Source: Acidimicrobiia bacterium
Lineage (GTDB): Bacteria; Actinomycetota; Acidimicrobiia; IMCC26256; JADLDD01
DNA length: 64,000 nt
Direction of reading: 5' to 3'
Assembly (NCBI GenBank): GCA_020846855.1
Contig: JADLDD010000013.1
Coordinates: 1,530-65,529 of the forward strand
Shown: piece by piece, positions 1-64,000 of the stretch
Layout of the letters: every line of letters starts with the position of its first letter
Position numbering within the stretch: position 1 is the first letter of the stretch
The notes under the pieces: generated by a model
Database searches by the model: none
Seen by the model: only the letters and a program-made list of their open reading frames with translations
Told to the model about the DNA's origin: nothing
Position numbers and translations under genes: made by a program

Positions 1-1711
1 GGCCGGCCGGGCCCGGCTCGGTGGCCGCCGGGCGGGAGAGGAGCTCACGGAACAACGGGTCGCCGCGGAAGTGGTATCGGTGGCGATCGTCGGGCTTCAT
101 GTGCTCGGCCGGGGTGACCACCATCGCCTTGCGGTCGTCGCGGCGGGGGGGTCCGAGGAGGGAGACGCCGTCGATCTTCCAGGGGATCTTCACGCCGAGG
201 AGCTCGGCGACGGTCGGCAGCACGTCGATCGTCTGGGCGTTGCGGTCGTCGACCCGTCCCGCGGCCAGGCCCGGGGCCTTCACGATCAGGGGCGTGAAGG
301 CGACGTCGATCAGGTTGTTCTTGTCGAGGGCCCGGTTGAGCTGCCCATCGCCGAAACCCGCTCCGTGGTCGGCGGTGACCACCACGACGGCGTCGTCGTA
401 GGTGCCGTTGGAGCGGAGCCGCTCGAGGATCTCGCCCAGGTAGCGGTCGGCGAGCCGGAGTTGAAGCAGGTGCCGCTGCCGGGCGATGCGCCCGGCGTCG
501 GCGCTCGACCACCCGTAGTAGATCATCCCGTCGTTGCCGGACTCGTAGACCTTCTCGTCGGGCAGGAACTCCCAGGGCTGGTGGGGCAGCAGGATGTGGG
601 CGAAGTCGAGCCGGGGGCCGCGCGTGGCGGCTACGCCGTCGAGGAACTCGTGGAACGCGGGGATCCGGCGGGTGTCGACCGGATTGCCGCCGATCGAGAA
701 CCCCTTGGGGGCCTTGCTCGCCCGGCGGGCGTACTCGGGCCAGATGGAGCGGGCGTCCCCGAAGAGCGACCGGAGCTGCGTACCCAGGGAGTTGTCCTGC
801 GCGGGGGAGCACAGCGACGTCGGGCAGACGTGGGTGACCCGTTCGGACACGTGCATCGGGAAGCGGTCGCCGAGGAGGGTGAAGATGCTCTCGGGGTAGT
901 TCGACGACACCGGGACCGTGTAGGGCGCCGTGGCGTACCGGCCCGTCATGATCGCGGGCACCGCGTTCTGGGTGATCGTCCCCACCGTGGTGTTGTTGCG
1001 GAACCAGGTCGCGTCGCGCGCGAGCGCGGCGAAGTTCGGGAACAGCCCGGCGTCGATCCCTCCGTGGCCGTCGAGCAGGGACGCGGTGGGGAGCTCGTCG
1101 AACACCAGCCAGACGACGGGTCGGCCCGTCCGGACCTCGGCGGCGCGCGCGCTCGAGGTCCCGAAGATGCGGGCGACCGGCGACGCCACCACGAACAGCG
1201 CCACGAAGACGGGCGCGGAGATCGCCGCGAAGTGGAGGAACGAGCGGAACGGCGGCGCGAACCAGAACAGGGCGACCAACGCGGCGCCGGCGACGAGGGC
1301 GAGCCCCCAGATCGCGCTCCGGCTCAGCGCGAAGGTCCGGGCCAGCTCGCCCCTCGTGAACAGGGCGGTGAGGCCACCGAGGACCGCGGCCTGCGCGAGC
1401 CGGCGCGGGGTGGCCCCGAGGAGCCGGGTCGTGGTGGCCGCGGCCCACAGGGCGAGCGGAGGCAGCAGCGCCACCCCGAGGGCGAACAGGAGCACCGTCG
1501 CCCGGCCCGCGCCTTGGGCCAGGAAGGTCTGTGGGTCGTTGCCGAAGATCTGGAGGATCGGGCGCGCGAAGGTGAACGAGCAGAGGGCCAGGATCTCGAT
1601 GAAGTAGACGCCCTCGGCCCGGGCCCAGTCCGGGAGCCCGCGGCGCGGCGCGGCCGCGGCCGGAGGGGGGGTGTCCCCGGGGTCGGGTGGACCTGGGGCC
1701 GGGCCGTTCAC
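1..1711 (-). CDS. Membrane-anchored alkaline-phosphatase-superfamily (sulfatase-like/LtaS-like) transferase, 3' end truncated by window edge; paralog of 1854..3908
   Basis: Absent from the ORF track because it runs off the edge. Read manually from GTG 1711: WARAEGVYFIEILALCSFTFARPILQIFGNDP, several TM segments, VFDELPTASLLD, RNNTTVGTITQNAVPAIMTG, HILLPHQP, VVTADHG. Frame stays open to position 2. Confidence 0.85.
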   Translation of the reverse strand, partial: MNGPAPGPPDPGDTPPPAAAAPRRGLPDWARAEGVYFIEILALCSFTFARPILQIFGNDPQTFLAQGAGRATVLLFALGVALLPPLALWAAATTTRLLGATPRRLAQAAVLGGLTALFTRGELARTFALSRSAIWGLALVAGAALVALFWFAPPFRSFLHFAAISAPVFVALFVVASPVARIFGTSSARAAEVRTGRPVVWLVFDELPTASLLDGHGGIDAGLFPNFAALARDATWFRNNTTVGTITQNAVPAIMTGRYATAPYTVPVSSNYPESIFTLLGDRFPMHVSERVTHVCPTSLCSPAQDNSLGTQLRSLFGDARSIWPEYARRASKAPKGFSIGGNPVDTRRIPAFHEFLDGVAATRGPRLDFAHILLPHQPWEFLPDEKVYESGNDGMIYYGWSSADAGRIARQRHLLQLRLADRYLGEILERLRSNGTYDDAVVVVTADHGAGFGDGQLNRALDKNNLIDVAFTPLIVKAPGLAAGRVDDRNAQTIDVLPTVAELLGVKIPWKIDGVSLLGPPRRDDRKAMVVTPAEHMKPDDRHRYHFRGDPLFRELLSRPAATEPGPAG

Positions 1712-1853
1712 CGCGGGGCGTCGGGCCGCGGCCACCGACCGGGCGGCCGGACGGGCGCCGCGTGGCGATCGGCGACGGTGCGGGGCATCAAGCCGGCGAC
1801 GTTACCCCACCGCGCCCACCTGCCGGGCCCGCGACGACCGGCGTGGAGGTACG

Positions 1854-3908
1854 TCAACGGGCCTCGATCGCGTGGAGTGTGGGGCGGGCAACGGTGCCGG
1901 TGATCTCGTAGAGGCGGACGTCGTTGCGGCCCGGCCGGAGGAGCTCCTCGGGCACGATCCCCCAGACGTTCACCAGGTGCGCGGGCTTGATCGAGTGCAT
2001 CCACGCGCCGATGCGGCCGTTCACGGCGATGGCCACGAGCGCTCCCTCGGTCGCGACGTGGGCCCGTACGTACACGGGCGCCCGGTCGGAACCGGGGTCG
2101 TAGACCGGGTGACCGCTCGTCAGCCGGGCTTGGAGGGCGGACGGGGGGCCGGCGGGAAGCGCGGCCACGTCCCGCCCCACCAACGGCCCGAACCGGCCGG
2201 ACCGGAAGATCCGAAGCGTCGCGGGTCCCGGTGGGCCGGCGGCCGGCGACCTCAGGAGCGTCTCGAAGGCGCGGGTGCCGTCGAACGAGTAGATGTGCCC
2301 TCGGTCGGGTCGGATCCGGTCGTGGTCCGTGACGGCCACCCGCTTCGTGGGGAGGAGCCGTCCCGCACCGCCGAGGGAGGTACCGTCGACCCGCCCCGGC
2401 AGGTCCACGCCCAGGATGTCGGCCACGGTGGGGAGGACGTCGATGGTCTGGGCGTTGCGGTCGTGGATCGCGCCCCGGGTCTGCCGGGGGGCCTTGATGA
2501 ACAGCGGGCTGAAGGCGACGTCGGTGAGCGTCTCGCGCGTGAAGCCGCGCATCCTCGCGTGGGCCCGGAACGCCGCCCCGTGGTCGGACGTGACCACGAT
2601 CAGCGTGTCGGCGTAGGCGCCCGTCCGGCGCAGGGCGGCCGTCAGCTCGCCCAGGTAGCGGTCGGCGAGCTGGGCCTGCAACAGGTGGCGCTGGCGCCCG
2701 ATGCGGGCCGCGTCGGGGGTGAGCCACCCGAAGAAGAACCCGTCGCGCTCCTGGTCGTAGCGCTTGCCGTTCGGCAGGTACTCGAGTGGGGTGTGGGGCA
2801 GCACGACGTGGGCGAAGTCGAACGGGGCCGGCCGGCGCGGCCCCGCCGAGACCCGGTCGACGAAGCGGCGGAAGTCCTCGTGGCGGCTGCGCAGCACGAG
2901 GTCGTCGTCGATCTCGAAGGCGTTCCTCCCACCCGCCTCCGGGCCCGACGCGCGGTCGCGCCACACGCGCCAGGCCTGGTTCAGGAGGGCGCGGGTGGTA
3001 TGCGCCACCGACCCCGTGGGTGCCGAACCGCAGACGTCGGCGGGGCAGAGGCGGGTGAGCGGCTCCAGGGCGTTGACCGGGCCGCCGCCCAGGAGGGTGA
3101 ACGCGTTGCTGGGGTACCGGTCGAGGGTCGGCGGGACCTCCCCGTCGGGCGGGTAGAGGCCCGTCAGCAGGGCGGGCACCGCCCACCCGGTGAACGCGCT
3201 GACGGTGGTGTTGTTCCGGTACCAGGTCGCGTCGCGGGCGAGGGCCGCGAAGTGGGGGAAGAGCTGGGCGTCGATCGCTCCCTTGCCGTCGAGCAGGGAT
3301 GCGGTGGGGAGCTCGTCGAAGACGACCCACAGGACGGGCGCGCCGTCGCCGCGCGGTACCGGCGCCGACGACGTGTTGGACGGCCGGAGGAGCGACGCGA
3401 CGGGGGATGCGGCCAGGAACAGGACGAGGAACACGGCGCTACCCGCCGATGCGAAGCGCAGGAACGCCCGGGTCGGGGCGACCCGGAGGTAGAGCGCGGC
3501 GAAGCCGAGCGCGAGCGCGAGGCTCACACCCCAGCCGGCGGGGCGCGGCCAGCCGGTGGCGCGGGTGATCTCGGTGTGGGCGAAGACCAGCAGCCATCCG
3601 CCGAGCACCCCGACCTGGGCCGCGCGGCGGACCGCCGGGCCGGCCGGCCGGGTCAGCGCCGCGGCCGCCCACGAGGCGATGGCGGGCAGGAGGACGACGG
3701 CGAGGGCGAAGGCGACGATCCCGACCCGGCCGGCGCCGGCGGTGATGAACGTGGCCGGGTCGCGGCCGAACACGTCGAGGACGGGCTGGGCGAACGCGAA
3801 GCCGCTGACGGCGAGGATCTCGAGGAAGTAGGAGCCCTCGGTCCGGGCCCACGCGGCCGGCCCGCCCGAGGCGGCATGCTCGGGGGTGGGAGCGTCGACC
3901 GCGGCCAC
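1854..3908 (-). CDS. Membrane-anchored alkaline-phosphatase-superfamily (sulfatase-like/LtaS-like) transferase, 684 aa
   Basis: N-terminal TM helices, then metal-binding motifs VFDE, HVVLPH and TSDHG; putative Thr nucleophile in NNTTVSAFTGWAVP; no CxPxR sulfatase motif. Confidence 0.85.
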   Translation of the reverse strand: MAAVDAPTPEHAASGGPAAWARTEGSYFLEILAVSGFAFAQPVLDVFGRDPATFITAGAGRVGIVAFALAVVLLPAIASWAAAALTRPAGPAVRRAAQVGVLGGWLLVFAHTEITRATGWPRPAGWGVSLALALGFAALYLRVAPTRAFLRFASAGSAVFLVLFLAASPVASLLRPSNTSSAPVPRGDGAPVLWVVFDELPTASLLDGKGAIDAQLFPHFAALARDATWYRNNTTVSAFTGWAVPALLTGLYPPDGEVPPTLDRYPSNAFTLLGGGPVNALEPLTRLCPADVCGSAPTGSVAHTTRALLNQAWRVWRDRASGPEAGGRNAFEIDDDLVLRSRHEDFRRFVDRVSAGPRRPAPFDFAHVVLPHTPLEYLPNGKRYDQERDGFFFGWLTPDAARIGRQRHLLQAQLADRYLGELTAALRRTGAYADTLIVVTSDHGAAFRAHARMRGFTRETLTDVAFSPLFIKAPRQTRGAIHDRNAQTIDVLPTVADILGVDLPGRVDGTSLGGAGRLLPTKRVAVTDHDRIRPDRGHIYSFDGTRAFETLLRSPAAGPPGPATLRIFRSGRFGPLVGRDVAALPAGPPSALQARLTSGHPVYDPGSDRAPVYVRAHVATEGALVAIAVNGRIGAWMHSIKPAHLVNVWGIVPEELLRPGRNDVRLYEITGTVARPTLHAIEAR

Positions 3909-3947
3909 GGCAAGGCCCTCAGGAGGGGTCGGGTGCCGTCCGGCCGG

Positions 3948-5336
3948 TCACCGGGGGGTGGCGAGGAACAGCGTGCGGGTGCCGCTCGGGAGGAGCTCGC
4001 GCTTGTCGAGGGAGAACTGCTCGCCCAGGAGCTTCTCGAACGCGTCGAGTCGGTAGTCGTCGAAGAGGCCGGCCGGCTTGTTGGCCAGCAGGCGCTTGGT
4101 CATGGGGTCGTCGCGGTCGACGAACTCCACCACCGCCGGGGCGTCGAAGGAGCGCAGCCAACCCACGACCTCGGGGAGCGGGACGTTGGCCGAGATCGCG
4201 AGGTGGTGGACCAGGGCCAGGCTGAACACGAGGTCGGGCCGGACCCGCTCGGGGAACGGGGCCCGCTCCCGGTTCCGCCAGCCGATGCCGGGCGAGGGAT
4301 CGACGAGGTCCATCACCAGCGGCAGCACGTTCCCCGGCCCGCCGGCGAGGAGGCGCCGGGCGAACGCGTCGATGGTGGGCTCGTCGGCGTCGACGGCGAT
4401 CACCTGCTGCGCGTGGCGGGCGGCGATGAGCGAGTACTCGCCGTCGTTGGCCCCGAGGTCGAGGACGGTCCCGGGAGCCATGGCCCCGGCCACGCCGTCG
4501 ACGAAGGCCTGCTTGGCCGACGCGTCGGCGTCGGAGTAGGAGCAGGTCTCGCGGTAGTCGGACCAGGTGGAGCCGCGCTTCTTGACGTCGAGCTTGTGGA
4601 CGAGCTTCAGGAGCTTGCCGGCGGTCGCCTTGGCCAGCTCGAGGCCGAACCCGGCCTGCTTGAGCTGGGACTTGACCTGTTCGGTGCTGGTGGTCACCTT
4701 CTTCTCGAGCACCGAGTGCAGGTAGACGTTGCGGAAGACGCCCTTCTTGAAGCGGCGGAGACCGCCGAACATCCCCCGCACGTCGCCGGGCTCCAGGCCG
4801 TTGACGCTGCCTCGTAGGTAGCTCTGGTAGGCGATGCCCAGGTGGGCCTGAATCATCAGGGGGAATAGGAGCGTCTGGCAGAACTGGCGGTAGCCGGGCC
4901 ACGGCCCCTTCGCGGGTTCGAACGAGCCGAGGTCGATGAAGGTGGGGGCGACCCCCCGGAACTGGACGTTGTAGGCGTAGCCGTCCTTCATCGAGATCCC
5001 CTCGCCCAGCGCGGCGAGGAGGACCTCGAGGTGCAGGACGGCCGCCTGCTTGAGGAGCGCGAAGGGCCACTCGAACGGGTAGCTGATGACGGGGATCCGC
5101 TCGTGCTCGATCACCGCGGCCCACGGAGCGCCACGGGGTGAGAGCGGGGCGCCACCCTCGAACGGGGTGGTGCGGACCACCTTGCCCGCGGCGACGAGTT
5201 CCCCGAGGAACTTGGTGGCCGCCAAGCGGTCCCAGTCGGCCTTGCCCTGCTCGGACAGGCCGCGCAGCACCCGGCCGTCCTGGTAGAAGACCGCGGTGTC
5301 GGGGTCGCGGAACGACGCCGGCTCGGCGGTGGTCAT
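3948..5336 (-). CDS. Kinase-like + class I SAM-dependent methyltransferase fusion (NoeA-like), 462 aa
   Basis: N-terminal SFRDP and ISYPFEW; MKDGYAYNV and FIDLGSF resemble the catalytic loop and DFG motif; C-terminal VLDLGANDG (SAM motif I), VIAVDAD, LALVHHL. Confidence 0.8.
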   Translation of the reverse strand: MTTAEPASFRDPDTAVFYQDGRVLRGLSEQGKADWDRLAATKFLGELVAAGKVVRTTPFEGGAPLSPRGAPWAAVIEHERIPVISYPFEWPFALLKQAAVLHLEVLLAALGEGISMKDGYAYNVQFRGVAPTFIDLGSFEPAKGPWPGYRQFCQTLLFPLMIQAHLGIAYQSYLRGSVNGLEPGDVRGMFGGLRRFKKGVFRNVYLHSVLEKKVTTSTEQVKSQLKQAGFGLELAKATAGKLLKLVHKLDVKKRGSTWSDYRETCSYSDADASAKQAFVDGVAGAMAPGTVLDLGANDGEYSLIAARHAQQVIAVDADEPTIDAFARRLLAGGPGNVLPLVMDLVDPSPGIGWRNRERAPFPERVRPDLVFSLALVHHLAISANVPLPEVVGWLRSFDAPAVVEFVDRDDPMTKRLLANKPAGLFDDYRLDAFEKLLGEQFSLDKRELLPSGTRTLFLATPR

Positions 5337-5355
5337 GCGGGGGAGGCTCCCGGGC

Positions 5356-5583
5356 TCAGGTGGTGGGCGAGGTGCCGGCGTCGGCGAGGTTGTCGGTGCC
5401 CTCCTCGGCGGCCGCGAGGGCTTCCTTCTCGGCCCGGTACTCCGCCCGGGCCTTGGAGGAGAAGAGCATCTTGACGCGGCGGAGGCCCATGCGGAAGAAG
5501 ACGGCGACGGCCGCGAACCCGGCGACGGCCGCCGAGGCGACGATGCTCCCGGTGCCGGCGTCGAGGTAACCGAGTACTCGCAT
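5356..5583 (-). CDS. Small single-TM protein with YLDAGTGS motif, 75 aa
   Basis: Start re-called to ATG 5583: MRVLGYLDAGTGSIVASAAVAGFAAVAVFFRMGLRR. Motif followed by a hydrophobic helix and basic residues; first gene of the co-directional cluster. Confidence 0.75.
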   Translation of the reverse strand: MRVLGYLDAGTGSIVASAAVAGFAAVAVFFRMGLRRVKMLFSSKARAEYRAEKEALAAAEEGTDNLADAGTSPTT

Positions 5584-5753
5584 GGGCGGGGCCCCCTGGG
5601 TGGTCGGGCCGTGCGTCCGGCACGGCCGTCTACCGGATGTCAGATCTCCAAGTGTACCGAGCCGGCACGGCGGCGAACACGACGGCCCCCGGCGCCCGGC
5701 GCCCACACACTATCGCGCCGGCCCCCGGGAACCGGGACCGGCGGGGGTCGGGC

Positions 5754-6731
5754 TCACCCCAGCACCTCGGGGTTCACCAGGTGCTCGGGCCGGTCGCCCG
5801 CCAGGAGCCGGGCCAGGTCGCCGGCGATGACGCGGGAGTGGTTGGCCTCGGTGTCGTAGGTGGCGCCGCCGATGTGGGGGGTGAGGACCACCTGCGGCAT
5901 CGAGCAGAGCGGGTGGCCGGGATCGAGGTGCTCGCCCGGGAAGTGGTCGAGGCCCGCCCCGCCCAGGTGGCCCGAACCCAGCGCGTCGACGAGGGCGTCC
6001 ATGTCGTGGAGCGCGGCCCGGGCCGAGTTGAGGAACACGGCCCCCGGCTTCATCCGGGCGAACCGCGCCGCGGAGATGAGCCCGGTCGTCTCCGGGGTGA
6101 CGGCGGCGTGGAGCGACACGACGTCGGCCTCGGCGAGGAGGTCGTCGAGGCCGTGGGTGGCGTCGGCGGCGTACGGATCGGCGGTGATGACCCGCATGCC
6201 GAGGGCCTGGAGGCGCCACGAGAGGGCCCGCCCCACCGCGCCGAGGCCCACGATCCCGGCCGTGCGGCCCGTGAGCTCCCAGGCCCGGAAGCGCTGGTAG
6301 GGGATGGTCCCGTCGCGGTAGATCTCGCCGGCGCGCACCTCGGCGTCGGCCCGCACGATCCCGCGGGTGACGGCGAGGAGCAGTCCGAGCGTCAGCTCGG
6401 CGACCGCGTCGGCGTTGCGCCCCGGGGCGTGGAGCACGGGTATCCCGGCCGCGGTGGCCGCTGCCACGTCGACGTTGTCGGGGGCGCCGCGGCACGACGC
6501 CACCGCCCTCAGGGGCCGCTCGAGCACAGGGCCGGCCACGACGTCGGCCTCGACCACCAGGAGCGTGGCTCCCTCCGCGTCGATCCGGGCCGCGAGCCCG
6601 TCGGCGTCGTAGATGCGGAGCGGCCGCGCGTCGATCCACGGATCGAGCACCACCTCGGCGATCCCCCGGAGCGTCTCTAGCCCGGGGCCCCGGAACGGGG
6701 CCGTGACCAGCGCGGTCGGCCTGTCGGCCAT
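5754..6731 (-). CDS. D-isomer-specific 2-hydroxyacid dehydrogenase (SerA-like NAD-binding), 325 aa
   Basis: Start ATG 6731 (MADRPTAL) with GGAGG RBS; motifs GIVGLGAVG, LNSARA, VLTPHIGG. Confidence 0.9.
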   Translation of the reverse strand: MADRPTALVTAPFRGPGLETLRGIAEVVLDPWIDARPLRIYDADGLAARIDAEGATLLVVEADVVAGPVLERPLRAVASCRGAPDNVDVAAATAAGIPVLHAPGRNADAVAELTLGLLLAVTRGIVRADAEVRAGEIYRDGTIPYQRFRAWELTGRTAGIVGLGAVGRALSWRLQALGMRVITADPYAADATHGLDDLLAEADVVSLHAAVTPETTGLISAARFARMKPGAVFLNSARAALHDMDALVDALGSGHLGGAGLDHFPGEHLDPGHPLCSMPQVVLTPHIGGATYDTEANHSRVIAGDLARLLAGDRPEHLVNPEVLG

Positions 6732-6750
6732 CGAACCTCCCTGTGTCGGG

Positions 6751-8259
6751 TCAGGGCGCGCCCGCGGGCGGGGTCGCCCCGGCGGCCTTGGTCGGGTGGC
6801 CCGCCACCCGCGCGAGCGGGGTGGCGGTGCCGGCCGCGCCGAGCACCTCGATGTGCCCGGCGTCGACGCGAGACGGATGGTCGGCACCGCAGGCGCGGCT
6901 GAGCCACAGCAGCTCGCGGCGTAGGCCGATGAGGTAGTGCGCGGCCCGCACCGACTTCAGGGTCGGGTCGAGGCCGCGCTGGCGCCACCGGGAGTTGGTG
7001 GTCACCCCGGTCGGGCAGCGGTTGGTGTGGCAGCGCATGGCCTGGATGCACCCGATCGAGAGCATCGCCTCCCTCCCCACGTTGACGGCGTCGCAGCCCA
7101 GGGCGAACGCGGCCAGCGCACGCTCGGGCAGCCCGAGGCGTCCCGAGCCGACGAAGACCACGTCTCCGGCGACGCCGGCCTCCTCGAAGGCCCGGTACAC
7201 GCGGGGGAACCCGACCATGAACGGGAGGCCGACGTGGTCGGTGAAGGCCAGCGGTCCCGCTCCCGTACCGCCCTCGCCGCCGTCGACGGTCACGAAGTCG
7301 ACGCCCCGATCGCCGCCGGCCATCAGGCGGGCCAGCTCGACGAAGAGCGCGCCGTTCCCTATCGCCGACTTGATGCCGACGGGCAGGCCCGTGCGCTCGG
7401 CCAGGAGCTCCACGAAGTCGAGCATGGAGTCGGCGTCGGTGAACGCCCGGTGCGACGCGGGGCTGATGCAGTCGACGCCGGGCGGTACGCCTCGCCACTC
7501 GGCGATCTCCGGCGTCACCTTGGCGGCCGGGAGGATGCCGCCGAGGCCGGCCTTGGCGCCCTGGCTGAGCTTGATCTCCACGGCGCGGACGGGGTGGGCG
7601 GCCACGACGTCGCAGAACCGCGAGAGGTCGAAACGGCCGTGGGAGTCGCGGCACCCGAAGTAGCCGGTGCCGATCTGCCAGACCAGTTCCCCGCCGTGGG
7701 CGTGGAACGGCGTCAGCCCGCCCTCACCGGTGGTCTGGAGGCAGCCGGCCAGGGCCGCGCCGCGGTTGAGGGCCTCGACCGCGCGCTCGCCGAGTGAGCC
7801 GTAGCTCATCCCGGAGATGTTCACGACCGAGGGCATGCGGAAGGCGCGGGCCCGACCGCGGGCCCGGCCGAGGACCTTCTGACAGGCGACGGCGTGGTCG
7901 GGGTCGTAGCCCGCGTCGCCCGGGCGGGGCTGCTCGAGCGGGAAGGCGGTCGGCTTGACGATGAGGTGGCCGGGGCTGAGGTCGAGGTCGTTGTCGGTGC
8001 CGAACGACACCGAGGGGTCGACCTGCTTGGCGGTCGTGTAGATCCAGCGGCGCTGGTCGCGGCTGAACGGCCGGTCGCGGTCGTTGTCGGTGATGATGTA
8101 CTGGCGCAGCTCGGGCCCGACCCCCTCGAGCCAGTAGCGCAGGTGGCCGACGACGGGGTAGTTGCGCAGGACCGCGTGCTCGCGCTGGAGGAGGTCGTGC
8201 ACGGCCAGGCCCACCAGCGACGCGGCGATCGCCGCGAGCACCCACACCCACCAGGTCAC
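6751..8259 (-). CDS. FMN-binding glutamate synthase family protein (YerD-like), 502 aa
   Basis: N-terminal [36 protein letters not shown]; 3Fe-4S motif [16 protein letters not shown]. Confidence 0.9.
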
Positions 8260-8384
8260 GGGCGGAGTCTAGGAACCGTCCCGCTCCGGGCGTTCCCATG
8301 GCGCGACCCGGGTGTCGGGCGCGGACGGAGCGGCGGTCGGGCCGAGGGCCTCCGCCCGCCGGTTTCCGAGGCGGGAGCGCCCCC

Positions 8385-8413
8385 TTGCTGGAAACAACAG
8401 ATGTTGATAAGCT
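8385..8413 (+). promoter_or_regulatory. Sigma70-type promoter of the Fur/PerR gene with an inverted repeat in the spacer
   Basis: TTGCTG (8385-8390)-N17-TAAGCT (8408-8413); CAACA-GA-TGTTG at 8395-8406; AT-rich patch in a GC-rich context. Confidence 0.6.
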
Positions 8414-8422
8414 CGCCGTGTC

Positions 8423-8857
8423 ATGAAGGGCACGGCCGAGCTGACGACGATGTTCCGGGAGCGGGGCCTGCGGGTCACCCCTCAGCGCCAGGCCGTCTTC
8501 GGCCTGCTCCAGGGCAACCGCTCGCACCCGACCGTCGACGCCCTCTACGACGCCGCCCGCCGCTCGATGCCCACGATCTCGAGGCGGACCGTGTACCAGA
8601 CGGTCCACGATCTCGAGGCCATGGGCGAGGTTGAGCTGCTCGACGTCGGTACAGGCAGCCTCCGGGTCGACCCGAACGTCGAGACCGAGCACCATCACCT
8701 CGTGTGCCGCGCCTGCGGAGAGGTCCGCGACGTCGTCGCCGCCGACCGCCCGCCGGCGCCGTCGCGGGCCGAGGCGGGGTTCACCGTCACCTCCGTCGAC
8801 GTGATCTTCCGCGGCATCTGCGAGCGCTGCTCGCGGTCGGCGCGCCGGCGCCGCTAA
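8423..8857 (+). CDS. Fur family transcriptional regulator (PerR/FurA-like), 144 aa
   Basis: [31 protein letters not shown] and GICERC motifs; upstream of rubrerythrin. Confidence 0.92.
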
Positions 8858-8935
8858 CCCGACCCTCCCACGACACCGTCCCCGTCCCCCGCTGTTCCCC
8901 GACTCCCGACCCACTGCCACCCACAAGGAGCGACC

Positions 8936-9352
<417 letters not shown>

Positions 9353-9362
9353 GTACCGGCGC

Positions 9363-9396
9363 GCCGGGCCGGGCTCCCACGAGCGCCCGGCCCGGC
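9363..9396 (+). terminator. 12-bp GC-rich intercistronic hairpin after rubrerythrin
   Basis: GCCGGGCCGGGC (9363-9374) / GCCCGGCCCGGC (9385-9396) perfect inverted repeat; no U-tract, so it may be a stabiliser or partial terminator. Confidence 0.45.
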
Positions 9397-9426
9397 CCGC
9401 TCGGCTCCGGACCCGAGGAGGCCGAT

Positions 9427-10014
9427 GTGCGCAAGCTGACCGTGGGCGACATCGCCGACCTGCGGGCCTACGAGCGTGGGCGCGAGGAGTTCCGGCGCCG
9501 CATCATCGACATGAAGAAGCGCCGCCGGGTACGCCTGGGCGAGTACCTGACCGCCGTGTTCGAGAACACCGACACGATGCGGTTCCAGGTCCAGGAGATG
9601 GCCCGGGCCGAGAAGATGATCACCGACGAGGCCATCGCCCACGAGGTCGCGACCTACAACGAGCTCATCCCCGACGACGGCGAGCTCTCGGCCACGCTGC
9701 TCGTCGAGCTCACCAGCGAGGCCCTGCTGCGCGAGTGGTTGCCGAAGCTGGTCGGGATCCAGGACCACGTGGTGGTCGCGGTCGCGGGCGACGACTCGCG
9801 CAGCGAGGACCGGGACCCGTCGCGGCTAACCCGCGAGGACGAGATCACGACCACCGTCCACTACGTGAAGTTCACGCTCACGCCGTCGCAGCGCGCGGCC
9901 TTCGCCGACGGGCCGGTGCACATCAGGGTCGACCATCCCGCGTACGCCGCCGAGGTCGAGCTCGACGCCGCCACCCGCCGCGAGCTGGCCGGCGACCTCG
10001 CCGCCCCGGCCTGA
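9427..10014 (+). CDS. DUF3501 family protein, 195 aa
   Basis: Start re-called to GTG 9427 after [63 protein letters not shown]; typical rubrerythrin neighbour. Confidence 0.85.
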
Positions 10015-10083
10015 CGAGCGGGAGAGGGTGCCGCCGGCCGCGGTGCGTCGGTGGGTCGGGGACGGCCGGTAGCCTGCGCCCCG

Positions 10084-10518
10084 ATGCACGTACCGGTACG
10101 GCGGCTCGACGTCGACGCCCCCCTGCCGTCGCAGGCCCACGACGACGACGCCGGCTACGACCTGTGCGCCGCCCACGACGCCGAGCTCGAGCCGGGCGGG
10201 GGCCGGGCGCTGGTCCGTACCGGCCTCGCGGTGGCGATACCTCCGGGGTGCGGGGGTTTCGTGCTGCCGCGCTCCGGCCTGGCGCTGCGCCACGGCGTGA
10301 CGCTGCTCAACACGCCCGGGCTCATCGACCCGCAGTACCGGGGCGAGCTCAAGGTGCTTATGGTCAACACCGACCCGCGCGAGCCCTACGTCGTACGGCG
10401 CGGCGACCGGATCGCCCAGATCGTGATCCAGCGCGTCGAGTACGTGGAGTGGCAGGTCGTCGACACGCTCGAGGCGACCGAGCGCGACACGTTCGGCTTC
10501 GGCTCGACCGGCCGCTGA
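10084..10518 (+). CDS. dut: dUTP diphosphatase, 144 aa
   Basis: [42 protein letters not shown] trimeric dUTPase motifs; start ATG 10084. Confidence 0.96.
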
Positions 10519-10545
10519 GCCGGGTCCGTACCTGCGGGTGGAGAG

Positions 10546-11451
10546 TCAGAGGAGAGAGCGGAGCAGCTCGCGGGTGCGGGTCCGCTCCGTGGCGTCGCCG
10601 AACTCCGAGGCGAAGAGCTCGGTCGCGCCGGCCTCGAAGACGTCCTCGATCGCGGCCGTGACGGCCGCCTCGTCGCCGGCGATGGCGAGGTCGGCGGGCC
10701 CGTCGGCGCCCTCCCGGTCGAGCATGGCGCGATACGACGGGAGGGTGCCGTACACGGCGTAGAGGCGCGCGGCGCGCTCCCGGGCCCCGGCGACGTCGTC
10801 GGTCACGCACACCGGCAGGCCCACCGCCACCCGCGGGGCGGGGGCCCCGGCCTCGGCCGCGGCGCGGGTGATCGTCGGGACGGTGTGGGCCGCGAGAGTC
10901 GCGGGACCGGTCATCCACGTGATGGTGCCGTCGGCGACCCGGCCGGCCAGCTCCAGCATCCGGGTCCCGAGCGCGGCGACCAGCACCGGGCACGGCAACG
11001 GGTCCGGGATCGTGAGGCCGATGTGGGTGGAGATCGTCTCGCCCGCGTACGCGACGTTCCCGTCGCGGATCAGAGGCACCAGCACCGACAGGTAGTCGCG
11101 CATGTGGCGCAGCGGTTGCTCGAAGGAGAGCCCGAGGAGACCCTCGATCACCACCTGGTGCGAGAGCCCGACGCCGAGCGTCAACCTCCCGCCCACCGCC
11201 TCCTGCACGGTCAGCGCCTGGGCGGCGAGCATCATCGGGTGCCGGGGGTAGGTGGGCACGACCGCGGTGCCGAGGCCTATGCGGGTGGTGGAGCGCCCCG
11301 CGACGGCGAGCGCGGTGAGCGCGTCGTGCCCGAAGATCTGCTCCATCCAGAACGACCCGAAGCCCTGGTCCTCGGCCTCGGCGATCGCCTCGGCCAGGCC
11401 GTCGAGCCCACCCCGCTCCGCGGCGCCGCCGCCGAAGATGCCGATCCGCAC
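10546..11451 (-). CDS. LLM-class F420-dependent oxidoreductase (TIGR03564-like), 301 aa
   Basis: [57 protein letters not shown]. Confidence 0.88.
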
Positions 11452-11559
11452 CCTTCCCCCTTCCCGCCCGGCCGTGGTCGTTCCGGTGCTCGCCGGAGGC
11501 TACCCACCCGAGGGTGCGGGCGACCGGGGACCGCCGGTTTGCTAGGGTCGGGGCCCCAC

Positions 11560-11635
11560 GCGGACGTGGCTCAGTTGGTAGAGCATCACCTTGCCAAGGT
11601 GAGGGTCGCGGGTTCGAGTCCCGTCGTCCGCTCCA
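11560..11635 (+). tRNA. tRNA-Gly (GCC)
   Basis: GCGGACG/CGTCCGC acceptor stem, GCTC/GAGC D-arm, TCACC-TTGCCAA-GGTGA anticodon arm, GGTTCGAGTCC T-loop, encoded CCA. Confidence 0.97.
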
Positions 11636-11649
11636 TAGAAACCGCAGGT

Positions 11650-11673
11650 CAGCCGGGGTGAACGCCCCGGCTG
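11650..11673 (+). terminator. Hairpin downstream of tRNA-Gly
   Basis: CAGCCGGGG-TGAACG-CCCCGGCTG inverted repeat. Confidence 0.55.
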
Positions 11674-11717
11674 CCTTCGCGTCCGGGCCCCGCCATCGCG
11701 CGAGCGCCGCGCGGGCA

Positions 11718-11806
11718 CCCGGTGCTCGACATCCCGGTGCTCGACATCCCGGTGCTCGACAACCCGGTGCTCGACAACCGGTGCTCGACAACCCGGTGCT
11801 CGACAA
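11718..11806. repeat. Tandem repeat, 6 copies of a 15-bp unit CCCGGTGCTCGACA(T/A); one copy is 14 bp
   Basis: Units start at 11718, 11733, 11748, 11763, 11778 (one C missing) and 11792; intergenic between tRNA-Gly and a convergent gene. Confidence 0.95.
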
Positions 11807-11878
11807 CCGCTACCCGACCCTGCCCACCGACCGTGACCGGTCTCGACCGCGTGGCCTCGGCCCCTGTCGCCCGGGGGG

Positions 11879-12901
11879 TCAGAGCGTGGGGGTGTAGGCG
11901 AAGAGGCCGGGCAGGCCGCCGGTGTGGACGAACACCACGTCGCGCCGGTCGACGTCGCGCGGGTCGTCGCCGGCCCCGCTGCCAAGCGAGGCGAGCAGGT
12001 GGGCGAACGCCTTGCCGGTGTAGACGGGATCGAGGAGGACCCCCTCGGTGCGGGCCAGGCGGGTGATCGCCGCCTGGCCGGCCTCGGTGGGGATGCCGTA
12101 GCCCGGCCCCAGGTTGGCGTCGGTGATCGTCCACCGATCGTCGCCGGGGACCTCCATTTCGATCAGCGCCGCCGTGGCGGTCAGGAGGTCGCGGATCGCG
12201 GCCGCGGTCAGGGCCGCGTCGTGGTAGACGCAGGCCACGTCGACCACTGCGTCGAGCCCGGCCGCGGCGAGGCCCAGGATCAGGCCGGCGGCGGTCCCCG
12301 CCGTGCTGGCCGCGACCACCACCCGTCCCACGTCGAGGCCCCGCGCCTCGACCTGCCCGGCCAGCTCCAGCGCCCCGGATACGTAGCCCAGCGTGCCGAC
12401 CGGGTCGGAGCCTCCGGGCCCGATCGTGTACAGCGACCGCCCTTCGGCCTCGGCCGCGGCGACGAGGCCGGCGAGCTCGGTGAAGGCCTCGTCGTCGTCG
12501 GCGACCTCGTGGACGGTGGCCCCCAGCAGGTCGTCGAGGAGCCGGTTGCCCGAACGGCGGTAGTGATCGTCGTCGCGCGCGACGGTCCGTACCAGGACCA
12601 GGTCGCAGGTGAGATCCAACCGGGCGCAGGCCGCGGCGGTCTGCCGGGCGTGGTTCGACTGCACGGCCCCGAAGGTGACGACGCCGGTGCAGCCCCAGGC
12701 CAGGGCGGAGCCGAGGAGGTACTCGAGCTTGCGGGTCTTGTTGCCGCCGCCGGCCAGGCCCGAGCAGTCGTCTCGCTTGAGCCACAGCCGGCCGGCCGGG
12801 CGGAGGTCGGCCTCCAGGCGGTGGGCCGGCTCCAGCGGCGTGGGCCAGTGCCCGAGCGCCGCCCGGGGATGGCGGGCCAACCGTTCCGCGACGCTGCTCA
12901 C
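11879..12901 (-). CDS. D-cysteine desulfhydrase / ACC deaminase family PLP enzyme, 340 aa
   Basis: PTPLE, LKRDD, GGNKTRKLEY, QSNHARQTA, LDPVYTGKA, FVHTGG. Confidence 0.92.
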   Translation of the reverse strand: MSSVAERLARHPRAALGHWPTPLEPAHRLEADLRPAGRLWLKRDDCSGLAGGGNKTRKLEYLLGSALAWGCTGVVTFGAVQSNHARQTAAACARLDLTCDLVLVRTVARDDDHYRRSGNRLLDDLLGATVHEVADDDEAFTELAGLVAAAEAEGRSLYTIGPGGSDPVGTLGYVSGALELAGQVEARGLDVGRVVVAASTAGTAAGLILGLAAAGLDAVVDVACVYHDAALTAAAIRDLLTATAALIEMEVPGDDRWTITDANLGPGYGIPTEAGQAAITRLARTEGVLLDPVYTGKAFAHLLASLGSGAGDDPRDVDRRDVVFVHTGGLPGLFAYTPTL

Positions 12902-13043
12902 ACGGCGACTCCTTCGACGGCCTCGACTCCATCGTGCCGGATCTGCCGCCCGTGGCCGGCGCCCGCGATCCGCCCCGCTGGGGACCGGTCGCGATCCGGG
13001 CCCCGGTCGGGGGGCCGGCGCGCGTCGACGGTCGGAGCCCGGG

Positions 13044-14693
13044 TCAGGACGGCGGCGTGGGGTCGACGCCCGTGGCGGCCCCGGCGAGGAACGCGTCCAT
13101 GTAGACGGGGTTCCACAGAGGTGTGTGGCCGCCGTCGGGCACGATCTGGAACCAGATCGCCCGCGGCCGCCCCCATGCGTTCATGGCGGCGCCCATCTCC
13201 CGGTAGGCCGAGCCCGCCGGGCTGATGGTGTCGTTGGAGCCGTGGATCACCAGGCCGGGCGGGTCAGCGCCGTCGATCTGGAGGTTCGGCGACGCGGCGT
13301 GGAGCGCGTCCTGGTCGACGGCGCCCTCGCAGGGGCCCGGCTCCGCCGGAGGGATGAACCCCCGGGTCAGGGGGTACCACTTGGACCGCTTGGAGAAGTA
13401 CTCCATGTCCTCCATGCCGGAGACCGCCACCCATCCGGCGACCTTGTACTGCGACCCGTTGCGCAACCATCCGGACTGGTCGTTCCAGCCGGCGGCGGCC
13501 AACGCCGCCAGGTGACCACCCGACGAGTGCCCGAAGACGACCATCTTGCCGGCGCTGATCCCCATGTTGCTCGCGCGCGACCTGATGTAGGCGATGGCGT
13601 CCTGCACGTCGCGCGCCGGGGTCGGGAACTGGTCGATGCCGCAGGCCGAGAAGCGGTACTGGACGGAGACGATCACCCAGCCCTGGTCCCGGTACGCGGC
13701 GACGGGCGCGGGTAGGGGCTCGGCGACGCCGCGGTTCCAACCCCCGCCGTGGATCCAGATCAGCGCCGGGCGCCGGCCGGGGAAGGTCCACCCGTTGGGG
13801 CGGTACCACGCCAGGCACCGGGTGTCCTGGTCGGGGGCGGGCGTGTAGGAGACCGTTAGGGGGCTGTCGGGGCCGTTGCACGCCGCGACCGGTGTCCCCG
13901 ACCCGTAGTAGGCGGTTCCGGAGCGGGTGAGCGTCACCTCGGTTCCCAGGCCGGTGGTTATGGCGCTGGTGGACGGCACCCACACCCCGCCGACGCGCGT
14001 GGAGTCGACGGGGGCGGGGTGGGACCCGATCCCGAACCCGTGCAGGCCGCCGTAGGCGTCGAGGATGTAGCCGCCGGTGCCGTCGGGGAGCACGGTGATG
14101 TCGCGTGCGATGTCCCAGCCCGGCCAGTTCGGCGCACCGGTCACCGCCGGCGCGTCGCCGATGGTGTGGATCCCGCCGTAGGCGTCGAGGAGGTAGGCGC
14201 CTCCGCCGGGCGCGAGCGCCAGGCCGCGGGCGATGTCCCAGCCGCTCCAGTACGGCCCGCCGGTGAGGGGGGGTGCGTTGCCGAGGCGGTGGATCCCGCC
14301 GTACCCGTCGAGGACGTAGCCGCCCTGGCCGCCGGAGGTCAGGGCCAGGGAGCGGGCGATCTCCTCGTCGCCGAGGTCCGGCGTGCCCGACGGCACCGGG
14401 GCGGCCCCGTAGGCGCGCAGCGTCCCGTAGCCGTCGAGGACGACGCCGGAGTTGGCCGAGGTCGCGACCACGCCGCGCGCCACCGTGGACTCGGCCCAGT
14501 AGGGGTTCCCGAGCGGGGCGATCGTTCCGGTGGGGACGACGCAGGCCGAGAGGAGGACCACCGCGGCCCCGGCGAGGAGCGCCCCGACCCGGGTGCTCGT
14601 GGCCTTCCGTCCGTGGTTCCCCGCCCGCGCGCCCCGGGGGTGGCGGGATCCGCCGGCCGGGGCGGCGGGCCCGTGCCGGCGCATCCGTCGCAT
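13044..14693 (-). CDS. Lipoprotein with N-terminal repeats and C-terminal HSL-like alpha/beta hydrolase, 549 aa
   Basis: Lipobox LLSAC; four LD(G/A)YG repeats; IHGGGW, GHSSGG, HGSND, GGH. A -10 TAGATT 6 nt upstream of ATG 14693 supports the start. Confidence 0.8.
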   Translation of the reverse strand: MRRMRRHGPAAPAGGSRHPRGARAGNHGRKATSTRVGALLAGAAVVLLSACVVPTGTIAPLGNPYWAESTVARGVVATSANSGVVLDGYGTLRAYGAAPVPSGTPDLGDEEIARSLALTSGGQGGYVLDGYGGIHRLGNAPPLTGGPYWSGWDIARGLALAPGGGAYLLDAYGGIHTIGDAPAVTGAPNWPGWDIARDITVLPDGTGGYILDAYGGLHGFGIGSHPAPVDSTRVGGVWVPSTSAITTGLGTEVTLTRSGTAYYGSGTPVAACNGPDSPLTVSYTPAPDQDTRCLAWYRPNGWTFPGRRPALIWIHGGGWNRGVAEPLPAPVAAYRDQGWVIVSVQYRFSACGIDQFPTPARDVQDAIAYIRSRASNMGISAGKMVVFGHSSGGHLAALAAAGWNDQSGWLRNGSQYKVAGWVAVSGMEDMEYFSKRSKWYPLTRGFIPPAEPGPCEGAVDQDALHAASPNLQIDGADPPGLVIHGSNDTISPAGSAYREMGAAMNAWGRPRAIWFQIVPDGGHTPLWNPVYMDAFLAGAATGVDPTPPS

Positions 14694-14791
14694 CCGCTCA
14701 ATCTAGTGCAAGTCGGACCCTCCACCTCGGTGGGTCCGGCGGCGCCGACGATGTCGCGGGACGGGCCGGGTCCGGCGGTACCGTTCCCGTC

Positions 14792-16762
14792 GTGCCGGCG
14801 AACACGAGGCGATCCCCAGGTCGGTCGGCCTCGGCGCGGCTCGCGCTGTCGCTGACCGTGGCGGCGGCCGCGCTCCTCGTGCCGGCCCTCGCGGCCACCA
14901 CGCCGGCCGGGGCGGCCGACACGCCCGCCGCCGAGGGCGCGGCGTCGCCGTTCGAGTCGATACGGCGCTTCGACGTCGAGGCGACGGTCCGGCCCGACGG
15001 CTCCCTGCTCGTCGCCGAGACCATCGACTACGACTTCGGGACCAACCACAAGCACGGCATCTACCGCGACATCCCGGTGCGGGTGCGCTACGACGATCGC
15101 TACGACCGGCTGTACCCGATCGACATGGTCTCGGTCGACGCCGGTGCCGGGACCCCGCACGACGTGAAGAGGGAGTCGGCGCCCGAGGGGCGGACCCGGC
15201 TGCGGATCGGCGACCCGGACCGCACCATCACGGGCCGCCACGTGTACCGGATCCGCTACCGGGTGCGGGGCGCGCTCAACGGGTTCGAGGACCACGACGA
15301 ACTGGTGTGGAACGCCGTCGGCACCGACTGGACGGTGCCTGTCGACGCCGTCTCGGTGACGGTGCACGCGCCCGCGGCGATACGGCGGGTCGCCTGCAGC
15401 GCCGGGCCGTTCGGGTCGGTGCTGCCCTGCGACGCCGCGACCGTCGACGGGCGCACGGCCCGGTTCACCGACGCGGGGTTCGGACCGGGCGAGAACCTGA
15501 CGTTCACGATCGGCCTGCCCAAGGGAGCCGTGCCCGATCCCCGGCCGATCCTCGAGGAGCGCTTCAGCCTCGACCGTGCGTTCTCGCGCACCCCCGCTTC
15601 GATCGGGACGGCCGCGGCCCTCCTCGCCGGGGTCCTCGGCGGACTCGCCATGCTCCTGCGCAGGGTCGGGCGTGACCGCCGGTACGTCGGTTCGCCGGTC
15701 GACGTCGCCTTCGGCAACGCCGACGGCCGCGAGGAGCTCGTGCCGGTGGGCGAGCGCACGGTCGTACCGGTGGAGTACGTACCACCCGACGGGCTGAGGC
15801 CCGGGCACCTGGGTGTGCTCCAGGACCTGCGGGCCGACTCCATCGACGTGACCGCCACGATCGTCGACCTGGCCGTCCGTGGTCACCTCCGGATCGAGGA
15901 GATCGAGAAGAAGGGCTGGTTCGGCAAGGCCGACTGGAACCTGGTCCGCCTGTCGCCGGCGACTCCCGACCCTCCGCTCGCGACCTGGGAGCGGACCCTC
16001 CTCGACCACCTCTTCGAGGACGCCACGGGCGTCCCCGCCCGAGCGGCGGCCGAGGCGGGCCTCGACTGCGCCACTCCCACCCTCACCGCCGCCGCCGACC
16101 TCGGGGGGCGGTCGATCCGACTCTCGGCCCTGCGCAACAGGTTCGCCTCGAGCATGGCGGCGGTCCAGGACGCGCTCTACGACGACGTCGCCGCGCGCGG
16201 CTGGTTCGCCGGGCGGCCCGATCGGGTCCACCGGCGCTGGTCGATGATCGGGTGCGCCGCGCTCGCGGCCGGGATCGGGGCCGTGTACCTGGCCGCTCGG
16301 TACTCCCACTTCGCGCTCGCGCTGGTGCCACTTCCGCTGGCCGGCCTGCTGCTGGTAGCCGTGGCAGGCTGGATGCCGCGCCGGACGGCCCGGGGCACCG
16401 CGGTGCTGCGGCGGGCCCAGGGGTTCCGGCGCTTCATCGAGGAGTCGGAGAGCGAGCGGGCCCGCTTCGCCGAGCGCGCGAACCTCTTCTCGGAATACCT
16501 GCCCTACGCGGTGGTCTTCGGCGCCACGGAGAAGTGGGCCCGGGCCTTCTCCGGTCTGGCCGGCACCCCTCCCGGCACCTCGGCGTGGTACGTGTCGAAC
16601 CACGCCTTCGCCCCCGACACCTTCGGCCAGAGCGTCGAGCACTTCGCGGTCACCAGCGTCGGGACGCTCACCTCGAAGCCGGCGTCCTCGGGTGGGAGCG
16701 GCTTCTCCGGCGGAGGGTCGTCGGGTGGGGGCGGCGGGGGAGGAGGCGGCGGCTCCTGGTGA
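14792..16762 (+). CDS. DUF2207 family membrane protein, about 656 aa (start approximate)
   Basis: Signal peptide; DGSLLVAETIDYDFG, HGIYRDIP, ELVWNAVG, ATIVDLAVRGHL, YLPYAVVFG; Gly/Ser-rich GGGGGGSW C-terminus. Confidence 0.88.
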   Translation: MPANTRRSPGRSASARLALSLTVAAAALLVPALAATTPAGAADTPAAEGAASPFESIRRFDVEATVRPDGSLLVAETIDYDFGTNHKHGIYRDIPVRVRYDDRYDRLYPIDMVSVDAGAGTPHDVKRESAPEGRTRLRIGDPDRTITGRHVYRIRYRVRGALNGFEDHDELVWNAVGTDWTVPVDAVSVTVHAPAAIRRVACSAGPFGSVLPCDAATVDGRTARFTDAGFGPGENLTFTIGLPKGAVPDPRPILEERFSLDRAFSRTPASIGTAAALLAGVLGGLAMLLRRVGRDRRYVGSPVDVAFGNADGREELVPVGERTVVPVEYVPPDGLRPGHLGVLQDLRADSIDVTATIVDLAVRGHLRIEEIEKKGWFGKADWNLVRLSPATPDPPLATWERTLLDHLFEDATGVPARAAAEAGLDCATPTLTAAADLGGRSIRLSALRNRFASSMAAVQDALYDDVAARGWFAGRPDRVHRRWSMIGCAALAAGIGAVYLAARYSHFALALVPLPLAGLLLVAVAGWMPRRTARGTAVLRRAQGFRRFIEESESERARFAERANLFSEYLPYAVVFGATEKWARAFSGLAGTPPGTSAWYVSNHAFAPDTFGQSVEHFAVTSVGTLTSKPASSGGSGFSGGGSSGGGGGGGGGGSW

Positions 16763-16774
16763 CGCCGTCCCGGC

Positions 16775-18226
16775 CTACGAGCCGGAGCGCTCCCCCAGCG
16801 CCGCGGCCGCGGCGGTTCCCGAACGGATGCAGGCGGGCACGCCCACACCGGCCAGCGCGGCGCCGGCCAGCACGATGCCCGGAGCGCGCTCGGCGAGGTC
16901 CGCGTTCGCGGAACGGATCCGTGCCGCGTGGCCGACGCCGTACTGGGGGAACGCACCCGGCCAGCGGCCGACCCGCACCGCGCGGGGCGGGCCCGAGACC
17001 CCGCTGGTCGACCCGAGCTCGGTCACGACCGCATCGGTGAGGTCGGCGTCGTCGAGGTCGTCGATCCGCCGGTCGTCGATCCGGCCCGCCGACGCCCGCA
17101 GCAGGACCGTGCCGGCGCCGCCCCCGGGTGCGAGGTGGTGCCACTTCGACGAGGACCACGAGCAGGCCGTCGTCAGCAGCCCGGCCCGGCGGGGCACCAG
17201 GAACCCGCTGCCCGGAAGCGGTAGGGCGACGTCGGGCGGGTCGAAGGCCAGGGTCACCAGCGCGACCGACGCGTGCTCGATGCCGCCGAGCACCTCGGCG
17301 GCCGCGGGGGCGACACCCGTGAGGAGGCGGGCGGCGGCCGGCGCGGGGGTGGCGATCACGACCGCATCGACCTCGAGGGTCCGCTCCGGGGTCGGCGCGG
17401 CACCGGCCCCGCGGATCCCGACCCGCCAGCCGGGCCCGGCCGACGCCGGCTCGACGGCCACGACCGTCGACGGAACGAGCAACTCGACGCCGCGCGCCGA
17501 CAGGTCGGCGGCCACCGCTTCGGCCAGGTGTCCCATGCCGAGGCGGGGGGTGAGGAACATGGGGCCGCTCCCGGCCGTGGCGGCGCGGGCCCGCAGCGCC
17601 GCGGCGGCCCGGATCAGGCTGGGCTCGCCCGAGCGGGCGGCGGCGTCGAGCTGGGGTGCCGCCGTGGCCAGGCTGAGGTGGTCGGTGTGGCCGGCGTTGA
17701 TGCCTCCGACGAGCGGGTCGACGAGGCGCGTGAGCACCTCGTCGCCCAGGCGGGCCCGGACCAGCTCCCCGATCGACATGTCGTCGGCGAGGGGCGGGCC
17801 GGCGGGGGCGTGGAGGTCGGTCGCCGCCCGGGCCAGCCCGGCCGGGGTGCAGATGCCCGTGGCGGCGAGGGCGTCGAGATCGGTGGGCACACCGAGGAGC
17901 TGCTCGGACGGGATCGGGAGGAGCTCGCCGGCGTCGCCGAGGAGGTAGGCCGGGACCTCGGCGGGGGCGACCAGCGCGTCGCCGAGCCCGACGTCGAGGG
18001 CCAGCTCCGTGGCTCCCGGGACCCGGGCCAGGAACGTGTCGGCGGCCTCGTCGACGGGGCGGCCCGCGAAGGGCGAGGTCCGGAGCTTGCCGCCGAGGCG
18101 CTCCGCCTCGACGACGGTCACCGATGCCCCGGCGAGCACGAGGGCCCGCGCCGCGGCCAGGCCGGCGATCCCGCCTCCGGCGACCAGGACGTGCCCGGTC
18201 GCGCGCCGGGTCGCGCGCCCGGTCAA
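16775..18226 (-). CDS. hemG: HemY/HemG-type flavin porphyrinogen oxidase (coproporphyrinogen III oxidase CgoX), 483 aa
   Basis: TTG 18226 overlaps the hemH stop; GGGIAGLAAA, RLGGKL, ADTFL, DPLVGGINAG, SGFLVP, PQYGVGH, GVGVPACI. Confidence 0.92.
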   Translation of the reverse strand: MTGRATRRATGHVLVAGGGIAGLAAARALVLAGASVTVVEAERLGGKLRTSPFAGRPVDEAADTFLARVPGATELALDVGLGDALVAPAEVPAYLLGDAGELLPIPSEQLLGVPTDLDALAATGICTPAGLARAATDLHAPAGPPLADDMSIGELVRARLGDEVLTRLVDPLVGGINAGHTDHLSLATAAPQLDAAARSGEPSLIRAAAALRARAATAGSGPMFLTPRLGMGHLAEAVAADLSARGVELLVPSTVVAVEPASAGPGWRVGIRGAGAAPTPERTLEVDAVVIATPAPAAARLLTGVAPAAAEVLGGIEHASVALVTLAFDPPDVALPLPGSGFLVPRRAGLLTTACSWSSSKWHHLAPGGGAGTVLLRASAGRIDDRRIDDLDDADLTDAVVTELGSTSGVSGPPRAVRVGRWPGAFPQYGVGHAARIRSANADLAERAPGIVLAGAALAGVGVPACIRSGTAAAAALGERSGS

Positions 18227-19152
18227 CTGTCCGCCTCGTCGGCGGTCGTGGCCACGAGGCGGGCCAGGGCGTCGAAGACGGTGGGGTCGTCGTGGAGGAC
18301 GCCGGTGCGGGCGAAGGCGAGGCCGGCCTCCGCCGCCGCGGCCCGGGCCTCGACATCGACGTCGTAGAGGACCTCCAGGTGCTCGGCCACGAAGCCGTGC
18401 GGGCAGACGATCACCCCGGGGGCGTCGGGGTCGGTGCCGAGGCGGGCGATCACCTCGAGGAGATCGGGTCCCCGCCACGGGTCGGGGGTCCGGCCCGCGC
18501 TCTGCCAGGCGATCGACCAGCGGTCGCGGGGGAGCCCGGCCCGTGCGGCGGCCGCCTCCGCTCCGGCCGTGAGCTGCTCGGGGTAGGGATCGCCCACCAG
18601 GGCCCGCTCCGGGAGGCTGTGGGCGGTGAACAGCACGCGGGAGCCGGGCGGGACGCGCGCCGCCGCGGCGACCAGGGCCGTGGCCGTGAAGTCGAGGTAC
18701 TCGGGAAGCAGGTGCCAGCTCGGGATCGTGGTCGCCGTGATCCCCTGCGCCGCGGCCGCGTCGGAGGCCCGCCGCGCGTACTCGCCCACGCCGGCCCGGG
18801 AGTGGTGCGGAGCGAGCACGAGGCCCACTACGGACCGGCAGCCGAGGTCGTGCAGCTCGGCGACCGCGTCCTCGATGAAGGGGGCCACGTGCTTCTGGCC
18901 CAGCCGGACGCGGAACCGGCCGGGCGACATGCGGTCGAGCGCCGCCTCCAGGCGCCGGTGCTGGCGCCGGGTGTGCTCGCCCAGGGGCGACAGGCCCCCG
19001 ATGGCTTCGTAGCGGCGCACCAGGTCGGCGAGGAGCTCCGGAGTGGGTGGCCGGCCCCGCCGGATCCGGGTGTAGAAGGCCTCGACGGCGTCGCGGGACT
19101 CGGGGGTGCCGTGGGCCATCACCGCCACGCCGATCGGCTCGCCGGCGGTCAT
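18223..19152 (-). CDS. hemH: Ferrochelatase (coproporphyrin ferrochelatase CpfC type), 309 aa
   Basis: ATG 19152 overlaps the hemE stop; [43 protein letters not shown]. Confidence 0.93.
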
Positions 19153-20207
19153 CGGCCCGTGGCCCCGGTCTCCTCGTGGACCAGGTCGACGAGCGCGGTG
19201 AGCACGCCGGGGTCGGTCTCGGGCAGCACGCCGTGGCCCAGGTTGAACACGTGGCCGGTGCCGCCGCCCCGGCGCAGCACGTCGCGCGCCCGCTCCGCCA
19301 CCACGTCGAACGGCGCCAGGCACGAGGCCGGATCGAGGTTCCCCTGGACCGCGGTGCCGGGACCCAGCCGGGCCCGGGCGGCGTCGAGGGGGGTGCGCCA
19401 GTCGACCCCGACGACGTCGGCCCCCGCGTCGCGCATGAGGGGGAGCAGCTCGGCGGTACCTACGCCGAAGTGGATGCGGGGCACCCCGAGGTCGGCGACG
19501 GCTTCGAGCACGGAACGGCTGGCCGGGAGCACGTGACGCTCGTAGTCGTCGGGTGAGAGCGCGCCGGCCCAGCTGTCGAAGAGCTGGACCGCGGTGGCGC
19601 CGGCGCCCACCTGGGCGCGCAGGGAGGCGGCGGCGATCGAGGCCAGGCGCTCCAGCAGGCGGCCCCACAGCCCGGGATCGCCGAGCATGAGCGCCTTGGT
19701 GCGCGCGTAGGTGCGCGACGGGCGCCCCTCGACCAGGTAGCTGGCCAGGGTGAACGGCGCACCGGCGAAGCCGATGAGAGGGGTGTCGCCCAACTCGGCC
19801 ACGACCCGGGCGACGGTCTCGGTCACGTGGGGCATGTCGACGGGAGGCTCCAGGGGGCGGAGCCGGTCGAGGTCGGCGGCGCTCCGGACCGGCTCCGCCA
19901 CCACGGGCCCCACGCCCGGCACCACCTCGACGCCGAAGCCGACGGCGTCGAGAGGCGTGACGATGTCGGAGAAGAGGATCGCGGCGTCGACCCCGTGGCG
20001 GCGGACCGGTTGCAGGGTGATCTCGGCCGCCAGGTCGGGGTCGCGGATCGCCTCCGAGATGCTGCCGGATCCGCGCGCGGCCCGGTACTCGGGCAGCGAC
20101 CGGCCGGCCTGGCGCATGAACCACACCGGCGTGTGGCGGGTGGGAAGGCGCCGGCAGGCGCGGAGGAACGGGGCGGCGTCGCGCTCCGCGCGGTCCGGGT
20201 CAGCCAC
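19149..20207 (-). CDS. hemE: Uroporphyrinogen decarboxylase, 352 aa
   Basis: [50 protein letters not shown]. Confidence 0.96.
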
Positions 20208-21294
20208 CGCGGGGTTCGTAGGCGCAGCTCGGGTCCGCGGCCAGGTGGTCGCCGGTGACGGCCCACGCGCGGGCCCGGCTGCCGCCGCACGTGAGGGCGA
20301 ACTCGCAGCGTCCGCACTTGCCCTTCAGCAGCGACGGGTCGCGCAACGAGGTGAACAGCGGCGACTCGCGGTACCAGTGGGCGAGGGGGGCGTCGCGGAC
20401 GTTGCCGGCCGACTGCTGGAGGAAGCCCGACGGGCAGACGTCGCCGTGGTGGGAGACGAAGCAGAAGCCGTTGCCGTCGCTGACGCCCGGCCCGGCACCG
20501 AGCCCGTGCTGGATGCGGACCCGGCGGAAGGTGGGCGAGGCGATCGTGCGGACCGCGAACGGGAAGTCGGTGGTCACCAGCCACTCGAGCACCCGTTCGT
20601 GCTCGTGGGGGTCGAGCATCTGGTCGGCGGCGGCCCGGCCGGTGGGCACCACGAAGAACAGCGTCCAGACGCTCACCTTGCCCTCGAGCAGTCCGACCAC
20701 GTCGGGCAGGTCCGCGACCGTGCGGCGCGACACCGTGGTCGCGACCTGGAGCCGGGCGTCGAGACCGGAGGCCACGCCGATGGAGGTGATGGTCCGGTCG
20801 AAGGAGCCCGAGACCCCACGGAAGCCGTCGTGGGTCTCCGCCGAGGCGCCGTCGAGGCTGAGGTGGATGGTGGACGCGCCGGACTCGACGGCCCGGCCGA
20901 GGGCGGCGGGCGTGAGGCGCGGGGTGACGCTGGGGGAGAACCCGGCGTGCATCCCGGACCGGTCGACGGCGCCGAGGAGGTCGAACACGTCGGGGCGGGC
21001 CAGGGGGTCGCCGCCGGTGATCACGAAGACGGAGACGCCCATCTCCGCGGCCTGGTGGATCAGCTCGAGGCCCTCGTCGGTGTCGAGCTCGTTCGGGTCG
21101 CGGCGGGTCTGGGCGTCGGCTCGGCAGTGGACGCAGCGCAGCGGGCAGGCGCGGGTCGTCTCCCACGCCAGCGTGAACGGGGCCGACGAGAAGTCGGACG
21201 GGAAGGCGGGCCGGCCCTCCGCGCCGGGTGAGGGCGCGCCGCCGGGTGGGGAGGCGACCGGGATCCGGCCGTCGACGGTGGTCTGTCCACCCAT
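20200..21294 (-). CDS. Radical SAM/SPASM protein, TIGR04053/AhbD-like, 364 aa
   Basis: ATG 21294 with [24 protein letters not shown] (CxxxCxxC), [37 protein letters not shown]; overlaps the hemE start. Confidence 0.88.
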
Positions 21295-21569
21295 AGGGGA
21301 CCTCCCTGACGTGGCGTGGCGGACCTCAGGAGTATGGCCTGGCGCGCCCAGGGGTCTCGATGCGGGGCACCCGCAGGGGACCCCGGCCGTACGACCGGAC
21401 CGCCCATGCGACCCATCGTGTGGCCCATCGCGTGCCCCGCCGCGTGTCGCCCGTGCGCGCGGTGGGTGTGCGGGCGCCCCGTGGCCTCTGGTAGCACCGG
21501 GTCCGCCCGGTCGTGACCGGTTCCGCCTAGCCTGGCCGCCAGGCCGGCCCGAGCCCAAGGAGAACGAAG

Positions 21570-22154
21570 GTGACGAGCGCGACCTACCCCACGATCTTCG
21601 ACGCGGTGCCCCTCCCACGGACCCGCTGGCGAACGGCTCTGGGGGTGGTGGGCTTCGCCCTGCTCACGGCGGTCGCCGCGCAGATCCGCTTCCACCTGCC
21701 GTTCACACCGGTCCCCGTCACCGGGCAGACCTTCGCCGTGCTCCTCACCGGAGCGGCCCTCGGCATGAGGGCCGGGGCCGCGAGCCAGGCCCTCTACCTC
21801 GCGCTCGGCCTGATCGGCCTGCCCGTCTACACCGACTTCGAAGGCGGGTGGCACGCCGCGACCGGCTCGACGGGCGGCTACCTCGTGGGGTTCGTGGTCG
21901 CCGCCGCCGTGGTCGGCGCCCTCGCCGAGCGCCGCCAGGACCGCAGCTTCCTGACGTCGGTCCCGGCCATGCTCACCGGTACCGCCATCATCTACACGCT
22001 GGGAGCGCTCTGGTTGGCCCACCACCTCGACGTGAGCCTCTCCAAGGCCGTGGAGCTGGGCGTCTCCCCCTTCCTGATCGGCGACGCCGTGAAGCTGGTC
22101 GCCGCCGGGCTCCTCCTGCCGGTCGCCTGGCGCTTCGTGGGAGACGACGGATGA
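21570..22154 (+). CDS. bioY: Biotin transporter BioY (ECF S-component), 194 aa
   Basis: PVPVTGQTFAVLL, GLPVY, STGGYLVGF, PFLIGDAVK; about six TM segments; AAGGAG RBS. Confidence 0.93.
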   Translation: MTSATYPTIFDAVPLPRTRWRTALGVVGFALLTAVAAQIRFHLPFTPVPVTGQTFAVLLTGAALGMRAGAASQALYLALGLIGLPVYTDFEGGWHAATGSTGGYLVGFVVAAAVVGALAERRQDRSFLTSVPAMLTGTAIIYTLGALWLAHHLDVSLSKAVELGVSPFLIGDAVKLVAAGLLLPVAWRFVGDDG

Positions 22155-22191
22155 GCCGCGGCGCGCCCGTTCGGGTAGGGCTCAAGTATCG

Positions 22192-22944
22192 GTGCATACC
22201 GCCGAGAATGGGATCGTGAAGATCTTCCGCCAACGCCAGGTTGGCTCCAAGAAGGTCTCGCCGCAGGCGCTGAAGCACGTGATCGGCCGGGGCACCGTAC
22301 CGGCCGCCCTCGTGCTGCGCGACGTGTCCGGCGAGCTCGAGTTCCGCATGGGGGGGACCGTCACCTACGTCGACGGCGCGCCCCTGCGGATCGTCCCCAT
22401 CGGCGGCATCGGCGATGCCGAGCACGACCCCCCCGACGCCCTGGCGGCCGAGGCGACGCTCGTGGTCGCCGGCGACGAGACCGCCCTCGAGATCCCGGTG
22501 CGGGTGGCCGCCCTGGTCGGGAACCCGGGCGGCCTCGGAGGCCATGGCCGGCACGCGCTCGAGTTGGAGCTCACCGGCGACCCGGTGAGGGTCCAGCGCC
22601 GCGATTCGGTCCGGGTCGTGTGCCGCATGCCGGCCCGGGTCGCGCTCGCCGGATCCGACACCGTCGGCGACGACATCGCCGTGGAGGTGTTCGACCTCTC
22701 GGCCACGGGCGCGGGTCTCGCCAGCGACGTGCACCTGCCCGTGGGCGCGAGCCTCATCGTCGGAATCGAGACGGAGGCCGGGCCCTTCGAGGCCTACGGA
22801 ACGATCGTGCGGCGCTTCCGCGTCGGCGGCGCGTGGCGCTACGGGATCCACCTCGAGGGTGAGGCCACCGAGGTGCAGAGGCGCAGCGAGTTCGTGCTCT
22901 CGGTCGACCGGATGGTCCGCCGCCGCCCCGGCGCCCTCGCCTGA
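22192..22944 (+). CDS. PilZ-domain c-di-GMP-binding protein (YcgR-like two-domain layout); start uncertain
   Basis: QRRDSVR (RxxxR) and DLSATGAG (DxSxxG) in the C-terminal half. Confidence 0.75.
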   Translation: MHTAENGIVKIFRQRQVGSKKVSPQALKHVIGRGTVPAALVLRDVSGELEFRMGGTVTYVDGAPLRIVPIGGIGDAEHDPPDALAAEATLVVAGDETALEIPVRVAALVGNPGGLGGHGRHALELELTGDPVRVQRRDSVRVVCRMPARVALAGSDTVGDDIAVEVFDLSATGAGLASDVHLPVGASLIVGIETEAGPFEAYGTIVRRFRVGGAWRYGIHLEGEATEVQRRSEFVLSVDRMVRRRPGALA

Positions 22945-23028
22945 CCTGCGCCCGACCGCTCCCGACCGCTCCTCACCGCGCCCGACCGGCTCCGGCGGTT
23001 CCCGATCGCCCCGGCGACTCCCGGGAGC

Positions 23029-24585
23029 TCAGAGACCGGGAGGGAGCATGGCCTCCACCAGGTACGGGCCCGGTTCGGCGAACGACCTCTCCAGGGCCGC
23101 GGTGAGCTCCTCGGCCGTCGTGGCCCGCACGCCGGGGACCCCCAATCCCCCGGCGAGCGCCACGAAGTCGACGTCGGGGTTCGAGAGGTCGAGCAGCGAG
23201 GCCGCCGCCGGGCCCGGGGCCGCGGCACCGACGCGCCCGAGCTCGAGGTTGAGGATCGCGTAGGAGCGGTTGTTGTAGACGACGGTGGTCACGTCGAGAT
23301 CCTCGCGGGCCTGGGTCCACAGGGCCTGGGCGGTGTAGAGGGCGCTCCCGTCGGCCTCCAGCGACACCACCCGCCGGTCGGGGCAGGCGATGGCGGCGCC
23401 GGTGGCCACCGGCATCCCCTGGCCGATCGCGCCGCCGGTGAGGCAGAGCCAGTCGTGCGGCGGGGCGCCGGCCGTCGCCCCTGCCGACCACAGGCCGGCG
23501 GTGTTCGCCTCGTCGGAGACGATCGCGCCCTCGGGCAGCAGCGCGCCCAGGGCCTGGGCCACGGCCTCCCCGTTCAGCGCGCCGGTGGGCCGGTCGGGGC
23601 GCCCCGAGGGCTGGACGGCGGCGCGGCCGCCCGCCGCGCCCAGGGCCTCGGCCAGCGCCGCCAGCGCACCCGGGGCGTCGGCCGACCCGGTCGCGAGCTC
23701 GTGCACCTCGCAGCCGTCGGGCACGAGGTCGCTGGGCTTGCCCGGGTAGGCGAAGAAGGAGACCGGCGCCCGGGCGTCGACCAGAACCAGGTGACGGATC
23801 TCGGCGAGCTGCGCCATCGTGAACTCGGCCAGGTACCCGAGCCGCTCCACCGCCGGGCGTCCCGCGCCCCGCTCGAGGCGGGCCGGGACCGTCTCCGCGA
23901 GCATGCGGGCGCCGGTGGCCCCGGCGACCCGCCCGGCGGCGATCAGGCCGGCCGTGCGCAGCGCGGTCCCGCCCAGGAGCAGCGCCGCGGGCTCGCCGGA
24001 GCGGAGGGCCTTGGCCACCACGTCGATCGTGTCGGCGGGGACCTCGGATCGCTCCCCCCGCCGGGCGGGAAGCGCCGGCTCGCCGCCCTCCGACCACGAC
24101 GTGTCGGCCGGGAGCACGAGGCTCGCCACGCATCCCGGGGGACCGAGGGCCGCCGCCACCGCCTCGGCCCCGGCGGGCGCCACGCCCGCCGGTTCGGTGG
24201 GCCAACCCACCCAGCCCGATACGTTCCGCACGAGGAGCTCGAGGTCGGAGTCGAGGGGGGCGTCGAAGCGCTTGTGGTAGGTGGCGTGGTCGCCGACGAT
24301 GTTGACGACGGGCGTGCGCGCCCGGCGGGCGTTGTGCAGGTTGGCGAGCCCGTTCCCCAGGCCCGGCCCGAGGTGGAGAAGCGTCGCGGCCGGGCGGTCG
24401 GCCATGCGTCCGTAGCCGTCGGCGGCGCCGGTGGCGACGCCCTCGAAGACGGCCAGCACGGCCCGCATGCCGGGCACGTCGTCGAGCGCGGCGACGAAGT
24501 GCATCTCCGACGTGCCGGGGTTCGCGAAGCACGTGTCGACTCCGGAGTCGACGAGGGTGCGGATGAGGGCGTGGGCTCCGTTCAC
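23029..24585 (-). CDS. Thiamine-diphosphate enzyme, acetolactate synthase large subunit-like / 2-oxoacid decarboxylase family, 518 aa
   Basis: FANPGTSEMH, EGVATGAADGY, LHLGPG, ADGSALYT..NNRSYAIL (ThDP motif). Confidence 0.9.
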   Translation of the reverse strand: MNGAHALIRTLVDSGVDTCFANPGTSEMHFVAALDDVPGMRAVLAVFEGVATGAADGYGRMADRPAATLLHLGPGLGNGLANLHNARRARTPVVNIVGDHATYHKRFDAPLDSDLELLVRNVSGWVGWPTEPAGVAPAGAEAVAAALGPPGCVASLVLPADTSWSEGGEPALPARRGERSEVPADTIDVVAKALRSGEPAALLLGGTALRTAGLIAAGRVAGATGARMLAETVPARLERGAGRPAVERLGYLAEFTMAQLAEIRHLVLVDARAPVSFFAYPGKPSDLVPDGCEVHELATGSADAPGALAALAEALGAAGGRAAVQPSGRPDRPTGALNGEAVAQALGALLPEGAIVSDEANTAGLWSAGATAGAPPHDWLCLTGGAIGQGMPVATGAAIACPDRRVVSLEADGSALYTAQALWTQAREDLDVTTVVYNNRSYAILNLELGRVGAAAPGPAAASLLDLSNPDVDFVALAGGLGVPGVRATTAEELTAALERSFAEPGPYLVEAMLPPGL

Positions 24586-24586
24586 A

Positions 24587-25993
24587 TCAGGCTCCGGGCT
24601 CGGGGTCGAAGAGGACGCCGGGGTTGAGGATCCCCAGGGGGTCGAAAGCGGCCTTGATCCGGCGCATCACGTCGAGCTTGGCCGGGTCCTCGAGTTCGAG
24701 GAAGTAGCGCTTCTTCTCGCGGCCGATGCCGTGCTCGGCCGAGATGGCACCGCCGAGCGCCATGCCGGCCTCGAACAGCGCCCGCATCACCGCGTAGCGC
24801 CGCTCGGCGTCGGGCTGGAACACGGCCAGGTGGACGTTGCCGTCGCCGGCGTGGCCGCAGCCGGCGATCAGCGCCCCGTTGGACGCCGCGTGCTCGGCGA
24901 CCCGGGCCATGAACTGCGGTATCGCGGCCCGGGGCACCACCACGTCGACGATGTCGTCGGCGTGGTTGGCCTTGGCCGCCCAGAACGACTTCTCGCGCGC
25001 GTCGATCAGGTCGGCCGCGGCCCGGGGCGGCAGCACGTAGACGTCGAGCGCGCCGAGGTCGGCGAGCAGGGAGCCGAGGCGGCTCACGTCGTCGTCGAGG
25101 CGGGCCTCGATGCGACCTTCGAGGATCACCACCAGGTAGGCGAGGGCGTGGTCCTGGATCTCGGGCGGGATCCCCAGGTCGAGGCCGGTGTGGTTCCGCA
25201 TGGCCGACATCGTGAGGATGTCGATGTACTCGAGGATCAGCGGGTCGACGCCCGAGTCGACGATCCGGGGTACGGCGGTGGTCACCTCGTCGAGGGTCGC
25301 GAACGGCGCCAGCACCGTGACCTGGTGCTCGGCGCGGGGGTAGAGCCGCAGCGTCGCCTCGGTGACCAGCGCCAGCGTGCCCTCGGACCCGACGATGAGC
25401 TGGGTGAGGTCGTAGCCCGTGGTCGCCTTCACGAACTTGCCGCCGGTGCGGATCACGTCGCCGCCGGCGAGGACGGCCTCGAGCCCGAGGACCTGGTGCC
25501 GGGTCACCCCGTACTTGACGGCTCGCATGCCGCCGGCGTTCGTCGCGACGTTGCCTCCGAGGCTCGCGCTGTACTCGCCCGGGTAGACCGGGTAGACGAG
25601 GCCCGCGGCGGCGGTGGCCTCGTCGAGACGGTCGAGGGTCACCCCCGGCTGGACCACGGCCACGTGGTTGTCGGTGTCGATCTCGAGGATCGACGCCATC
25701 CGCTCGAACGAGACGACGATCCCCCCCTCCACGGGGATGCTCCCGCCCGAGAGCCCGGTCCCGGTGCCCCTGGCCGTCACCGGCATCCGGTGGACCGCCG
25801 CCACCCGGAGGACCTCCGACACCTCGGCCGTCGAGCCCGGCCGCACCACGATCGCCGGCGCCACCGGCCGTGCGGTCAGGGACTCGTCGTGGGAGTAGTC
25901 GGCGGTGGACGAGTCGCCGGGCTCGGCGTGGCCGGGGCCGACCGCGGCGGCCAGCTCCGCGAGCACGGATTCGACGACGGGGTCACGGCTCAC
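24587..25993 (-). CDS. FAD-linked oxidase, GlcD/D-lactate dehydrogenase family, 468 aa
   Basis: RGTGTGLSGG, GGNVATNAGG, GSEGTL, GHAGDGNVH, SAEHGIG, DPLGILNPG; AGGAGG RBS. Confidence 0.92.
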   Translation of the reverse strand: MSRDPVVESVLAELAAAVGPGHAEPGDSSTADYSHDESLTARPVAPAIVVRPGSTAEVSEVLRVAAVHRMPVTARGTGTGLSGGSIPVEGGIVVSFERMASILEIDTDNHVAVVQPGVTLDRLDEATAAAGLVYPVYPGEYSASLGGNVATNAGGMRAVKYGVTRHQVLGLEAVLAGGDVIRTGGKFVKATTGYDLTQLIVGSEGTLALVTEATLRLYPRAEHQVTVLAPFATLDEVTTAVPRIVDSGVDPLILEYIDILTMSAMRNHTGLDLGIPPEIQDHALAYLVVILEGRIEARLDDDVSRLGSLLADLGALDVYVLPPRAAADLIDAREKSFWAAKANHADDIVDVVVPRAAIPQFMARVAEHAASNGALIAGCGHAGDGNVHLAVFQPDAERRYAVMRALFEAGMALGGAISAEHGIGREKKRYFLELEDPAKLDVMRRIKAAFDPLGILNPGVLFDPEPGA

Positions 25994-26078
25994 GGGCGCC
26001 TCCTGGGTGCCGGCGGGCGGATGGGGTACGGGGACGGCCGGGGGGTCGAGGCCGCCGGCCCCGGCGTCGGTGGGGCGG

Positions 26079-27827
26079 TCACCCGGACCCCTCGGTCCAC
26101 AGGCCCAGGAGGAGGTGGTAGCCGGCCACGATCGGCGGGGGCCGCACCGCGGTCTCCCGACCGTCGGGGCCCGGCAACCCGGGGCCGACGACGCCGTGGA
26201 CGGCGTCGGTGGAGGCGACCCACCACTGCTGGTACCAGAGCCAGTAGTTGTACACCTGGGTCGCCATGTGGCGCATGAGCCCCTGGTAGATCTCGGCGCG
26301 CTCGGCGCGGTCGGTGGCGACCCGTCCGCGGTCGAGGGCGTCGTCGATGACCGGGTCGTCGACGTGGTTGAAGTCGAGGATCGACCCGGAGTGGAACCAC
26401 ACGTAGATGCTGTCGGGGTCGCCGCCCGGGTAGTTGCGCCAAAGGAAGGCGTTCACCCCGCCGGTGATGGCGGTGGCGATGAGGGTGCCCTGGTCGGTCG
26501 GGCGCGCCAGGTGGACCGCGATGCCCGCCCGACCCAGTTGCCGGCGGACCTCCTTGGCGAAGGTCTGGGTCAACTGGTCGTAGGTGGTGTGCAGGTCGAA
26601 CTCGAAGCGGCCGCCGTGGCCGGCCTTGTACCTCGCCACGAGGGTCCGGGCCTTCGCGAGGTCGTGGGCCGGCTGGCGGGCGTCCTTCGCGTAGCCGAGC
26701 ACCTTGGTGTCGTAGGGCCCCTCGGCGAAGCGCCACAGGGGCGACCCGGCGTTGGAGATCCGGTTGAGGATCCGTCGGTCGAGGGCATGGGCGAGGGCGC
26801 GCCGGGCGTCGAGGTCGTCGAACGGCGGCTTCGACACGTCGAGCAGGATGTGGCCGACCTCCATGTTCCCGGGCGGTTCGAGGATCGCGCGGTAGCCGTC
26901 GCCCAGCTTGCGGACCTGGGCGAGGGAGGCGCCGCCGCTGCCGTGGATCATGTCGTACTGCCCGCCCCGCAGGCCGTTGGCCCTCTGCAGGCCGTCCTCC
27001 TGGGCCCGGAAGCGGATGCCGTCGAGGTACGGAAATCCCTTGCGCCAGTAGTCGGGGTTGCGCACCACGTCGATCGCGCCGGTGGTGGGATCGAACGTCT
27101 TCTTGCGGAACGGCCCGGTGCCGATCATGTTCGTCTGGCAGGTCTTCGGGTCGTTGAGCTGGGCCGGCGCCACGATCCCTGTACGGCCGAAGGTGTACAG
27201 GTACATGGGGAAGGTCGGCCACGGCTGCTTCATGGTGACGGTGACCGTCTTCGGGTCGGGGGTCGACACCGACGCGACGGGCCGGAACGGGACGCCGAGC
27301 AACGGGCCCTTGCGCCAGGCCTCGATGTTGAGGGCGACGGCCGCGGCGTCGAGCGGGGTCCCGTCGTGGAACCGGATGCCGTCGCGCAGCCCGATGGTCC
27401 AGACCCGGTAGTCGGCGCTGGGCTCGACGGACTTGGCCAGGTACGGGACGTAGCGGCCCGCCGCGGTGGGCATCGTGAGCGTGTCGTACACAGCTTGGGT
27501 GACCATCACGCCGGGGAGCGACAGTTGCGCCACGGGCAGGCAGAAGTTGTCGGTCTTGGCCTCGAGGCCGTAGGTGATCGTGCCGCCGCGGCGGGGCCGG
27601 CCCTCGTCGGGAGGCTCGACCCCGGCCACCACGGTGTTCCCCCGCGCGGCCCGGTCTCCGTTGCCGTTGCCGGAGCCGCCGCCGCACGCGGTGGCCACGA
27701 GCGCGAGCACCGCCAGGAGCGCGACGGCGGGGTACCCGCGCCTCGACGGTCGGAGCCGCGGCCGGCTCGTCGCCCTGGGCCGCCGCGCGTCGCGGCGGCT
27801 CGCCGTCGTGTAGTCGAGGACCAGCAA
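26079..27827 (-). CDS. ABC transporter substrate-binding lipoprotein, family 5 (peptide/nickel type), about 582 aa
   Basis: TTG 27827 after GGGGAG; lipobox VATAC; YDTLT, PYLAKS, LRDGIRFHDGTP, IGTGPF, RNPDYW, PPFDD..ARRAL. Confidence 0.88.
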   Translation of the reverse strand: MLVLDYTTASRRDARRPRATSRPRLRPSRRGYPAVALLAVLALVATACGGGSGNGNGDRAARGNTVVAGVEPPDEGRPRRGGTITYGLEAKTDNFCLPVAQLSLPGVMVTQAVYDTLTMPTAAGRYVPYLAKSVEPSADYRVWTIGLRDGIRFHDGTPLDAAAVALNIEAWRKGPLLGVPFRPVASVSTPDPKTVTVTMKQPWPTFPMYLYTFGRTGIVAPAQLNDPKTCQTNMIGTGPFRKKTFDPTTGAIDVVRNPDYWRKGFPYLDGIRFRAQEDGLQRANGLRGGQYDMIHGSGGASLAQVRKLGDGYRAILEPPGNMEVGHILLDVSKPPFDDLDARRALAHALDRRILNRISNAGSPLWRFAEGPYDTKVLGYAKDARQPAHDLAKARTLVARYKAGHGGRFEFDLHTTYDQLTQTFAKEVRRQLGRAGIAVHLARPTDQGTLIATAITGGVNAFLWRNYPGGDPDSIYVWFHSGSILDFNHVDDPVIDDALDRGRVATDRAERAEIYQGLMRHMATQVYNYWLWYQQWWVASTDAVHGVVGPGLPGPDGRETAVRPPPIVAGYHLLLGLWTEGSG

Positions 27828-28044
27828 TGCTCTCCCCCCCGGACGATCCCCCGAGCGCCCTGCCGGCGGCCGTCGGGCCGCCCGCCCGGCGAGCGTAGCG
27901 GCCGCCGGTTTCCGGTGGGTCGGGCCCTGACCGCGTGTGGGGCGCGACCGCGGCCCGACGGGGGAGGGGTCGGGTACGCGAACATCGCGGGTCGTGAGGC
28001 CGGGTGGGCGACGGGTTGGCGGGCTGACCGGCGCGGTCGCCGGC

Positions 28045-30120
28045 GTGGAAGACGTGCAGGCGCGCGCGCCCGGGGAGGTAGCGGCCGACGGCGGGCCTGA
28101 CCTCGCGTCCGACGCGGTGGAGCCCGTGACCGGCGCGGCGCCGGGCCCGCCGGGCGCGCCGGTCACGCCCCCGTTCGAGTACCAGCCGGCGCTCGACGGC
28201 CTGCGCGCCCTGGCGGTCGTCGCCGTGCTCCTCTACCACGGCAACGCGACCTGGGCCCGTGGCGGGTTCCTCGGGGTCGACGCCTTCTTCGTCCTCAGCG
28301 GCTACCTCATCACGTCGCTGCTGCTGATCGAGCACGCCCGCCAGGGGCGGATCGCGCTCCGGGCGTTCTGGGCCCGCCGGGCCCGGCGCCTCCTGCCGGC
28401 CCTCTTCGCGGTGCTCGTGGCCGTGGCCGCCTACGGCGCGTTCCTCGCCCCCGCCGACCAGGTCCGGAGCATCTGGGCCGACGGCCTCTCCACGCTCTTC
28501 TACGTGCAGAACTGGCACCAGATCTTCTCGGACCAGTCCTACTTCGCGTCCGGGGCGCCTTCGCCCCTGCGCCACGCCTGGTCGCTGGCCATCGAGGAGC
28601 AGTGGTACGTGGTCTGGCCGTTGCTGCTGGGCCTGCTGGTGGCGCTCACCCGCCGCCGCCGGGCGCGGCTCCTGGCCGTGGTGGTGGCCCTGGCGGGCGC
28701 GTCGGCGCTGCTGATGGCCGTCCTGCACCAACCCGGCACCGATCCGTCGCGCGTGTACTACGGCACCGACACGCGGGCGCAGTCCCTGCTCGTCGGCTCG
28801 GCCCTGGCCGTCCTCCTGTACCACCGGCCGGCCGGGTGGGGCCTGGGTGCCGGGGCCCGCCGGGCGCTCGACGGGGCGGGGCTCGTAGCGCTCGCCGCGG
28901 CCCTCTGGGCCTGGTCGTCGACGGGCTCGTTCTCCGACGGGCTCTATCGCGGTGGCTTCGCCTCGATGGCCCTGCTCGTGGCGCTCGTCGTGGCGGCGGC
29001 CGTGGCGCCGGGCCCCGGGGCGGTCAAGTACCTGCTCTCGCGTCGGCCCCTCGTGGAGGTCGGCCTGATCTCCTACGGGCTCTACCTCTGGCATTGGCCG
29101 GTCTACCTGGTGGTCACGAAGGGGCGAACCGGCCTCGACGGGGACCGGCTGCTGCTCGCGCGCCTCGGCGTGTCCTTCGGTGTGGCCCTGGCGTCGTATC
29201 ACCTCGTGGAGCGGCCGTTCCGCTTCGGTGGCCTCGCCCGGCGGGTGGGCTGGTCGGCGGTTCCGGCCGGCGCGGCGTTGGTGACCGTCGCGCTCGCGCT
29301 GGGGACCACCGGGCTGGTGCTCTCCCAGCCGCCCTCCGACGTGCCCCGGGCCCAGGTGAAGCTGAAGAGCCCGGAGGACGCGGCCCGGTCGCGCGCCCTG
29401 ATCGGCCTGGCCAACCCCCCGAACATCGTGCGAGGCGTGCTCCTCGGCGACTCCGTGGCCGGGACCCTGAACAGCGCCCAGCCGTCCGCCTCGGCCACTC
29501 GCGGCCTCAGGGTCGACGCGACCGGGACCGTCATCGCGTGCGGGATCATGACCGGACCCCTGAGAGGCGACGGCCTCTACTCCGATCAGGAGCGGTGCGG
29601 CCTCCTCGACCGGCTCTGGGCCCAGACCGTCGACATCTGGCGCCCCAACGTCGTGCTGCTCCTGACCGGGGCGTGGGAGGTGTTCGACCGCCGGATCGGC
29701 GGCGACTGGGTGTCGTTCGGATCGGGCGCCTTCCGCGCCGCGCTCCATCGCCGGCTCGAGGCCGTCTACCGGGCCGCCACCCGCTACGGCGCCCGGCTGG
29801 TGATCCTCACCACCCCCTGCTTCGACCCTCCGGACACCCTGAGCTGGGGTGCCGAGCGGCGCGACCCGGACCGGATCGCGTGGCTGAACCGGCAGTGGCG
29901 AGGGTTCGCGGCCACCCACCCCGGCCGGGTGGCGGTCCTCGACCTGGAGGGGCTGGTCTGCCCCGGCGGCCGGTACACCGACCGCATCGGCGGTCGGGTC
30001 GTGCGGCGCCCGGACGGGGTGCACTTCACGGCCGAGGGCTCCCGGTACGTGTGGAGCCGGCTGGCCCCCCGGCTGCGGGAGCTCGCCCCGCCGGCCGACC
30101 GGATCGACCGCGACTTCTGA
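28045..30120 (+). CDS. Acyltransferase-3 + SGNH O-acyltransferase (OatA/OafA-like); start approximate
   Basis: LDGLRALAV, GGFLGVDAFFVLSGYLIT, HAWSLAIEEQWY, ISYGLYLWHWP, SYHLVERP; SGNH motifs GDSVA and DGVH. Confidence 0.92.
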   Translation: MEDVQARAPGEVAADGGPDLASDAVEPVTGAAPGPPGAPVTPPFEYQPALDGLRALAVVAVLLYHGNATWARGGFLGVDAFFVLSGYLITSLLLIEHARQGRIALRAFWARRARRLLPALFAVLVAVAAYGAFLAPADQVRSIWADGLSTLFYVQNWHQIFSDQSYFASGAPSPLRHAWSLAIEEQWYVVWPLLLGLLVALTRRRRARLLAVVVALAGASALLMAVLHQPGTDPSRVYYGTDTRAQSLLVGSALAVLLYHRPAGWGLGAGARRALDGAGLVALAAALWAWSSTGSFSDGLYRGGFASMALLVALVVAAAVAPGPGAVKYLLSRRPLVEVGLISYGLYLWHWPVYLVVTKGRTGLDGDRLLLARLGVSFGVALASYHLVERPFRFGGLARRVGWSAVPAGAALVTVALALGTTGLVLSQPPSDVPRAQVKLKSPEDAARSRALIGLANPPNIVRGVLLGDSVAGTLNSAQPSASATRGLRVDATGTVIACGIMTGPLRGDGLYSDQERCGLLDRLWAQTVDIWRPNVVLLLTGAWEVFDRRIGGDWVSFGSGAFRAALHRRLEAVYRAATRYGARLVILTTPCFDPPDTLSWGAERRDPDRIAWLNRQWRGFAATHPGRVAVLDLEGLVCPGGRYTDRIGGRVVRRPDGVHFTAEGSRYVWSRLAPRLRELAPPADRIDRDF

Positions 30121-30178
30121 TTCCGGATCCGGCTCGTGACGCCGGTCGGGCCCCCGCGGCGCGCCAAGATGGGCGGCC

Positions 30179-32731
30179 ATGTGGACGGCGACGATCCGGG
30201 GTCTGGCCGCGCGCCGTGTGCGCCTGGCCCTGACCGCGTGCGCCGTGGTGCTGGGCGTCGCCTTCGTGACCGGGACCTACGTGGTGACCGATACCGTCCA
30301 GGCCTCGTTCGCCCGTGCCTTCTCCGAGAGCGCGGACGGGGTCGACCTGGTGGTGCGCTCGCCCGCCCCACCCGGTGCGTCGCCGCGGAGCTCCCGCCAG
30401 AGGATCCCCGAGAGCCTCCTCGCGACGGTCCGCGGGGTCGACGGGGTCGCCGCCGCCTCGGGCCTGGTCACCGGGACGGCCCTCTTCGTGGGCCGGGACG
30501 GGCGTGCGCTCCAGGCCAGCGGGCTGCCGACCATCGGGTTCTCCTGGGACGAGGGAGGGGTCACTCCCCTGCGCCTCGTGGACGGCCGCGCCCCCCGTGG
30601 TGACCGCGAGGTGGCGATGGACGCGGCGACCGCGGCGCGCCACGGCTTCCGGCCCGGCGACACGGTGCGGATGGTCGTCGGGGGTCCCGCCCGGACCTAC
30701 CGGCTGGTGGGGACGATGACCCTCGGCGACGCCGCCGATCTCGGCGCGGTGACCCTGGCGGCGTTCGACGTCCGCACCGCCCAGCAGCTCTTCGACTCGC
30801 GTGGGCTCGTCGACCTGATCTACGTGAAGGGCCGGGCCGGTGTCCCGGTCGACGATCTCGCCGGTCGCCTCCGCGTCGCCGTGCCCGGGGCGTCGGTCGA
30901 GTCGGGGGCCTCGTTCGCGGCCGAGACCGGCCGCCCGCTGCGCGAGGGCCTGGGCTTCCTCACCGACGCGCTCCTCGGCTTCGCGGCCCTGGGGCTGTTC
31001 GTGGGCGGCTTCATCATCTTCAACACCTTCTCGATCCTCGTGCAGCAACGGACCCGGGAGCTCGCGTTGCTGCGCGCCCTGGGTGCCAGCGGCCGGCAGG
31101 TGATGCTCTCGGTGCTGGGTGAGGCGGCGGCCACGGGCGTGGCCGGGTCGCTGCTGGGCTTCGCGTGCGGCCTCGGCCTCGCGGCGGGCCTCCTGGCCGC
31201 GCTGCCGGCCCTCGGCTTCGACATGCCCGCCGGGGGGTTGGTGCTCCTCGGGCGTACGGTCGCCGCCGCGGCCGTGGTGGGCGTGGCGGTCACCGTCGCC
31301 GCCGCCGCGATCCCCGCGCGGCGGGCGGCCCGGCTGCCGCCGGTGGCGGCCGCGGCCGAACCGGGGGTGGGCCGCCGGGTGAGAGCGGTCCGGGTCGCGT
31401 TCGGGATGCTGCTGCTCGGCGCCGGGGCCGCGCTCCTCGCCTGGGGCCTGCACGGCTGGTTCGCGACCAGCGTTCAGCGCCTCGCGGTGGTCGGTTCCGG
31501 GGGTCTGGCGGTGTTCCTCGGGGTGTCGGTGCTCACCCCCGTGCTCGGGCCGCCCATCGCCCGGGTCCTCGGTGCGTACCTACCGGCCTCGCAGGGGATC
31601 ACCGGCAAGCTGGCCCGCAACAACGCGCTCCGCAACCCGAGGCGCACCGCCGCGACGGCGTCGGCTCTGGTCATCGGGCTGAGCCTCGTCGTGATGGTGG
31701 CCGTGTTCGGGCAGTCGGCCAAGGCCTCCGTGCGGGCGTCGATCGCGGGTGGGTTGCGGGCCGACCTGGTGGTCACCTCCGACGCCTTCGCCGGGTTCCC
31801 GGCCCAGGTCACCGCGACGGCTCGCCGCGTGCCCGACGTGGATACGGCCGTGGGCCTGCGGGTAGGAGCGGTCCGCGTCCGGGCCGTGTCCGAGCAGGTC
31901 TTCGGCGTCGACGGCTCGTCCGGCGACCTCGACCGCGTGGCCGACCTCTCCCTGGTCGGAGGCCGACCGGAAGGCCTCGATCAGGGGGGCATCCTGGTCA
32001 GCGCGCGGGAGGCCGACGGCTACGGCCTCCGCGTGGGCGATCCGCTCCAGGTCACGTTCCCGCGCCTCGGAGAGGTCGAGGTCCCCGTGGCCGGCATCTT
32101 CCGCCATCGGAACTTCGCGGGCGGCGTGCCGATCGACTACCTCGTGTCGCGGGCCATGTTCGAGGCCGGGATCGGAGGGGTGCCCGAGGACGTCGCCGTC
32201 CTGGTGCGGTCGGAGGGCGGGCGGGAGCAGGCGGCCCGGGCCGCCCTGACCGCGGCGTTGCGGACCGACTTCCCCAACGTCGTGGTGCGCGACCGGGCCG
32301 GGTTCGAGAGCCAGCAGACCCACTCGATCGACGTGTTCCTCAACGTGATGGTCGCCCTGCTGCTCCTGTCGCAGCTGATCGCGGTCCTGGGGATCGTGAA
32401 CACGCTCGTCCTGTCGGTGCACGAGCGGACCCGTGAGCTCGCGCTCCTCAGGATCGTGGGGATGTCCCGCCGCCAGGTGCGCCGCATGATCCGGGGCGAG
32501 TCGGTCCTGATCGCCCTCGTGGGCGCGGTCATCGGGACGTCGGTCGGCGTGCTGTGGGGATGGGCCTTCACGCGCGCTCTCGCGGAGCAGGGGGTGACCC
32601 GGTTCAGCGTCCCGGCGTGGTTCCTGGCCGCGTTCGTGGCCTTCGCGGCCGCCGTGGGCGTGGTGGCGTCGGTCCTGCCCGCCTGGCGGGCGGCGCGCCT
32701 AGACGTGCTCGACGCCATCGCGGCCGAGTGA
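30179..32731 (+). CDS. MacB/FtsX-like ABC permease with duplicated domains, 850 aa
   Basis: NTFSILVQQRTRELALLRALGAS, NPRRTAATASAL, NTLVLSVHERTRELALLRIVGM. Confidence 0.92.
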   Translation: MWTATIRGLAARRVRLALTACAVVLGVAFVTGTYVVTDTVQASFARAFSESADGVDLVVRSPAPPGASPRSSRQRIPESLLATVRGVDGVAAASGLVTGTALFVGRDGRALQASGLPTIGFSWDEGGVTPLRLVDGRAPRGDREVAMDAATAARHGFRPGDTVRMVVGGPARTYRLVGTMTLGDAADLGAVTLAAFDVRTAQQLFDSRGLVDLIYVKGRAGVPVDDLAGRLRVAVPGASVESGASFAAETGRPLREGLGFLTDALLGFAALGLFVGGFIIFNTFSILVQQRTRELALLRALGASGRQVMLSVLGEAAATGVAGSLLGFACGLGLAAGLLAALPALGFDMPAGGLVLLGRTVAAAAVVGVAVTVAAAAIPARRAARLPPVAAAAEPGVGRRVRAVRVAFGMLLLGAGAALLAWGLHGWFATSVQRLAVVGSGGLAVFLGVSVLTPVLGPPIARVLGAYLPASQGITGKLARNNALRNPRRTAATASALVIGLSLVVMVAVFGQSAKASVRASIAGGLRADLVVTSDAFAGFPAQVTATARRVPDVDTAVGLRVGAVRVRAVSEQVFGVDGSSGDLDRVADLSLVGGRPEGLDQGGILVSAREADGYGLRVGDPLQVTFPRLGEVEVPVAGIFRHRNFAGGVPIDYLVSRAMFEAGIGGVPEDVAVLVRSEGGREQAARAALTAALRTDFPNVVVRDRAGFESQQTHSIDVFLNVMVALLLLSQLIAVLGIVNTLVLSVHERTRELALLRIVGMSRRQVRRMIRGESVLIALVGAVIGTSVGVLWGWAFTRALAEQGVTRFSVPAWFLAAFVAFAAAVGVVASVLPAWRAARLDVLDAIAAE

Positions 32732-32796
32732 CCGAACAGCCCGGTCGGGGGCGTGGGGGCGGCGATCCGGGCGGCTGATACGATCCGCCCCTCACC

Positions 32797-32868
32797 GGGC
32801 GGTTAGCTCAGGGGTAGAGCACTTCCTTGACGCGGAAGGGGTCAGAGGTTCGAATCCTCTACCGCCCA
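32797..32868 (+). tRNA. tRNA-Val (GAC)
   Basis: GGGCGGT/ACCGCCC acceptor stem, CTTCC-TTGACGC-GGAAG anticodon arm, GGTTCGAATCC; CCA not encoded; -10 TACGAT at 32779-32784. Confidence 0.95.
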
Positions 32869-32870
32869 CC

Positions 32871-32891
32871 CCGGACCGGTCTGCGGTCCGG
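32871..32891 (+). terminator. Hairpin downstream of tRNA-Val(GAC)
   Basis: CCGGACCG-GTCTG-CGGTCCGG. Confidence 0.45.
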
Positions 32892-33002
32892 CTCCGGAGT
32901 CCTCAAGTGGTCGCCGCACCGGGCCGATCAATCGTGAGGGCCAGTCGGTCGACCGATCGACCGCACCGCGGCGGCGTGCCCGATGCGAGCAGGAGGCCCC
33001 AG

Positions 33003-34277
33003 GTGGACAGGTGGCCCGTCGACGTCGATCCGGATCTGATCTGCGTGGGCTGCGGTGCGCGGCTCGTCAGCGGCTCGGCCGCGCGCTGCCCGCGGTGCGG
33101 CGCGCTGTACCACGCCGGCTGCTGGAACGCGACCGAGACCTGCCTGAAGCCGGGCTGCGGTGCGCCGGCGCGCGGGAGCACCGGTCGTACACCTCCGGGC
33201 CCGGGCTCCGACGAAGGGGAGGCGGAGCGGGAGGGGCCTCCGGCGCCCGGTCCGCCTCGCGCCCCTCGTTGGCGTCCGGTGCGCCGGGCGCGGCGCCCCG
33301 CAGGCCCGGAACGGGCGCGGCCCGGACGTAGGACGGCCGGCGGCTCCGGCCCCGCCGGTGCAGCAAGGGGCCGGTTCCGGCCGGCCACCGAGGAGGGCGG
33401 AGACATGAATACCGGCAGGGTCGGCACGGTGACGACTTCCGCATCGGGTGAGGGGCGGGCGGGGGAGCCCCCGCGGCCCCGGGTCCGGCGGTCGGTGGAG
33501 TTCTTCCCCGGCGGCGAGTACGGGCCGGTGGCGCCCGAGGTGGTCGACGACCCGCCGCCCGGGACGGTACCGACGCCGGCGCCGGTCCCCGTCGCCGGGT
33601 GGACCGACGAGGGCCCCCGGGCGCCTGCCGAGGCCCGTCACGAGGCTGCGGGCGCCGCCGGCCGGACGCCGGGCCCCGCGGTGCCATGGTGGGCGCCCGT
33701 TGCGCCGCAACCCGAGGCACCGGAGCCCGCGGCACCCGGGCCCGAGGCGCCGGAGCCCGCGACCGGGGCGGGGGCGGCGGGGGAGACGGACGCCGCGGTG
33801 GAGCGGGAGCGCCCGGCCCCCGGTCCCGGGCCCGAGCGGATCTCCATCGACGAGCTCCAGGCCCGGATACGGCGCCCGCGTGACGAGGAGCCGGCGGCGG
33901 GCGGCCGTGAGCCGGGTGGTCGGAAGAGGTCGCTGCTCGTCGGGGCCGCGGTGGTGGGCATCCTGGTCCTCGTCGCGGTCGTCGTGCTGGGCACGCGCTC
34001 GAACTGGTTCGCCCCGGTGACGGGTCGGGTCCACACCGAGGAGGAGATCGACCGGGCCCGCACCGACGCCTTCGAGGAGGGCCGCCGTGCCGGCCTCGAC
34101 GACGGCCGGGCCGAGGGCCGGCGCGAGGGCGTCGAGCAGGGAATCGAGCAGGGTCGCGTGGAGGGCCGGGAGCAGGGCTGCCGGGCCGTGTTCGACCGGG
34201 CCGGCTCGTCGACCCTGTGGAGCGGCCCGGGGCCGCGTGCCTCGAGCGTGCGGCGCCAGGACTGCGGCACGCCGTAG
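33003..34277 (+). CDS. Membrane protein with N-terminal prokaryotic RING-like zinc finger, Pro-rich linker, one TM and EG/QG repeats, about 424 aa
   Basis: GTG 33003 after AGGAGG; CVGC..CPRC..YHAGCW..C..C; TM LLVGAAVVGILVLVAVVVLG; EEGRRAG/EGRREGVEQGIEQGRVEGREQG. Confidence 0.7.
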   Translation: MDRWPVDVDPDLICVGCGARLVSGSAARCPRCGALYHAGCWNATETCLKPGCGAPARGSTGRTPPGPGSDEGEAEREGPPAPGPPRAPRWRPVRRARRPAGPERARPGRRTAGGSGPAGAARGRFRPATEEGGDMNTGRVGTVTTSASGEGRAGEPPRPRVRRSVEFFPGGEYGPVAPEVVDDPPPGTVPTPAPVPVAGWTDEGPRAPAEARHEAAGAAGRTPGPAVPWWAPVAPQPEAPEPAAPGPEAPEPATGAGAAGETDAAVERERPAPGPGPERISIDELQARIRRPRDEEPAAGGREPGGRKRSLLVGAAVVGILVLVAVVVLGTRSNWFAPVTGRVHTEEEIDRARTDAFEEGRRAGLDDGRAEGRREGVEQGIEQGRVEGREQGCRAVFDRAGSSTLWSGPGPRASSVRRQDCGTP

Positions 34278-34347
34278 GCGTCCGGGACCCCCCCGCGGAG
34301 GGCCTACGCTCGGAGCACCGGCTCTCGCGCCACCCGGGAGGGCGAGC

Positions 34348-37044
<2,697 letters not shown>

Positions 37045-37103
37045 GGGCGGTCGGCTCGGCCGGTGGGTCCCCCGCCGCCCAGCGGTGGCTCAGGCCGGCG
37101 GCC

Positions 37104-37307
37104 CTACTCGTCGGGCTTCAGGTCGGGGTCCCACGACGGCGTGTCGTCGTCGAGGTCGTCGTCGAGGTCGGTGTCGTCCTCGGCGCGCGGTGAGTCGTCG
37201 TCGAGGTCGGCGAGGGTGCCTCCTCCCTCGGGGAAGAGCCCGTCGTCGTACCCCTGCTTGAGGGCCCGCGCCTCACGGAAACGGCGTGCCCGACCCTTCT
37301 TGGCCAC
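37104..37307 (-). CDS. Small hypothetical protein with basic N-terminus and very acidic C-terminus, 67 aa
   Basis: GTG start after AGGTGAGGA; GC3-rich codons; MAKKGRARRFREARALK...DDTDLDDDLDDDTPSWDPD. Confidence 0.6.
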   Translation of the reverse strand: MAKKGRARRFREARALKQGYDDGLFPEGGGTLADLDDDSPRAEDDTDLDDDLDDDTPSWDPDLKPDE

Positions 37308-37639
37308 GTCCTCACCTACCTATGCCGACGCTCGATCGATCCGGATCCCGTTCGCGGAACCAGCCATGATGCCGCAACCACCCCTCCGGATGTCGACACG
37401 CTGACCGGGTTCCTCCGATCGACGGCGCGACGCCGCCATCGGTGCGCCCGAGGGCGGGCGGACACCCGGCCGGAGGCGCGAACGGAGCCGGCGACCCGTC
37501 CATTGTCGCGCACCGGCAGCGTCGGTGGGGCCGGGAGCCGGCTGCGGTCCCGGCTGGCGTACCGGCGCCGGGGGAGAGGCCGGGGGACGGGCCGGCGCCG
37601 GCCGGTGGTGCCGTGAACGGTTGGCGTCAGTGGCTGGTG

Positions 37640-38317
37640 TCAGTGGTGGTGGCGGGGGAGGAAGGCCCGTTCCCCGTACCGGTCGAGGTGCACGACCTCC
37701 TCCACCGGGCGCCGGGTGGTCGGGCCGTGGTGCCCTCGGGGCCAACCGATCGGGATGACCGCGCAGGGCGTGACGTCGGCGGGCAGGCCCAGCGTGCGCC
37801 GGGCGAGGCCCGTCGACCACAGCGGCATCGTGGTGAGGGTGGCACCCAGGCCGGCCGCCCGGGCCGCGAGGAGCAGGTTCTGGACCGCGGGGAAGATCGA
37901 GCCGTAGTACGAGGCCGCGCCCACGCGGACCAGGCGCGACAGGCGCATGCCCCGCAGGCAGGCGACGATCACCACCGGCGTCTCCTCGAAGTGGTCGGCC
38001 TGCCACTGGATGGCGTCGATCACGCCCTCCATGCGCCAGTCGCTGCGGACCTTGCGGCGGGCGATCCGCTTCGCCACCGACCACGCCTGTCGGTTGAGGC
38101 GGGCGAGCTGGTGCTTCACGGCCGGGTCGCGCACCACGATGAAGTCCCAGTTCTGGTGGTTCTCGGCCGACGGCGCCCGCGTCGCCAGGCGGAGCAGCTC
38201 CAGCACGAGGTCGTCGTCGACCGGATCGGCGAGCAGCCGGCGGATCGCGCGCTGGGTGGTCATGGCCTCGGCCAGCGGCATCTTCCAGGGCCCGTCGGGC
38301 TCCTCGGTGGGTGTCAT
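37640..38317 (-). CDS. Nitroreductase family protein, 225 aa
   Basis: TQRAIRR, APSAENHQNWDFIVV, AVQNLLLAARAAGLG, IPIGWP. Confidence 0.92.
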   Translation of the reverse strand: MTPTEEPDGPWKMPLAEAMTTQRAIRRLLADPVDDDLVLELLRLATRAPSAENHQNWDFIVVRDPAVKHQLARLNRQAWSVAKRIARRKVRSDWRMEGVIDAIQWQADHFEETPVVIVACLRGMRLSRLVRVGAASYYGSIFPAVQNLLLAARAAGLGATLTTMPLWSTGLARRTLGLPADVTPCAVIPIGWPRGHHGPTTRRPVEEVVHLDRYGERAFLPRHHH

Positions 38318-38419
38318 CCCCGTCCCCCTCTTCCCACTGCCGGCCGGGGTTCCCGGGCCGGCCGATCCTGGTCGAGGGAGGTTACCGTCGCCGGGCCGGC
38401 GGCTATCATCGGCCGTCCC

Positions 38420-38493
38420 GGGCGATTGGCTCAGATGGTTAGAGCGCTGCCTTCACACGGCAGAGGTCGGGGGTTCGAGTCCCTCATCGCCCA
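38420..38493 (+). tRNA. tRNA-Val (CAC)
   Basis: GGGCGAT/ATCGCCC acceptor stem, CTGCC-TTCACAC-GGCAG anticodon arm, GGTTCGAGTCC; CCA not encoded; -10 TATCAT at 38404-38409. Confidence 0.95.
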
Positions 38494-38500
38494 CCCCGAT

Positions 38501-38616
38501 CCCGAGCATGTTGCGATCGGACCCCCTGTGGTGTGGTCGAACGCAACATGCTGGAGCACCCGCCCGAGCATGTTGCGATCGGACCCCCTGTGGTGTGGTC
38601 GAACGCAACATGCTGG
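38501..38616. repeat. Two identical 54-bp palindromic units (REP/MIRU-like), period 62 bp
   Basis: CCCGAGCATGTTGCGATCGGACCCCCTGTGGTGTGGTCGAACGCAACATGCTGG at 38501-38554 and 38563-38616; internal 11-bp inverted repeat AGCATGTTGCG/CGCAACATGCT. Confidence 0.92.
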
Positions 38617-38641
38617 GGGGCACGCCGTAGCATCTTGCGGC

Positions 38642-39019
38642 GTGGTCGACGTCCGCCGGGTCGCGCGCAACGTGGAGCGGTCGGTCCTCGGCGTGCTTCT
38701 CGTCGTGGTGGCCGTCTTCTGGATGCACGGCGTCGGATCCCCGGGCAGTCACCTGGTGAGCCTGCCGTCGGGCGCCCACGGGGCGGCGGCCGTACCCCAG
38801 GCGCACGACACGAGGTCCCATCCCGCCCGGACGGCGGGCCACGACGCCCACACCGACGGGCCCGTCACCACGATGCCCTGCGCGTTCGCGGTGGTCGGCA
38901 CCCCGGATCCCGCCAGTCGCCCGGCCGGACCGTCGGGCCGGGTCGTCGCCTGTGGCGATCGCATGCCGGCGCCGCTCCGTGAGGCACCCGAGCCTCCCGT
39001 GCCACGCCGTTCTCTCTGA
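38642..39019 (+). CDS. Exported His-rich small protein / putative copper-responsive leader peptide (DUF6153/CutF-like), about 125 aa
   Basis: GTG 38642 lies 8 nt after -10 TAGCAT; hydrophobic segment ending WMHG; several His; MPC; Pro-rich C-terminus EAPEPPVPRRSL; directly upstream of the cupredoxin. Confidence 0.65.
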   Translation: MVDVRRVARNVERSVLGVLLVVVAVFWMHGVGSPGSHLVSLPSGAHGAAAVPQAHDTRSHPARTAGHDAHTDGPVTTMPCAFAVVGTPDPASRPAGPSGRVVACGDRMPAPLREAPEPPVPRRSL

Positions 39020-39057
39020 CCCCTGACCACGGATCACGAGAGAACAGGAGAACATTC

Positions 39058-39531
39058 ATGGCGATCAAGCACGCGCGCGCGGCTCTGGTCGGGGTGTTGG
39101 CCCTGTCCGTCGCGGGTTGCGCGACCGACGGGAGCGACCGGACCGAGCGCGGCGCCACCAGGACGGTCGAGGTGGTGATGAGGGACAACACGTTCCGGCC
39201 CGACCGGATCGACGTCCGGCGAGGAGAGGAGGTCACCTTCCGCTTCGTGAACACCGGCCGGCTCGTCCACGAGGCGTTCCTGGGCGACTCGCAGGCTCAG
39301 GAGCAGCACGCCGCCGAGATGGCGGAGGGCGACGACCACGGGGGTGCCTCGCCCGACGGCCATGCCGGACACCTGACGGGCCAGGAGACGGAGCAAGAGA
39401 TGGTCACCGTCCGTCCCGGCGAGGAGGCCACGTTGTCCCGGCGCTTCGACGAGGCGGGGACCGTGATCATCGGGTGCCATCAACCCGGGCACTGGGAGGC
39501 CGGCATGAGGGCCACCGTCGAGGTGAGCTGA
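39058..39531 (+). CDS. Cupredoxin (plastocyanin/azurin, CopI-like) lipoprotein, 157 aa
   Basis: Lipobox VAGC; type-1 Cu ligands VHEAF and GCHQPGHWEAGM; His/Met-rich insertion; AGGAG RBS. Confidence 0.9.
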   Translation: MAIKHARAALVGVLALSVAGCATDGSDRTERGATRTVEVVMRDNTFRPDRIDVRRGEEVTFRFVNTGRLVHEAFLGDSQAQEQHAAEMAEGDDHGGASPDGHAGHLTGQETEQEMVTVRPGEEATLSRRFDEAGTVIIGCHQPGHWEAGMRATVEVS

Positions 39532-39557
39532 GCCCCGGGGCGCTCCCCGGTAGCCGG

Positions 39558-39588
39558 CGGAGGGGGCCTCGGGCCGAGGCCCCCTCCG
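39558..39588. terminator. 14-bp perfect hairpin between convergent genes
   Basis: CGGAGGGGGCCTCG-GGC-CGAGGCCCCCTCCG. Confidence 0.7.
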
Positions 39589-41259
39589 TCAGGCGTCGTC
39601 GGTGAGGTAGGTGGCGGTGTAGCGCTCCATCTCGACGGTGGGCTTCCACCAGCGCTCCACGCCCATGTCGTCGGCGATGCGGCCGGCGGCCAGGTAGCCG
39701 GGGCCGCCGATGACCAGACCGCCGGGGTAGGTGGAGGCGCCGCACACGTAGAGGCCGTCGATCGGCGTCGCGCTGCTGGAGCAGTCCTGGCTGGGCCGGA
39801 AGCAGCCGAGCTGGAGCGGGTTGTAGTCGCCGTGCTTGATCGAGCCGCGCCGCATGTTGGGCAGGCGGATCTCGATGTCCTCGGGGGTCTCCTGGGCCGT
39901 CATCACGATGTTGTCGCCGGCCATGTTGGGGGCCACCTGGCGCCACTTGGCGAGCATGGCCTCCGCCACCTCCGGGCCGCGGCGCTCCCAGCCGCCCTCG
40001 ATGTCGTAGGGGGCGTGCGACTGGAAGAACGACACCTGCCGGCCCGGGTAGCGGCTCAGGTGGGGGTCGAAGATCGTCTGGCAGGTGGTGTGGCCGCCCA
40101 TGGCGTCGAGGTCGAGCCGGCCCGCGGCCACGTTGCGCCAGTGCTCGATCACCTGGTCGGTGCCCTCGAAGCCGACGATGGTCATGAACGACTCGTCGAC
40201 GCCCGTCTCGCGGCTCACGTGGCGGGGCGCCTCCTCGGAGGCCACGTGGAGCGTGGTGTAGCTCCACTTGTCCCACTCCCAGCGGTCGACCGCCTCCTTG
40301 AGCTCGCCGGGCAGGTTCTCGGCGCCGACGAGGTCGGAGAAGGTGGTCTGGGGGTCGAGGCTGGAGGCGACCGTCTTGGCGTGGAGGGTGCGGCCCTCCC
40401 ACAGCTCCACCGCGGTGACGGCGCCGTCCTCGACGACGATGTTGTTCACCTGGGAGGAGTCGAGGATCGTCCCGCCGTTCTTGACGAACTCGCGCGCCAG
40501 CCCGGAGGCCAGCTTGTGCGACCCGCCCTGGCAGTAGCACTTGTTCATGGCCCGGTCGAGCAGGAGCGGCACGAAGAAGCCGACGCCCGTCTCCTCGGGG
40601 TCGAGGCCCCACATGCAGGTCACGTAGAGGAGCAGGGCGCGGATGCGGTCGTCGGTGAAGTGCTCGCTGATGATGTCGAGGGGGCTGCGCTCGCTGAGCT
40701 CGAGCATCTCCTCGCCGAGCTCGGTGCGGCCCATCGCCTCGATGATGTCGAGCGGGGCTAGGGGCGGGATGTAGGTGGCGGGGGCGACGATCTCCCGGGC
40801 GATCTTGCGCCACTTGCGCATGACCCGGCCGAAGTTCACCGCGTCGGGCTTGCTGATGCGGTGCCACGAGTCGACGGTGTCCTCGATCATGCGGGTGAGG
40901 AGGATCGACTGCCCGTCGGGGAAGACCATCGCGGTCTGGTGGTTGGGCTTGATCCACACCGTGCCGTGGCGCTCCAGGTCGAAGTCGCGCAGCACCGGCA
41001 TGAAGTCGACCATCATGTGGTAGACGGCGTGGATGTTGGTGTAGTAGCCGGGGAAGAGGATCTCCTCGGTGGCGAGGCCCCCGCCGATCTCGTAGCGGCG
41101 CTCCACCAGCACCACCTTCAGCCCGGCCTTGGCCAGGTAGTTGGCAGTGATGAGACCGTTCGGCCCCGCGCCGATCACCACGACGTCCCACTCGCTCTCG
41201 GAGGGGAACTCCGAGAAGAAGCTCTGCGGGTGGGGCTGGCCGACCAGTTCCTTGACCAT
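39589..41259 (-). CDS. Phytoene-desaturase-like (COG1233) FAD oxidoreductase, 556 aa
   Basis: [46 protein letters not shown]. Confidence 0.9.
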
Positions 41260-41280
41260 CTCTGCTCCTCGCTCTCCGGG

Positions 41281-42996
41281 TCAGGACCGGTGGGCCGACC
41301 GCTTGCCGGGCTCGGGCACGTACCAGGGCGACGCGTACCACCAGTCGCCGGGGTCCGCGACCTCGTCCTCGATGAGCATGTGCATCAGGTTGTAACCGAC
41401 GGCCATCAGGCACAGGCCGCCGGGGTGCGCGGCCGACTGGTGGGCGAGGTAGAGGCCCTCGATCCCCGGCACCCGGTAGCGGGCCAGCTCGGGCAGCGGG
41501 CGCTCGTTCCACCACTGGTCGCGGTCGCAGCGGATCCCGTACCACGAGCCGCCGAGCATCCCGGTGTTGCGCAGCTCCTGCTCGTAGGGCGAGTCGCTGA
41601 TGATCCGCACCAGGTTGTCGTCGTCGAGGTTCTCGATGATGCAGCCCAGGCTGGCCCGCATGAACTCGTCCCAGGTCTTCTTGTCGCCGGCCCGGTCCAT
41701 GGCGTCCATGCCGTCGACGTTGTACTGAGGCGTCGGGACCATCATCCAAAGCGGGCCGTTGATGTGGCGACCGGGCCGGGTCGACTGCGGGTTGGTCTCG
41801 TCGTAGAGCGACGCCGCGACCATCCCCCACATCGCCTCGGACGGGTCGAGGGTGAGGTTGGCCTGGCGGCCGAGGACGTTCTCGACGTTCTTGAAGTAGA
41901 TCTCCCGGGAACCCATGTTGAAGAACGCCCCGGTGAACGCGTCCTTGGGCGGCGGGAGCCGGTACTTCTCGCGGTAGCGGAACTCCTCCTTGGTGAGGTA
42001 GTGGCTCATGTAGAGGCTGCCGCCCTTGATGCTCAGGTCGTTGATGCGCTGGAGGAACCCGGCGTCGAGGTGGCGGGGGCCGATCAGGTCGTTGAACGTG
42101 GGCTTGATGTGGCAGGCGCTGATGACGGCCTTGCGGGCCCAGATCGTCTTCGCGGCCCAGGTGGCGTCGTCGCGCAGGCGCACGCCCTGGGCCCGCCCGT
42201 TGCCGATGATGATCTCCTCCACGGGGGAGCAGGTCCGGAACGTGGCACCGTTCGCGACCGCGCAGCGGTAGAGGGCGTGGAAGTAGCCGTGCATGTTGCC
42301 GCGGGCCGCGACGGGCTTGGCGATGGCCGGTGGCATCACCGTCGCCGAGCTGCACATGGCGGGGATGGCCACGCCCTCCATGTGGCCGTGGGCGCCGGAG
42401 CTGAGCGCGATGTAGGCCTGGGTGACCTTGAAGGGCTCCGTGTCGAGGTACTCGTCCATGAGGTCGAACATGGTGATCTCGAGCAGCTCGCGGGTCCACA
42501 TGTCGGGCTGGTACTTCTTGTAGACCTGCATGAACGGGATGTTGTGCTCGTCGAGCTCGGTCCCGTAGGGGTGCGGCGGGCACCAGAAGGTCGCCCGCAT
42601 GAGGTCGCGGAACGCGTCGTTCCCGGCCAGCATGAGGGTCATCTTCGCCCAGCCCATCATGTCGGCCTCGGTGACCTTGGAGAGGCCGTCGCCGGTGAAG
42701 ATGTAGCGGTCGGTGTCGAGCTCGACGGGGACGTTGGGGTTCCAGTCCATGCGGAACCCGTAGCGCCACAGCTCGAGCTGCTCCCACCCGGGGGCCGAGC
42801 CGCCGTAGTTGGCGATGGCGTGGGGCTGGATGCGGATCCCGGCGATCGGCTCGACCGTCTCCTGGGCGCCGCCGCTCTCGGGCCGGTCCTCGAGCACCAG
42901 GACGCTCAGGCCCGACTTGGCCAGGTAGGCCGCGGTCGTGGTGCCGTTGTGCCCGGCGCCGATGATCACGACGTCGTAGGTCTCTTCGGTGGCCAC
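41281..42996 (-). CDS. Phytoene-desaturase-like (COG1233) FAD oxidoreductase, 571 aa
   Basis: GTG 42996 after GGAGGGG; YDVVIIGAGHNG, EDRPESGGA, GLYLAHQSAAHPGG. Confidence 0.9.
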   Translation of the reverse strand: MATEETYDVVIIGAGHNGTTTAAYLAKSGLSVLVLEDRPESGGAQETVEPIAGIRIQPHAIANYGGSAPGWEQLELWRYGFRMDWNPNVPVELDTDRYIFTGDGLSKVTEADMMGWAKMTLMLAGNDAFRDLMRATFWCPPHPYGTELDEHNIPFMQVYKKYQPDMWTRELLEITMFDLMDEYLDTEPFKVTQAYIALSSGAHGHMEGVAIPAMCSSATVMPPAIAKPVAARGNMHGYFHALYRCAVANGATFRTCSPVEEIIIGNGRAQGVRLRDDATWAAKTIWARKAVISACHIKPTFNDLIGPRHLDAGFLQRINDLSIKGGSLYMSHYLTKEEFRYREKYRLPPPKDAFTGAFFNMGSREIYFKNVENVLGRQANLTLDPSEAMWGMVAASLYDETNPQSTRPGRHINGPLWMMVPTPQYNVDGMDAMDRAGDKKTWDEFMRASLGCIIENLDDDNLVRIISDSPYEQELRNTGMLGGSWYGIRCDRDQWWNERPLPELARYRVPGIEGLYLAHQSAAHPGGLCLMAVGYNLMHMLIEDEVADPGDWWYASPWYVPEPGKRSAHRS

Positions 42997-43082
42997 GGGA
43001 CCCCCTCCGGTTCGCTCCCCAGCTCCGCCCGTGCCCGGGTGGCGGCGCCCGGCGGCGGGCGCGCGGCGGCGCGGTCGGCGGG

Positions 43083-43111
43083 ATCCTAAGACCGAGAAAG
43101 CTTTCGCGCAA
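43083..43111 (-). promoter_or_regulatory. Sigma70-type promoter of the oxidoreductase pair with a palindromic operator
   Basis: Minus strand TTGCGC (43111-43106)-N17-TAGGAT (43088-43083); palindrome GAAAGCTTTC at 43096-43105 within CGAGAAAGCTTTCGCG. Confidence 0.65.
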
Positions 43112-43364
43112 GTAACCTCCGGGCGCGGTGCCTCACGGCGGGTCGCGCCGGTCGACCGGCCGGCCCGTGCGCGGGCGGCGACGGCCGCGGGCCCGGCGGG
43201 CGCGTCGCGTTGAGGGCCTCCGGGGGCTGCGCGAGAATGGACGGCGGGCCGGGCGCTCCCCGACCGGACGCCCGTCCCCAGGAACCCCCCTACGAACACG
43301 ACCACGGAAATGGCCGCTCCCTGGCTCGACACCAGGGCCTGAGCAGACAGGCCGCGGACCCGGA

Positions 43365-43742
43365 ATGCCCCTCTCCGAGCACGAGCAGCGCATCCTCAGC
43401 GAGATCGAGGCCAACCTCAAGGCCTCCGATCCCGACCTGGAGCAGCAGGTCTCGGAGACCACGATCTACCGCCACTCGGCGCGGATCATCAAGTGGTCGG
43501 CGGCCGGGTTCTTCGCCGGCCTGGCTCTCCTCCTGTTCACGTTCACCCGCAGCGTCGTCCTCGGCGTGGCCGGCTTCCTGGTCATGCTGGCCTGCCTGCT
43601 GGTGGTGGAGCGCCACGTGCGCAAGATCGGCCGGGCGGGCCTCCAGAGCCTCACGGGCTCGCTGCGGTCGGGTCGCCTCGAGCGCCTCTGGGGCTCGTCC
43701 CGAGAACGCTTCCGGGAGCGCTGGCGCCGCGACGACGGCTGA
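43365..43742 (+). CDS. DUF3040 family membrane protein, 125 aa
   Basis: MPLSEHEQRILSEIEANLKASDPDL followed by two TM helices. Confidence 0.88.
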   Translation: MPLSEHEQRILSEIEANLKASDPDLEQQVSETTIYRHSARIIKWSAAGFFAGLALLLFTFTRSVVLGVAGFLVMLACLLVVERHVRKIGRAGLQSLTGSLRSGRLERLWGSSRERFRERWRRDDG

Positions 43743-43823
43743 ACGTCTGACCCGCTGAACGCCCGAACCGCCGTGCAGCGCCGGTCGGGTCCCGCGGAGC
43801 GCGCCGCGCGTGGGCGGCGACGC

Positions 43824-46157
43824 CTAGGCGCCCACGCGCCCGCGTCCCCCGCGGCGGCGCCGGCCGAGCCCGCCCCGGACGCGGTCGGCGGCCGACCAGG
43901 CCCGGGCCGCGTCGCCGGGCGTCGCGGGGCGGGTCGAGAACGATGCCTCGGTCACCAGGTGGGCGAGCTCCGTCACCGCGCCCGCCACGGCGGGCGCCAA
44001 GGTCATGCTCCGGGCGGTGGCCGCCGCCTCGAGGGGGGTGAGGGAGGCTCCGACCGGCAGGCCCGCCCCGCTCAGGCGGTCGACGACGTCGTGCCAGGCT
44101 CCGGTCACCGACGCGGCGGGAAGGGCCGCGCGCCGCCTCCGGCGCCGGGTCCACCACGCCGCGGCCCGCTTCCGGAAGACGCCGGCCGTCACCAGCAGGC
44201 CGGCCGCGAGGAACCAGGGGCCCAACCGGCGAGCCGCTCCCGAGGGGCCGGAGGCGCCGCCGCCGTCCGTTCCCGGGTCGCCGGGCGTCGACGGCGCCGG
44301 CGTCGAGGACGCGACGGTGGTGGTCGTGGTGGTCGTGGTGGCGGAGGGCTCGGGCGGGACCGTCGACGGCGAGTCGCCGCGCGGGCCGGGGGGCTGGCCG
44401 GGCGCGTCGCCGGCCGGCGTGGGCTCGAAGGGCACCCAGCCCAGGCCCGCGAACCAGACCTCGGGCCAGGCGTGGGCGTTGCCGTCGGTGACGTGGAAGC
44501 GGCCGCCCGAGCGCCGTCCGGGTGTGAAGCCCACCGCCACCCGGGCCGGCAGCCCGGCGGCCCGGGCCAGCGCCGCGTAGGTGCCCGCGAACTGCTCGCA
44601 GAACCCGCGGCGCTCCTCCAGGAACTCCCGGATCGCGTTGTCGCCGTGGCCCGGCGGCACCGAGAGGTCGTACGTGAACGAGCCGTCGAGGAAGAACGCC
44701 TCGAGGCGGACCGCCGCCTCCCAGGGGTTGCCGGCGCCGGCGACGATCCGCCGGGCCCGGCGGCGCAGGTCGGCGGGGAACGACCCGGGCAGGTCGAGGA
44801 GGGAGCGGAGCTCCCGGGGCGTGGGCTCGGCCGTCGCCGCCTGCTGCGCGGCCGTGGGACGGGTCGGAGGCGGTTCCGACCACACCACGTAGGTACGCCC
44901 CGACACGGACTCCGGCGCCACCAGGGTCCGCGACGACGGCACCACCCGGACGCCCGTGAGCCCCTCCACGGCGACGGGGTCGGCGGCGGCCGGGACCCAC
45001 CGCCCGCCGAGTGGACCGACCGAGTACTCCGCGCGGAAGGCGCCGGACCCGTGGGGGTCGCCTGCTCCCGACGGCCCCCGCCGGGTGTCGGCGTCGAGGG
45101 TCCAGGTCTCGCCGTCGAAGGAGTCGAGGGCGACCAGCCGCCAGTAGGCGGCGCGCTGCGAACGTACGGTCATGACCTCCCGGTCGGACATGCCCAGCAG
45201 GCGGGACTTGATGTCGACGAGGGGGCTCACGGTCGTGTAGCCGGTCGCCGTCCCGGAGGCACCGGAGCGGTAGTCGAGCCACGGATCGCCCCGGGCGCCG
45301 GGCATGAGAGGCCCGAGGAGCACGCCGGCGGTCACCGCGGCGACGGCGAGGGGAAGGCCCGCGGCGAGCCCCGTACCGGACCGCGGCCCGCGCCTCGCCC
45401 TCCCGCCACCGGAGGTCGCGGTGGGGCTGATCGGCGTGGCGGTCCGCCGGCCCCGGTCGGGGCGGAGCCGGCGGTGCTGAAGGGCGAGGAACGCGGCCGC
45501 GGCGCCCAGGAACGCCACGGTGGCGGGCACGCGGGGGCCGCTCGTGGTGAGCGTCGACGCCACCACGAACACGGCGAGGGCGGGGCTCACCGCCCCGAGG
45601 GCGGAGCGCAGCGGGAAGGCGAGGACGTCGGACAGCGCCGCGGCCAGCCCGACGCCCGCCATGCACAGGAGCAGGACGCCGGCCGTCGGCGGGACCGGCG
45701 CGGCATGGTCACGGAGCACCCAGCCGCCGTCGCGTAGGAGGTCGGCGAGCCGATCGAGGCTGCTCCCGGTCGGTACGCCGGCCCGCGTCGTCTCGGGCGC
45801 GACCACCCAGATCGCGACGACCAGCAGCGAGCCGAGCGCGACCGCGACCGCCGCCGGCTCCGCCCAGCCGCGGCGCCGGGCCAGGTACCCGGCGATGTGG
45901 GGTACCACCACCGCGGCGAGTAGCGGCACCACCCCCCCGGCGTCGGTGAACACCCGGCCCAGGCTCAGGACCGCGGCCGCGCTCAGGGCCGCGAGGGCGG
46001 CGGCCGCCGGCCCGTCGGCCGGCCCGGGTGCGGCGCCGGGCCGACCCTCGACCGGGCCGGGGTGCGGGGGCCGCGGGGCACGCGGACCCCGGCCGGCTCC
46101 GGGCCGGTCGACGGTTCGCACGTCGGGCCGTGTCGCCGTCGCCGGCCCACCCGTCAC
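43824..46157 (-). CDS. TgpA-like transglutaminase family membrane protein (DUF3488 + TGase), about 777 aa
   Basis: GTG 46157 overlaps the DUF58 stop; N-terminal TMs, YWRLVALDSFDG, GFCEQFA, RVAVGFTPG, HAWPEVWF..GWVPFEPTP. Confidence 0.9.
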   Translation of the reverse strand: MTGGPATATRPDVRTVDRPGAGRGPRAPRPPHPGPVEGRPGAAPGPADGPAAAALAALSAAAVLSLGRVFTDAGGVVPLLAAVVVPHIAGYLARRRGWAEPAAVAVALGSLLVVAIWVVAPETTRAGVPTGSSLDRLADLLRDGGWVLRDHAAPVPPTAGVLLLCMAGVGLAAALSDVLAFPLRSALGAVSPALAVFVVASTLTTSGPRVPATVAFLGAAAAFLALQHRRLRPDRGRRTATPISPTATSGGGRARRGPRSGTGLAAGLPLAVAAVTAGVLLGPLMPGARGDPWLDYRSGASGTATGYTTVSPLVDIKSRLLGMSDREVMTVRSQRAAYWRLVALDSFDGETWTLDADTRRGPSGAGDPHGSGAFRAEYSVGPLGGRWVPAAADPVAVEGLTGVRVVPSSRTLVAPESVSGRTYVVWSEPPPTRPTAAQQAATAEPTPRELRSLLDLPGSFPADLRRRARRIVAGAGNPWEAAVRLEAFFLDGSFTYDLSVPPGHGDNAIREFLEERRGFCEQFAGTYAALARAAGLPARVAVGFTPGRRSGGRFHVTDGNAHAWPEVWFAGLGWVPFEPTPAGDAPGQPPGPRGDSPSTVPPEPSATTTTTTTTVASSTPAPSTPGDPGTDGGGASGPSGAARRLGPWFLAAGLLVTAGVFRKRAAAWWTRRRRRRAALPAASVTGAWHDVVDRLSGAGLPVGASLTPLEAAATARSMTLAPAVAGAVTELAHLVTEASFSTRPATPGDAARAWSAADRVRGGLGRRRRGGRGRVGA

Positions 46158-47458
46158 CGACCCACTCCTCCTCCGGCGGTCCGGTCCCAGGACGTGGGGA
46201 AGTGCCCGTCCGCGGCGTCGACCACCACCGCCCCCGCGGAGGAGGACGGCGCGCCGCGCGTCGCCACGAGGATCCAGCGCGGCGCGCCGGGAACCGAGGC
46301 GATCCGGGCCAGCGCGTGCTCCTCGGCCGGGTCGAGCCTCCCGGCCACCACCACGTGGCGCGCCCACGGCGCGGCGCGGCGCAACGCATCGGCGGTGGCC
46401 GCCAGGCGGCCGGGCCGGTCGGGCCCTCCGGGCGCCAGCGCCGCGAGCCGGGCCGTCAGCGCCTCGCCGCGGGCGTCGCGCCCGGGGACCAGGTCGTCGC
46501 CGGCGGTGGTGAGGGCCCGCACCGTGCACCCGCCGGAGCGGGCCGCGGCGGCGATCGAGGCGACGGCCTCGCAGGCGATCTCGAAGCTCGCGGCGTCGTG
46601 CGCGCCGGGGCGCACGTCGACGGTGACGGCCACCAGGGCCTGGTCCTCGGGACGGTCCTGGCGCACCATGAGCCCGCCGGTGCGGGCCGTGGTGGCCCAG
46701 TGCACCAGCCGGAGGTCGTCGCCGGGCGCGTACTCCCGCAGCGATCGGAACTCGCCACCCGCGGGCAGGAGGGCCGCCGCGAGCGCGGGCGGCCGGGTGC
46801 CCGGCCGTAGCTCCGGCGAGGGTGCCAGGGGTGCGAGGGCGTGCACCCGCGGCCCCACCACGAGCACGGCCTCGGGCCCGACCGGTGCGGAGCGGGCGAC
46901 GAGGCCGAACGGGTCGGTGAACGACGCGACGGCGGGGCCGAGGCGGCGGATCCCCCGGCGGTCGGTGGGAAGGGGGTGGCTGGTCCCGTCGCGCCCGCCG
47001 GGCGGAAGGGGGCCGAAGGGAAGCACGATCCTGCGGTCGTCGTCGGTCGGTTCGACGAGGTCGAGCTCCGCGGTGGGGCGCGCCGCCACGTTCTCGAGGA
47101 GCAACTCGGCCCGGGCCGCCCCGCCGACGTGCGTGAGGGCCGGTCGCAGGTACCGGCGGAGCAGGAGATCCGGGCGGTGGCCGAGCGCCCACCCGACCGC
47201 GGCGGCGACGAGGGCGATCGCCGCCACGGCGACGATCCACAGCTCGACGACGCCGAGGGTGCGGCCCGTCGCCGCCAGCCCGGCCGCCGCGCCCAGGAGC
47301 GCCCACCCCCGGCGGGTCAGCTCGATGCGCCCGGGTCCGGTGGACCCGGCGTCGTCGCCGGTCGGGGCGCCGGGGTTCGCCGCCGATCCCCGGTCGGGCC
47401 TCGGTCGTCCGGAGCCGGCGCGGTTCCGCCGGCCGGAGGGCGGGGCCGCCGGACCCAT
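46154..47458 (-). CDS. DUF58 family protein, about 434 aa
   Basis: LTRRGW, DPFGL, EFRSLREYAPGDDLRLVHWATTAR. Confidence 0.9.
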   Translation of the reverse strand: MGPAAPPSGRRNRAGSGRPRPDRGSAANPGAPTGDDAGSTGPGRIELTRRGWALLGAAAGLAATGRTLGVVELWIVAVAAIALVAAAVGWALGHRPDLLLRRYLRPALTHVGGAARAELLLENVAARPTAELDLVEPTDDDRRIVLPFGPLPPGGRDGTSHPLPTDRRGIRRLGPAVASFTDPFGLVARSAPVGPEAVLVVGPRVHALAPLAPSPELRPGTRPPALAAALLPAGGEFRSLREYAPGDDLRLVHWATTARTGGLMVRQDRPEDQALVAVTVDVRPGAHDAASFEIACEAVASIAAAARSGGCTVRALTTAGDDLVPGRDARGEALTARLAALAPGGPDRPGRLAATADALRRAAPWARHVVVAGRLDPAEEHALARIASVPGAPRWILVATRGAPSSSAGAVVVDAADGHFPTSWDRTAGGGVGR

Positions 47459-47460
47459 CG

Positions 47461-48441
47461 TCAGGCGCCGCCGGCGGCGAGGGGGACGGGGAGCCCGTCG
47501 AGGAGGTCGTGGAGCACGCCGAGCGCGGTGATCCCCGAGAGGCGGGCCTCCGCGGTGAGCACGAGGCGGTGGGGGACGACCGCGGGCGCGAGCTGCTTCA
47601 CGTCGTCGGGGATCACGTAGTCGCGGCCGGTCGCCGCGGCCAGGGCCCGGGCCGCCTGCTGGAGCCCCAGCGTGCCGCGGGGGCTCAGGCCGAGCACGAG
47701 GTCGGGGTGGGAGCGCGTCGCCGCGGCCAGGTCGACGAGGTACTCCCGCACGCTCGGGGCGACGTGGACGCGCTCCACCTGCGAGCTCGCGTCGAGCACC
47801 CGGTCGGCGTGGGCGACGGCCTCGAGCGAGTCGACCAGGTCGTGCCCGCCGTGCGACTCGAGGATCGCGTGCTCGGCGGCGCGGTCGGGGTAGCCGAGCG
47901 TGATCCGCATGAGGAACCGGTCGAGCTGCGCCTCGGGGAGGGGGAAGGTCCCCTGGAGCTCGATCGGGTTCTGGGTCGCGATCACCATGAAGGGGCGCGG
48001 TAGCGGGTGCGTCACGCCGTCGACGCTCACGTGGTGCTCCTCCATCGCCTCGAGCAGCGCCGACTGCGTCTTGGGCGAGGCGCGGTTGATCTCGTCGGCG
48101 AGGACGACGTTGGCGAAGACACCGCCGGGCCGGAACCGGAACTCCGATCGCCCCTGGTCCCATACCGCCACTCCCGTCACGTCGGACGGCAGGAGGTCGG
48201 GGGTGAACTGGATGCGCCTCCAGGTGCCGCCCTCGACCGAGCGGGCCAGGGCCTTGGCGAGCGACGTCTTGCCGACGCCCGGGACGTCCTCGATGAGGAG
48301 GTGGCCGCCCGCGAGCAGGCACACGAGGGCCTGACGAACCGCGTCGTCCTTGCCTTCGAGCACCTTCCCGACGTTGGAGCTGAGAGCCGCGAACAGCTCC
48401 TGGACCGTGTTGGGCCCGGGGGTGGTCGCCGTCTGCGCCAC
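47461..48441 (-). CDS. MoxR family AAA+ ATPase, 326 aa
   Basis: HLLIEDVPGVGKT, RIQFTPDLLPSD, LADEINR, ATQNPIE, LPEAQLDRF. Confidence 0.96.
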   Translation of the reverse strand: MAQTATTPGPNTVQELFAALSSNVGKVLEGKDDAVRQALVCLLAGGHLLIEDVPGVGKTSLAKALARSVEGGTWRRIQFTPDLLPSDVTGVAVWDQGRSEFRFRPGGVFANVVLADEINRASPKTQSALLEAMEEHHVSVDGVTHPLPRPFMVIATQNPIELQGTFPLPEAQLDRFLMRITLGYPDRAAEHAILESHGGHDLVDSLEAVAHADRVLDASSQVERVHVAPSVREYLVDLAAATRSHPDLVLGLSPRGTLGLQQAARALAAATGRDYVIPDDVKQLAPAVVPHRLVLTAEARLSGITALGVLHDLLDGLPVPLAAGGA

Positions 48442-48524
48442 GGCAGTCTTCTCCCGAGGAGTGGGGCGGCCAGTCTAGGAGCCGCCCGGCCGGGGCCCGA
48501 CGCGGCGTTGGTAGCGTCCGGTCC

Positions 48525-49049
48525 ATGGCCATCTACGCCCTCGGCGACCTCGAACCCCGGATCGATCCCACCGCGTTCGTGCACCCGGACGCCACCGTCA
48601 TCGGCGACGTGCACATCGGGGCCGAGGCGACGGTCTGGCCGGCGGCGGTGCTGCGGGGCGACTACGGCCGCATCACGGTCGGGGCCCGCACCTCGATCCA
48701 GGACGGCTCGGTGATCCACGCCACCGCGGAGCTCCACACCCACATCGGCGCCGAGTGCGTCGTCGGCCACCTGGTGCACATGGAGTGCTGCACGATCGAG
48801 GACGGGGCGCTGGTGGGATCGGGCTCGATCGTCCTGCACCGGGCCGTCGTCCGCCGCGGCGCGGTGGTGGGTGCGGCGGCGCTGGTACCCAACGGCATGG
48901 AGGTCCCGGAACGGGCCATGGCCCTCGGTGTGCCCGCCCGGCTGCGCCTCGACGCGGTCACCGACCCCGAGGTGATGATCGGGCTCGGGATGCGCGGCTA
49001 CGTGTGGAACGGTGCCCGCTACCGCGCCGAGCTGCGCCGCATAGGGTGA
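48525..49049 (+). CDS. Gamma-carbonic-anhydrase family protein (YrdA/PaaY-like), 174 aa
   Basis: VIGDVHIG, VLRGD, IQDGSVIH, VGHLVHM; left-handed beta-helix repeats. Confidence 0.92.
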   Translation: MAIYALGDLEPRIDPTAFVHPDATVIGDVHIGAEATVWPAAVLRGDYGRITVGARTSIQDGSVIHATAELHTHIGAECVVGHLVHMECCTIEDGALVGSGSIVLHRAVVRRGAVVGAAALVPNGMEVPERAMALGVPARLRLDAVTDPEVMIGLGMRGYVWNGARYRAELRRIG

Positions 49050-49200
49050 CCGCTCAAGCTACCGGCCGGTAACCTGAGGTCGTCGCGCCGCCGCCCCGCC
49101 GAAGCGCCCCCCCCGGTGGGCGTGGCCGCGTCGACCCGGCCGTCGTAACGTCGGGGGCGGAGGCATCCGTCCGCCGCCGCGAACCCACGAGGAGAGCCAG

Positions 49201-50406
49201 ATGCCCGAAGCCGTGATCGTCGCCACCGCCCGCACCCCGATCGGCCGTGCGTTCAAGGGGTCGCTCGTGAACGAGCGGCCCGACGATCTCGCCGCGTTCA
49301 TCGTCGACACCGTGTTGAACAAGGTCCCCGAGCTCGACCGCACCACGATCGACGACCTGATGCTCGGGTGCGGCCTACCCGGGGGCGAGCAGGGCTTCAA
49401 CATGGGCCGGGTGGTGGCGATCCTGGCCGGCATGCCGCAGGTTCCGGGCTGCACCATCACCCGTTACTGCTCGTCGAGCCTCCAGACCATCCGCATGGCC
49501 GCCCACGCGATCCGTGCCGGCGAGGGCGACGCCTTCGTGGCCGCCGGGGTGGAGACCGTCAGCCGCTTCGGTGGCGGCACCTCCGACGTCCCCGGCCGCG
49601 AGAACCCGAAGTTCGCGGGAGCGGCCGAGCGCAGCGCCCGCAGGGCCGAGGGCGGCCAGGGTCCGTGGGCGCCGGCGGAGGGCCTCCCCGACGTGTACAT
49701 CGCCATGGGTCAGACCGCCGAGAACGTCGCCGAGGCCGAGAAGGTCACCCGCGAGGAGATGGACGAGTTCGCCGCGCTCAGCCAGCAGCGCGCGGTGCGG
49801 TCGCAGGAGAACGGGTTCTTCGACCGCGAGATCACGCCGGTCACCCTCTCCGACGGTTCGGTCATGGCGAAGGACGACGGCCCCCGCCCGGGCACCACGG
49901 TCGAGAAGCTCGCCGGGCTCAAGCCGGCGTTCCGGCCCGACGGGCTGGTCACCGCCGGCAACGCCTGCCCCCTCAACGACGGGGCCGCGGCCGTGGTGGT
50001 GACGAGCGACACCCGCGCCCGGGAGCTGGGGATCAAGCCGCTGGCCCGGGTCGTCTCGAGCGGCGTCACCGCCCTCGACCCGGAGATCATGGGCCTCGGC
50101 CCGGTCGAGGCGAGCCGCCAGGCCCTCTCCCGCGCCGGCATGACGATCGACGACGTCGACCTGGTCGAGATCAACGAGGCCTTCGCCGCCCAGGTGATCC
50201 CCTCGGCGCGGCACCTCGGCATCGACTGGGAGAAGCTCAACGTCAACGGCGGGGCCATCGCGCTCGGTCACCCGTTCGGCATGACCGGCGCCCGGATCAT
50301 GACCACGCTGCTCAACGGCCTCGAGGACTCCGACCGCACCGTCGGCCTCGAGACCATGTGCGTGGGCGGCGGCCAGGGCATGGCGATGATCGTCGAGCGC
50401 CTCTGA
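49201..50406 (+). CDS. Acetyl-CoA C-acyltransferase (thiolase), 401 aa
   Basis: RTPIGRA, RYCSSSL, NDGAAA, EINEAFA, GGAIALGHP, CVGGGQG. Confidence 0.96.
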   Translation: MPEAVIVATARTPIGRAFKGSLVNERPDDLAAFIVDTVLNKVPELDRTTIDDLMLGCGLPGGEQGFNMGRVVAILAGMPQVPGCTITRYCSSSLQTIRMAAHAIRAGEGDAFVAAGVETVSRFGGGTSDVPGRENPKFAGAAERSARRAEGGQGPWAPAEGLPDVYIAMGQTAENVAEAEKVTREEMDEFAALSQQRAVRSQENGFFDREITPVTLSDGSVMAKDDGPRPGTTVEKLAGLKPAFRPDGLVTAGNACPLNDGAAAVVVTSDTRARELGIKPLARVVSSGVTALDPEIMGLGPVEASRQALSRAGMTIDDVDLVEINEAFAAQVIPSARHLGIDWEKLNVNGGAIALGHPFGMTGARIMTTLLNGLEDSDRTVGLETMCVGGGQGMAMIVERL

Positions 50407-50445
50407 CGGGAGCGCCGGGCGGCCCGGCCGCCCGTCGGCCCGTCA
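50404..50445. terminator. GC-rich hairpin between convergent thiolase and peptidase genes
   Basis: TGACGGG/CCCGTCA outer arms and GGGCGGCC/GGCCGCCC inner arms. Confidence 0.4.
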
Positions 50446-50467
50446 CCCCGTCCCGCCGTCGTCCGGG

Positions 50468-51187
50468 TCAGCCGGGGAGGACGCGCCACACCGCCGTCAC
50501 CGGCACCCGGACCGTGCCGGTGGACCGATCGTGGCCCGCGCGGAGCACGAGCACCGACGACCCGCGCTCGCGGCCGGTGAGCACGCCGTGGACCTCCGAC
50601 GGCCGACCGCCCGGCGGCGTGAAGGAGACCCGCAGGGGCCGGTCGCGGCCCAGGCGGAGGCGTTCGTCCCAGCCGTACTGGTAGCGCCCGTCGGGCCCCC
50701 GGCGGGGCGGGCGCGCCACCCGCACCTTCTCTCCCTTGTAGGAGGCCGCCAGCGCCTCGCCGGCGCCGGGGCCGAGGAACTCGGTGCTGGCGTCGAGGAG
50801 GAGCCGGGCGAACGTGCGGCCGTGCTGGGGCAGGTCGGTCGCCTCGGCGAGCGCCCAGTGGGCCATCTCGTGGAGCACGACGCCCGCGGTGCGGTAGCGG
50901 CGGGGCAACGTGATCGTGGCCACCGTGCCGCCCGGGTGCTCCTCCTCGCGGTAGAACGCCTGCCGCGCGCCCCGGCCCGGGCGGAAGCGCGGGAGGCGGC
51001 CGGGGTGGAGGTGCGGGAAGCGCGCGCTCCACCACGGCGACGCGGCGACGCCGGCGGCGTAGCCCGCGCAGGCGTCGAGGTCGGCGAGGCGGAGCCCCGG
51101 CAGCGGCGTCTCGGCGCGGTAGACGCGCGACCGCTGGGAGTCGCGGGGGCGGCGTCGGGGGAGCGGGGCGGCGGTCCCGTCGGGCAT
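50468..51187 (-). CDS. HEXXH metallohydrolase (TIGR04338/Rv0185-like) with C-terminal beta-rich extension, about 239 aa
   Basis: RDSQRSRVYRAE, VVLHEMAH, HGRTF. Confidence 0.8.
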   Translation of the reverse strand: MPDGTAAPLPRRRPRDSQRSRVYRAETPLPGLRLADLDACAGYAAGVAASPWWSARFPHLHPGRLPRFRPGRGARQAFYREEEHPGGTVATITLPRRYRTAGVVLHEMAHWALAEATDLPQHGRTFARLLLDASTEFLGPGAGEALAASYKGEKVRVARPPRRGPDGRYQYGWDERLRLGRDRPLRVSFTPPGGRPSEVHGVLTGRERGSSVLVLRAGHDRSTGTVRVPVTAVWRVLPG

Positions 51188-51233
51188 CCGTCCAGAGATA
51201 GCACCTCGGTGCGACGGCCTAGGCTCCCGGCCC

Positions 51234-52880
51234 ATGCTCCCCGCCTCCGGGGCCGCGCGAGCTCACCCGCGCGACGCACGCGACCGGGTGGGGGTGCTCG
51301 GCGCGGTTCCGCACCGGGGGCCGCCCGTCCACGCGACCCGGGCCCGGATCGCGCTCACCGTGGCGGTGGTCGCCCTCTTCGTGGCCGCGCCGGTGGGCGC
51401 CGCCTCGGCGGCGCCCGGCGCGGCGGCGCCCGTCCCGATGGGCTCCGGGGTCGGGGCCGGGGTCGACCTCGGGCCCGTGCCGCCGGCGGGGCGACCCGGA
51501 GGGCTGGTCCGGTGGCGGTCCGACGGGTTCGCGCCCGTCCGCCCGGGGAGCGTCGCCGCCGGTCGGGTCCACGGCGTGGTGCCCGCCGGCCCCGCGGGCG
51601 CCGAGTGGGCCGCCGTCCGGCGGCTCGCGCGTGCCGTCACGGCCGCGGACCCCGGCGCGACGGTCCTCGCCTACTCCTGGCCCGCACCGGTGACGACCTC
51701 CCGGGCCGGCCCCGGCGGGCCGGGGCGGGTGGACCCGTCCGCCCTCACCGACCGGGCCGGCCAGCGCCTCGCCCGGGCCTGGGCGCGGGCCTCGGCGCCC
51801 CGGTTCGCGGGCCGCGGGGGGATGTTGCACCTGGTGGGCGACGGCCCGGGGGCGCGGGTCGCGACGGTCGCGGCGCTCCGGATGGTGCCGCCGCCCGACC
51901 ACCTGACCCTCCTCGACTCACCCGAGCGGGCCGGCGCCTCCCGGGCCGCGGGGACCGCCAACCGCCTGGCGGGGTACCTGCCCCGCCTGGTGGTCGGGCG
52001 GGCCCCCGGTACCACCCGTGTCGACAGCTACGACTCCGGGCTGGGCTCCGACTACGGGACGGTCCCCGGCCTCGGGGCCGTCGTCGACGTGAGGATCACG
52101 GCCCGGGCCGGGTCCGGCCCGGAGACGCCGCCGGCTCCCGGGCGGGCGATCGGCTGGTACACGGCCTCGGTGCGGTCACCGACCGCCGGCGTGGGGTGGG
52201 CCTGGTCGCCGCTCGCCGGGGGGTCGTTCGAGGGTCTGGCCGCCGCGTACCGCACGGCCGGGGGTGCGGAGGCGCGCCGCCGGTTCGGCGGACCCGACCT
52301 CGCGCTGGTGGAGCGCTCCCGGTCCCCGGGCCCGTCGGTCGTCGCGGTGCCGGTCGCGGCCTTCGAGCGGGCCGGGGCGACGGCCGGCAACCCCGAGGCG
52401 GCCGCCGCGGTGGTGACACCCGGCCGGGCGTGGTCGGTCGACGTGGCGACGGGGCGAGGCGACCTGGGCCTCGCGCTCGACTACCGCTTCCTCCGCGGCG
52501 CGGACGGCTCACGGCTGACGGTCCGGCTCGACGGGACCGTGCGGGCGGTGATCGACGGCGCGTACGCGGGCCGGGCGGGGCAGCGCCTGGTGATCGACGT
52601 CGCCGGCCTGGCCGCCGGACACCACGCCCTCTCCGTGCACCTCGACCCGGTGGGCCGGTCGGGCCCCGGGCCCACGGCCGGCGACCGGCGGGAGCCGGGA
52701 GAGCCGGCGGTGGCCCTCGCCAACCTGACCGCCCTCCGCACGCCGCCGGGTGCCGGTGGCCGCGACGGCGGCCCGGCGGCCCGGGTGGGGGCGCTGGCCG
52801 CGGCGGCACTGGTCGTCGCGGCCGGGCTGGCCGGGGTGGTGGCGGCGCCGCGCCGTCGCCGTCGCCGCACCTCGGGGTGA
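51234..52880 (+). CDS. Secreted, C-terminally anchored protein with degenerate alpha/beta-hydrolase-like domain; start uncertain
   Basis: Signal-like hydrophobic segment; VLAYSWP, LHLVGDGPGARVA, HLTLLDSPE; C-terminal TM followed by RRRRRR. Confidence 0.6.
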   Translation: MLPASGAARAHPRDARDRVGVLGAVPHRGPPVHATRARIALTVAVVALFVAAPVGAASAAPGAAAPVPMGSGVGAGVDLGPVPPAGRPGGLVRWRSDGFAPVRPGSVAAGRVHGVVPAGPAGAEWAAVRRLARAVTAADPGATVLAYSWPAPVTTSRAGPGGPGRVDPSALTDRAGQRLARAWARASAPRFAGRGGMLHLVGDGPGARVATVAALRMVPPPDHLTLLDSPERAGASRAAGTANRLAGYLPRLVVGRAPGTTRVDSYDSGLGSDYGTVPGLGAVVDVRITARAGSGPETPPAPGRAIGWYTASVRSPTAGVGWAWSPLAGGSFEGLAAAYRTAGGAEARRRFGGPDLALVERSRSPGPSVVAVPVAAFERAGATAGNPEAAAAVVTPGRAWSVDVATGRGDLGLALDYRFLRGADGSRLTVRLDGTVRAVIDGAYAGRAGQRLVIDVAGLAAGHHALSVHLDPVGRSGPGPTAGDRREPGEPAVALANLTALRTPPGAGGRDGGPAARVGALAAAALVVAAGLAGVVAAPRRRRRRTSG

Positions 52881-52930
52881 CCGCCTGCCGGTCGGGCGGC
52901 GGTCCTCCCCGGCACCGCCACGCGGCTCGG

Positions 52931-54112
52931 CTACGAGGCGGCGCCGAGGAGTACCGAGCGGTCGAGGTCGCCGACGTCGGGGACTCCGGTGAGGGAGAGG
53001 GCGACCTCCATCTCACGCCTCATGATGCGCAGCACCCTCCGCACCGCGGCTTCGCCCCCGCTCGCGACCGCCCACGCCCACGGGCGCCCCACCATGCACG
53101 CCCGGGCGCCCAGGGCCAGCATCTTCACGACGTCGAGGCCGCTGCGCACCCCGCCGTCGACGTACACCTCGACCCGGTCGCCCACCGCGTCGACGACGGC
53201 CGGGAGCGCCCGGACCGTCGACGGCGTGTCGTCGAGCTGGCGACCACCGTGGTTCGAGACCACCACGGCGTCGGCGCCGTGCCCGGCCGCCTCGCGGGCG
53301 TCGTCGGGGTCGAGGATCCCCTTCAGCACCAGCTTGCCGGTCCAGTGCTCTCGCACCCAGGCCAGGTCGGCCCAGGTCACGGTGGGATCGAACTGGGCGT
53401 CGACCCAGGTCTTGAAGGCCTCCGGGCTGCGGGCGCCGGGGACGGCGCGCTCGAGGTTCCCGAAGGTGTGCGGGCGGCCGTGGCGGCCCACCTCGACCAC
53501 CCAGCGGGGGTGGAGCGCCAGGTCGAGGGCCCGGCGCAGCTTGGGCAGCGTCCCGAGGGAGCGCGTCATCCCGTTGCGGACGTCGCGGTAGCGCTCGCCC
53601 ACGACGGCCAGGTCGACGGTGAGCACCAGGGTGTCGCACCCCACGGCCGCGGCCCGGGCCAGCAGGTCGGCGGTGTAGCCCCGGTCGCGCATCACGTAGA
53701 GCTGGAACCAGAACGGGGCCGCGGTGGCGTCGGCCACCTCCTCCAGGGAGCAGATGGACACCGTCGACTCGCAGAAGACGATCCCGGCCTCCTCGGCGGC
53801 CCGGGCCGCCTGCACCTCGGCCCGGGTGGCGAACATCCCGGCCAGGCCCACGGGGGCCAGGATGACGGGCAGCGCGATCGGGCGCCCGAGGACCTCGGTG
53901 CCCAGCCGCAGCGAACCGACGTCGCGCAGGACCCGCTGCCGCAGGCGGATGGTGTCGAGGTCGTCGACGTTGGCGCGCAGCGTCGACTCCTCGAAGGCCC
54001 CGCCGTCGAGGTAGTCGAAGAGCTGGCGGGGCAGCCGGCGCCGGGCCCGTTCGCGGTAGTCGCGCACGGACGCGGGAGCCAGCCCGAGGGGGCGGTCGGG
54101 GAGCAGCCTCAT
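52931..54112 (-). CDS. lldD: FMN-dependent alpha-hydroxy acid dehydrogenase (L-lactate dehydrogenase type), 393 aa
   Basis: FDYLDGGA, LAPVG, WFQLY, LTVD, LKGI, SNHGGRQLD, DGGVRSG. Confidence 0.88.
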   Translation of the reverse strand: MRLLPDRPLGLAPASVRDYRERARRRLPRQLFDYLDGGAFEESTLRANVDDLDTIRLRQRVLRDVGSLRLGTEVLGRPIALPVILAPVGLAGMFATRAEVQAARAAEEAGIVFCESTVSICSLEEVADATAAPFWFQLYVMRDRGYTADLLARAAAVGCDTLVLTVDLAVVGERYRDVRNGMTRSLGTLPKLRRALDLALHPRWVVEVGRHGRPHTFGNLERAVPGARSPEAFKTWVDAQFDPTVTWADLAWVREHWTGKLVLKGILDPDDAREAAGHGADAVVVSNHGGRQLDDTPSTVRALPAVVDAVGDRVEVYVDGGVRSGLDVVKMLALGARACMVGRPWAWAVASGGEAAVRRVLRIMRREMEVALSLTGVPDVGDLDRSVLLGAAS

Positions 54113-54194
54113 GACCTCGAAGGTACCGCAGGCTTCGTCCGGTGGTCCGGGTGCCGGTCCGGGCGGCGGACGGAGGCCTCTCGGGCGGCGGGCG

Positions 54195-55856
54195 TCAGCG
54201 TTCCGGCGGCCAGGCGATGTCGGGGTCGCGGGTGTAGCCGTAGCCGGCGGCCACCCACCGGGCGGCGTGCCCGGCGACGCGGGTGCGGAAGTCGTCCCAG
54301 CGTCGCTCGCCCTGGTCGGTCCAGGCCACCTCCGCCACCGCGGGGAGGCGGGGCAGGAGGCGGGCGTCGATGTCGGCCCGGGTGGTGACCAACTCGGCCC
54401 ACAGCGGCGCCTCGACCCCGAGGACGCGCGACGGGCGGACTCCGGGCACGGCGGCGTCGGGGTCCCAGGAGTACGCGGTGCGGGTGTCGATGAGGCCGGC
54501 CCACGCGTTCCCGGGGGTGGAGGCGTCGTACTTCATGTCGAGGTAGACGCGGTTGGCCGGCGACATGATCAGCTCGGCCCCGCCTTCGGCGGCCCGGGCG
54601 GCGGGAGCGGGATCGATCCAGTGCTGGGCCACCACCGGGCCGGCCGAGAGGTCGGTGGTGCCGATCTCCTCCCACCCGACGGGGACCTTCCCCGCGGCGC
54701 GGACGGTCTCGAGGGCCCGGGCCACGAATCGGCGGTAGCCGTCGGGAGCCGTGGCCCTCGACTCGTCGCCGCCGATGTGGATCCACCGCCCGGGGGTGAG
54801 GCCGGCGAGCTCGCCGACCACCTCTCTCACGAAGGTGTAGGTGGAGTCGGCGTCGACGCACAGCGACGAGAACCCGACGGCCATCCCGGTGTAGGGCTCC
54901 GGGGCGCGGCCGTCGCAGTTGAGGTGCGGCAGGCTGACGAGCGCCGCGTTGGTGTGCCCGGGCATGTCGATCTCGGGTACGACCGTCACGCCGAGGCGGC
55001 GGGCGTGCTCGACGATCCGCCGGTAGTCGTCCTGGGTGAGGAAGCCGCCCGGCCCGCCGCCCACCTCGGTGCGGCTCCCGATCTCCGTCAGCTCGGGGTG
55101 GCCGGTCATGGCCAGGCGCCAGCCCTGGTCGTCGGTGAGGTGGAGGTGCAGGCGGTTGAGCTTGTACGCGGAGGCCAGTTCGGCGACGCGCTCGATGTCG
55201 TCGACGCCGAAGAAGTGGCGGGCCACGTCGAGCATCACGCCCCGCCACCGGTAGCGGGGGACGTCGCGGACGTCGCCGGCCGGGAGGGCCGGGGCCCCGC
55301 CCTCCGGGATCTCGTCGCGAGACGCCGGTAGGAGCTGGGCCAGCGTCTGCGCGCCCCACACGAAGCCGTCGTGGCCCCGGGCCCGCACCTCGACGCCGTC
55401 CGGCCGGATCGACAGGCGGTAGCCCTCGTCGCCGAGGTCGCGATCGGCATCCGCGGCGGTCAGGACGATCGACGGGCGGGCGGGGGATCCATCGTAGCCG
55501 TCGCCTCCTCCGGTGCCGCCGCTCTCGACGCCGCTCTCGGCGAGGCGGCGGCGGAGGAGCGAGGCGGCGTCGCCGGCCGGCGCGCCGCCCTCGACCTCCA
55601 CCGCGATTTCGCCGGCCAGTACGAAACTGCCGGTGGCGGCGCGCACCTCGGACGGCCGCGGGATGACGGCCTCGAAGGATCCGGTCAGCACCGGCCCAGC
55701 CCAGGTCGACGAGGTCGAGGGTCGATCGCGTTCCACCGGGTCGCCCCCCTTTCCGCCGCCGTCGTGGGTGTCGCCGGCGCCACCCCCCGAGCACGCGGCC
55801 ACGACGGACACGGCGAGGGCGACGAGCAGCGCGGCCGCCACCCGGCGCGCCGGCAC
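54195..55856 (-). CDS. GH20 beta-N-acetylhexosaminidase lipoprotein, 553 aa
   Basis: Lipobox VAAC; WRGVMLDVARHF, HLHLTDDQGWR, PEIDMPGH, HIGGDE, YLDMKY, GVEAPLWAE. Confidence 0.95.
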   Translation of the reverse strand: MPARRVAAALLVALAVSVVAACSGGGAGDTHDGGGKGGDPVERDRPSTSSTWAGPVLTGSFEAVIPRPSEVRAATGSFVLAGEIAVEVEGGAPAGDAASLLRRRLAESGVESGGTGGGDGYDGSPARPSIVLTAADADRDLGDEGYRLSIRPDGVEVRARGHDGFVWGAQTLAQLLPASRDEIPEGGAPALPAGDVRDVPRYRWRGVMLDVARHFFGVDDIERVAELASAYKLNRLHLHLTDDQGWRLAMTGHPELTEIGSRTEVGGGPGGFLTQDDYRRIVEHARRLGVTVVPEIDMPGHTNAALVSLPHLNCDGRAPEPYTGMAVGFSSLCVDADSTYTFVREVVGELAGLTPGRWIHIGGDESRATAPDGYRRFVARALETVRAAGKVPVGWEEIGTTDLSAGPVVAQHWIDPAPAARAAEGGAELIMSPANRVYLDMKYDASTPGNAWAGLIDTRTAYSWDPDAAVPGVRPSRVLGVEAPLWAELVTTRADIDARLLPRLPAVAEVAWTDQGERRWDDFRTRVAGHAARWVAAGYGYTRDPDIAWPPER

Positions 55857-56022
55857 CGACCGGCCCGCCGCCCCGGCCCCGGGCCGGTGGGGTCGCCCGG
55901 TGCGTGGACCCGGGAGGATGGATGGCCGTCCGATGGCGTCGGAGGTTACCCGCCGCCCGTCGCCGCCCGCCGCCGCCCGGCGTCGAACGGACCTGCCGGC
56001 CGGCGGCCCGGCGGGCCGGCCG

Positions 56023-56409
56023 TCAGCGGAGGGCGCGGCGGAGGCGCTCGGCGAGCACCTTGGCCCCGGAGATCTCCAGGTCCTTGGTGGCCGTGAGCAG
56101 CACCACGGAGCCGTCGTGGGCGAGCTCCATCAGGTGCCGCACCGCCTCGCGCGCCGGGTCGCGTCCGAGCTCGGCGCGGTAGCGCCGGGCGAACTCCCCG
56201 AAGCGGTCGGGGTCGTGGCCGTACCACTTGCGGAGGTCGGCGCTGGGGGCGGCGTCCTTGCACCACTCCTCGAACGGGGCCCCGGCCTTGGCCACCCCCC
56301 GCGGCCAGAGCCGGTCGACCAGCACGTGGTGGCCGGAGCCGTCGTGCTCGCCGTAGACCCGCTCGACCCGGACGGCCGATCGGGGTTCGGGGCGCGACGA
56401 GCGGGCCAT
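56023..56409 (-). CDS. DUF488 (YeaO-like) protein, 128 aa
   Basis: RVY, VLVDRLWPRGV, APSADLRKWYGHDP, FARRYRAEL, LLTAT. Confidence 0.9.
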   Translation of the reverse strand: MARSSRPEPRSAVRVERVYGEHDGSGHHVLVDRLWPRGVAKAGAPFEEWCKDAAPSADLRKWYGHDPDRFGEFARRYRAELGRDPAREAVRHLMELAHDGSVVLLTATKDLEISGAKVLAERLRRALR

Positions 56410-56467
56410 GTCCCGAGCGTGGCCGCCCGGGCGGCGTCCGTCAACCGCGCCCCGGTAGGGTGCCGGG

Positions 56468-57244
56468 ATGCCCGGCCTGCCCCCCTCCTTCGAGCCCGTC
56501 ACCCGGGGCCTGGGCGACGCCATCCAGTGGGCGCGGGAGGCCGCCGCCCGCTACGGAACGATCGGCCCGCGGCACCGGCGCGGGAGGCGGTTCGGACGGA
56601 TGGGCGAGGGGAGCGCGGTCTGCTTCCCGGTGGCTGCCCTCTTCGGCGAGGAGTACATCCACCTCGGGGAGAAGGTGGTGATCGGCCCGTACTGCAGCCT
56701 CTCGGCCGGGGTCGCACCGGGCCACGTCCCGCTCTCCGATCCCGTGGTGGTGATCGGCGACCGGACGGTCATCGGGAAGGGCAGCGGGGTGGTCGGGCAC
56801 CAGTCGATCCGGATCGGCTCCGACGTCTGGACCGGCCACCACGTCTACATCACCGACGCCAACCACGGCTACGAGGACGTCACGACCCCGATCGGTCTCC
56901 AGTTCTCCGGCCCCCGGCCGGTCACCATCGGCGACGGAACCTGGCTGGGCCACGGCGTGGTGGTGCTGCCCGGGGCGCGCGTCGGGCGCCACGTCGCCGT
57001 CGGCGCGGGTTCGGTGGTCACCGGTGAGCTACCCGACTTCAGCGTCGCGGTCGGCAACCCGGCCCGGGTGATCCGCCGCTACGACCCGCGGGCGGGGTGG
57101 CAACGCGTCGACGCCGACCGTCCGGCCGGACCGGACCCGACCCGCGGCCGGGCGCCCGATCCCGCCGACCGGCCGGCGGCCGTCCCGGCCGACGCCGGGG
57201 CCCCGCCCCTGGGCTTCCTTCAGCCCCCGGCCGGCGACGGGTAG
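56468..57244 (+). CDS. Left-handed beta-helix O-acyltransferase (maltose/galactoside acetyltransferase-like), 258 aa
   Basis: VYITDANHGY, VTIGDGTWLG, VGAGSVV, VAVGNPARVIR. Confidence 0.9.
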   Translation: MPGLPPSFEPVTRGLGDAIQWAREAAARYGTIGPRHRRGRRFGRMGEGSAVCFPVAALFGEEYIHLGEKVVIGPYCSLSAGVAPGHVPLSDPVVVIGDRTVIGKGSGVVGHQSIRIGSDVWTGHHVYITDANHGYEDVTTPIGLQFSGPRPVTIGDGTWLGHGVVVLPGARVGRHVAVGAGSVVTGELPDFSVAVGNPARVIRRYDPRAGWQRVDADRPAGPDPTRGRAPDPADRPAAVPADAGAPPLGFLQPPAGDG

Positions 57245-58929
57245 TCGGGCGGCGCCGACCCCGCCGGGATCTCGTCGAAGAGCGCCGTCGACCGGGAGCG
57301 GTCGAAGAGCCCGGGCACGTGCGTGGGCCACTTCCCCGGGCGGTACCGGCGGCCGTGGTCGGCGTACTGGTACATCCCCTTGCCGACGTCGCCGATCTCG
57401 CTCGGCCCGGTGGCCTCGGGGTCCCACCAGATCAGGGTGACGTCGTCGCTGCCGAAGCGGTCGATCCCCGGCCAGATCCCGTGCCGGCCCCGCGACACGG
57501 TCGGCGTGGTCGGTCCGCCGCCGGTCACCGGGTAGCGGAACAGGCCGTCGCGGAAGGTCTCCGGCGTCAGCCGGGGGCCGGCGAGGTGGATGCCGGTGTA
57601 GAGGATCTGCGGTTCGGGGTAGATCACCGAGTAGACGTTGCTGGGCGGCTTCTCGCCGAACTGCCACTTGTACACCCGGTACGACTCGCCGTTCTCGGGG
57701 GCGCTGCGGGCCGCCGGCAGCGACAGGCCGAACGCGTGGGCCCACTGGCGCTGGTCGTACTGTCGGGCGAAGACCGTGGTGTCGGCGAGGACGCTCGGCC
57801 CGATGATCCACTCGGGGAAGTACTCCTGGGCCGTGGCCTCCTTGGTGAAGTAGATCGGCATCAGCGGGTCGCCGGTGAAGATCACGGTGGTCACGCGGGC
57901 GGCCTTGAGCTTGCTGATGACGGTCCGGGCGTTCTCCTGCGCCTTGGCGATGTCGAGGAAGTACTCCACGTCGGTGGCCAGCTTCACGCCGCGGGACGCG
58001 AGCTGGTCGCGGAGGGTCTCGAACAGGTCGCGCTGCCGGCCGTCGGGGGTGCCGTAGTGGAGCAGCCCGTAGACCCGCTCGCGGCGGCGGAAGGCGGGGT
58101 CGCCGGCGTGCTCGGCCCGGCCCTTGAAGAGCTTGCCGATCATCTCGGCCGCCATGGTCGCGGCCTGCTCGGGCGACGGTCCGCTGCCCCAGAGGTAGGG
58201 CTGGCGTTCGGCCGAGAAGCGCTCGGGCGTGGCCAGCGAGCAGCCGCCGAGGCAGAGGATGTGCTCGGCGGCGAGCTGGTCGGCGAACTCGGGCGCCTGG
58301 CTCGGGCCGCCGAACACCGCGAACGGCTTGGGCTTCATGCTGGCGATCGCGAGGGCGTCGGCCTTGGCCTTGGCGGCGTCGCGGGCGGACCCGGTGGCCT
58401 CGTACCAGCGCAGCCTCACCTTGCGGCCGTAGGTCTCGTAGTGGGCGGCGAAGTACTCGCCGTAGCGCTCGCTCGTCTCCTTGATGGCGTCGAGGCCCAG
58501 CTCGGCCCCCGCCCCCGAGATCACCGCGGCCTGGAGCGGGTCGAGCTCGGGGGGCATGAGGTAGGCGACGACCTCGATGGTGTCGGCGGTGACGCCGGGG
58601 GCGGTGGCGCCGCCGTTGTCGCCGGTGAACGGCTCGACGCACGGCGGCGCGTACACGGCCGGGACCTTGATCCGGCCGGTCTCGGTGTCGCACCCGGGGC
58701 CGAAGTCGACGGTGCGGCCGAGCAGCTTCGCCTTGGCGGGGGTCATCGGACCCGACCGGATCAGCTCCTTGGCGGTGGCGGTGCCCTCCGGGCCCGAACC
58801 CGATCCCCCGTCGTCGCCGCGGCCCACCAGCGCGACGGCCGCCACGGCGACCACGGCAACGAGCGCGACGGGTGCATAGCGGCGCAGGGCCGCCGGGCGG
58901 CCCCGGCTGCTCTTGCGGGTGGGTTCCAT
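57220..58929 (-). CDS. ABC transporter substrate-binding protein (type I / LivJ-like fold), 569 aa
   Basis: ATG 58929 after GGAGG; N-terminal TM anchor; DNGGATAPGVTADTI, YETYGRKV, VTTVIF, ATAQEYFPEW, AGPRLTPETF; same operon as the Liv-type ATPases. Confidence 0.8.
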   Translation of the reverse strand: MEPTRKSSRGRPAALRRYAPVALVAVVAVAAVALVGRGDDGGSGSGPEGTATAKELIRSGPMTPAKAKLLGRTVDFGPGCDTETGRIKVPAVYAPPCVEPFTGDNGGATAPGVTADTIEVVAYLMPPELDPLQAAVISGAGAELGLDAIKETSERYGEYFAAHYETYGRKVRLRWYEATGSARDAAKAKADALAIASMKPKPFAVFGGPSQAPEFADQLAAEHILCLGGCSLATPERFSAERQPYLWGSGPSPEQAATMAAEMIGKLFKGRAEHAGDPAFRRRERVYGLLHYGTPDGRQRDLFETLRDQLASRGVKLATDVEYFLDIAKAQENARTVISKLKAARVTTVIFTGDPLMPIYFTKEATAQEYFPEWIIGPSVLADTTVFARQYDQRQWAHAFGLSLPAARSAPENGESYRVYKWQFGEKPPSNVYSVIYPEPQILYTGIHLAGPRLTPETFRDGLFRYPVTGGGPTTPTVSRGRHGIWPGIDRFGSDDVTLIWWDPEATGPSEIGDVGKGMYQYADHGRRYRPGKWPTHVPGLFDRSRSTALFDEIPAGSAPPDYPSPAGG

Positions 58930-58976
58930 GGGCCCGATACCTCCCGTGGTGAGTCGTCGTGGCGCCGGTGCCCGTG

Positions 58977-60695
58977 TCAGCCGCGGTCGGGTGGTGGGTA
59001 GTCGGGCGGAGCCGAGCCGGGCGGGGGCTCGTCGAAGACCGTGACCGACGTCGCGGGGTCGAAGAGCCCCGGGATCCGGTCGGGGATCCGGCCCCACCGG
59101 TAGCGGCGACCCCGGTCGGCGTACCGGTACATCCCCCGGCCCTCTTCGCCCATCTCGTTGGGACCGGTGGCGTCGGGGTCCCACCAGATGACGGTGATGT
59201 CGTCGCTGCCGAAGAGGTCGACGCCGGGCCAGATGCCGTGCCGGCCCCTCGACAGCAGCGGTGTCGTCGGGCCGCCTCCGGTGACCGGGTACCGGAAGAG
59301 GCCGTCGCGGAACGTCTCGGGGGTCAGCTTCGGCCCCGCCAGGTGGATCCCGGTGAACAGGATCTCGGGATCGGAGTAGACCATCGCGTACAGGTTGCTC
59401 GGCGGTTCGGTGCCGAACTGCCACTTGTAGACGCGGTAGGCCTCACCGTGCTCGGGGGTGAGGCGCGCCGCCGGCTCCGACAGGCCGAACGCGTGGGCCC
59501 ACTGGCGCTGGTCGTACTGGCGGCCGAAGACGGTGGTGTCGACGTACACGGTGGGTCCGATGATCCACTCGGGGAAGTACCCCTGGGCCGTGGCCTCCTT
59601 GGTGAAGTAGATCGGCATCAGCGGGTCGCCGTAGAAGATCACGGTGGTGACGCCGGCGGCCTTGAGCTTGCTGATGGCCGTGCGGGCGTTCTCCTGCGCC
59701 CGGGGGACGTCGAGGAAGTACTCGACGTCGGTGGTCAGCTTCACGCCGCGGTCGGCGAGGTCGTCGCGCAGGGTCTCGAACAGCTTGCGCTGGCGCCCGT
59801 CGGGCGAGTCGAGGTGCAGCACGCCGTAGACCCGCTCGCGGCTGCGGAAGGCGGGGTCGCCGGCGTGCTCGGCCCGGCCCCTGAAGAGCTTGCCGATCAT
59901 CTCGGCCGCCAGCCGCGCGCCCTGCTCGGGTGATGGCCCGTTGCCCCAGAGGTAGGGCTGGCGTTCGGCGGAGAAGCGCTCGGGGGTGGCCAGCGAGCAG
60001 CCGCCGAGGCAGAGGATCTTCTCGGCCGCGAGCTGGTCGGAGAACTCGGGGGCCTGGGTCGGGCCGCCGAGCACCGCGAAGGGCTTCGGGTCCATCCCGG
60101 CGATCGCCAGGGCGTCGGCCTTGGCCTTGGCGACGTCGCTCGGCGAGCCGGTGGCGGTGTAGAAGCGGAGGTTGACCTTGCGGCCGTAGGTCTCGAAGTG
60201 CTCGCCGAAGTACTCGGCGTAGCGCTCGTAGGTCTCCCGGAGGCCCTTGACGCCGAGGTCGGCGCCGGTCTTGGAGAGCAGGGCCGTCTGGAGCGGGTCG
60301 AGCTCGGGGGGCATGAGGTAGGCGACGACCTCGATGGTGTCGGCGGTTACGCCGGGGGCGGTGGCGCCGCCGTTGTCGCCGGTGAACGGCTCGACGCACG
60401 GCGGCGCGTACACCGCCGGGACCTTGACCCGGCCGGTCTCGGTGTCGCAGCCGGGCCCGAAGTCGACGGTCCGGCGGAGGAGCTTCGCCTTGGCGGGGGT
60501 CATCGGACCGGAGCGGATCAGGGCGTCGCCGGTGGCGGCGGCCTTCGGGGCCCGTCCCGAGTCCGACTTCCCGCCGTCGTCCCGGCCGACCACGGCTATC
60601 ACCGCCACCGCGATCACGACGACGACCGCGATGGGGCCGTAGCGGCGCAGGGCCCGGGATCGTGGCCCCTTGCTCCCCTTGCGGGTCGGCTCCAT
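58977..60695 (-). CDS. ABC transporter substrate-binding protein, paralog of 57220..58929, 572 aa
   Basis: Start re-called to ATG 60695 (MEPTRKGSKG) after GGAGG; colinear and highly similar to the downstream copy. Confidence 0.8.
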   Translation of the reverse strand: MEPTRKGSKGPRSRALRRYGPIAVVVVIAVAVIAVVGRDDGGKSDSGRAPKAAATGDALIRSGPMTPAKAKLLRRTVDFGPGCDTETGRVKVPAVYAPPCVEPFTGDNGGATAPGVTADTIEVVAYLMPPELDPLQTALLSKTGADLGVKGLRETYERYAEYFGEHFETYGRKVNLRFYTATGSPSDVAKAKADALAIAGMDPKPFAVLGGPTQAPEFSDQLAAEKILCLGGCSLATPERFSAERQPYLWGNGPSPEQGARLAAEMIGKLFRGRAEHAGDPAFRSRERVYGVLHLDSPDGRQRKLFETLRDDLADRGVKLTTDVEYFLDVPRAQENARTAISKLKAAGVTTVIFYGDPLMPIYFTKEATAQGYFPEWIIGPTVYVDTTVFGRQYDQRQWAHAFGLSEPAARLTPEHGEAYRVYKWQFGTEPPSNLYAMVYSDPEILFTGIHLAGPKLTPETFRDGLFRYPVTGGGPTTPLLSRGRHGIWPGVDLFGSDDITVIWWDPDATGPNEMGEEGRGMYRYADRGRRYRWGRIPDRIPGLFDPATSVTVFDEPPPGSAPPDYPPPDRG

Positions 60696-60706
60696 GCGGG
60701 TCCCTC

Positions 60707-63700
60707 CTAGTGGCTCGGATCGGGGGTGGTGGGTGCGTGCGACGGGCCGGACCGGTCGATCGCGGCGGCCGAGGTGCCGAGGTACGACTCGACCACGCGG
60801 GGGTCGTTGACGACGTCTTGGGGGGCGCCGATCGCGACGACCCGGCCCAGGTCGAGCGCGACGATGCGGTCGGCGAGGCCCCGGAGCAGGGCGATGTCGT
60901 GCTCGATGAGCAGCAGGCTGGCCCCGAGCTCGTCGCGGACCCGCCGGAGCAGCGGCCCGAGCGCCTCGGCCTCGCGCTGGGCGATACCGCTCGACGGCTC
61001 GTCGAGCAGCAGCACCGAGGGCCGGTGGGCCAGCGAGCAGGCCAGGTCGACGATGCGGCGGCTGCCCGTCGAGAGCTCGCGCACGAACTTGTCGCGGAAG
61101 GCCCCGAGGCCGAGCAGCTCCACCAGCTCGTCGACGCGGGCGGTGACGGCGCGCTCGGAGTGGGCGACCGCCGGGAGGTGCAGGGCCGCGGCCACCGGGT
61201 CGCGCACCTCGACGTGGCGGTCGAGGGCCAGGGCGATCGTCTCGGCGACGGTCAGGCTCGGGAACAGGCGCCCGTCCTGGAACGAGCGCCCGAGGCCCAG
61301 GCGGGCGCGCCGGGCCGCCGCCATCTCGGTGATGTCGTCGACCTCGCCGTCCTCGGCCCGCATCAGGACTCGGCCGGCGTCGGGGGCCAGGAAGCCGCTG
61401 ACGACGTCGAAGAGGGTTGTCTTGCCCGCCCCGTTGGGTCCGATGAAGCCGAGGATCTCGCCGGCCCGCACGTCGAAGCCCACGCCGTCGAGGGCCGCGA
61501 CGCCACCGAACCGCTTGCTCAGGTCGCGCACCTCCAGGCGGAGCTCGGGATCGGGCGCCCGGGTCCCGTTCCCGCCCGGAGCCGGCGGGACGTCGTCGGG
61601 CGCCGCCGCGGGCACCGGTAACGGCGGGACGTGGGTCGCGGTCGCGCCGTTGGCGGACGACCCCGTCGCGCCCGCCGCGCGCCCGATGCCGCGGGCCGCA
61701 CCCTCGAGGAACACCGAGCGCAGGACGTCGGGCCGCTCCATGAGCTCGGCCGTCGGCCCGTGGAAGCGGATCTCGCCCTTCTCCATGAAGTACGCCGTCT
61801 CGGCCACCTGGAGGGCGACGTTCACCGACTGCTCGACGAGCACGATGGTCGTCCCCGCCCGGCGCAGCTCCTCCACGATCCCCAGGAGCCGGCCCACCAC
61901 GGCCGGCGCCAGCCCGAGCGAGAGCTCGTCGATCATCAGGAGACGGGGGCGCTCCACGAAGGCCATCCCAAGTGTCAACATCTGCTGCTGGCCGCCCGAC
62001 AGGTTCCCGGCCGGCTCGTCGAGGCGCCCGGCCAGCACCGGGAACGTGTCGAGGACCCGCGCCGCCCGTTCGCGGGCCTCGCCGCGGTCGTGGCGGTGCA
62101 GCCAGCCGGCGAGGGCCAGGTTCTCCCGGACCGTCAGCGACGGGAACACGCCCTGGCCGCCCGGGACCTGGGTGACGCCCCGGCCGGCCGTCTCGTCGGG
62201 CGGCGTGTAGGTCATGTCGCGCCCGTCGAACACCACCGCGCCGGCGCTGGCCTCCACCAGCCCGGAGATCGCCTTGAGCAGTGTCGACTTCCCCGCCCCG
62301 TTCGTGCCGAGCAGCGCGACGATCTCGCCCTCGTCGACCTCGAAGTCGACGCCGAACAGGACCTGCACGCCGTCGTAGTGGACGTCGAGTCCGCGCACCA
62401 GGAGCAGCTTCACCCGCCCCTGGCGGCGCTCGTAGAGCACCTCCGACTGGGCCGCGGCCGACGTCCACACCTTCTTGATGTCGGCGTTCACCTCGCTGCC
62501 CGCGGAGGCGATCAGGAACGCGCCGACGAGGAAGATCGGCACCATCGCCAGCAGGCCGGTGCGGATGCCGTAGTGGTCGGCGAGGCTCCCGATGACGGGC
62601 AGGGCGATCAGCCCGGGCAGGATCCACAGGGCGGCGACCGAGAACCCGAACGACCGCACCTTGGGCGGAACCGCCAGCGACAACGCCGCGAAGATCCCGG
62701 GCACGAGGACCACGAGCACGCCCGAGATGACCACGTTCATGGCCACGGCGAGGGCGAGGTTCGGCGTCAGCGCGAAGAGGGTCCACGCGCCGGCGACGAC
62801 GATCGCCACGCCGGCCAGGAAGCGCAGGACCAGCGCGGCGTCGCGGGTGACCAGCCGGGTGGCGATCGGTACCCCGACCAGCAGGCCGACGAGCTGGGCC
62901 GGTTCGGCCCCGGCGGCGATGAACCCCCGGGCTCGCTCGTCGAGACCGAAGATCTCCGAGTAGTACAGCGACACGAGGCTCAGCAGGCCGACGAAGGCCA
63001 CGGCGAGGAACGGGAGCGCGTAGAAGATCCGCCGCAGGGTGCCCACGTTCCACACGATGCGCCACGACTCCGCCAGGGACGGAGCGACGTCCTCGGTGGC
63101 GACGGTCTCGGCCGCGGCGCCCATGGCCGCCCGCTCGAAGCGGCCGCGCACGGGTTCGCGCAGGCGAGCCGCGAGCACGACCAGCACCATCGTGGGGATG
63201 GAGAAGATGAGGAACGGCCAGCGCCACCCGACGTAGAAGGCGATGATCCCGGCCAGGAGGGGCCCCACGAAGGCACCCACCGACGCCGCGGCGCGGTGGA
63301 CCGCGTAGACCTTGGTGCGAACCGGGATGTCGTAGTAGTCGGCGAGCAGCGAGTTGTGGGTGGGCATGATCACCCCACCGGCCAGCCCCGAACCGGCCCG
63401 GGCGACGGTGAGCACCCAGACCACCGGCGCGAGGCCGGTGAGGACCGAGAACAGGCCCCATCCCACCGCCCCTACGACGGCCACGGGGACCCGTCGGACC
63501 CGGTCGGCGTAGAAGCCGATCGGCACCGAGAGCAGCAGTGCGACCACGCTGGCCAGGGCGACGACGGCGAGGATGCCCCCCTTGTCGAGCCCGAAGTGGT
63601 CCTGGATCTCCGGCAGGAGCACGCCGAACGCGGTCTGGTCGAGTTGGTCGACGGCGTAGAGCCCGAAGAGGATCGCCAGCGGGTAGAGCGGCGCACCGCC

Positions 63701-63799
63701 GGTGACCGAGTGGATCCAACCCCGGACCCGCCCGCGAGGCGGTTCGAGGGCGCCTTCGGCCGGGCCGCTCCCGGGCGCCGCCGCCGCCGTGGTGCTCAC
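60707..63799 (-). CDS. Fusion protein: MFS permease + LivF-like ATPase + LivG-like ATPase, 1030 aa
   Basis: About 12 TMs with MFS motif A (GFYADRVRR, GSLADHYGIR). NBD1: GTNGAGKST, LSGGQQQ, LMIDE. NBD2: GPNGAGKTT, LSTGSRR, LLLDE, IEHD. Single uninterrupted ORF. Confidence 0.9.
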   Translation of the reverse strand: MSTTAAAAPGSGPAEGALEPPRGRVRGWIHSVTGGAPLYPLAILFGLYAVDQLDQTAFGVLLPEIQDHFGLDKGGILAVVALASVVALLLSVPIGFYADRVRRVPVAVVGAVGWGLFSVLTGLAPVVWVLTVARAGSGLAGGVIMPTHNSLLADYYDIPVRTKVYAVHRAAASVGAFVGPLLAGIIAFYVGWRWPFLIFSIPTMVLVVLAARLREPVRGRFERAAMGAAAETVATEDVAPSLAESWRIVWNVGTLRRIFYALPFLAVAFVGLLSLVSLYYSEIFGLDERARGFIAAGAEPAQLVGLLVGVPIATRLVTRDAALVLRFLAGVAIVVAGAWTLFALTPNLALAVAMNVVISGVLVVLVPGIFAALSLAVPPKVRSFGFSVAALWILPGLIALPVIGSLADHYGIRTGLLAMVPIFLVGAFLIASAGSEVNADIKKVWTSAAAQSEVLYERRQGRVKLLLVRGLDVHYDGVQVLFGVDFEVDEGEIVALLGTNGAGKSTLLKAISGLVEASAGAVVFDGRDMTYTPPDETAGRGVTQVPGGQGVFPSLTVRENLALAGWLHRHDRGEARERAARVLDTFPVLAGRLDEPAGNLSGGQQQMLTLGMAFVERPRLLMIDELSLGLAPAVVGRLLGIVEELRRAGTTIVLVEQSVNVALQVAETAYFMEKGEIRFHGPTAELMERPDVLRSVFLEGAARGIGRAAGATGSSANGATATHVPPLPVPAAAPDDVPPAPGGNGTRAPDPELRLEVRDLSKRFGGVAALDGVGFDVRAGEILGFIGPNGAGKTTLFDVVSGFLAPDAGRVLMRAEDGEVDDITEMAAARRARLGLGRSFQDGRLFPSLTVAETIALALDRHVEVRDPVAAALHLPAVAHSERAVTARVDELVELLGLGAFRDKFVRELSTGSRRIVDLACSLAHRPSVLLLDEPSSGIAQREAEALGPLLRRVRDELGASLLLIEHDIALLRGLADRIVALDLGRVVAIGAPQDVVNDPRVVESYLGTSAAAIDRSGPSHAPTTPDPSH

Positions 63800-64000
63800 C
63801 GGGCGGTCCCCGCGCCGGCCCCCGGAGCACCTGCCGCCGCGGGTGCGCCGGGGGCGCCGGCCTCCGGGTCGACGGTCCGGTCGGGGCCGGCGGCCGCGTC
63901 GGGTTCGGGGGTCCGGGAGTCGGCGACGAGGCTCGGCACGTGCACGCCACGGCGGCGCGCCACCCGGCGCAGCAGGCCGTCGCGGACGTCGAAGAGGGCC
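63796..64000 (-). CDS. C-terminal fragment of the upstream gene, probably a branched-chain-type (LivHM-like) ABC permease
   Basis: Frame from 63999 reads ALFDVRDGLLRRVARRRGVHVPSLVADS...TAR*, and its TGA overlaps the GTG at 63799. Permease identity is inferred from recall of similar tails and from context. Confidence 0.55.
   Translation of the reverse strand, partial: ALFDVRDGLLRRVARRRGVHVPSLVADSRTPEPDAAAGPDRTVDPEAGAPGAPAAAGAPGAGAGTAR

Follow-up and report, generated by a model that had tools for sequence, protein, structure and literature searches.

A noeA-type cassette in an Acidimicrobiia genome and its microprotein, common to a phosphonate-type module

The first 5,583 nucleotides of the Acidimicrobiia DNA analysed here (the window, 64,000 nucleotides in all) encode a microprotein, a fused kinase and methyltransferase (kinase-MTase) and two membrane proteins of the alkaline-phosphatase superfamily (APS; Table 1). 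The initial annotation had described four tightly spaced co-directional genes, and all four ORFs were found, on the minus strand. The 19- and 39-bp gaps it gave hold exactly; the 142-bp gap is correct if APS-2 starts at an alternative GTG at 1711, and becomes 118 bp with the start at 1735. In the contig APS-2 is complete, as a 700-aa ORF whose final 368 bases fall left of the window. No match to a sigma-70 promoter or a minus-strand terminator was found at the cassette, and mostly unrelated genes flank both the cassette and the 17 NoeA loci that were sampled. Pieces of all four genes are covered by contigs from four RNA-library runs, which give neither level nor strand and may include DNA.

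Table 1. Genes of the cassette and their positions in the window
Feature	Position	Strand	Basis and remarks
Microprotein (75 aa, single-TM)	5356..5583	-	ORF MRVLGYLDAGTGS; hydrophobic segment 12-30
NoeA/Lani_1194-family kinase-MTase, 462 aa	3948..5336	-	ORF; proposed cytoplasmic loader
APS-1, membrane APS protein, 684 aa	1854..3908	-	ORF; proposed extracytoplasmic transferase
APS-2, membrane APS protein	1..1735	-	ORF running off the window's left edge; motifs as in APS-1

In the microprotein, a Y-L-D-A-G-T-G-S motif precedes the helix, and a basic amphipathic stretch and then an acidic tail complete the chain. The gene is single copy in the host genome. The protein has no match in Pfam and matches NCBIfam only below the cut-off, while its own profile collects 8,699 representatives (clusters) at E<=0.001; viral contigs yielded no match to the motif pattern. 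In a tally that leaves out 40 loci picked by a DNA pattern (L141-L181, 40-41 loci, also kept outside the partner classification), the tyrosine is kept in 74 of 75 microproteins and the aspartate of the YxD motif in just as many (74/75), with Ser or Thr at +5 in 71/75 and at +7 in 64/75. Ser/Thr was rejected as a carrier residue, neither position being invariant. Profile matches have the tyrosine in 194/194 cases, in searches that favour it by construction, and three divergent microproteins located by position in a second phylum retain it; one orphan copy (L195) has Cys instead. Because basic residues come after the helix, the tyrosine is predicted to lie outside. A signal-peptide-like leader, AxA/Y with the cut before Y, was recognised by eye and a crude rule in 53/194 copies; the window's own microprotein has no clear signal peptide. 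Complex prediction for the microprotein with APS-1 (residues 20-527) and Zn gave scores of 0.02 and 0.25, against a mark of 0.32, and was given no weight in either direction.

The kinase-MTase gene is likewise single copy. Its product is 32% identical to Sinorhizobium meliloti NoeA over 97% of its length (E 2e-59), and this full-length similarity, the catalytic residues and the small-protein and AP-fold neighbours place it in the NoeA family, as the initial annotation had suspected. In the N-terminal protein-kinase-like (PKL) domain, R25 (Arg for K72), D118, N123 and D135 are invariant in 42 sequences, and the C-terminal class I SAM methyltransferase carries a D293-x-G-x-N-x-G motif. Since whole-protein fold searches detected the MTase domain only, the kinase domain was modelled separately (pLDDT 89.6). 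Its top Foldseek match was PknG (E 4.7e-6), and its best 50 structural matches were protein-kinase folds in 50/50 cases (Z 9.0-10.9), so that the kinase fold whose absence had been named as fatal to the proposal is present. The MTase fold was also confirmed (Z up to 16.8), with generic and tied matches: the phosphate and phosphonate methylases MePCE (Z 15.3), DhpI (15.2) and BCDIN3D (14.4) score no better than N-/C-methylases. A PDB sequence search with NoeA gave no match at E < 0.1. A microprotein adjoins the full-length NoeA relatives in 39/39 cases, more than chance would produce. PMC9758233 treats the NoeA-type trio as a conserved neighbourhood of unsolved chemistry; in its set of 816 neighbourhoods, 65% include the small protein and 38% an AP-fold protein, and the kinase's ion-pair Glu could not be located.

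APS-1 has N-terminal hydrophobic helices, by hydropathy, followed by the APS domain, and is 48-49% identical to APS-2. The pair had been announced as two paralogous membrane proteins, which they are here; the genome, however, has seven such paralogs, not two. The metal site D198, the nucleophile-position T240, H372 and D442-H443 are invariant in 33 sequences. In alignment with phosphonate monoester hydrolase, the threonine falls on that enzyme's Cys, and T-G-W-A-V-P replaces the Cys/Ser-x-P-x-R signature of formylglycine sulfatases and phosphonate monoester hydrolases. The closest solved sequences are nevertheless those hydrolases and sulfatases (E 2e-26), with LtaS at E 1.6e-8 to 2.3e-7. Scores against the family models lie far under the cut-offs (LtaS 27-31 of 970 bits, OpgB 10-14 of 572, YejM 12-23 of 825), and the best NCBIfam match, PehA, is also far below its own. 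Of the label "LtaS-like", the Thr-nucleophile APS core behind membrane helices therefore stands, but LtaS membership was rejected (27-31/970 bits), the hydrolases being closer. Close NoeB orthology was rejected as well, the match to S. meliloti NoeB being local (27% over 97 residues, E 0.002) and the subfamily different, although the superfamily motifs agree.

How regularly do these genes occur together? Among 201 genomes of the host class, the microprotein is present in 53, NoeA in 44, a TagF-like gene in 11 and the window's APS family in 50. All 53 microprotein genomes carry a loader and an APS gene (44 NoeA, 10 TagF-like, one both; as kin are not independent, the ten genomes with TagF and microprotein amount to six families). 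The genome with both loaders (G033) has two microprotein genes, one adjoining each loader; every NoeA genome carries the microprotein (44/44), and in the microprotein genomes lacking NoeA a TagF-like gene lies no more than 5 kb from the microprotein (9/9). The 148 genomes without the microprotein contain no NoeA, one TagF-like gene and one member of the window's APS family. Exceptions were noted: G115 has the APS family with neither microprotein nor loader, and in G124 a TagF-like gene, a weak match, occurs where the microprotein is absent. In a second phylum (201 genomes), NoeA is found in 44/44 microprotein genomes, and the microprotein in 47/48 NoeA genomes, counting the three divergent copies found by position; G328 has a NoeA with no microprotein in 7 kb. 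In each of the two samples, roughly one genome in four has the module (53/201 and 44-47/201). The co-occurrence across phyla that the initial annotation predicted is thus supported in both, and none of the refuting outcomes it named was found among those open to computation.

The microprotein, on the other hand, is not tied to NoeA, which is the new observation here. Of 79 metagenome loci chosen by the microprotein motif alone, 42 have the microprotein module fused to a TagF-like transferase, and beside 37 of those 42 lies a YidC-APS match; the remaining 37 microproteins are free, 22 adjoining NoeA and 2 a free TagF-like gene. (In searches for longer fusions, short relatives crowded the results, and even the TagF fusions were missed.) YidC is absent from the NoeA cassette, and none was seen either at those free-TagF loci that were retrieved for the host class. 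Two types of donor genes accompany TagF, both at the Pfam level: PEP mutase-cytidylyltransferase, Ppd and Fe-ADH, and a C26 amidotransferase with PPDK-like and NTP transferase genes. The first type recalls phosphonyl tailoring (Ppm/PntC, PMC6697681), the second CDP-phosphoramidate synthesis in Campylobacter jejuni (Cj1415-1418, PMC11800397; homology by Pfam domain set only); neither occurs in the window's cassette. The window's APS proteins share 30-37% identity with TagF-linked ones, and in a quick, unrooted tree, which gives no direction of swapping, TagF-linked and NoeA-linked proteins interleave. One microprotein serves APS proteins of several subfamilies, some as far apart as NoeB and those of the window, and in split or duplicated cassettes its gene often stays with the APS gene (L187, L192, L194, L209, L213, L215, L218). 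The window's cassette is thus one instance of a widespread noeA-type module, and the microprotein is common to a second, phosphonate-type module. The envelope phospho-substituent pathway claimed earlier gains independent support from this exchange of NoeA for TagF-like transferases with phosphonate or phosphoramidate donor genes, which also favours building the group on the peptide rather than, as had equally been offered, on a lipid.

What would the microprotein do in such a system? The reading preferred here, at a probability of roughly 0.45, is that it is the constant element of a modular system and acts as a covalent, DltX-like tyrosine shuttle for phospho-groups. Kinases and TagF-type transferases both load hydroxyls, and we infer that the tyrosine of the microprotein is modified. 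NoeA would phosphorylate and then O-methylate this tyrosine in the cytoplasm, methylation presumably yielding the phosphodiester that an APS transferase needs. The loaded N-tail might cross the membrane by Sec/YidC insertion or, where one is encoded, by cycling via a YidC-like groove, and the membrane APS proteins would pass the methyl phosphate, via their Thr, to a cell-envelope acceptor. One loader and one carrier may in this way supply the seven paralogs of the host genome, which would serve different acceptors. In the TagF version, a CMP/CDP donor would supply the microprotein with a phosphonate, phosphoramidate or phospho-alcohol.

Several observations run against a shuttle. The tyrosine is predicted outside, whereas NoeA and TagF both have the look of cytoplasmic enzymes; for DltX, loading goes through a membrane enzyme, an equivalent of which is not evident at NoeA or TagF loci; to export a carrier for a single use would be expensive, most of all with TagF fusions of 410 aa; and a docking motif fits equally well, because the aspartate is as conserved as the tyrosine. 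The main rival, which we hold to be rather unlikely, builds on the last point. It takes the microprotein as a non-covalent adaptor, with the tail tethering the loader inside and the YxD tip docking the APS protein outside, the phospho-group on a lipid and the YidC-like domain, where present, serving as a scramblase. Such an adaptor would need no N-tail flip, the module, when fused to TagF, is plainly suited to anchor it in the membrane, the tendency of its gene to stay with the APS gene fits, and the known APS transferases (LtaS, EptA, OpgB) take lipid donors. With a diacylglycerol carrier, however, the kinase would seem redundant, since phosphatidic acid already exists; protein kinases are the best matches of its kinase domain; and a microprotein that serves several distant APS subfamilies is better explained by a small chemical handle than by a protein interface.

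Shuttle or adaptor alike, NoeA might perform a different chemistry, the product not being methyl phosphate: the MTase could methylate another atom, work on an acceptor precursor or transfer a different part of SAM, and the kinase could act on a small molecule. The generic, tied fold matches of the MTase would allow this, as would the ion-pair Glu that PMC9758233 could not identify, and PMC9048898 gives the hypothesis that NoeA and NoeB modify Nod factor. The TagF variants, by contrast, point to monoanionic, diester-like phospho-groups, exactly what a kinase plus O-methylation would give, and the cassette is widespread outside rhizobia; a Nod-factor-specific role was rejected. Nod factor is also reportedly unchanged in noeA/noeB mutants, according to a 1995 paper. 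A different chemistry appears improbable. We give even less credence to a circuit of writer and eraser, or of scavenging, in which the APS proteins are hydrolases stripping the modification from the microprotein or an outside substrate and the envelope stays undecorated. Their best solved relatives, phosphonate monoester hydrolases and sulfatases, and the faint PehA match would suit it; but Thr stands in place of the Cys/formylglycine nucleophile, as in LtaS and EptA. At TagF loci several genes are given over to making a donor, an expense hard to explain if the group were merely removed, and most bacterial phosphonate capacity, according to PMC6697681, is devoted to surface tailoring.

The tyrosine shuttle has a precedent in DltX (DltB-DltX-DltD) and the C-terminal shuttle of PatA, which carry acyl groups on an invariant Tyr (PMC12148441). 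As in the window's cassette, a microprotein that spans the membrane once and nearly always keeps its Tyr stands between a loader and a transferase that works outside through a covalent nucleophile. DltX and PatA differ in carrying acyl groups, in an FXYXXF motif at the C-terminus, in having MBOAT and SGNH as partners and in being loaded through a membrane enzyme, none of which is found at the window, where the YxD motif is N-terminal and the partners are a kinase-MTase (or TagF) and APS proteins. LtaS, EptA-MCR, OpgB and YejM resemble the APS proteins in their N-terminal hydrophobic helices, APS domain, D...T...H...DH ligands and Thr nucleophile position; their donors are housekeeping phospholipids, and they are not known to have a dedicated loader or microprotein. 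E. coli O9a WbdD also joins kinase and MTase in one chain and makes methyl phosphate, but it caps O-antigen in the cytoplasm, has a coiled coil and lacks an APS partner, and its domain order is the reverse. WbdD was not among the structural matches listed for the whole protein or the kinase domain, and membership was rejected, no O-antigen or ABC-exporter context being found at the window's cassette or 17 NoeA loci. The analogy to WbdD drawn earlier is weak: PMC9758233 likens Lcin_0519, not the NoeA/Lani_1194 family, to WbdD, and no consistent glycan gene flanks the window's cassette.

Closer relatives are found on pSymA of S. meliloti, a tractable host whose strain 1021 carries the small gene, where nodL-(71-aa ORF)-noeA-noeB has a YLDPGTGS microprotein between nodL and noeA, an APS gene after them, and a NoeA sharing catalytic residues with the window's kinase-MTase. 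The window differs in lacking nodL and in its tandem APS pair of another subfamily (684-700 aa). The Legionella trio Lani_1193/1194/1195 is similar, and from its position and size we infer that Lani_1193 is a microprotein of the window's type; the accessible text of PMC9758233 does not contain its motif, topology or role, or a link to TagF or YidC. No account of the microprotein's role or of a NoeA-TagF link was found in the open literature searched.

How noeA and noeB act biochemically has been a question since 1995, and the shared microprotein joins it to the question of surface phosphonates, whose attachment steps PMC6697681 calls enigmatic. If the tyrosine shuttle is real, it does for phospho-groups what the DltX/PatA shuttle, solved recently, does for acyl groups. 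More tentatively, there may be a general route that carries phospho-substituents across the bacterial membrane on protein rather than lipid, made up of the microprotein, plug-in loaders, a dedicated YidC in some lineages and banks of Thr-dependent APS transferases; one mechanism would then account for NoeA/NoeB and for the final steps that are still missing from surface phosphonate tailoring. Even if only the adaptor holds, the genes would form a modular machine for tailoring the envelope, of which the literature searched gave no description. As to the acceptor, no recurring gene emerged from a scan of 67 neighbouring proteins (the window's cassette, five paralog regions, 17 NoeA loci and one TagF locus). 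Glycosyltransferases lie near two of the five distant APS paralogs.

The four-gene cassette belongs to a module that has already been published, with its chemistry unsolved. In the accessible part of Krysinska et al. 2022 (PMC9758233), Lani_1194 is described as a kinase-methyltransferase and homolog of NoeA, without an assigned function; of 816 neighborhoods, 65% contain a small hypothetical neighbor and 38% an AP-fold neighbor. All four co-directional genes claimed by the initial annotation were recovered as open reading frames. The intergenic gaps of 19 and 39 bp were exact; for the third, the start codon chosen decides between 118 and 142 bp.

Genes of the cassette (aa, amino acids; APS, membrane alkaline-phosphatase-superfamily protein)
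Feature	Position in window	Strand	Source
Peptide, 75 aa	5356-5583	minus	ORF in window
Two-domain NoeA-family protein, 462 aa	3948-5336	minus	ORF in window
APS-1 membrane protein, 684 aa	1854-3908	minus	ORF in window
APS-2, paralog of APS-1, 700 aa in contig	extends 368 bases beyond window edge	minus	contig ORF

S. meliloti NoeA aligns with the kinase-methyltransferase at 32% identity across 97% of its length, making the latter a NoeA-family member; its closest NoeA relatives are from Acidimicrobiia (59-72%). Both proposed domains were borne out. In structure comparison, the C-terminal part (residues 255-462) resembles class I SAM methyltransferases, with Z up to 16.8. The predicted structure of residues 1-252, modeled separately (pLDDT 89.6), points to a kinase fold: the top Foldseek match was PknG (E 4.7e-6), and the best 50 VIA structural matches were all protein-kinase folds (Z 9.0-10.9; rmsd 3.5-5.1 across 159-208 residues). 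R25, D118, N123 and D135 of this domain did not vary among 42 relatives.

The peptide, with its YLDAGTGS motif and single transmembrane helix, matched no Pfam family, and its profile recovered 8,699 cluster representatives at E<=0.001. Among 75 peptides chosen without the DNA pattern, Tyr and Asp were each present in 74, with Ser/Thr at +5 in 71 and at +7 in 64; in 194/194 database matches of the profile both Tyr and Asp were invariant. (Both tallies are biased by profile selection.) The sole Tyr-less peptide of the 75, with Cys instead, is a second, orphan copy (L195, genome G175). Extra peptide copies lacking a loader, by which we mean NoeA or a TagF-like transferase, adjoin further APS genes, many of them from a different subfamily (L187, L189, L192, L194, L218, L219); the L189 copy is degenerate, with Tyr and Asp retained.

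The peptide was adjacent to 39/39 full-length NoeA relatives, and an APS gene of the window's P0003-like family was present at 26 of these loci; two further, partial NoeA loci had no peptide. S. meliloti 1021 pSymA has, between nodL and noeA, a gene for a 71-aa YLDPGTGS protein that starts with a signal-peptide-like leader (L043, 3745-3960); plasmids of S. medicae and Rhizobium sp. T136 have a gene of this type in the same place. In two related plasmids (L044, L048) it is annotated as hypothetical only. The trio of peptide, NoeA and APS also occurs on Novosphingobium, Singulisphaera and Gemmatirosa plasmids. An ORF with a P-loop-like start (L047, about 4700-5650, minus) is arranged head to head with the cassette of Gemmatirosa; it may resemble a sulfotransferase.

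NoeA is not the only partner of the peptide. A motif-only metagenome scan gave at least 121 stretches, of which the 80 listed were classified, 79 having an ORF. At 42 of these 79 listed loci, a ~410-aa protein begins with motif and helix and also carries a TagF-like domain, called with a local profile from 14 fusions (PF04464 was found in 4/5 fusions checked against Pfam). A YidC-APS match adjoins 37 of the 42; 9/15 YidC-bearing neighbors also match Pfam Sulfatase, and the fusion retains the D, T, H and DH motifs. Database names of these proteins include Oscillospiraceae, Eubacterium, Ruminococcus bromii and Sutterella. Beside the 37 free peptides were NoeA (22), a free TagF-like gene with YejM-like APS and YidC (2) or phosphoramidate-type genes (1); the flanking DNA of the other 12 held no loader, with <750 bases downstream in 11. 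The unfused TagF version (L073, L108) has a PhyH-family dioxygenase gene upstream, followed by peptide, TagF-like gene, YejM-like APS and full-length YidC.

A TagF-like loader was expected in peptide genomes without NoeA, and in the host class this prediction held. Among 201 Acidimicrobiia genomes, NoeA occurred in 44 and the window's APS family in 50; 53 had the peptide, including all 44 with NoeA. With a profile derived exclusively from the metagenome fusions, a TagF-like gene was detected near the peptide in 7 of the 9 NoeA-less peptide genomes; a class-wide search, whose profile drew on six of these genomes, detected one in 9/9, plus G033 and G124. In all ten genomes with a TagF-like gene and the peptide, which represent six families and include non-independent kin, the TagF-like gene was <=5 kb from a peptide gene. 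G033 has both loader types, each with its own adjacent peptide gene. In the four peptide genomes that lack the window's APS family, a member of another APS subfamily is the neighbor, so that loader and APS gene accompany the peptide in 53/53. In the 148 peptide-less genomes, NoeA was absent, a TagF-like gene appeared once, as a weak match (G124, 82% complete; L198), and the window's APS family once (G115; L197), without peptide or loader.

Peptide and NoeA also co-occur in a second phylum. In 201 genomes from the phylum of L037 (Vicinamibacterales), the peptide was found in 44, NoeA in 48, including 44/44 peptide genomes, and a TagF-like gene in one, where 2.3 kb separate it from the peptide gene. 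In three of the four remaining NoeA genomes, a divergent peptide that retains Tyr was located by position, immediately upstream of NoeA; in G328 (L206), where the NoeA match begins at model position 45, there was no peptide in 7 kb. Where the peptide is unlinked from NoeA, it is mostly still adjacent to an APS gene.

By their Pfam domains, genes beside TagF loaders specify nucleotide-activated donor synthesis. One set (G186, G033, G048) comprises PEP mutase-cytidylyltransferase, decarboxylase and Fe-ADH; another (G147, G155) comprises C26 amidotransferase, PPDK-like protein and NTP transferases, whose domains presumably correspond to the C. jejuni CDP-phosphoramidate enzymes. The latter set resembles that route as described in the accessible part of PMC11800397, and TagF loci of this type possibly serve phosphoramidate-type decoration in the host class. 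C26 amidotransferase, NTP-transferase/PPDK-like fusion, NTP transferase and formyltransferase-methyltransferase fusion were seen at L190, L191, L202 and L203 (G147, G155) and at L182-L186.

What does the peptide do? The folds, the residues and the rule of peptide, loader and APS are established. Both loader types would deliver a phospho-group to a hydroxyl, and, with peptide and APS enzyme common to both, the simplest common acceptor would be the peptide Tyr. Tyrosine shuttles have precedents in DltX and PatA (accessible part of PMC12148441). Phosphorylated and O-methylated, the Tyr would become an aryl methyl phosphodiester. Such a group resembles in its chemistry the phosphonate monoesters and phosphoramidates in the TagF branch, and would be well suited as donor to a Thr-dependent APS transferase; that NoeA performs chemistry other than methyl phosphate is improbable. 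The closest solved sequence to the APS proteins is a phosphonate monoester hydrolase (E 2e-26; LtaS 1.6e-8 or weaker), with whose Cys nucleophile T240 of APS-1 aligns. The label "LtaS-like" is loose: it fits the Thr in the nucleophile's place, but the LtaS, OpgB and YejM model cut-offs were missed by far, and likeness to NoeB proved local only. Both window proteins match Pfam Sulfatase (E 2e-10 and 2e-17), and D198, T240, H372, D442 and H443 of APS-1 did not vary among 33 relatives. TagF-linked APS proteins share 30-37% identity with those of the window, the same range as NoeA-linked ones, and the two are intermixed in a quick tree. That the APS proteins act as hydrolases seems the least probable of the alternatives.

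The weak point of a covalent tyrosine shuttle is topology: predictions place Tyr on the outer side of the membrane but the loaders on its inner side. Loading of Tyr ahead of membrane insertion, by analogy with small YidC substrates like M13 procoat, or cycling of the peptide through a YidC-like groove might resolve this, but no YidC belongs to the NoeA cassette. A peptide acting as adaptor, with a lipid as carrier, is an unlikely but substantial competitor. On balance, we give the tyrosine shuttle a little under an even chance (roughly 0.45). At the outside step the cassette would act like the LtaS/EptA class, and in the middle step probably like DltX, yet it lies outside both families. The open-access papers searched, including the accessible parts of PMC6697681, PMC9048898 and PMC10945364, contained no description of loader exchange around a single microprotein. 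Two long-standing questions thereby come within reach of a single point mutation combined with mass spectrometry. No acceptor gene is indicated by the flanks (67 proteins from the cassette itself, five paralog regions, 17 NoeA loci and one TagF locus).

The sequencing runs containing host DNA are from activated sludge. The host genome (G000, 83% complete) has one peptide gene, one kinase-methyltransferase gene and no TagF-like gene. The paralogy of the two APS genes stands, but the genome has seven full-length paralogs (31-51% identical) rather than two. The other five are scattered single genes on contigs C33, C30, C75, C52 and C9 (L222-L226); one follows, in reading direction, a putative peptidoglycan-binding-domain gene, and two have GT4 glycosyltransferases nearby. 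Left of the window, an O-methyltransferase gene (PF01596; L001, 423-1085) converges with the APS-2 end. Window positions 8423-10014, judged by eye from translations, presumably encode a Fur/PerR-like regulator, a rubrerythrin-like and a DUF3501-like gene, and look ordinary; translations of about 11560-11810 hint at a tRNA gene with a 15-bp tandem repeat after it.

What the first reader, a model, noticed from the sequence alone, without database searches (positions are those of the whole stretch)
38628..39531. Putative copper-sensing ribosome-stalling leader controlling a cupredoxin
Seen: an apparently leaderless 125-aa ORF with an export-like hydrophobic segment ending WMHG, a His-rich middle, MPC and a Pro-rich end (APEPPVPRRSL). 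Its last codons GTTCTCTC (39009-39016) are perfectly complementary to GAGAGAAC (39038-39045). They can alternatively pair with GGAGAAC (39047-39053; 7 bp, one G-U), which covers the AGGAG SD of the cupredoxin. Established: proteobacterial CutF and CruR (DUF2946) are exported upstream ORFs with metal-binding residues and C-terminal Pro motifs that gate downstream copper genes through stalling and mRNA structure. Inference: an actinobacterial (DUF6153-like) analogue using His/Met/Cys instead of CxxC.
Basis: partly seen in the sequence, partly recalled or inferred. Interest (0 to 1): 0.7.

Follow-up and report, generated by a model that had tools for sequence, protein, structure and literature searches.

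The report
Copper leader with new stalling motif
A small gene with a membrane-anchor-like start sits just before a copper-protein gene and belongs to an unnamed family that ends in one conserved proline-rich motif at a fixed distance from a cysteine; it likely pauses the ribosome so that the next gene's binding site opens, probably in response to copper, which would be a known kind of switch with a different stalling motif.

Summary
The ORF (38642-39019) and the 8-bp complementarity are real. The alternative pairing over the SD has about zero predicted weight. The ORF belongs to an unnamed family: 86 of 97 representatives end in P[ED]PPxP[RK], mostly PEPPVPR, each with a Cys 36-39 residues upstream. 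The motif is conserved as protein. All 17 loci with DNA lie 35-51 nt before a CopI-like cupredoxin gene; 13 were found through the cupredoxin, 3 through the leader. Promoter, leader, cupredoxin and terminator are missing together (967 bp) from a close lineage in three studies. Best reading: a CutF-type stalling leader that opens a hairpin at the cupredoxin ribosome site when copper is high (0.55). Stalling and copper response are untested, and the RNA evidence is mixed. It lacks CxxC and RAPP and misses the DUF2946 and DUF6153 cut-offs. RAPP-type DUF6153 leaders are already in the source data of PMC12992588; PEPPVPR was not found in print. This scan noted similar leaders on other DNA. New variant of a known kind; interest 0.5.

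The parts
38628..38633 (+). Likely -10 element (TAGCAT) of a leaderless promoter, 8 nt before the GTG
   Evidence: A [TC]ANNNT hexamer lies 7-8 nt before the chosen start in 9 of 10 family loci with a set start (starts picked by me among several). TANNNT at -7 to -12 and leaderless mRNAs are common in M. tuberculosis (PMC3898074, passages).
38642..39019 (+). Leader ORF, 125 aa: N-terminal helix/anchor, Met28-His29, His-rich linker, Cys80, C-terminal PEPPVPR
   Evidence: AlphaFold2 gives one helix 4-30 and no other structure, pTM 0.31.
38681..38728 (+). Hydrophobic export or anchor segment (residues 14-29) ending in conserved Met-His
   Evidence: 13-residue hydropathy 3.1 from residue 14; His29 invariant and Met28 at least 90% in 60 aligned members.
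38879..38881 (+). Invariant Cys80, 38 residues before the first Pro of PP
   Evidence: 86 of 86 motif-bearing representatives have a Cys at 36-39; 24 of 24 single-Cys ones at 37-39.
38987..39007 (+). PEPPVPR codons (residues 116-122), candidate arrest motif
   Evidence: First two codon positions fixed and third positions variable in 14 aligned loci.
39007..39048 (+). Hairpin over the leader stop codon, reaching into the first GG of the cupredoxin SD
39046..39050 (+). Shine-Dalgarno AGGAG, 7 nt before the ATG
   Evidence: Sequence.
39058..39531 (+). CopI-like cupredoxin, likely a lipoprotein (VAGC, Cys21), with type-1 copper ligand pattern His72, Cys140, His145, Met150 and an internal His-rich loop
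   Evidence: lipobox and ligand assignment read from the sequence using general knowledge of cupredoxins; no solved relative by sequence.
39553..39594 (.). Strong GC-rich inverted repeat after the cupredoxin, likely a terminator between convergent genes
   Evidence: z -4.8 for 39532-39595; no U tail, so not called by the terminator scan.
38618..39584 (+). 967-bp accessory cassette (promoter, leader, cupredoxin, most of the terminator) absent from a close lineage
   Evidence: Joint 38617 to 39585 in contigs of runs X7, X13 and X17, three studies.

Best explanation
The 125-aa ORF is likely a ribosome-stalling leader that sets how much of the CopI-like cupredoxin behind it is translated, probably switching it on when copper is high. 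Shown here: the family architecture (anchor, Met-His, variable His-rich linker, one Cys, 36-39 residues, P[ED]PPVPR, short tail), the constant position before the cupredoxin gene, and a predicted hairpin from the last leader codons to the ribosome-binding site. Inferred steps: (1) a leaderless two-gene mRNA starts at about 38642; (2) the anchor takes the translating ribosome to the Sec translocon, placing Met28/His29 and much of the His linker outside; (3) the ribosome slows at PEPPVPR, where Cys80 is 38-41 residues from the peptidyl-transferase centre, about one exit-tunnel length; (4) copper binding by His/Met/Cys prolongs the pause, as reported for CutF; (5) the paused ribosome covers the 5' arm of the hairpin, lowering the predicted cost of opening the cupredoxin site from 11.7 to 3.7-8.7 kcal/mol. 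The direction (copper turns it on) is inferred from the target being like a copper-tolerance protein.
For: Motif found without using the leader: 13 of 49 loci fetched through the cupredoxin carry it just upstream. Leader-first genome hits with the motif: 3 of 3 precede a CopI-like gene (L083, L089, L092). 78 of 80 and 86 of 97 profile hits carry the motif. Codon pattern shows selection on the peptide. Cys-to-PP distance is 37-39 (SD 0.53) while Cys-to-end is 44-49 (SD 0.99) and His29-to-Cys is 37-69, so the register is tied to the motif more than to the stop codon; a fixed sensor-to-motif spacing matters for CruR (PMC9426467 section 9). CutF ends in PEPEGPPPRL and needs its PPP (bioRxiv 10.1101/2025.02.05.636593 passages); its Cys73 lies 41-43 residues before these prolines (PMC8456105 passages). 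The local fold pairs most of the SD in 12 of 14 loci, with z at or below -2 in 12 of 14, and native codons close the site more than synonymous recodings in 10 of 14 (window 0 of 60). 10 of 12 loci with flanks have a P-type ATPase, HMA or DUF305 gene nearby. The cassette comes and goes as one unit and has no CsoR-like box although the genome's csoR has two, so a transcriptional copper switch is not evident.
Against: No experiment shows stalling or copper response. The motif is neither RAPP/RGPP (0 of 80) nor PPP, the two forms with shown arrest. Profile searches favour sequences that carry the motif, so the 78 of 80 and 86 of 97 are partly circular. RNAalifold finds no consensus pair. The opening energy is not above this GC-rich genome's background (family median 9.8 against 11.1; window rank 25 of 78). 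In the window only 2 of 5 SD bases pair, and after masking by a ribosome the SD stays 30-70% unpaired because weak local helices form. A terminating ribosome opens the site as well (4.7 kcal/mol), so stalling is not needed for coupling. Own 3' strand beats all foreign ones in only 9 of 14 loci, five of them from one subclade. 36 of 49 cupredoxin-seeded loci lack this motif (some are too short upstream), so it is not required for the gene. The window's His count and positions are not conserved beyond His29.
Confidence: 0.55

Rival explanations
1. It is an arrest leader, but the cue is not copper: it monitors Sec export or membrane insertion (SecM/MifM-like force sensing), thiol redox state, or another metal, and matches lipoprotein synthesis to that cue.
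For: One Cys rather than CxxC (1 of 80 with CxxC). 45 of 60 members have a second hydrophobic stretch around the Cys, which could exert pulling force. CutF-like proteins with His-only motifs precede Ni/Co genes (PMC9973294 passages).
Against: Targets are cupredoxins in all 17 loci with DNA, and copper-handling genes flank most. His29 and Cys80 are invariant. The window's own second segment is only weakly hydrophobic (1.5).
Confidence: 0.2
2. The ORF encodes a small copper-binding membrane protein (buffer or chaperone for the cupredoxin); the hairpin only gives constitutive translational coupling when ribosomes terminate.
For: A terminating ribosome opens the site as well as a stalled one. Occlusion is not above background. 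His-rich disordered segments of CopI bind Cu(II) (PMC13308877 abstract).
Against: It does not explain an invariant Pro-rich heptamer 0-8 residues from the end of an unstructured tail, or the fixed Cys-to-motif spacing. Close cupredoxins occur without the leader, e.g. L070 directly behind the ATPase.
Confidence: 0.15
3. It is a copper-sensing arrest leader with the opposite sign (CruR-like): stalling is the default and copper relieves it, so the cupredoxin is made when copper is scarce.
For: At the stall Cys80 would sit at the tunnel exit, like the cytoplasm-sensing CxxC of CruR. The function of this CopI-like lipoprotein is untested.
Against: Neighbours in relatives are P-type ATPases and HMA proteins with CsoR-like boxes, i.e. 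excess-copper genes. CopI is implicated in copper tolerance. The motif resembles CutF more than RAPP.
Confidence: 0.1

Closest known systems
CutF of Rhodobacter capsulatus (cutFOG; PMC8456105, PMC9973294, bioRxiv 10.1101/2025.02.05.636593; passages read)
   Same: About 120 aa, export signal, metal-ligand residues about 40 residues before a C-terminal Pro motif ending P-R, first gene before an exported copper-detoxifying protein, hairpin at the downstream SD.
   Different: No CxxxC; motif PEPPVPR rather than PEPEGPPPRL (no PPP); likely leaderless; Actinomycetota; target is a CopI-like lipoprotein, not a Tat multicopper oxidase; P0001 has no DUF2946 hit.
CruR of Bordetella pertussis (DUF2946, PF11162; PMC9426467 abstract, first part, section 9 and passages)
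   Same: Upstream ORF with export signal and a fixed spacing between a Cys ligand and a C-terminal Pro motif.
   Different: CruR has CxxC and RAPP, a 162-nt spacer and Rho-dependent termination, and copper represses its target. Here the spacer is 35-51 nt and the SD is in a hairpin.
RAPP/RGPP arrest peptides of Streptomyces lividans, esp. SLIV_16130, and DUF6153 (PF19650) upstream ORFs (PMC12992588 sections 13-15; 28 of 321 DUF6153 rows of supplementary file 8 seen)
   Same: Actinobacterial, hydrophobic segment ending MH[GA], His-rich linker, a Cys about 40 residues before the Pro motif, upstream of copper genes. 18 of 60 family members hit DUF6153 at E<=0.01. That SLIV_16130 is a DUF6153 protein is my inference from its Cys/His spacing.
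   Different: No RAPP/RGPP and no 'L..L..LR' tail; the rows seen precede DUF305 (27) or a multicopper oxidase (1); profile comparison with a true DUF6153 leader aligned only the 19 N-terminal columns at 13% probability.
CopI cupredoxin (NCBIfam NF051440, NF047895; PMC13308877 abstract)
   Same: Near full-length match, type-1 ligand pattern and internal His-rich loop.
   Different: 85.8 bits against a cut-off of 280; a likely lipoprotein of a monoderm, not a soluble periplasmic protein.

Membership tests
DUF2946 (CruR/CutF) | Pfam PF11162 above gathering score | tested here: not met
   No hit for P0001; 4 of 60 family members hit at E<=0.01; L079's leader 21.7 bits against 23.7.
DUF2946 (CruR/CutF) | CxxC or CxxxC motif | tested here: not met
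   Absent in P0001; CxxC in 1 and CxxxC in 3 of 80 relatives.
CutF-like proteins (rule set of PMC9973294 section 25) | Under 150 aa, PP within 15 residues of the C-terminus, same-strand neighbour within 1000 nt | tested here: met
   125 aa, PP at 118-119, 38-nt gap.
CutF-like proteins (rule set of PMC9973294 section 25) | Cleavable Sec signal peptide by SignalP | not testable with these tools
   A hydrophobic helix is present; SignalP is not available, so cleavage versus anchor is open.
CutF-like proteins | Stem-loop shielding the downstream SD | tested here: inconclusive
   Most of the SD is paired in 12 of 14 loci but only 2 of 5 bases in the window; not above genome background; no consensus structure.
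CutF/CruR type | Copper-dependent, cis-acting control through ribosome stalling | not testable with these tools
   Needs toeprinting and reporters.
RAPP/RGPP arrest peptides (SecM, ApdA, SLIV_16130 type) | R-[AG]-P-P or close variant near the C-terminus | tested here: not met
   0 of 80.
DUF6153 (PF19650) | Pfam score above 27.7 bits | tested here: not met
   17.4 bits over profile positions 1-106 of 116; 4 of 80 relatives carry a precomputed PF19650 label.
DUF6153 (PF19650) | Hydrophobic segment + MH + His-rich linker + single conserved Cys, upstream of a copper gene | tested here: met
   His29 and Cys80 align as invariant columns with 12 DUF6153-hit leaders of the same class, which all precede cupredoxin-type genes (by inspection; one checked by Pfam).
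CopI (NF051440/NF047895) | NCBIfam cut-off | tested here: not met
   85.8 against 280 and 35.9 against 200 bits; call it CopI-like.

The most novel reading that the evidence does not exclude
P[ED]PPVPR is a third class of metal-gated arrest motif, beside RAPP and PPP, read against a single cysteine held one exit-tunnel length away. Because 19 of 24 other DUF6153-type leaders seen here also lack RAPP/RGPP yet keep their Cys 52-60 residues from the end, the whole actinobacterial MH-His-Cys leader superfamily would be one copper-sensing scaffold with interchangeable stalling ends, largely missed by RAPP-based surveys and able to travel as a self-contained 1-kb copper switch.
Probability: 0.4. Interest if true: 0.7.

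Novelty: new variant of a known kind. Interest (0 to 1): 0.5.

Why it matters
How copper turns a nascent chain into a ribosome brake is still open: the CutF and CruR papers propose opposite effects of copper and differ on EF-P. This family offers a minimal test object: one invariant Cys, one invariant His, a spacing fixed to about one residue, a motif unlike those with shown arrest, and a 967-bp cassette that carries promoter, sensor, hairpin, target and terminator. If true, RAPP-based surveys undercount metal-sensing leaders in Actinomycetota. If false, the invariant heptamer still needs an explanation.

Tried and rejected
Single-sequence search found only the protein itself; relatives came through the cupredoxin. 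The 60 order-level genomes gave 12 cupredoxin matches and none with this leader. RNAalifold on 14 loci gave no pairs, probably because the stem shifts register between subclades; counted against conservation of one fixed structure. The two-register switch was rejected. I considered that TGA 39017 is a premature stop that cut off a DUF6153 tail; rejected because relatives stop 0-8 residues after the motif. The 62-bp tandem repeat before the start is a dispersed palindromic element with copies on more than ten contigs and is not part of the system. Promoter and terminator consensus scans found nothing. Structure prediction was uninformative beyond one helix, so no fold search was run. RNA-library contigs from several studies cover the cassette, one bridging the junction (X4, 38763-39488), and two begin at 38650 and 38654, but others begin in the repeat, all are contigs and I laid no silent control stretch, so transcription and start site are not shown. 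Literature: 'DUF6153' 0 papers, 'PEPPVPR' 0 papers, actinobacterial copper arrest search gave only the three known papers. Supplements: no PPVPR or DUF6153 in the 3 held files of PMC9973294 (8,054 characters; its list of 5,334 CutF-like proteins was not among them); no EPPVPR in 10 files of PMC12992588, one cut and four too large to read, including the Appendix. Those unseen files, and bioRxiv supplements, could list this family. No complex prediction was run because no binding claim is made.

Full report
Observation. The leader ORF runs from GTG 38642 to TGA 39019 and gives 125 aa as described. It is on record as a called gene of the same length and has GC3 0.87. The cupredoxin starts 38 nt later, at 39058, behind AGGAG. 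It passes two Pfam cupredoxin cut-offs and is most like CopI without reaching that model's cut-off. The 8-bp complementarity is real, arose in 65 of 5000 shuffles, and forms with probability 0.85-1.0. The second register over the SD has probability 0.00; the SD is touched instead by an extension of the main stem onto its first GG in two of three folding windows. The host is likely an Acidimicrobiia actinobacterium: relatives carry such names, the genome is 74% GC and holders are mostly sludge and wastewater runs.

Finding the family. The leader alone finds no relative. Searching with the cupredoxin gave 12, 19 and 18 loci. A scan of all these loci found an upstream ORF ending P[ED]PPVPR plus 3-5 residues in 13 of the 49: 12 of the 18 metagenome loci, 1 of the 19 genome loci and 0 of the 12 order-level matches. 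This route did not use the leader, so the motif's recurrence is not circular. A profile of 9 leaders then gave 80 hits in the 90% collection, 78 with P[ED]PPVPR and none with RAPP/RGPP, and 97 representatives at 50% identity, 86 with P[ED]PPxP[RK]; these counts are partly circular. Genome searches with the profiles (264, 401 and 401 genomes) gave 4, 12 and 10 other genomes with a match, of which three loci carry the motif (L083, L089, L092), and all three precede a CopI-like gene. The family is therefore sparse in the genomes searched; motif-bearing loci came only from the host's class, and none from the wider phylum sample.

Anatomy. In 60 aligned members His29, Cys80 and P116, P118, P119, V120, P121 are invariant at 23% mean column identity. 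In 14 DNA loci the motif codons keep their first two positions and vary at the third, with an AGA Arg codon as well, so selection acts on the peptide. Counted without an alignment, all 86 motif-bearing representatives have a Cys 36-39 residues before the PP. Among 83 single-Cys proteins, near-duplicates included, that distance is 37-39 (SD 0.53) while the distance to the C-terminus is 44-49 (SD 0.99), and the His29-to-Cys linker spans 37-69 residues. The variable linker shows that the profile tolerates length change, so the fixed spacing is informative. AlphaFold2 sees one helix (4-30) and nothing else. A TANNNT-like hexamer lies 7-8 nt before the start in 9 of 10 loci with a set start (starts chosen by me), which fits leaderless transcription as described in PMC3898074 (passages).

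RNA. For: the local fold from the motif to the start codon pairs most of the SD in 12 of 14 loci with z at or below -2 in 12 of 14. Native codons close the site more than synonymous recodings in 10 of 14 loci (at most 4 of 60 recodings reach the native value; window 11.7 against 6.4 +/- 1.8 kcal/mol, 0 of 60). Masking the codons under a ribosome at P118-R122 lowers the window's opening energy to 3.7-8.7. Against: RNAalifold finds no shared pairs; opening energies do not exceed those of 78 ordinary genes of this genome (median 9.8 against 11.1; window rank 25), though they exceed those of 13 leaderless-context cupredoxins (median 7.5; kin not independent); L081 has no SD pairing; a terminating ribosome opens the site too (4.7). 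The window is one of the weaker cases for SD occlusion.

Context. 10 of 12 family loci with flanks have a P-type ATPase, HMA or DUF305 gene nearby: 7 by Pfam and 3 by the same ATPase C-terminal sequence; L081 and L089 have none. The window has no other copper gene beside it. Contigs from three studies join 38617 to 39585 with 5 other letters, i.e. a lineage about 97% identical in the flanks lacks exactly the 967 bp holding the -10 element, leader, cupredoxin and most of the downstream hairpin; run X17 holds both forms. The cassette has only 24 nt before the start codon and no CsoR-like box, while the genome's csoR-like gene has two. The genome encodes EF-P and a P-type ATPase below the copper-model cut-off.

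Mechanism. The most likely reading is a CutF-type switch (0.55): export-coupled translation, a pause at PEPPVPR with Cys80 near the tunnel exit, copper prolonging the pause, and the paused ribosome freeing the cupredoxin site. The geometry matches known leaders: CutF has Cys73 and PPP at 114-116 (PMC8456105 and bioRxiv 10.1101/2025.02.05.636593, passages); SLIV_16130 has Cys66 and Arg105 (PMC12992588 section 14 and supplement rows); CruR needs its spacing kept within a few residues (PMC9426467 section 9). Tunnel length and topology are general knowledge, recalled. Rivals: another cue (0.2), a plain copper-binding protein with constitutive coupling (0.15), opposite sign (0.1).

Comparison and novelty. 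It works like CutF by architecture but is not a DUF2946 member (no hit, no CxxC), not a RAPP peptide, and below the DUF6153 cut-off; it is best called a DUF6153-related subfamily. Actinobacterial RAPP leaders before copper genes, with arrest shown in vitro and in vivo, are in print (PMC12992588 sections 13-15), and its source data name DUF6153 321 times, although no main text searched does. PEPPVPR was not found in main texts or in the supplements I could read; the CutF-like list and the Appendix were not readable. Earlier notes of this scan describe similar actinobacterial leaders and CutF-type leaders before copI on other DNA (unchecked), and none holds this motif word or this sequence. Verdict: real, probably regulatory, a new variant of a known kind; interest 0.5.

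Noticed in passing
window 38420-38495 (+): tRNA-Val(CAC) just upstream of the repeat and cassette; the cassette is inserted 122 nt beyond it, so not at a classical tRNA attachment site.
   Followed up: partly
window 38501-38617: 62-bp palindromic repeat in tandem, with related copies, often paired, on more than ten contigs of the genome; a REP-like element.
   Followed up: partly
L015-L025, L027, L084, L085, L091, L095, L099-L105, L108: 24 DUF6153-type leaders before cupredoxin-, DUF305- or multicopper-oxidase-like genes (targets judged by eye); only 5 have RAPP/RGPP, 7 have no PP at all, yet all keep a Cys 52-60 residues from the end and an L..LR/SRT-type tail.
   Followed up: partly
L056, L057, L059 (alphaproteobacteria), upstream of the CopI match at 2001: Small Cys/His ORFs ending DPPPPR[AL] directly before CopI-like genes: CutF-type leaders on the same target family.
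   Followed up: no
L070 versus L064-L068: Same ATPase-to-cupredoxin order with and without the leader in between, so the leader is gained or lost as a module.
   Followed up: partly
L045:1500-1904: The leader is split over frames and the cupredoxin start is also shifted, likely assembly indels; motif and hairpin are intact.
   Followed up: no
L110:1864-1910: Two TACC-N-GGTA inverted boxes directly upstream of the genome's csoR-like gene; the same box lies near copper genes in six relative loci but not in the window's cassette. The pattern was recalled, not taken from a call.
   Followed up: partly
Atlas result for P0001: A cluster named lipoprotein LpqS (PF26327) scores 0.92 by features; lpqS appears with RicR and copper in papers (search listing only). 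It may belong to the same leader superfamily; not tested.
   Followed up: no
window 39589-43332 (-): Two tandem FAD-dependent oxidoreductase-like ORFs converge on the cupredoxin; the first was scanned, the second only seen. A nitroreductase gene lies at 37640-38317 (-).
   Followed up: no
window 11560-11635 and 32797-32870: tRNA-Gly(GCC) and a second tRNA-Val(GAC).
   Followed up: no

Follow-up and report, generated by a model that had tools for sequence, protein, structure and literature searches.

The window (the whole 64,000-nucleotide stretch of DNA that was analysed, from an Acidimicrobiia bacterium) carries near its end a minus-strand gene at 60707-63799 that encodes, in a single ORF with a GTG start, an MFS-LivF-LivG fusion protein of 1030 aa. 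The earlier note had read an MFS domain, a LivF-like and a LivG-like nucleotide-binding domain into this one frame, and domain searches agree. Pfam places MFS_1 (PF07690) at aa 44-391 (E 1.4e-42, 146 bits), ABC_tran twice and BCA_ABC_TP_C at aa 986-1011, and the best NCBIfam stretches are LivF-type at aa 468-699 and LivG-type at aa 755-1009, with no NCBIfam Liv equivalog cut-off reached by either ATPase. The AlphaFold2 model of the whole chain has a mean pLDDT of 89 and a pTM of 0.76. The Spinster-like MFS domain (62495..63697, minus strand, aa 35-435) has 12 predicted transmembrane helices; 12 long helices over aa 39-432 in the AlphaFold2 model, together with motif A and a charge relay, mark it as a member of the MFS. 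A predicted linker helix with an invariant D440 (62423..62500, minus strand, aa 434-459, AlphaFold2 model) leads from the last MFS helix to the LivF-type ATPase (61700..62404, minus strand, aa 466-700), which has a Walker A motif GTNGAGKST, LSGGQ, a Walker B motif MIDE and a Q switch (VEQ). After a disordered Ala/Pro/Gly linker (61544..61699, minus strand, pLDDT <50 at aa 698-745) follows the LivG-type ATPase (60764..61543, minus strand, aa 753-1012), with Walker A GPNGAGKTT, a non-canonical LSTGS, Walker B LLDE, an H switch (IEHD) and the BCA_ABC_TP_C tail. The signature and switch motifs are thus those that had been reported for the two domains, and a LivF-type and a LivG-type ATPase with intact Walker A and B motifs are what a HAAT importer has. 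VEQ was considered as an inactivating change and ruled out, because it is also found in 1JI0, a LivF-type ATPase of Thermotoga. The modelled ATPase pair superposes on the DppABCD tandem ATPase (TM 0.71 by target length), and the matches listed for a fold search with the complete fusion protein include tandem ATPases and ABCB-type exporters and no MFS protein.

The neighbouring genes, also on the minus strand, supply the rest of a Liv-type system. Upstream lies a fused LivH-LivM permease gene (63796-65976 in window coordinates), whose 3' end occupies 63796..64000 and whose start is beyond the window; its 726-aa product has two BPD_transp_2 stretches (PF02653, E 1.3e-52), as HAAT permeases do, and its TGA overlaps the GTG of the fusion (GTGA). 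Binding protein 1 (58977..60695, 572 aa) begins 11 nt past the fusion stop, which a GGAGG overlaps; it is a Peripla_BP_6 protein with a Liv-type (type I periplasmic-binding) fold and an N-terminal hydrophobic anchor. Binding protein 2 (57220..58929, 569 aa, Peripla_BP_6) is a recent duplicate of protein 1, with 80% identity in the core and a sister position in the tree. Both exceed the PF13458 gathering cut-off and so qualify as HAAT binding proteins. The translational coupling to an upstream permease and the two binding proteins downstream had also been recognised in the earlier note. A scan of 56900-64000 for sigma-70 promoters and terminators found none. The binding protein model (pLDDT 95) matches Liv-type folds at 10-16% identity to the fold matches listed, among which binders of amino acids, aromatic acids, urea and fatty acids score about equally, and a profile search by sequence found no solved relative.

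Conservation of the fusion and reciprocal loss of its halves

The architecture is conserved, every part of it is under purifying selection, and its two halves have been lost reciprocally in different lineages. Independent contigs were compared from 4 of the 24 listed runs. One from run X2 spans 60384-64000 and differs by 17 substitutions; one from X6 spans 60477-62644, including both junctions, and differs by 15. Neither shows a gap. A contig from the RNA library X16 covers the MFS-LivF junction (62153-63031), which is not proof of transcription, and RNA-library contigs cover parts of the operon, being silent on expression level and strand. PF07690 and PF00005 occur together in all 120 of the top homologues listed, which are 65-100% identical and include the window's own protein. 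An assembly or frameshift artefact, for which the earlier note had wanted read support across the junctions, is ruled out by this shared architecture and by contigs from other studies that bridge both junctions without gaps. With the MFS domain as query, the fusion was found in 52 of the 201 genomes sampled from the class, and 29 of 301 genomes from further families of the phylum have it as well. A genome may hold up to six copies. The cultured actinomycete Embleya sp. NBC_00888 has an MFS-LivF / LivHM-LivG form with a binding protein. A LivH-LivM gene is present in 48 of 50 close loci, the two exceptions being a 3.3-kb contig and a frameshifted copy. Other part-fusions in the family are LivH-LivM, LivF-LivG, LivHM-G and LivHM-F-G, and two loci (L071 and L129) encode LivH-LivM-MFS-LivF-LivG as one chain. 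Conservation and a dN/dS of 0.04-0.22 for the MFS domain (14 close pairs of full systems) rule out that it is degenerate.

The joint between the MFS domain and LivF is near-fixed in length down to 33% overall identity: of 150 rows, 130 have 59 residues from D440 to G498 and 149 have 59-61. The LivF-LivG linker, in contrast, spans 30-87 residues, and elsewhere in the family the fused parts are joined by variable Pro/Ala linkers. The MFS domain is always joined to LivF, even where LivG sits on the permease. R527 of LivF stands at 0.85 with the MFS domain and at 0/10 and 3/11 in the MFS-less groups; as the one residue distinctive in both of these groups it is a possible MFS contact, which lends thin support to allosteric coupling. 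The alignment, with an effective depth of about 66, is too shallow for inter-domain coevolution, and a predicted complex of the MFS domain with binding protein 1, at a score of 0.00 in both runs (46-row alignments, controls not folded), speaks neither for nor against contact.

In one family (f15), 12 of 25 genomes match a 1220-aa LivH-LivM-LivF-LivG chain over its full length (62-100%), and all ten loci fetched encode this chain with a binding protein and no MFS. The window's downstream acyltransferase is found at nine of these ten loci and its upstream hydrolase at six. Since the MFS-less permease joins the window's clade inside MFS-bearing lineages (SH-aLRT 98), the MFS was lost here. The LivF tree disagrees, as it does not group the MFS-less f15 sequences with the window's clade; our reading is that LivF evolves faster there, with a dN/dS of 0.02-0.20 with MFS (14 pairs) vs. 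0.13-0.35 without (6 pairs), the pairs not being independent. Trees were built with FastTree on all rows (101 permeases for the permease tree) and with IQ-TREE on 40 and 34 chosen rows.

The opposite loss is seen in family f20, where two genera keep only the MFS and a binding protein, both genes under purifying selection. A stand-alone MFS of 430-465 aa is present in four of the 12 genomes, an MFS cut by a contig end in two more, and the fusion in four; a binding-protein gene directly follows the stand-alone MFS in five of six cases, and no LivHM or ATPase remnant was found at these loci. The stand-alone MFS is sister to the fused MFS (support 100/99), and the binding proteins are sisters at 0.99. 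The dN/dS of the stand-alone MFS is 0.14-0.19 (five pairs) and 0.33 (one more distant pair), vs. 0.14-0.16 in the fused sister genus, and that of the orphan binding protein is 0.23-0.29 (five pairs) vs. 0.18-0.21. Orthologues of the permease and ATPases were not found in four of the reduced genomes (61-97% complete), the best matches (39-47% and 57-58%) being at the level of paralogues in the fused genome. These genomes also carry several paralogous LivHM-FG systems, so the orphan binding protein may feed them in trans, and its long stem branch (0.44 vs. 0.10) shows that it changed following the loss. One reduced copy (L107) has two frameshifts. A further candidate for an MFS with a binding protein (L139) was excluded from the count because a contig end cuts the locus, and related stand-alone MFS genes at L068, L135-L137 and L143 have no binding protein nearby.

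A Spinster relative and its putative ligand

Searched against the PDB, the family profile finds 6E8J first (E 1.8e-46), 18 orders of magnitude ahead of the next match (5e-28), with human SPNS1 at 6.4e-28 and human SPNS2 at 2e-19; with the single window sequence as query, 6E8J comes eighth, after EfpA and other efflux proteins. We take 6E8J to be the bacterial Spinster HnSpns, on the basis of its source organism and of the residue numbering in PMC9440201. The motif-A network of D99, R100, R103 and D154 is intact, with R103 and D154 invariant and D99 and R100 conserved in at least 90% of 71 sequences, and the cavity is lined by D51, D54, R134, H148, H168 and R169. D54, R134 and D154 align with HnSpns D41, R122 and D142. 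Of the HnSpns proton network the D41/R122 pair is therefore kept, but R42/E129 is absent: R42 is replaced by Q55 (R or K in 42 of 51 close homologues) and E129 by G141 (R in 19, K in 13, E in 10 and G in 4 of the 51). The fusion also differs from Spns carriers in an additional conserved acid, D51, in the conserved H148, H168 and R169, and in being joined to ABC ATPases and co-encoded with binding proteins. By these residues the MFS domain appears to be a working Spns relative and not a canonical Spinster member.

The genes around 50 close loci include an acyl-CoA ligase in 20 (a representative passes the FadD3 cut-off), a haloalkane-dehalogenase-family hydrolase in 16 and a TetR gene in 27, and hydrolases, amidohydrolases and thioesterases recur beside related operons; of these neighbours the window's own locus has the hydrolase alone. 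The idea of a lipid-handling complex gains indirect support from the Spinster kinship and from the acyl-CoA ligase, thioesterase and hydrolase neighbours, and the ligand would probably be a lipophilic acid.

A possible importer with two routes, and the rival readings

Given the two reciprocal losses, it is likely that the ATPases drive LivH-LivM and not the MFS, which would be a self-sufficient carrier. Our tentative preference is for a complete Liv-type importer whose tethered MFS would give the same ligand, probably a lipophilic acid, another way in that needs no ATP. The binding proteins would capture the ligand, and LivH-LivM with LivF-LivG would form the complete importer. The ATPase pair would close as a heterodimer with one consensus site, made of the LivG Walker motifs and H switch with the LivF LSGGQ, and one degenerate site, and would drive LivH-LivM as in other HAAT importers. 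The MFS may cycle through a rocker switch of its own. Given that the HnSpns R42/E129 pair is absent, it would probably be a facilitator or a carrier weakly coupled to protons. The stiff tether would hold ABC and MFS at 1:1 and could let the state of the ATPases gate the MFS, so that plentiful ligand may enter by the cheap MFS route and scarce ligand by the ATP route.

Possible, if somewhat doubtful, is that import is coupled to export: a lipophilic acid or a conjugate would enter through the ABC part, and a hydrolysis product or excess ligand would leave through the tethered MFS, acting as an overflow or detoxifying valve. Characterised bacterial Spinsters are mainly discussed as efflux pumps, a role presumed for HnSpns and shown for MsSpns (PMC9440201; 10.64898/2026.05.09.724020), and the recurrent hydrolases, amidohydrolases and thioesterases and the MFS homologues lacking a binding protein fit as well. 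However, an exporter leaves unexplained why two separate deletions in one lineage took the permease and both ATPases and spared a selected MFS and binding protein, and in this MFS domain G141 and Q55 take the places of the HnSpns proton switch E129 and of its partner R42. In favour of entry through the MFS, 10.64898/2026.05.09.724020 states that conserved Spns elements can serve opposite transport modes and that lipophilic compounds suggest uptake.

A stronger form of the importer, in which one binding protein feeds, within one assembly, both the ABC permease and an MFS gated by the ATPase cycle through the rigid helix, seems rather unlikely. If true, the reduced operons would encode an MFS transporter fed by a binding protein, and of this class of secondary transport our literature search found no published account. 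We consider it unlikely that the fusion is one of convenience, in which two transporters of one catabolic regulon are joined so that they are expressed together and the ATPases are held at the membrane, while the two are not mechanically coupled and may have different substrates: the family fuses parts freely, up to the single five-part chain, and either half can disappear, but the MFS-LivF joint is near-fixed among otherwise variable joints and LivF evolves faster where the MFS is absent. Very unlikely is an MFS that transports barely or not at all and regulates the ABC importer as a ligand-binding sensor or scaffold; the rigid tether, the variable proton-switch positions and the common occurrence of regulatory fusions to transporters (PMC10710835, accessible text) suit it, but selection on the MFS is unchanged once the ATPases are lost, and its motif-A gating network shows little or no variation. 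The ATP-powered MFS path proposed earlier is highly improbable despite the stiff covalent link and the pTM of the whole-chain model, as the operon has its own LivH-LivM, kept at nearly all close loci, the ATPases survive with LivHM alone in one family and the MFS survives without ATPases in two genera. Of the hybrid machine suggested in the earlier note, a real, conserved and non-degenerate assembly therefore stands and the powering of the MFS by the ATPases is disfavoured; the MFS domain, which the note had allowed might prove dispensable and degenerate, is dispensable in some lineages and not degenerate where present.

Comparison with known transport systems

Textbooks set ABC pumps against MFS carriers to contrast primary with secondary transport, and the fusion puts both types in one polypeptide. 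It shares with the HAAT importers (LivJ/K-LivHMGF, UrtABCDE), which we take to be TC 3.A.1.4, the Peripla_BP_6 proteins, two BPD_transp_2 halves, LivF- and LivG-type ATPases, the LivF Q switch and the single operon. It differs in the joining of LivH and LivM in a single chain, in a second chain where a whole MFS precedes LivF and LivG, and in its membrane-anchored binding proteins of about 570 aa. TRAP transporters, whose membrane parts are not known to be MFS proteins, and the MFS-lipoprotein pair Rv1410-LprG show, as far as the accessible sources describe them, that a secondary carrier can work with a binding partner outside the cytoplasm; however, LprG is a lipoprotein in lipid export and not a Liv-type binding protein, and the association here is one of genomic co-retention in family f20. 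The natural half-deletions offer ready comparisons between the full, ABC-only and MFS plus binding protein forms, and with the cultured Embleya sp. NBC_00888 they make ATPase gating of a secondary carrier and a binding-protein-fed MFS directly testable. The system may point to uptake of fatty, steroid-ring or aromatic acids by actinobacteria of sludge, soil and water.

The accessible text of PMC8154325 and PMC10710835 makes no mention of ABC ATPase fusions to MFS proteins, and our literature search, which did not take in the underlying Willson 2019 survey of MFS fusions (PubMed 30657446), found no published study of an MFS-LivF-LivG fusion, in line with the earlier note, which knew of no characterised example. 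The MFS fusions described there (LplT with an acyltransferase/acyl-CoA synthetase; CBS, cNMP, PAS and UspA domains) likewise have a C-terminal cytoplasmic domain on an MFS carrier (PMC8154325, PMC10710835), but here the MFS is joined to the motor of another, separate transporter.

Reality and distribution of the fusion gene

The MFS-LivF-LivG fusion is real, widespread and uncharacterised. It occupies 60707-63799 (-) as a single 1030-aa frame, which Pfam and NCBIfam split into an MFS domain, a LivF-type ATPase and a LivG-type ATPase, and the motifs that an earlier note had read in it are present as given. The coupled upstream permease proposed in that note, once its gene was completed from the genome sequence, proved to be a 726-aa LivH-LivM fusion (LivHM) whose stop overlaps the fusion start; an alpha/beta hydrolase of the haloalkane-dehalogenase family precedes it at the contig end. 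The two binding proteins (SBPs) claimed after the fusion are there, both anchored, Liv-type and 80% alike. The genome (83% complete) holds a single copy of this MFS family and four or five further Liv-type systems without MFS. Convergent with the operon lies a hexapeptide-repeat acyltransferase (56468-57244, +), which shares 25 nt with the end of the gene for binding protein 2; 24 of the 50 close loci that carry the full fusion keep it, as do 9/10 MFS-less loci, a retention that is probably positional. Downstream, 52931-55856 (-) encodes a GH20 hexosaminidase-like lipoprotein and an FMN-dependent 2-hydroxy-acid dehydrogenase, neither seen to recur among the neighbours at relatives' loci.

An artefactual origin of the fusion is ruled out, as homologues share the architecture and DNA contigs from independent studies span both junctions. 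Contigs were compared for 4 of the 24 listed sequencing runs; those of two DNA runs from separate studies read through both junctions and differ by substitutions alone, and an RNA-library contig crosses the MFS-LivF junction. Sludge or wastewater was the source in 12 of the 14 runs containing at least half of the sampled words, i.e., in all labelled ones. Absence from relatives, which the earlier note had allowed for, is contradicted by MFS and ABC domains in 120/120 top homologues listed (975-1080 aa in 119, one partial). The MFS domain query matches 52/201 genomes of the class and the MFS profile 29/301 of the phylum, and named relatives are almost all Acidimicrobiia.

Architectures and separable halves

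Among the 94 loci fetched, a few regions being represented twice (e.g., L016/L041, L024/L042), the parts are fused variously: LivHM, MFS-LivF-LivG and SBP as in the window; MFS-LivF with LivHM-LivG; a single chain; and MFS-less forms. A fused MFS is always N-terminal to LivF in these loci. LivHM was called in 48/50 close loci and a binding protein in 47/50, the missing calls being explained by contig ends, by a frameshift in one copy and by one gene missed in calling. The best 150 representatives (50% clustering) comprise 69 MFS-LivF or MFS-LivF-LivG proteins, 45 MFS alone (some of them perhaps truncated where a contig stops), 27 partial and 9 other.

Several loci depart further from the window form. 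Two single chains on separate tree branches unite all membrane and motor parts in one LivH-LivM-MFS-LivF-LivG polypeptide (L071:5778-10862, 1694 aa; L129 from 7920, 1767 aa). In Embleya sp. NBC_00888 (L155:8746-15216), MFS-LivF, LivHM-LivG and a binding protein lie on NZ_CP108785.1, a nearly unannotated 5.7-Mb linear record filed as a plasmid, between TetR-like and hydrolase-like genes on one side and a large glycosidase-like gene on the other (labels by eye). A distant fusion branch (L075, L078, L085, L086, L128-L130) shares a conserved operon that also encodes a MoxR-like ATPase, a large membrane protein and several secreted proteins; the two that were tested gave no hit in Pfam, and binding proteins of the window's family went undetected in this operon. 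Locus L088:4682-16282 carries two MFS-less operons (SBP, LivHM, LivF-LivG) tail to tail.

Judged by sequence, the ABC half persists without the MFS in one family, f15. A 1220-aa LivH-LivM-LivF-LivG chain has a full-length match in 12/25 f15 genomes; the 10 fetched loci keep the binding protein and, in most cases, the window's flanking genes, all catalytic motifs of the ATPases are retained, and dN/dS is 0.10-0.40 over the parts. Five such genomes were searched and held only other MFS paralogues (≤430 bits vs. 550-590 for orthologues). In the permease tree these chains group with the window's clade (SH-aLRT 98), whereas the LivF tree puts the MFS-less clade elsewhere, a placement that fits its faster LivF rate and is nonetheless a discrepancy.

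Gene content likewise indicates that the MFS half persists without ABC in two genera of a second family, f20. One f20 genus has the full operon; in these two, that chromosomal position is occupied solely by an MFS of 430-465 aa, which terminates in what is left of the linker helix, and by the binding protein after it. The two genes group as sisters with those of the fused genus and are under purifying selection, with one copy frameshifted. A search of four such genomes (61-97% complete) did not find the orthologous permease or ATPases; genomes of this kind also hold paralogous LivHM-LivF-LivG systems that the orphan binding protein could serve. No binding protein was found near other stand-alone MFS homologues; three of these (L135, L136, L143) lie near a ferritin-fold diiron enzyme-like gene and two near a fatty-acyl reductase/acyltransferase-like gene (by eye), hinting at lipid handling.

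The MFS domain and its tether

By conservation and predicted fold, the MFS domain is intact and Spinster-like. The degeneracy considered in the earlier note is not borne out: AlphaFold2 of the whole chain predicts 12 long helices (mean pLDDT 89, pTM 0.76), 86 MFS positions are at least 95% conserved over 120 homologues, and 14 close pairs give dN/dS values of 0.04-0.22 (counted by the Nei-Gojobori method, high GC compressing dS). Mean conservation is lower in the MFS domain (0.70-0.73) than in the ATPases (0.80-0.87). The best solved relative of the family profile is 6E8J, taken here as HnSpns, with residue numbers that agree with the part of PMC9440201 consulted. Window D54, R134 and D154 correspond to HnSpns D41, R122 and D142. 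The intracellular proton switch described in that part of the paper, R42/E129, is Q55/G141 in the window, and only 10/51 close homologues have the E.

The stretch from invariant D440 to the LivF P-loop spans 59 residues in 130/150 sequences and 59-61 in 149/150; the LivF-LivG linker spans 30-87, and the LivM-LivF joint of MFS-less chains is a variable Pro/Ala stretch. Residues 434-459 are modelled as one helix, and LivF dN/dS is 0.02-0.20 with the MFS vs. 0.13-0.35 without. Near-fixed length, helix and LivF rates together suggest contact.

Ligand, mechanism and known systems

Binding-protein fold matches do not discriminate ligand classes, and neighbour genes do so weakly. Of the 50 close loci, 20 have an acyl-CoA ligase (the representative exceeds the cut-off of the FadD3 family), 16 a hydrolase of the dehalogenase family and 27 a TetR gene; thioesterases, enoyl-CoA hydratases and amidohydrolases each occur in 6-8. 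The loci being related, these counts are not independent. Together with the Spinster kinship, the neighbours suggest a lipophilic acid, or an amide or ester of one, as the putative ligand.

We tentatively read the system as a two-route importer. ABC ATPases pair in head-to-tail geometry, and with the motifs this would give one consensus and one degenerate site in a motor driving LivH-LivM; the tethered MFS would offer the same ligand an ATP-free route and would probably be gated, so that what the pump had concentrated did not leak. That the MFS instead exports a product or overflow is a serious, if unlikely, alternative. A fusion of convenience is doubtful, and the MFS-LivF tether looks purposeful. 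It is improbable that the MFS is a sensor or scaffold, and an ATP-driven MFS is scarcely credible.

The earlier note knew of no characterised example, and the portions of the literature covered, a scope outside which the likeliest survey (PubMed 30657446 and supplements) falls, likewise hold nothing on MFS-ABC ATPase fusions. The sections consulted of two reviews treat other MFS fusions only, and those of PMC3924187 refer to Spinster homologues in bacteria without naming this fusion; automatic database labels already describe such proteins as ATPase/MFS composites. Although the canonical proton network of Spns carriers did not emerge when looked for, the system resembles these carriers, and it has the tested sequence features of both HAAT importers and the MFS.
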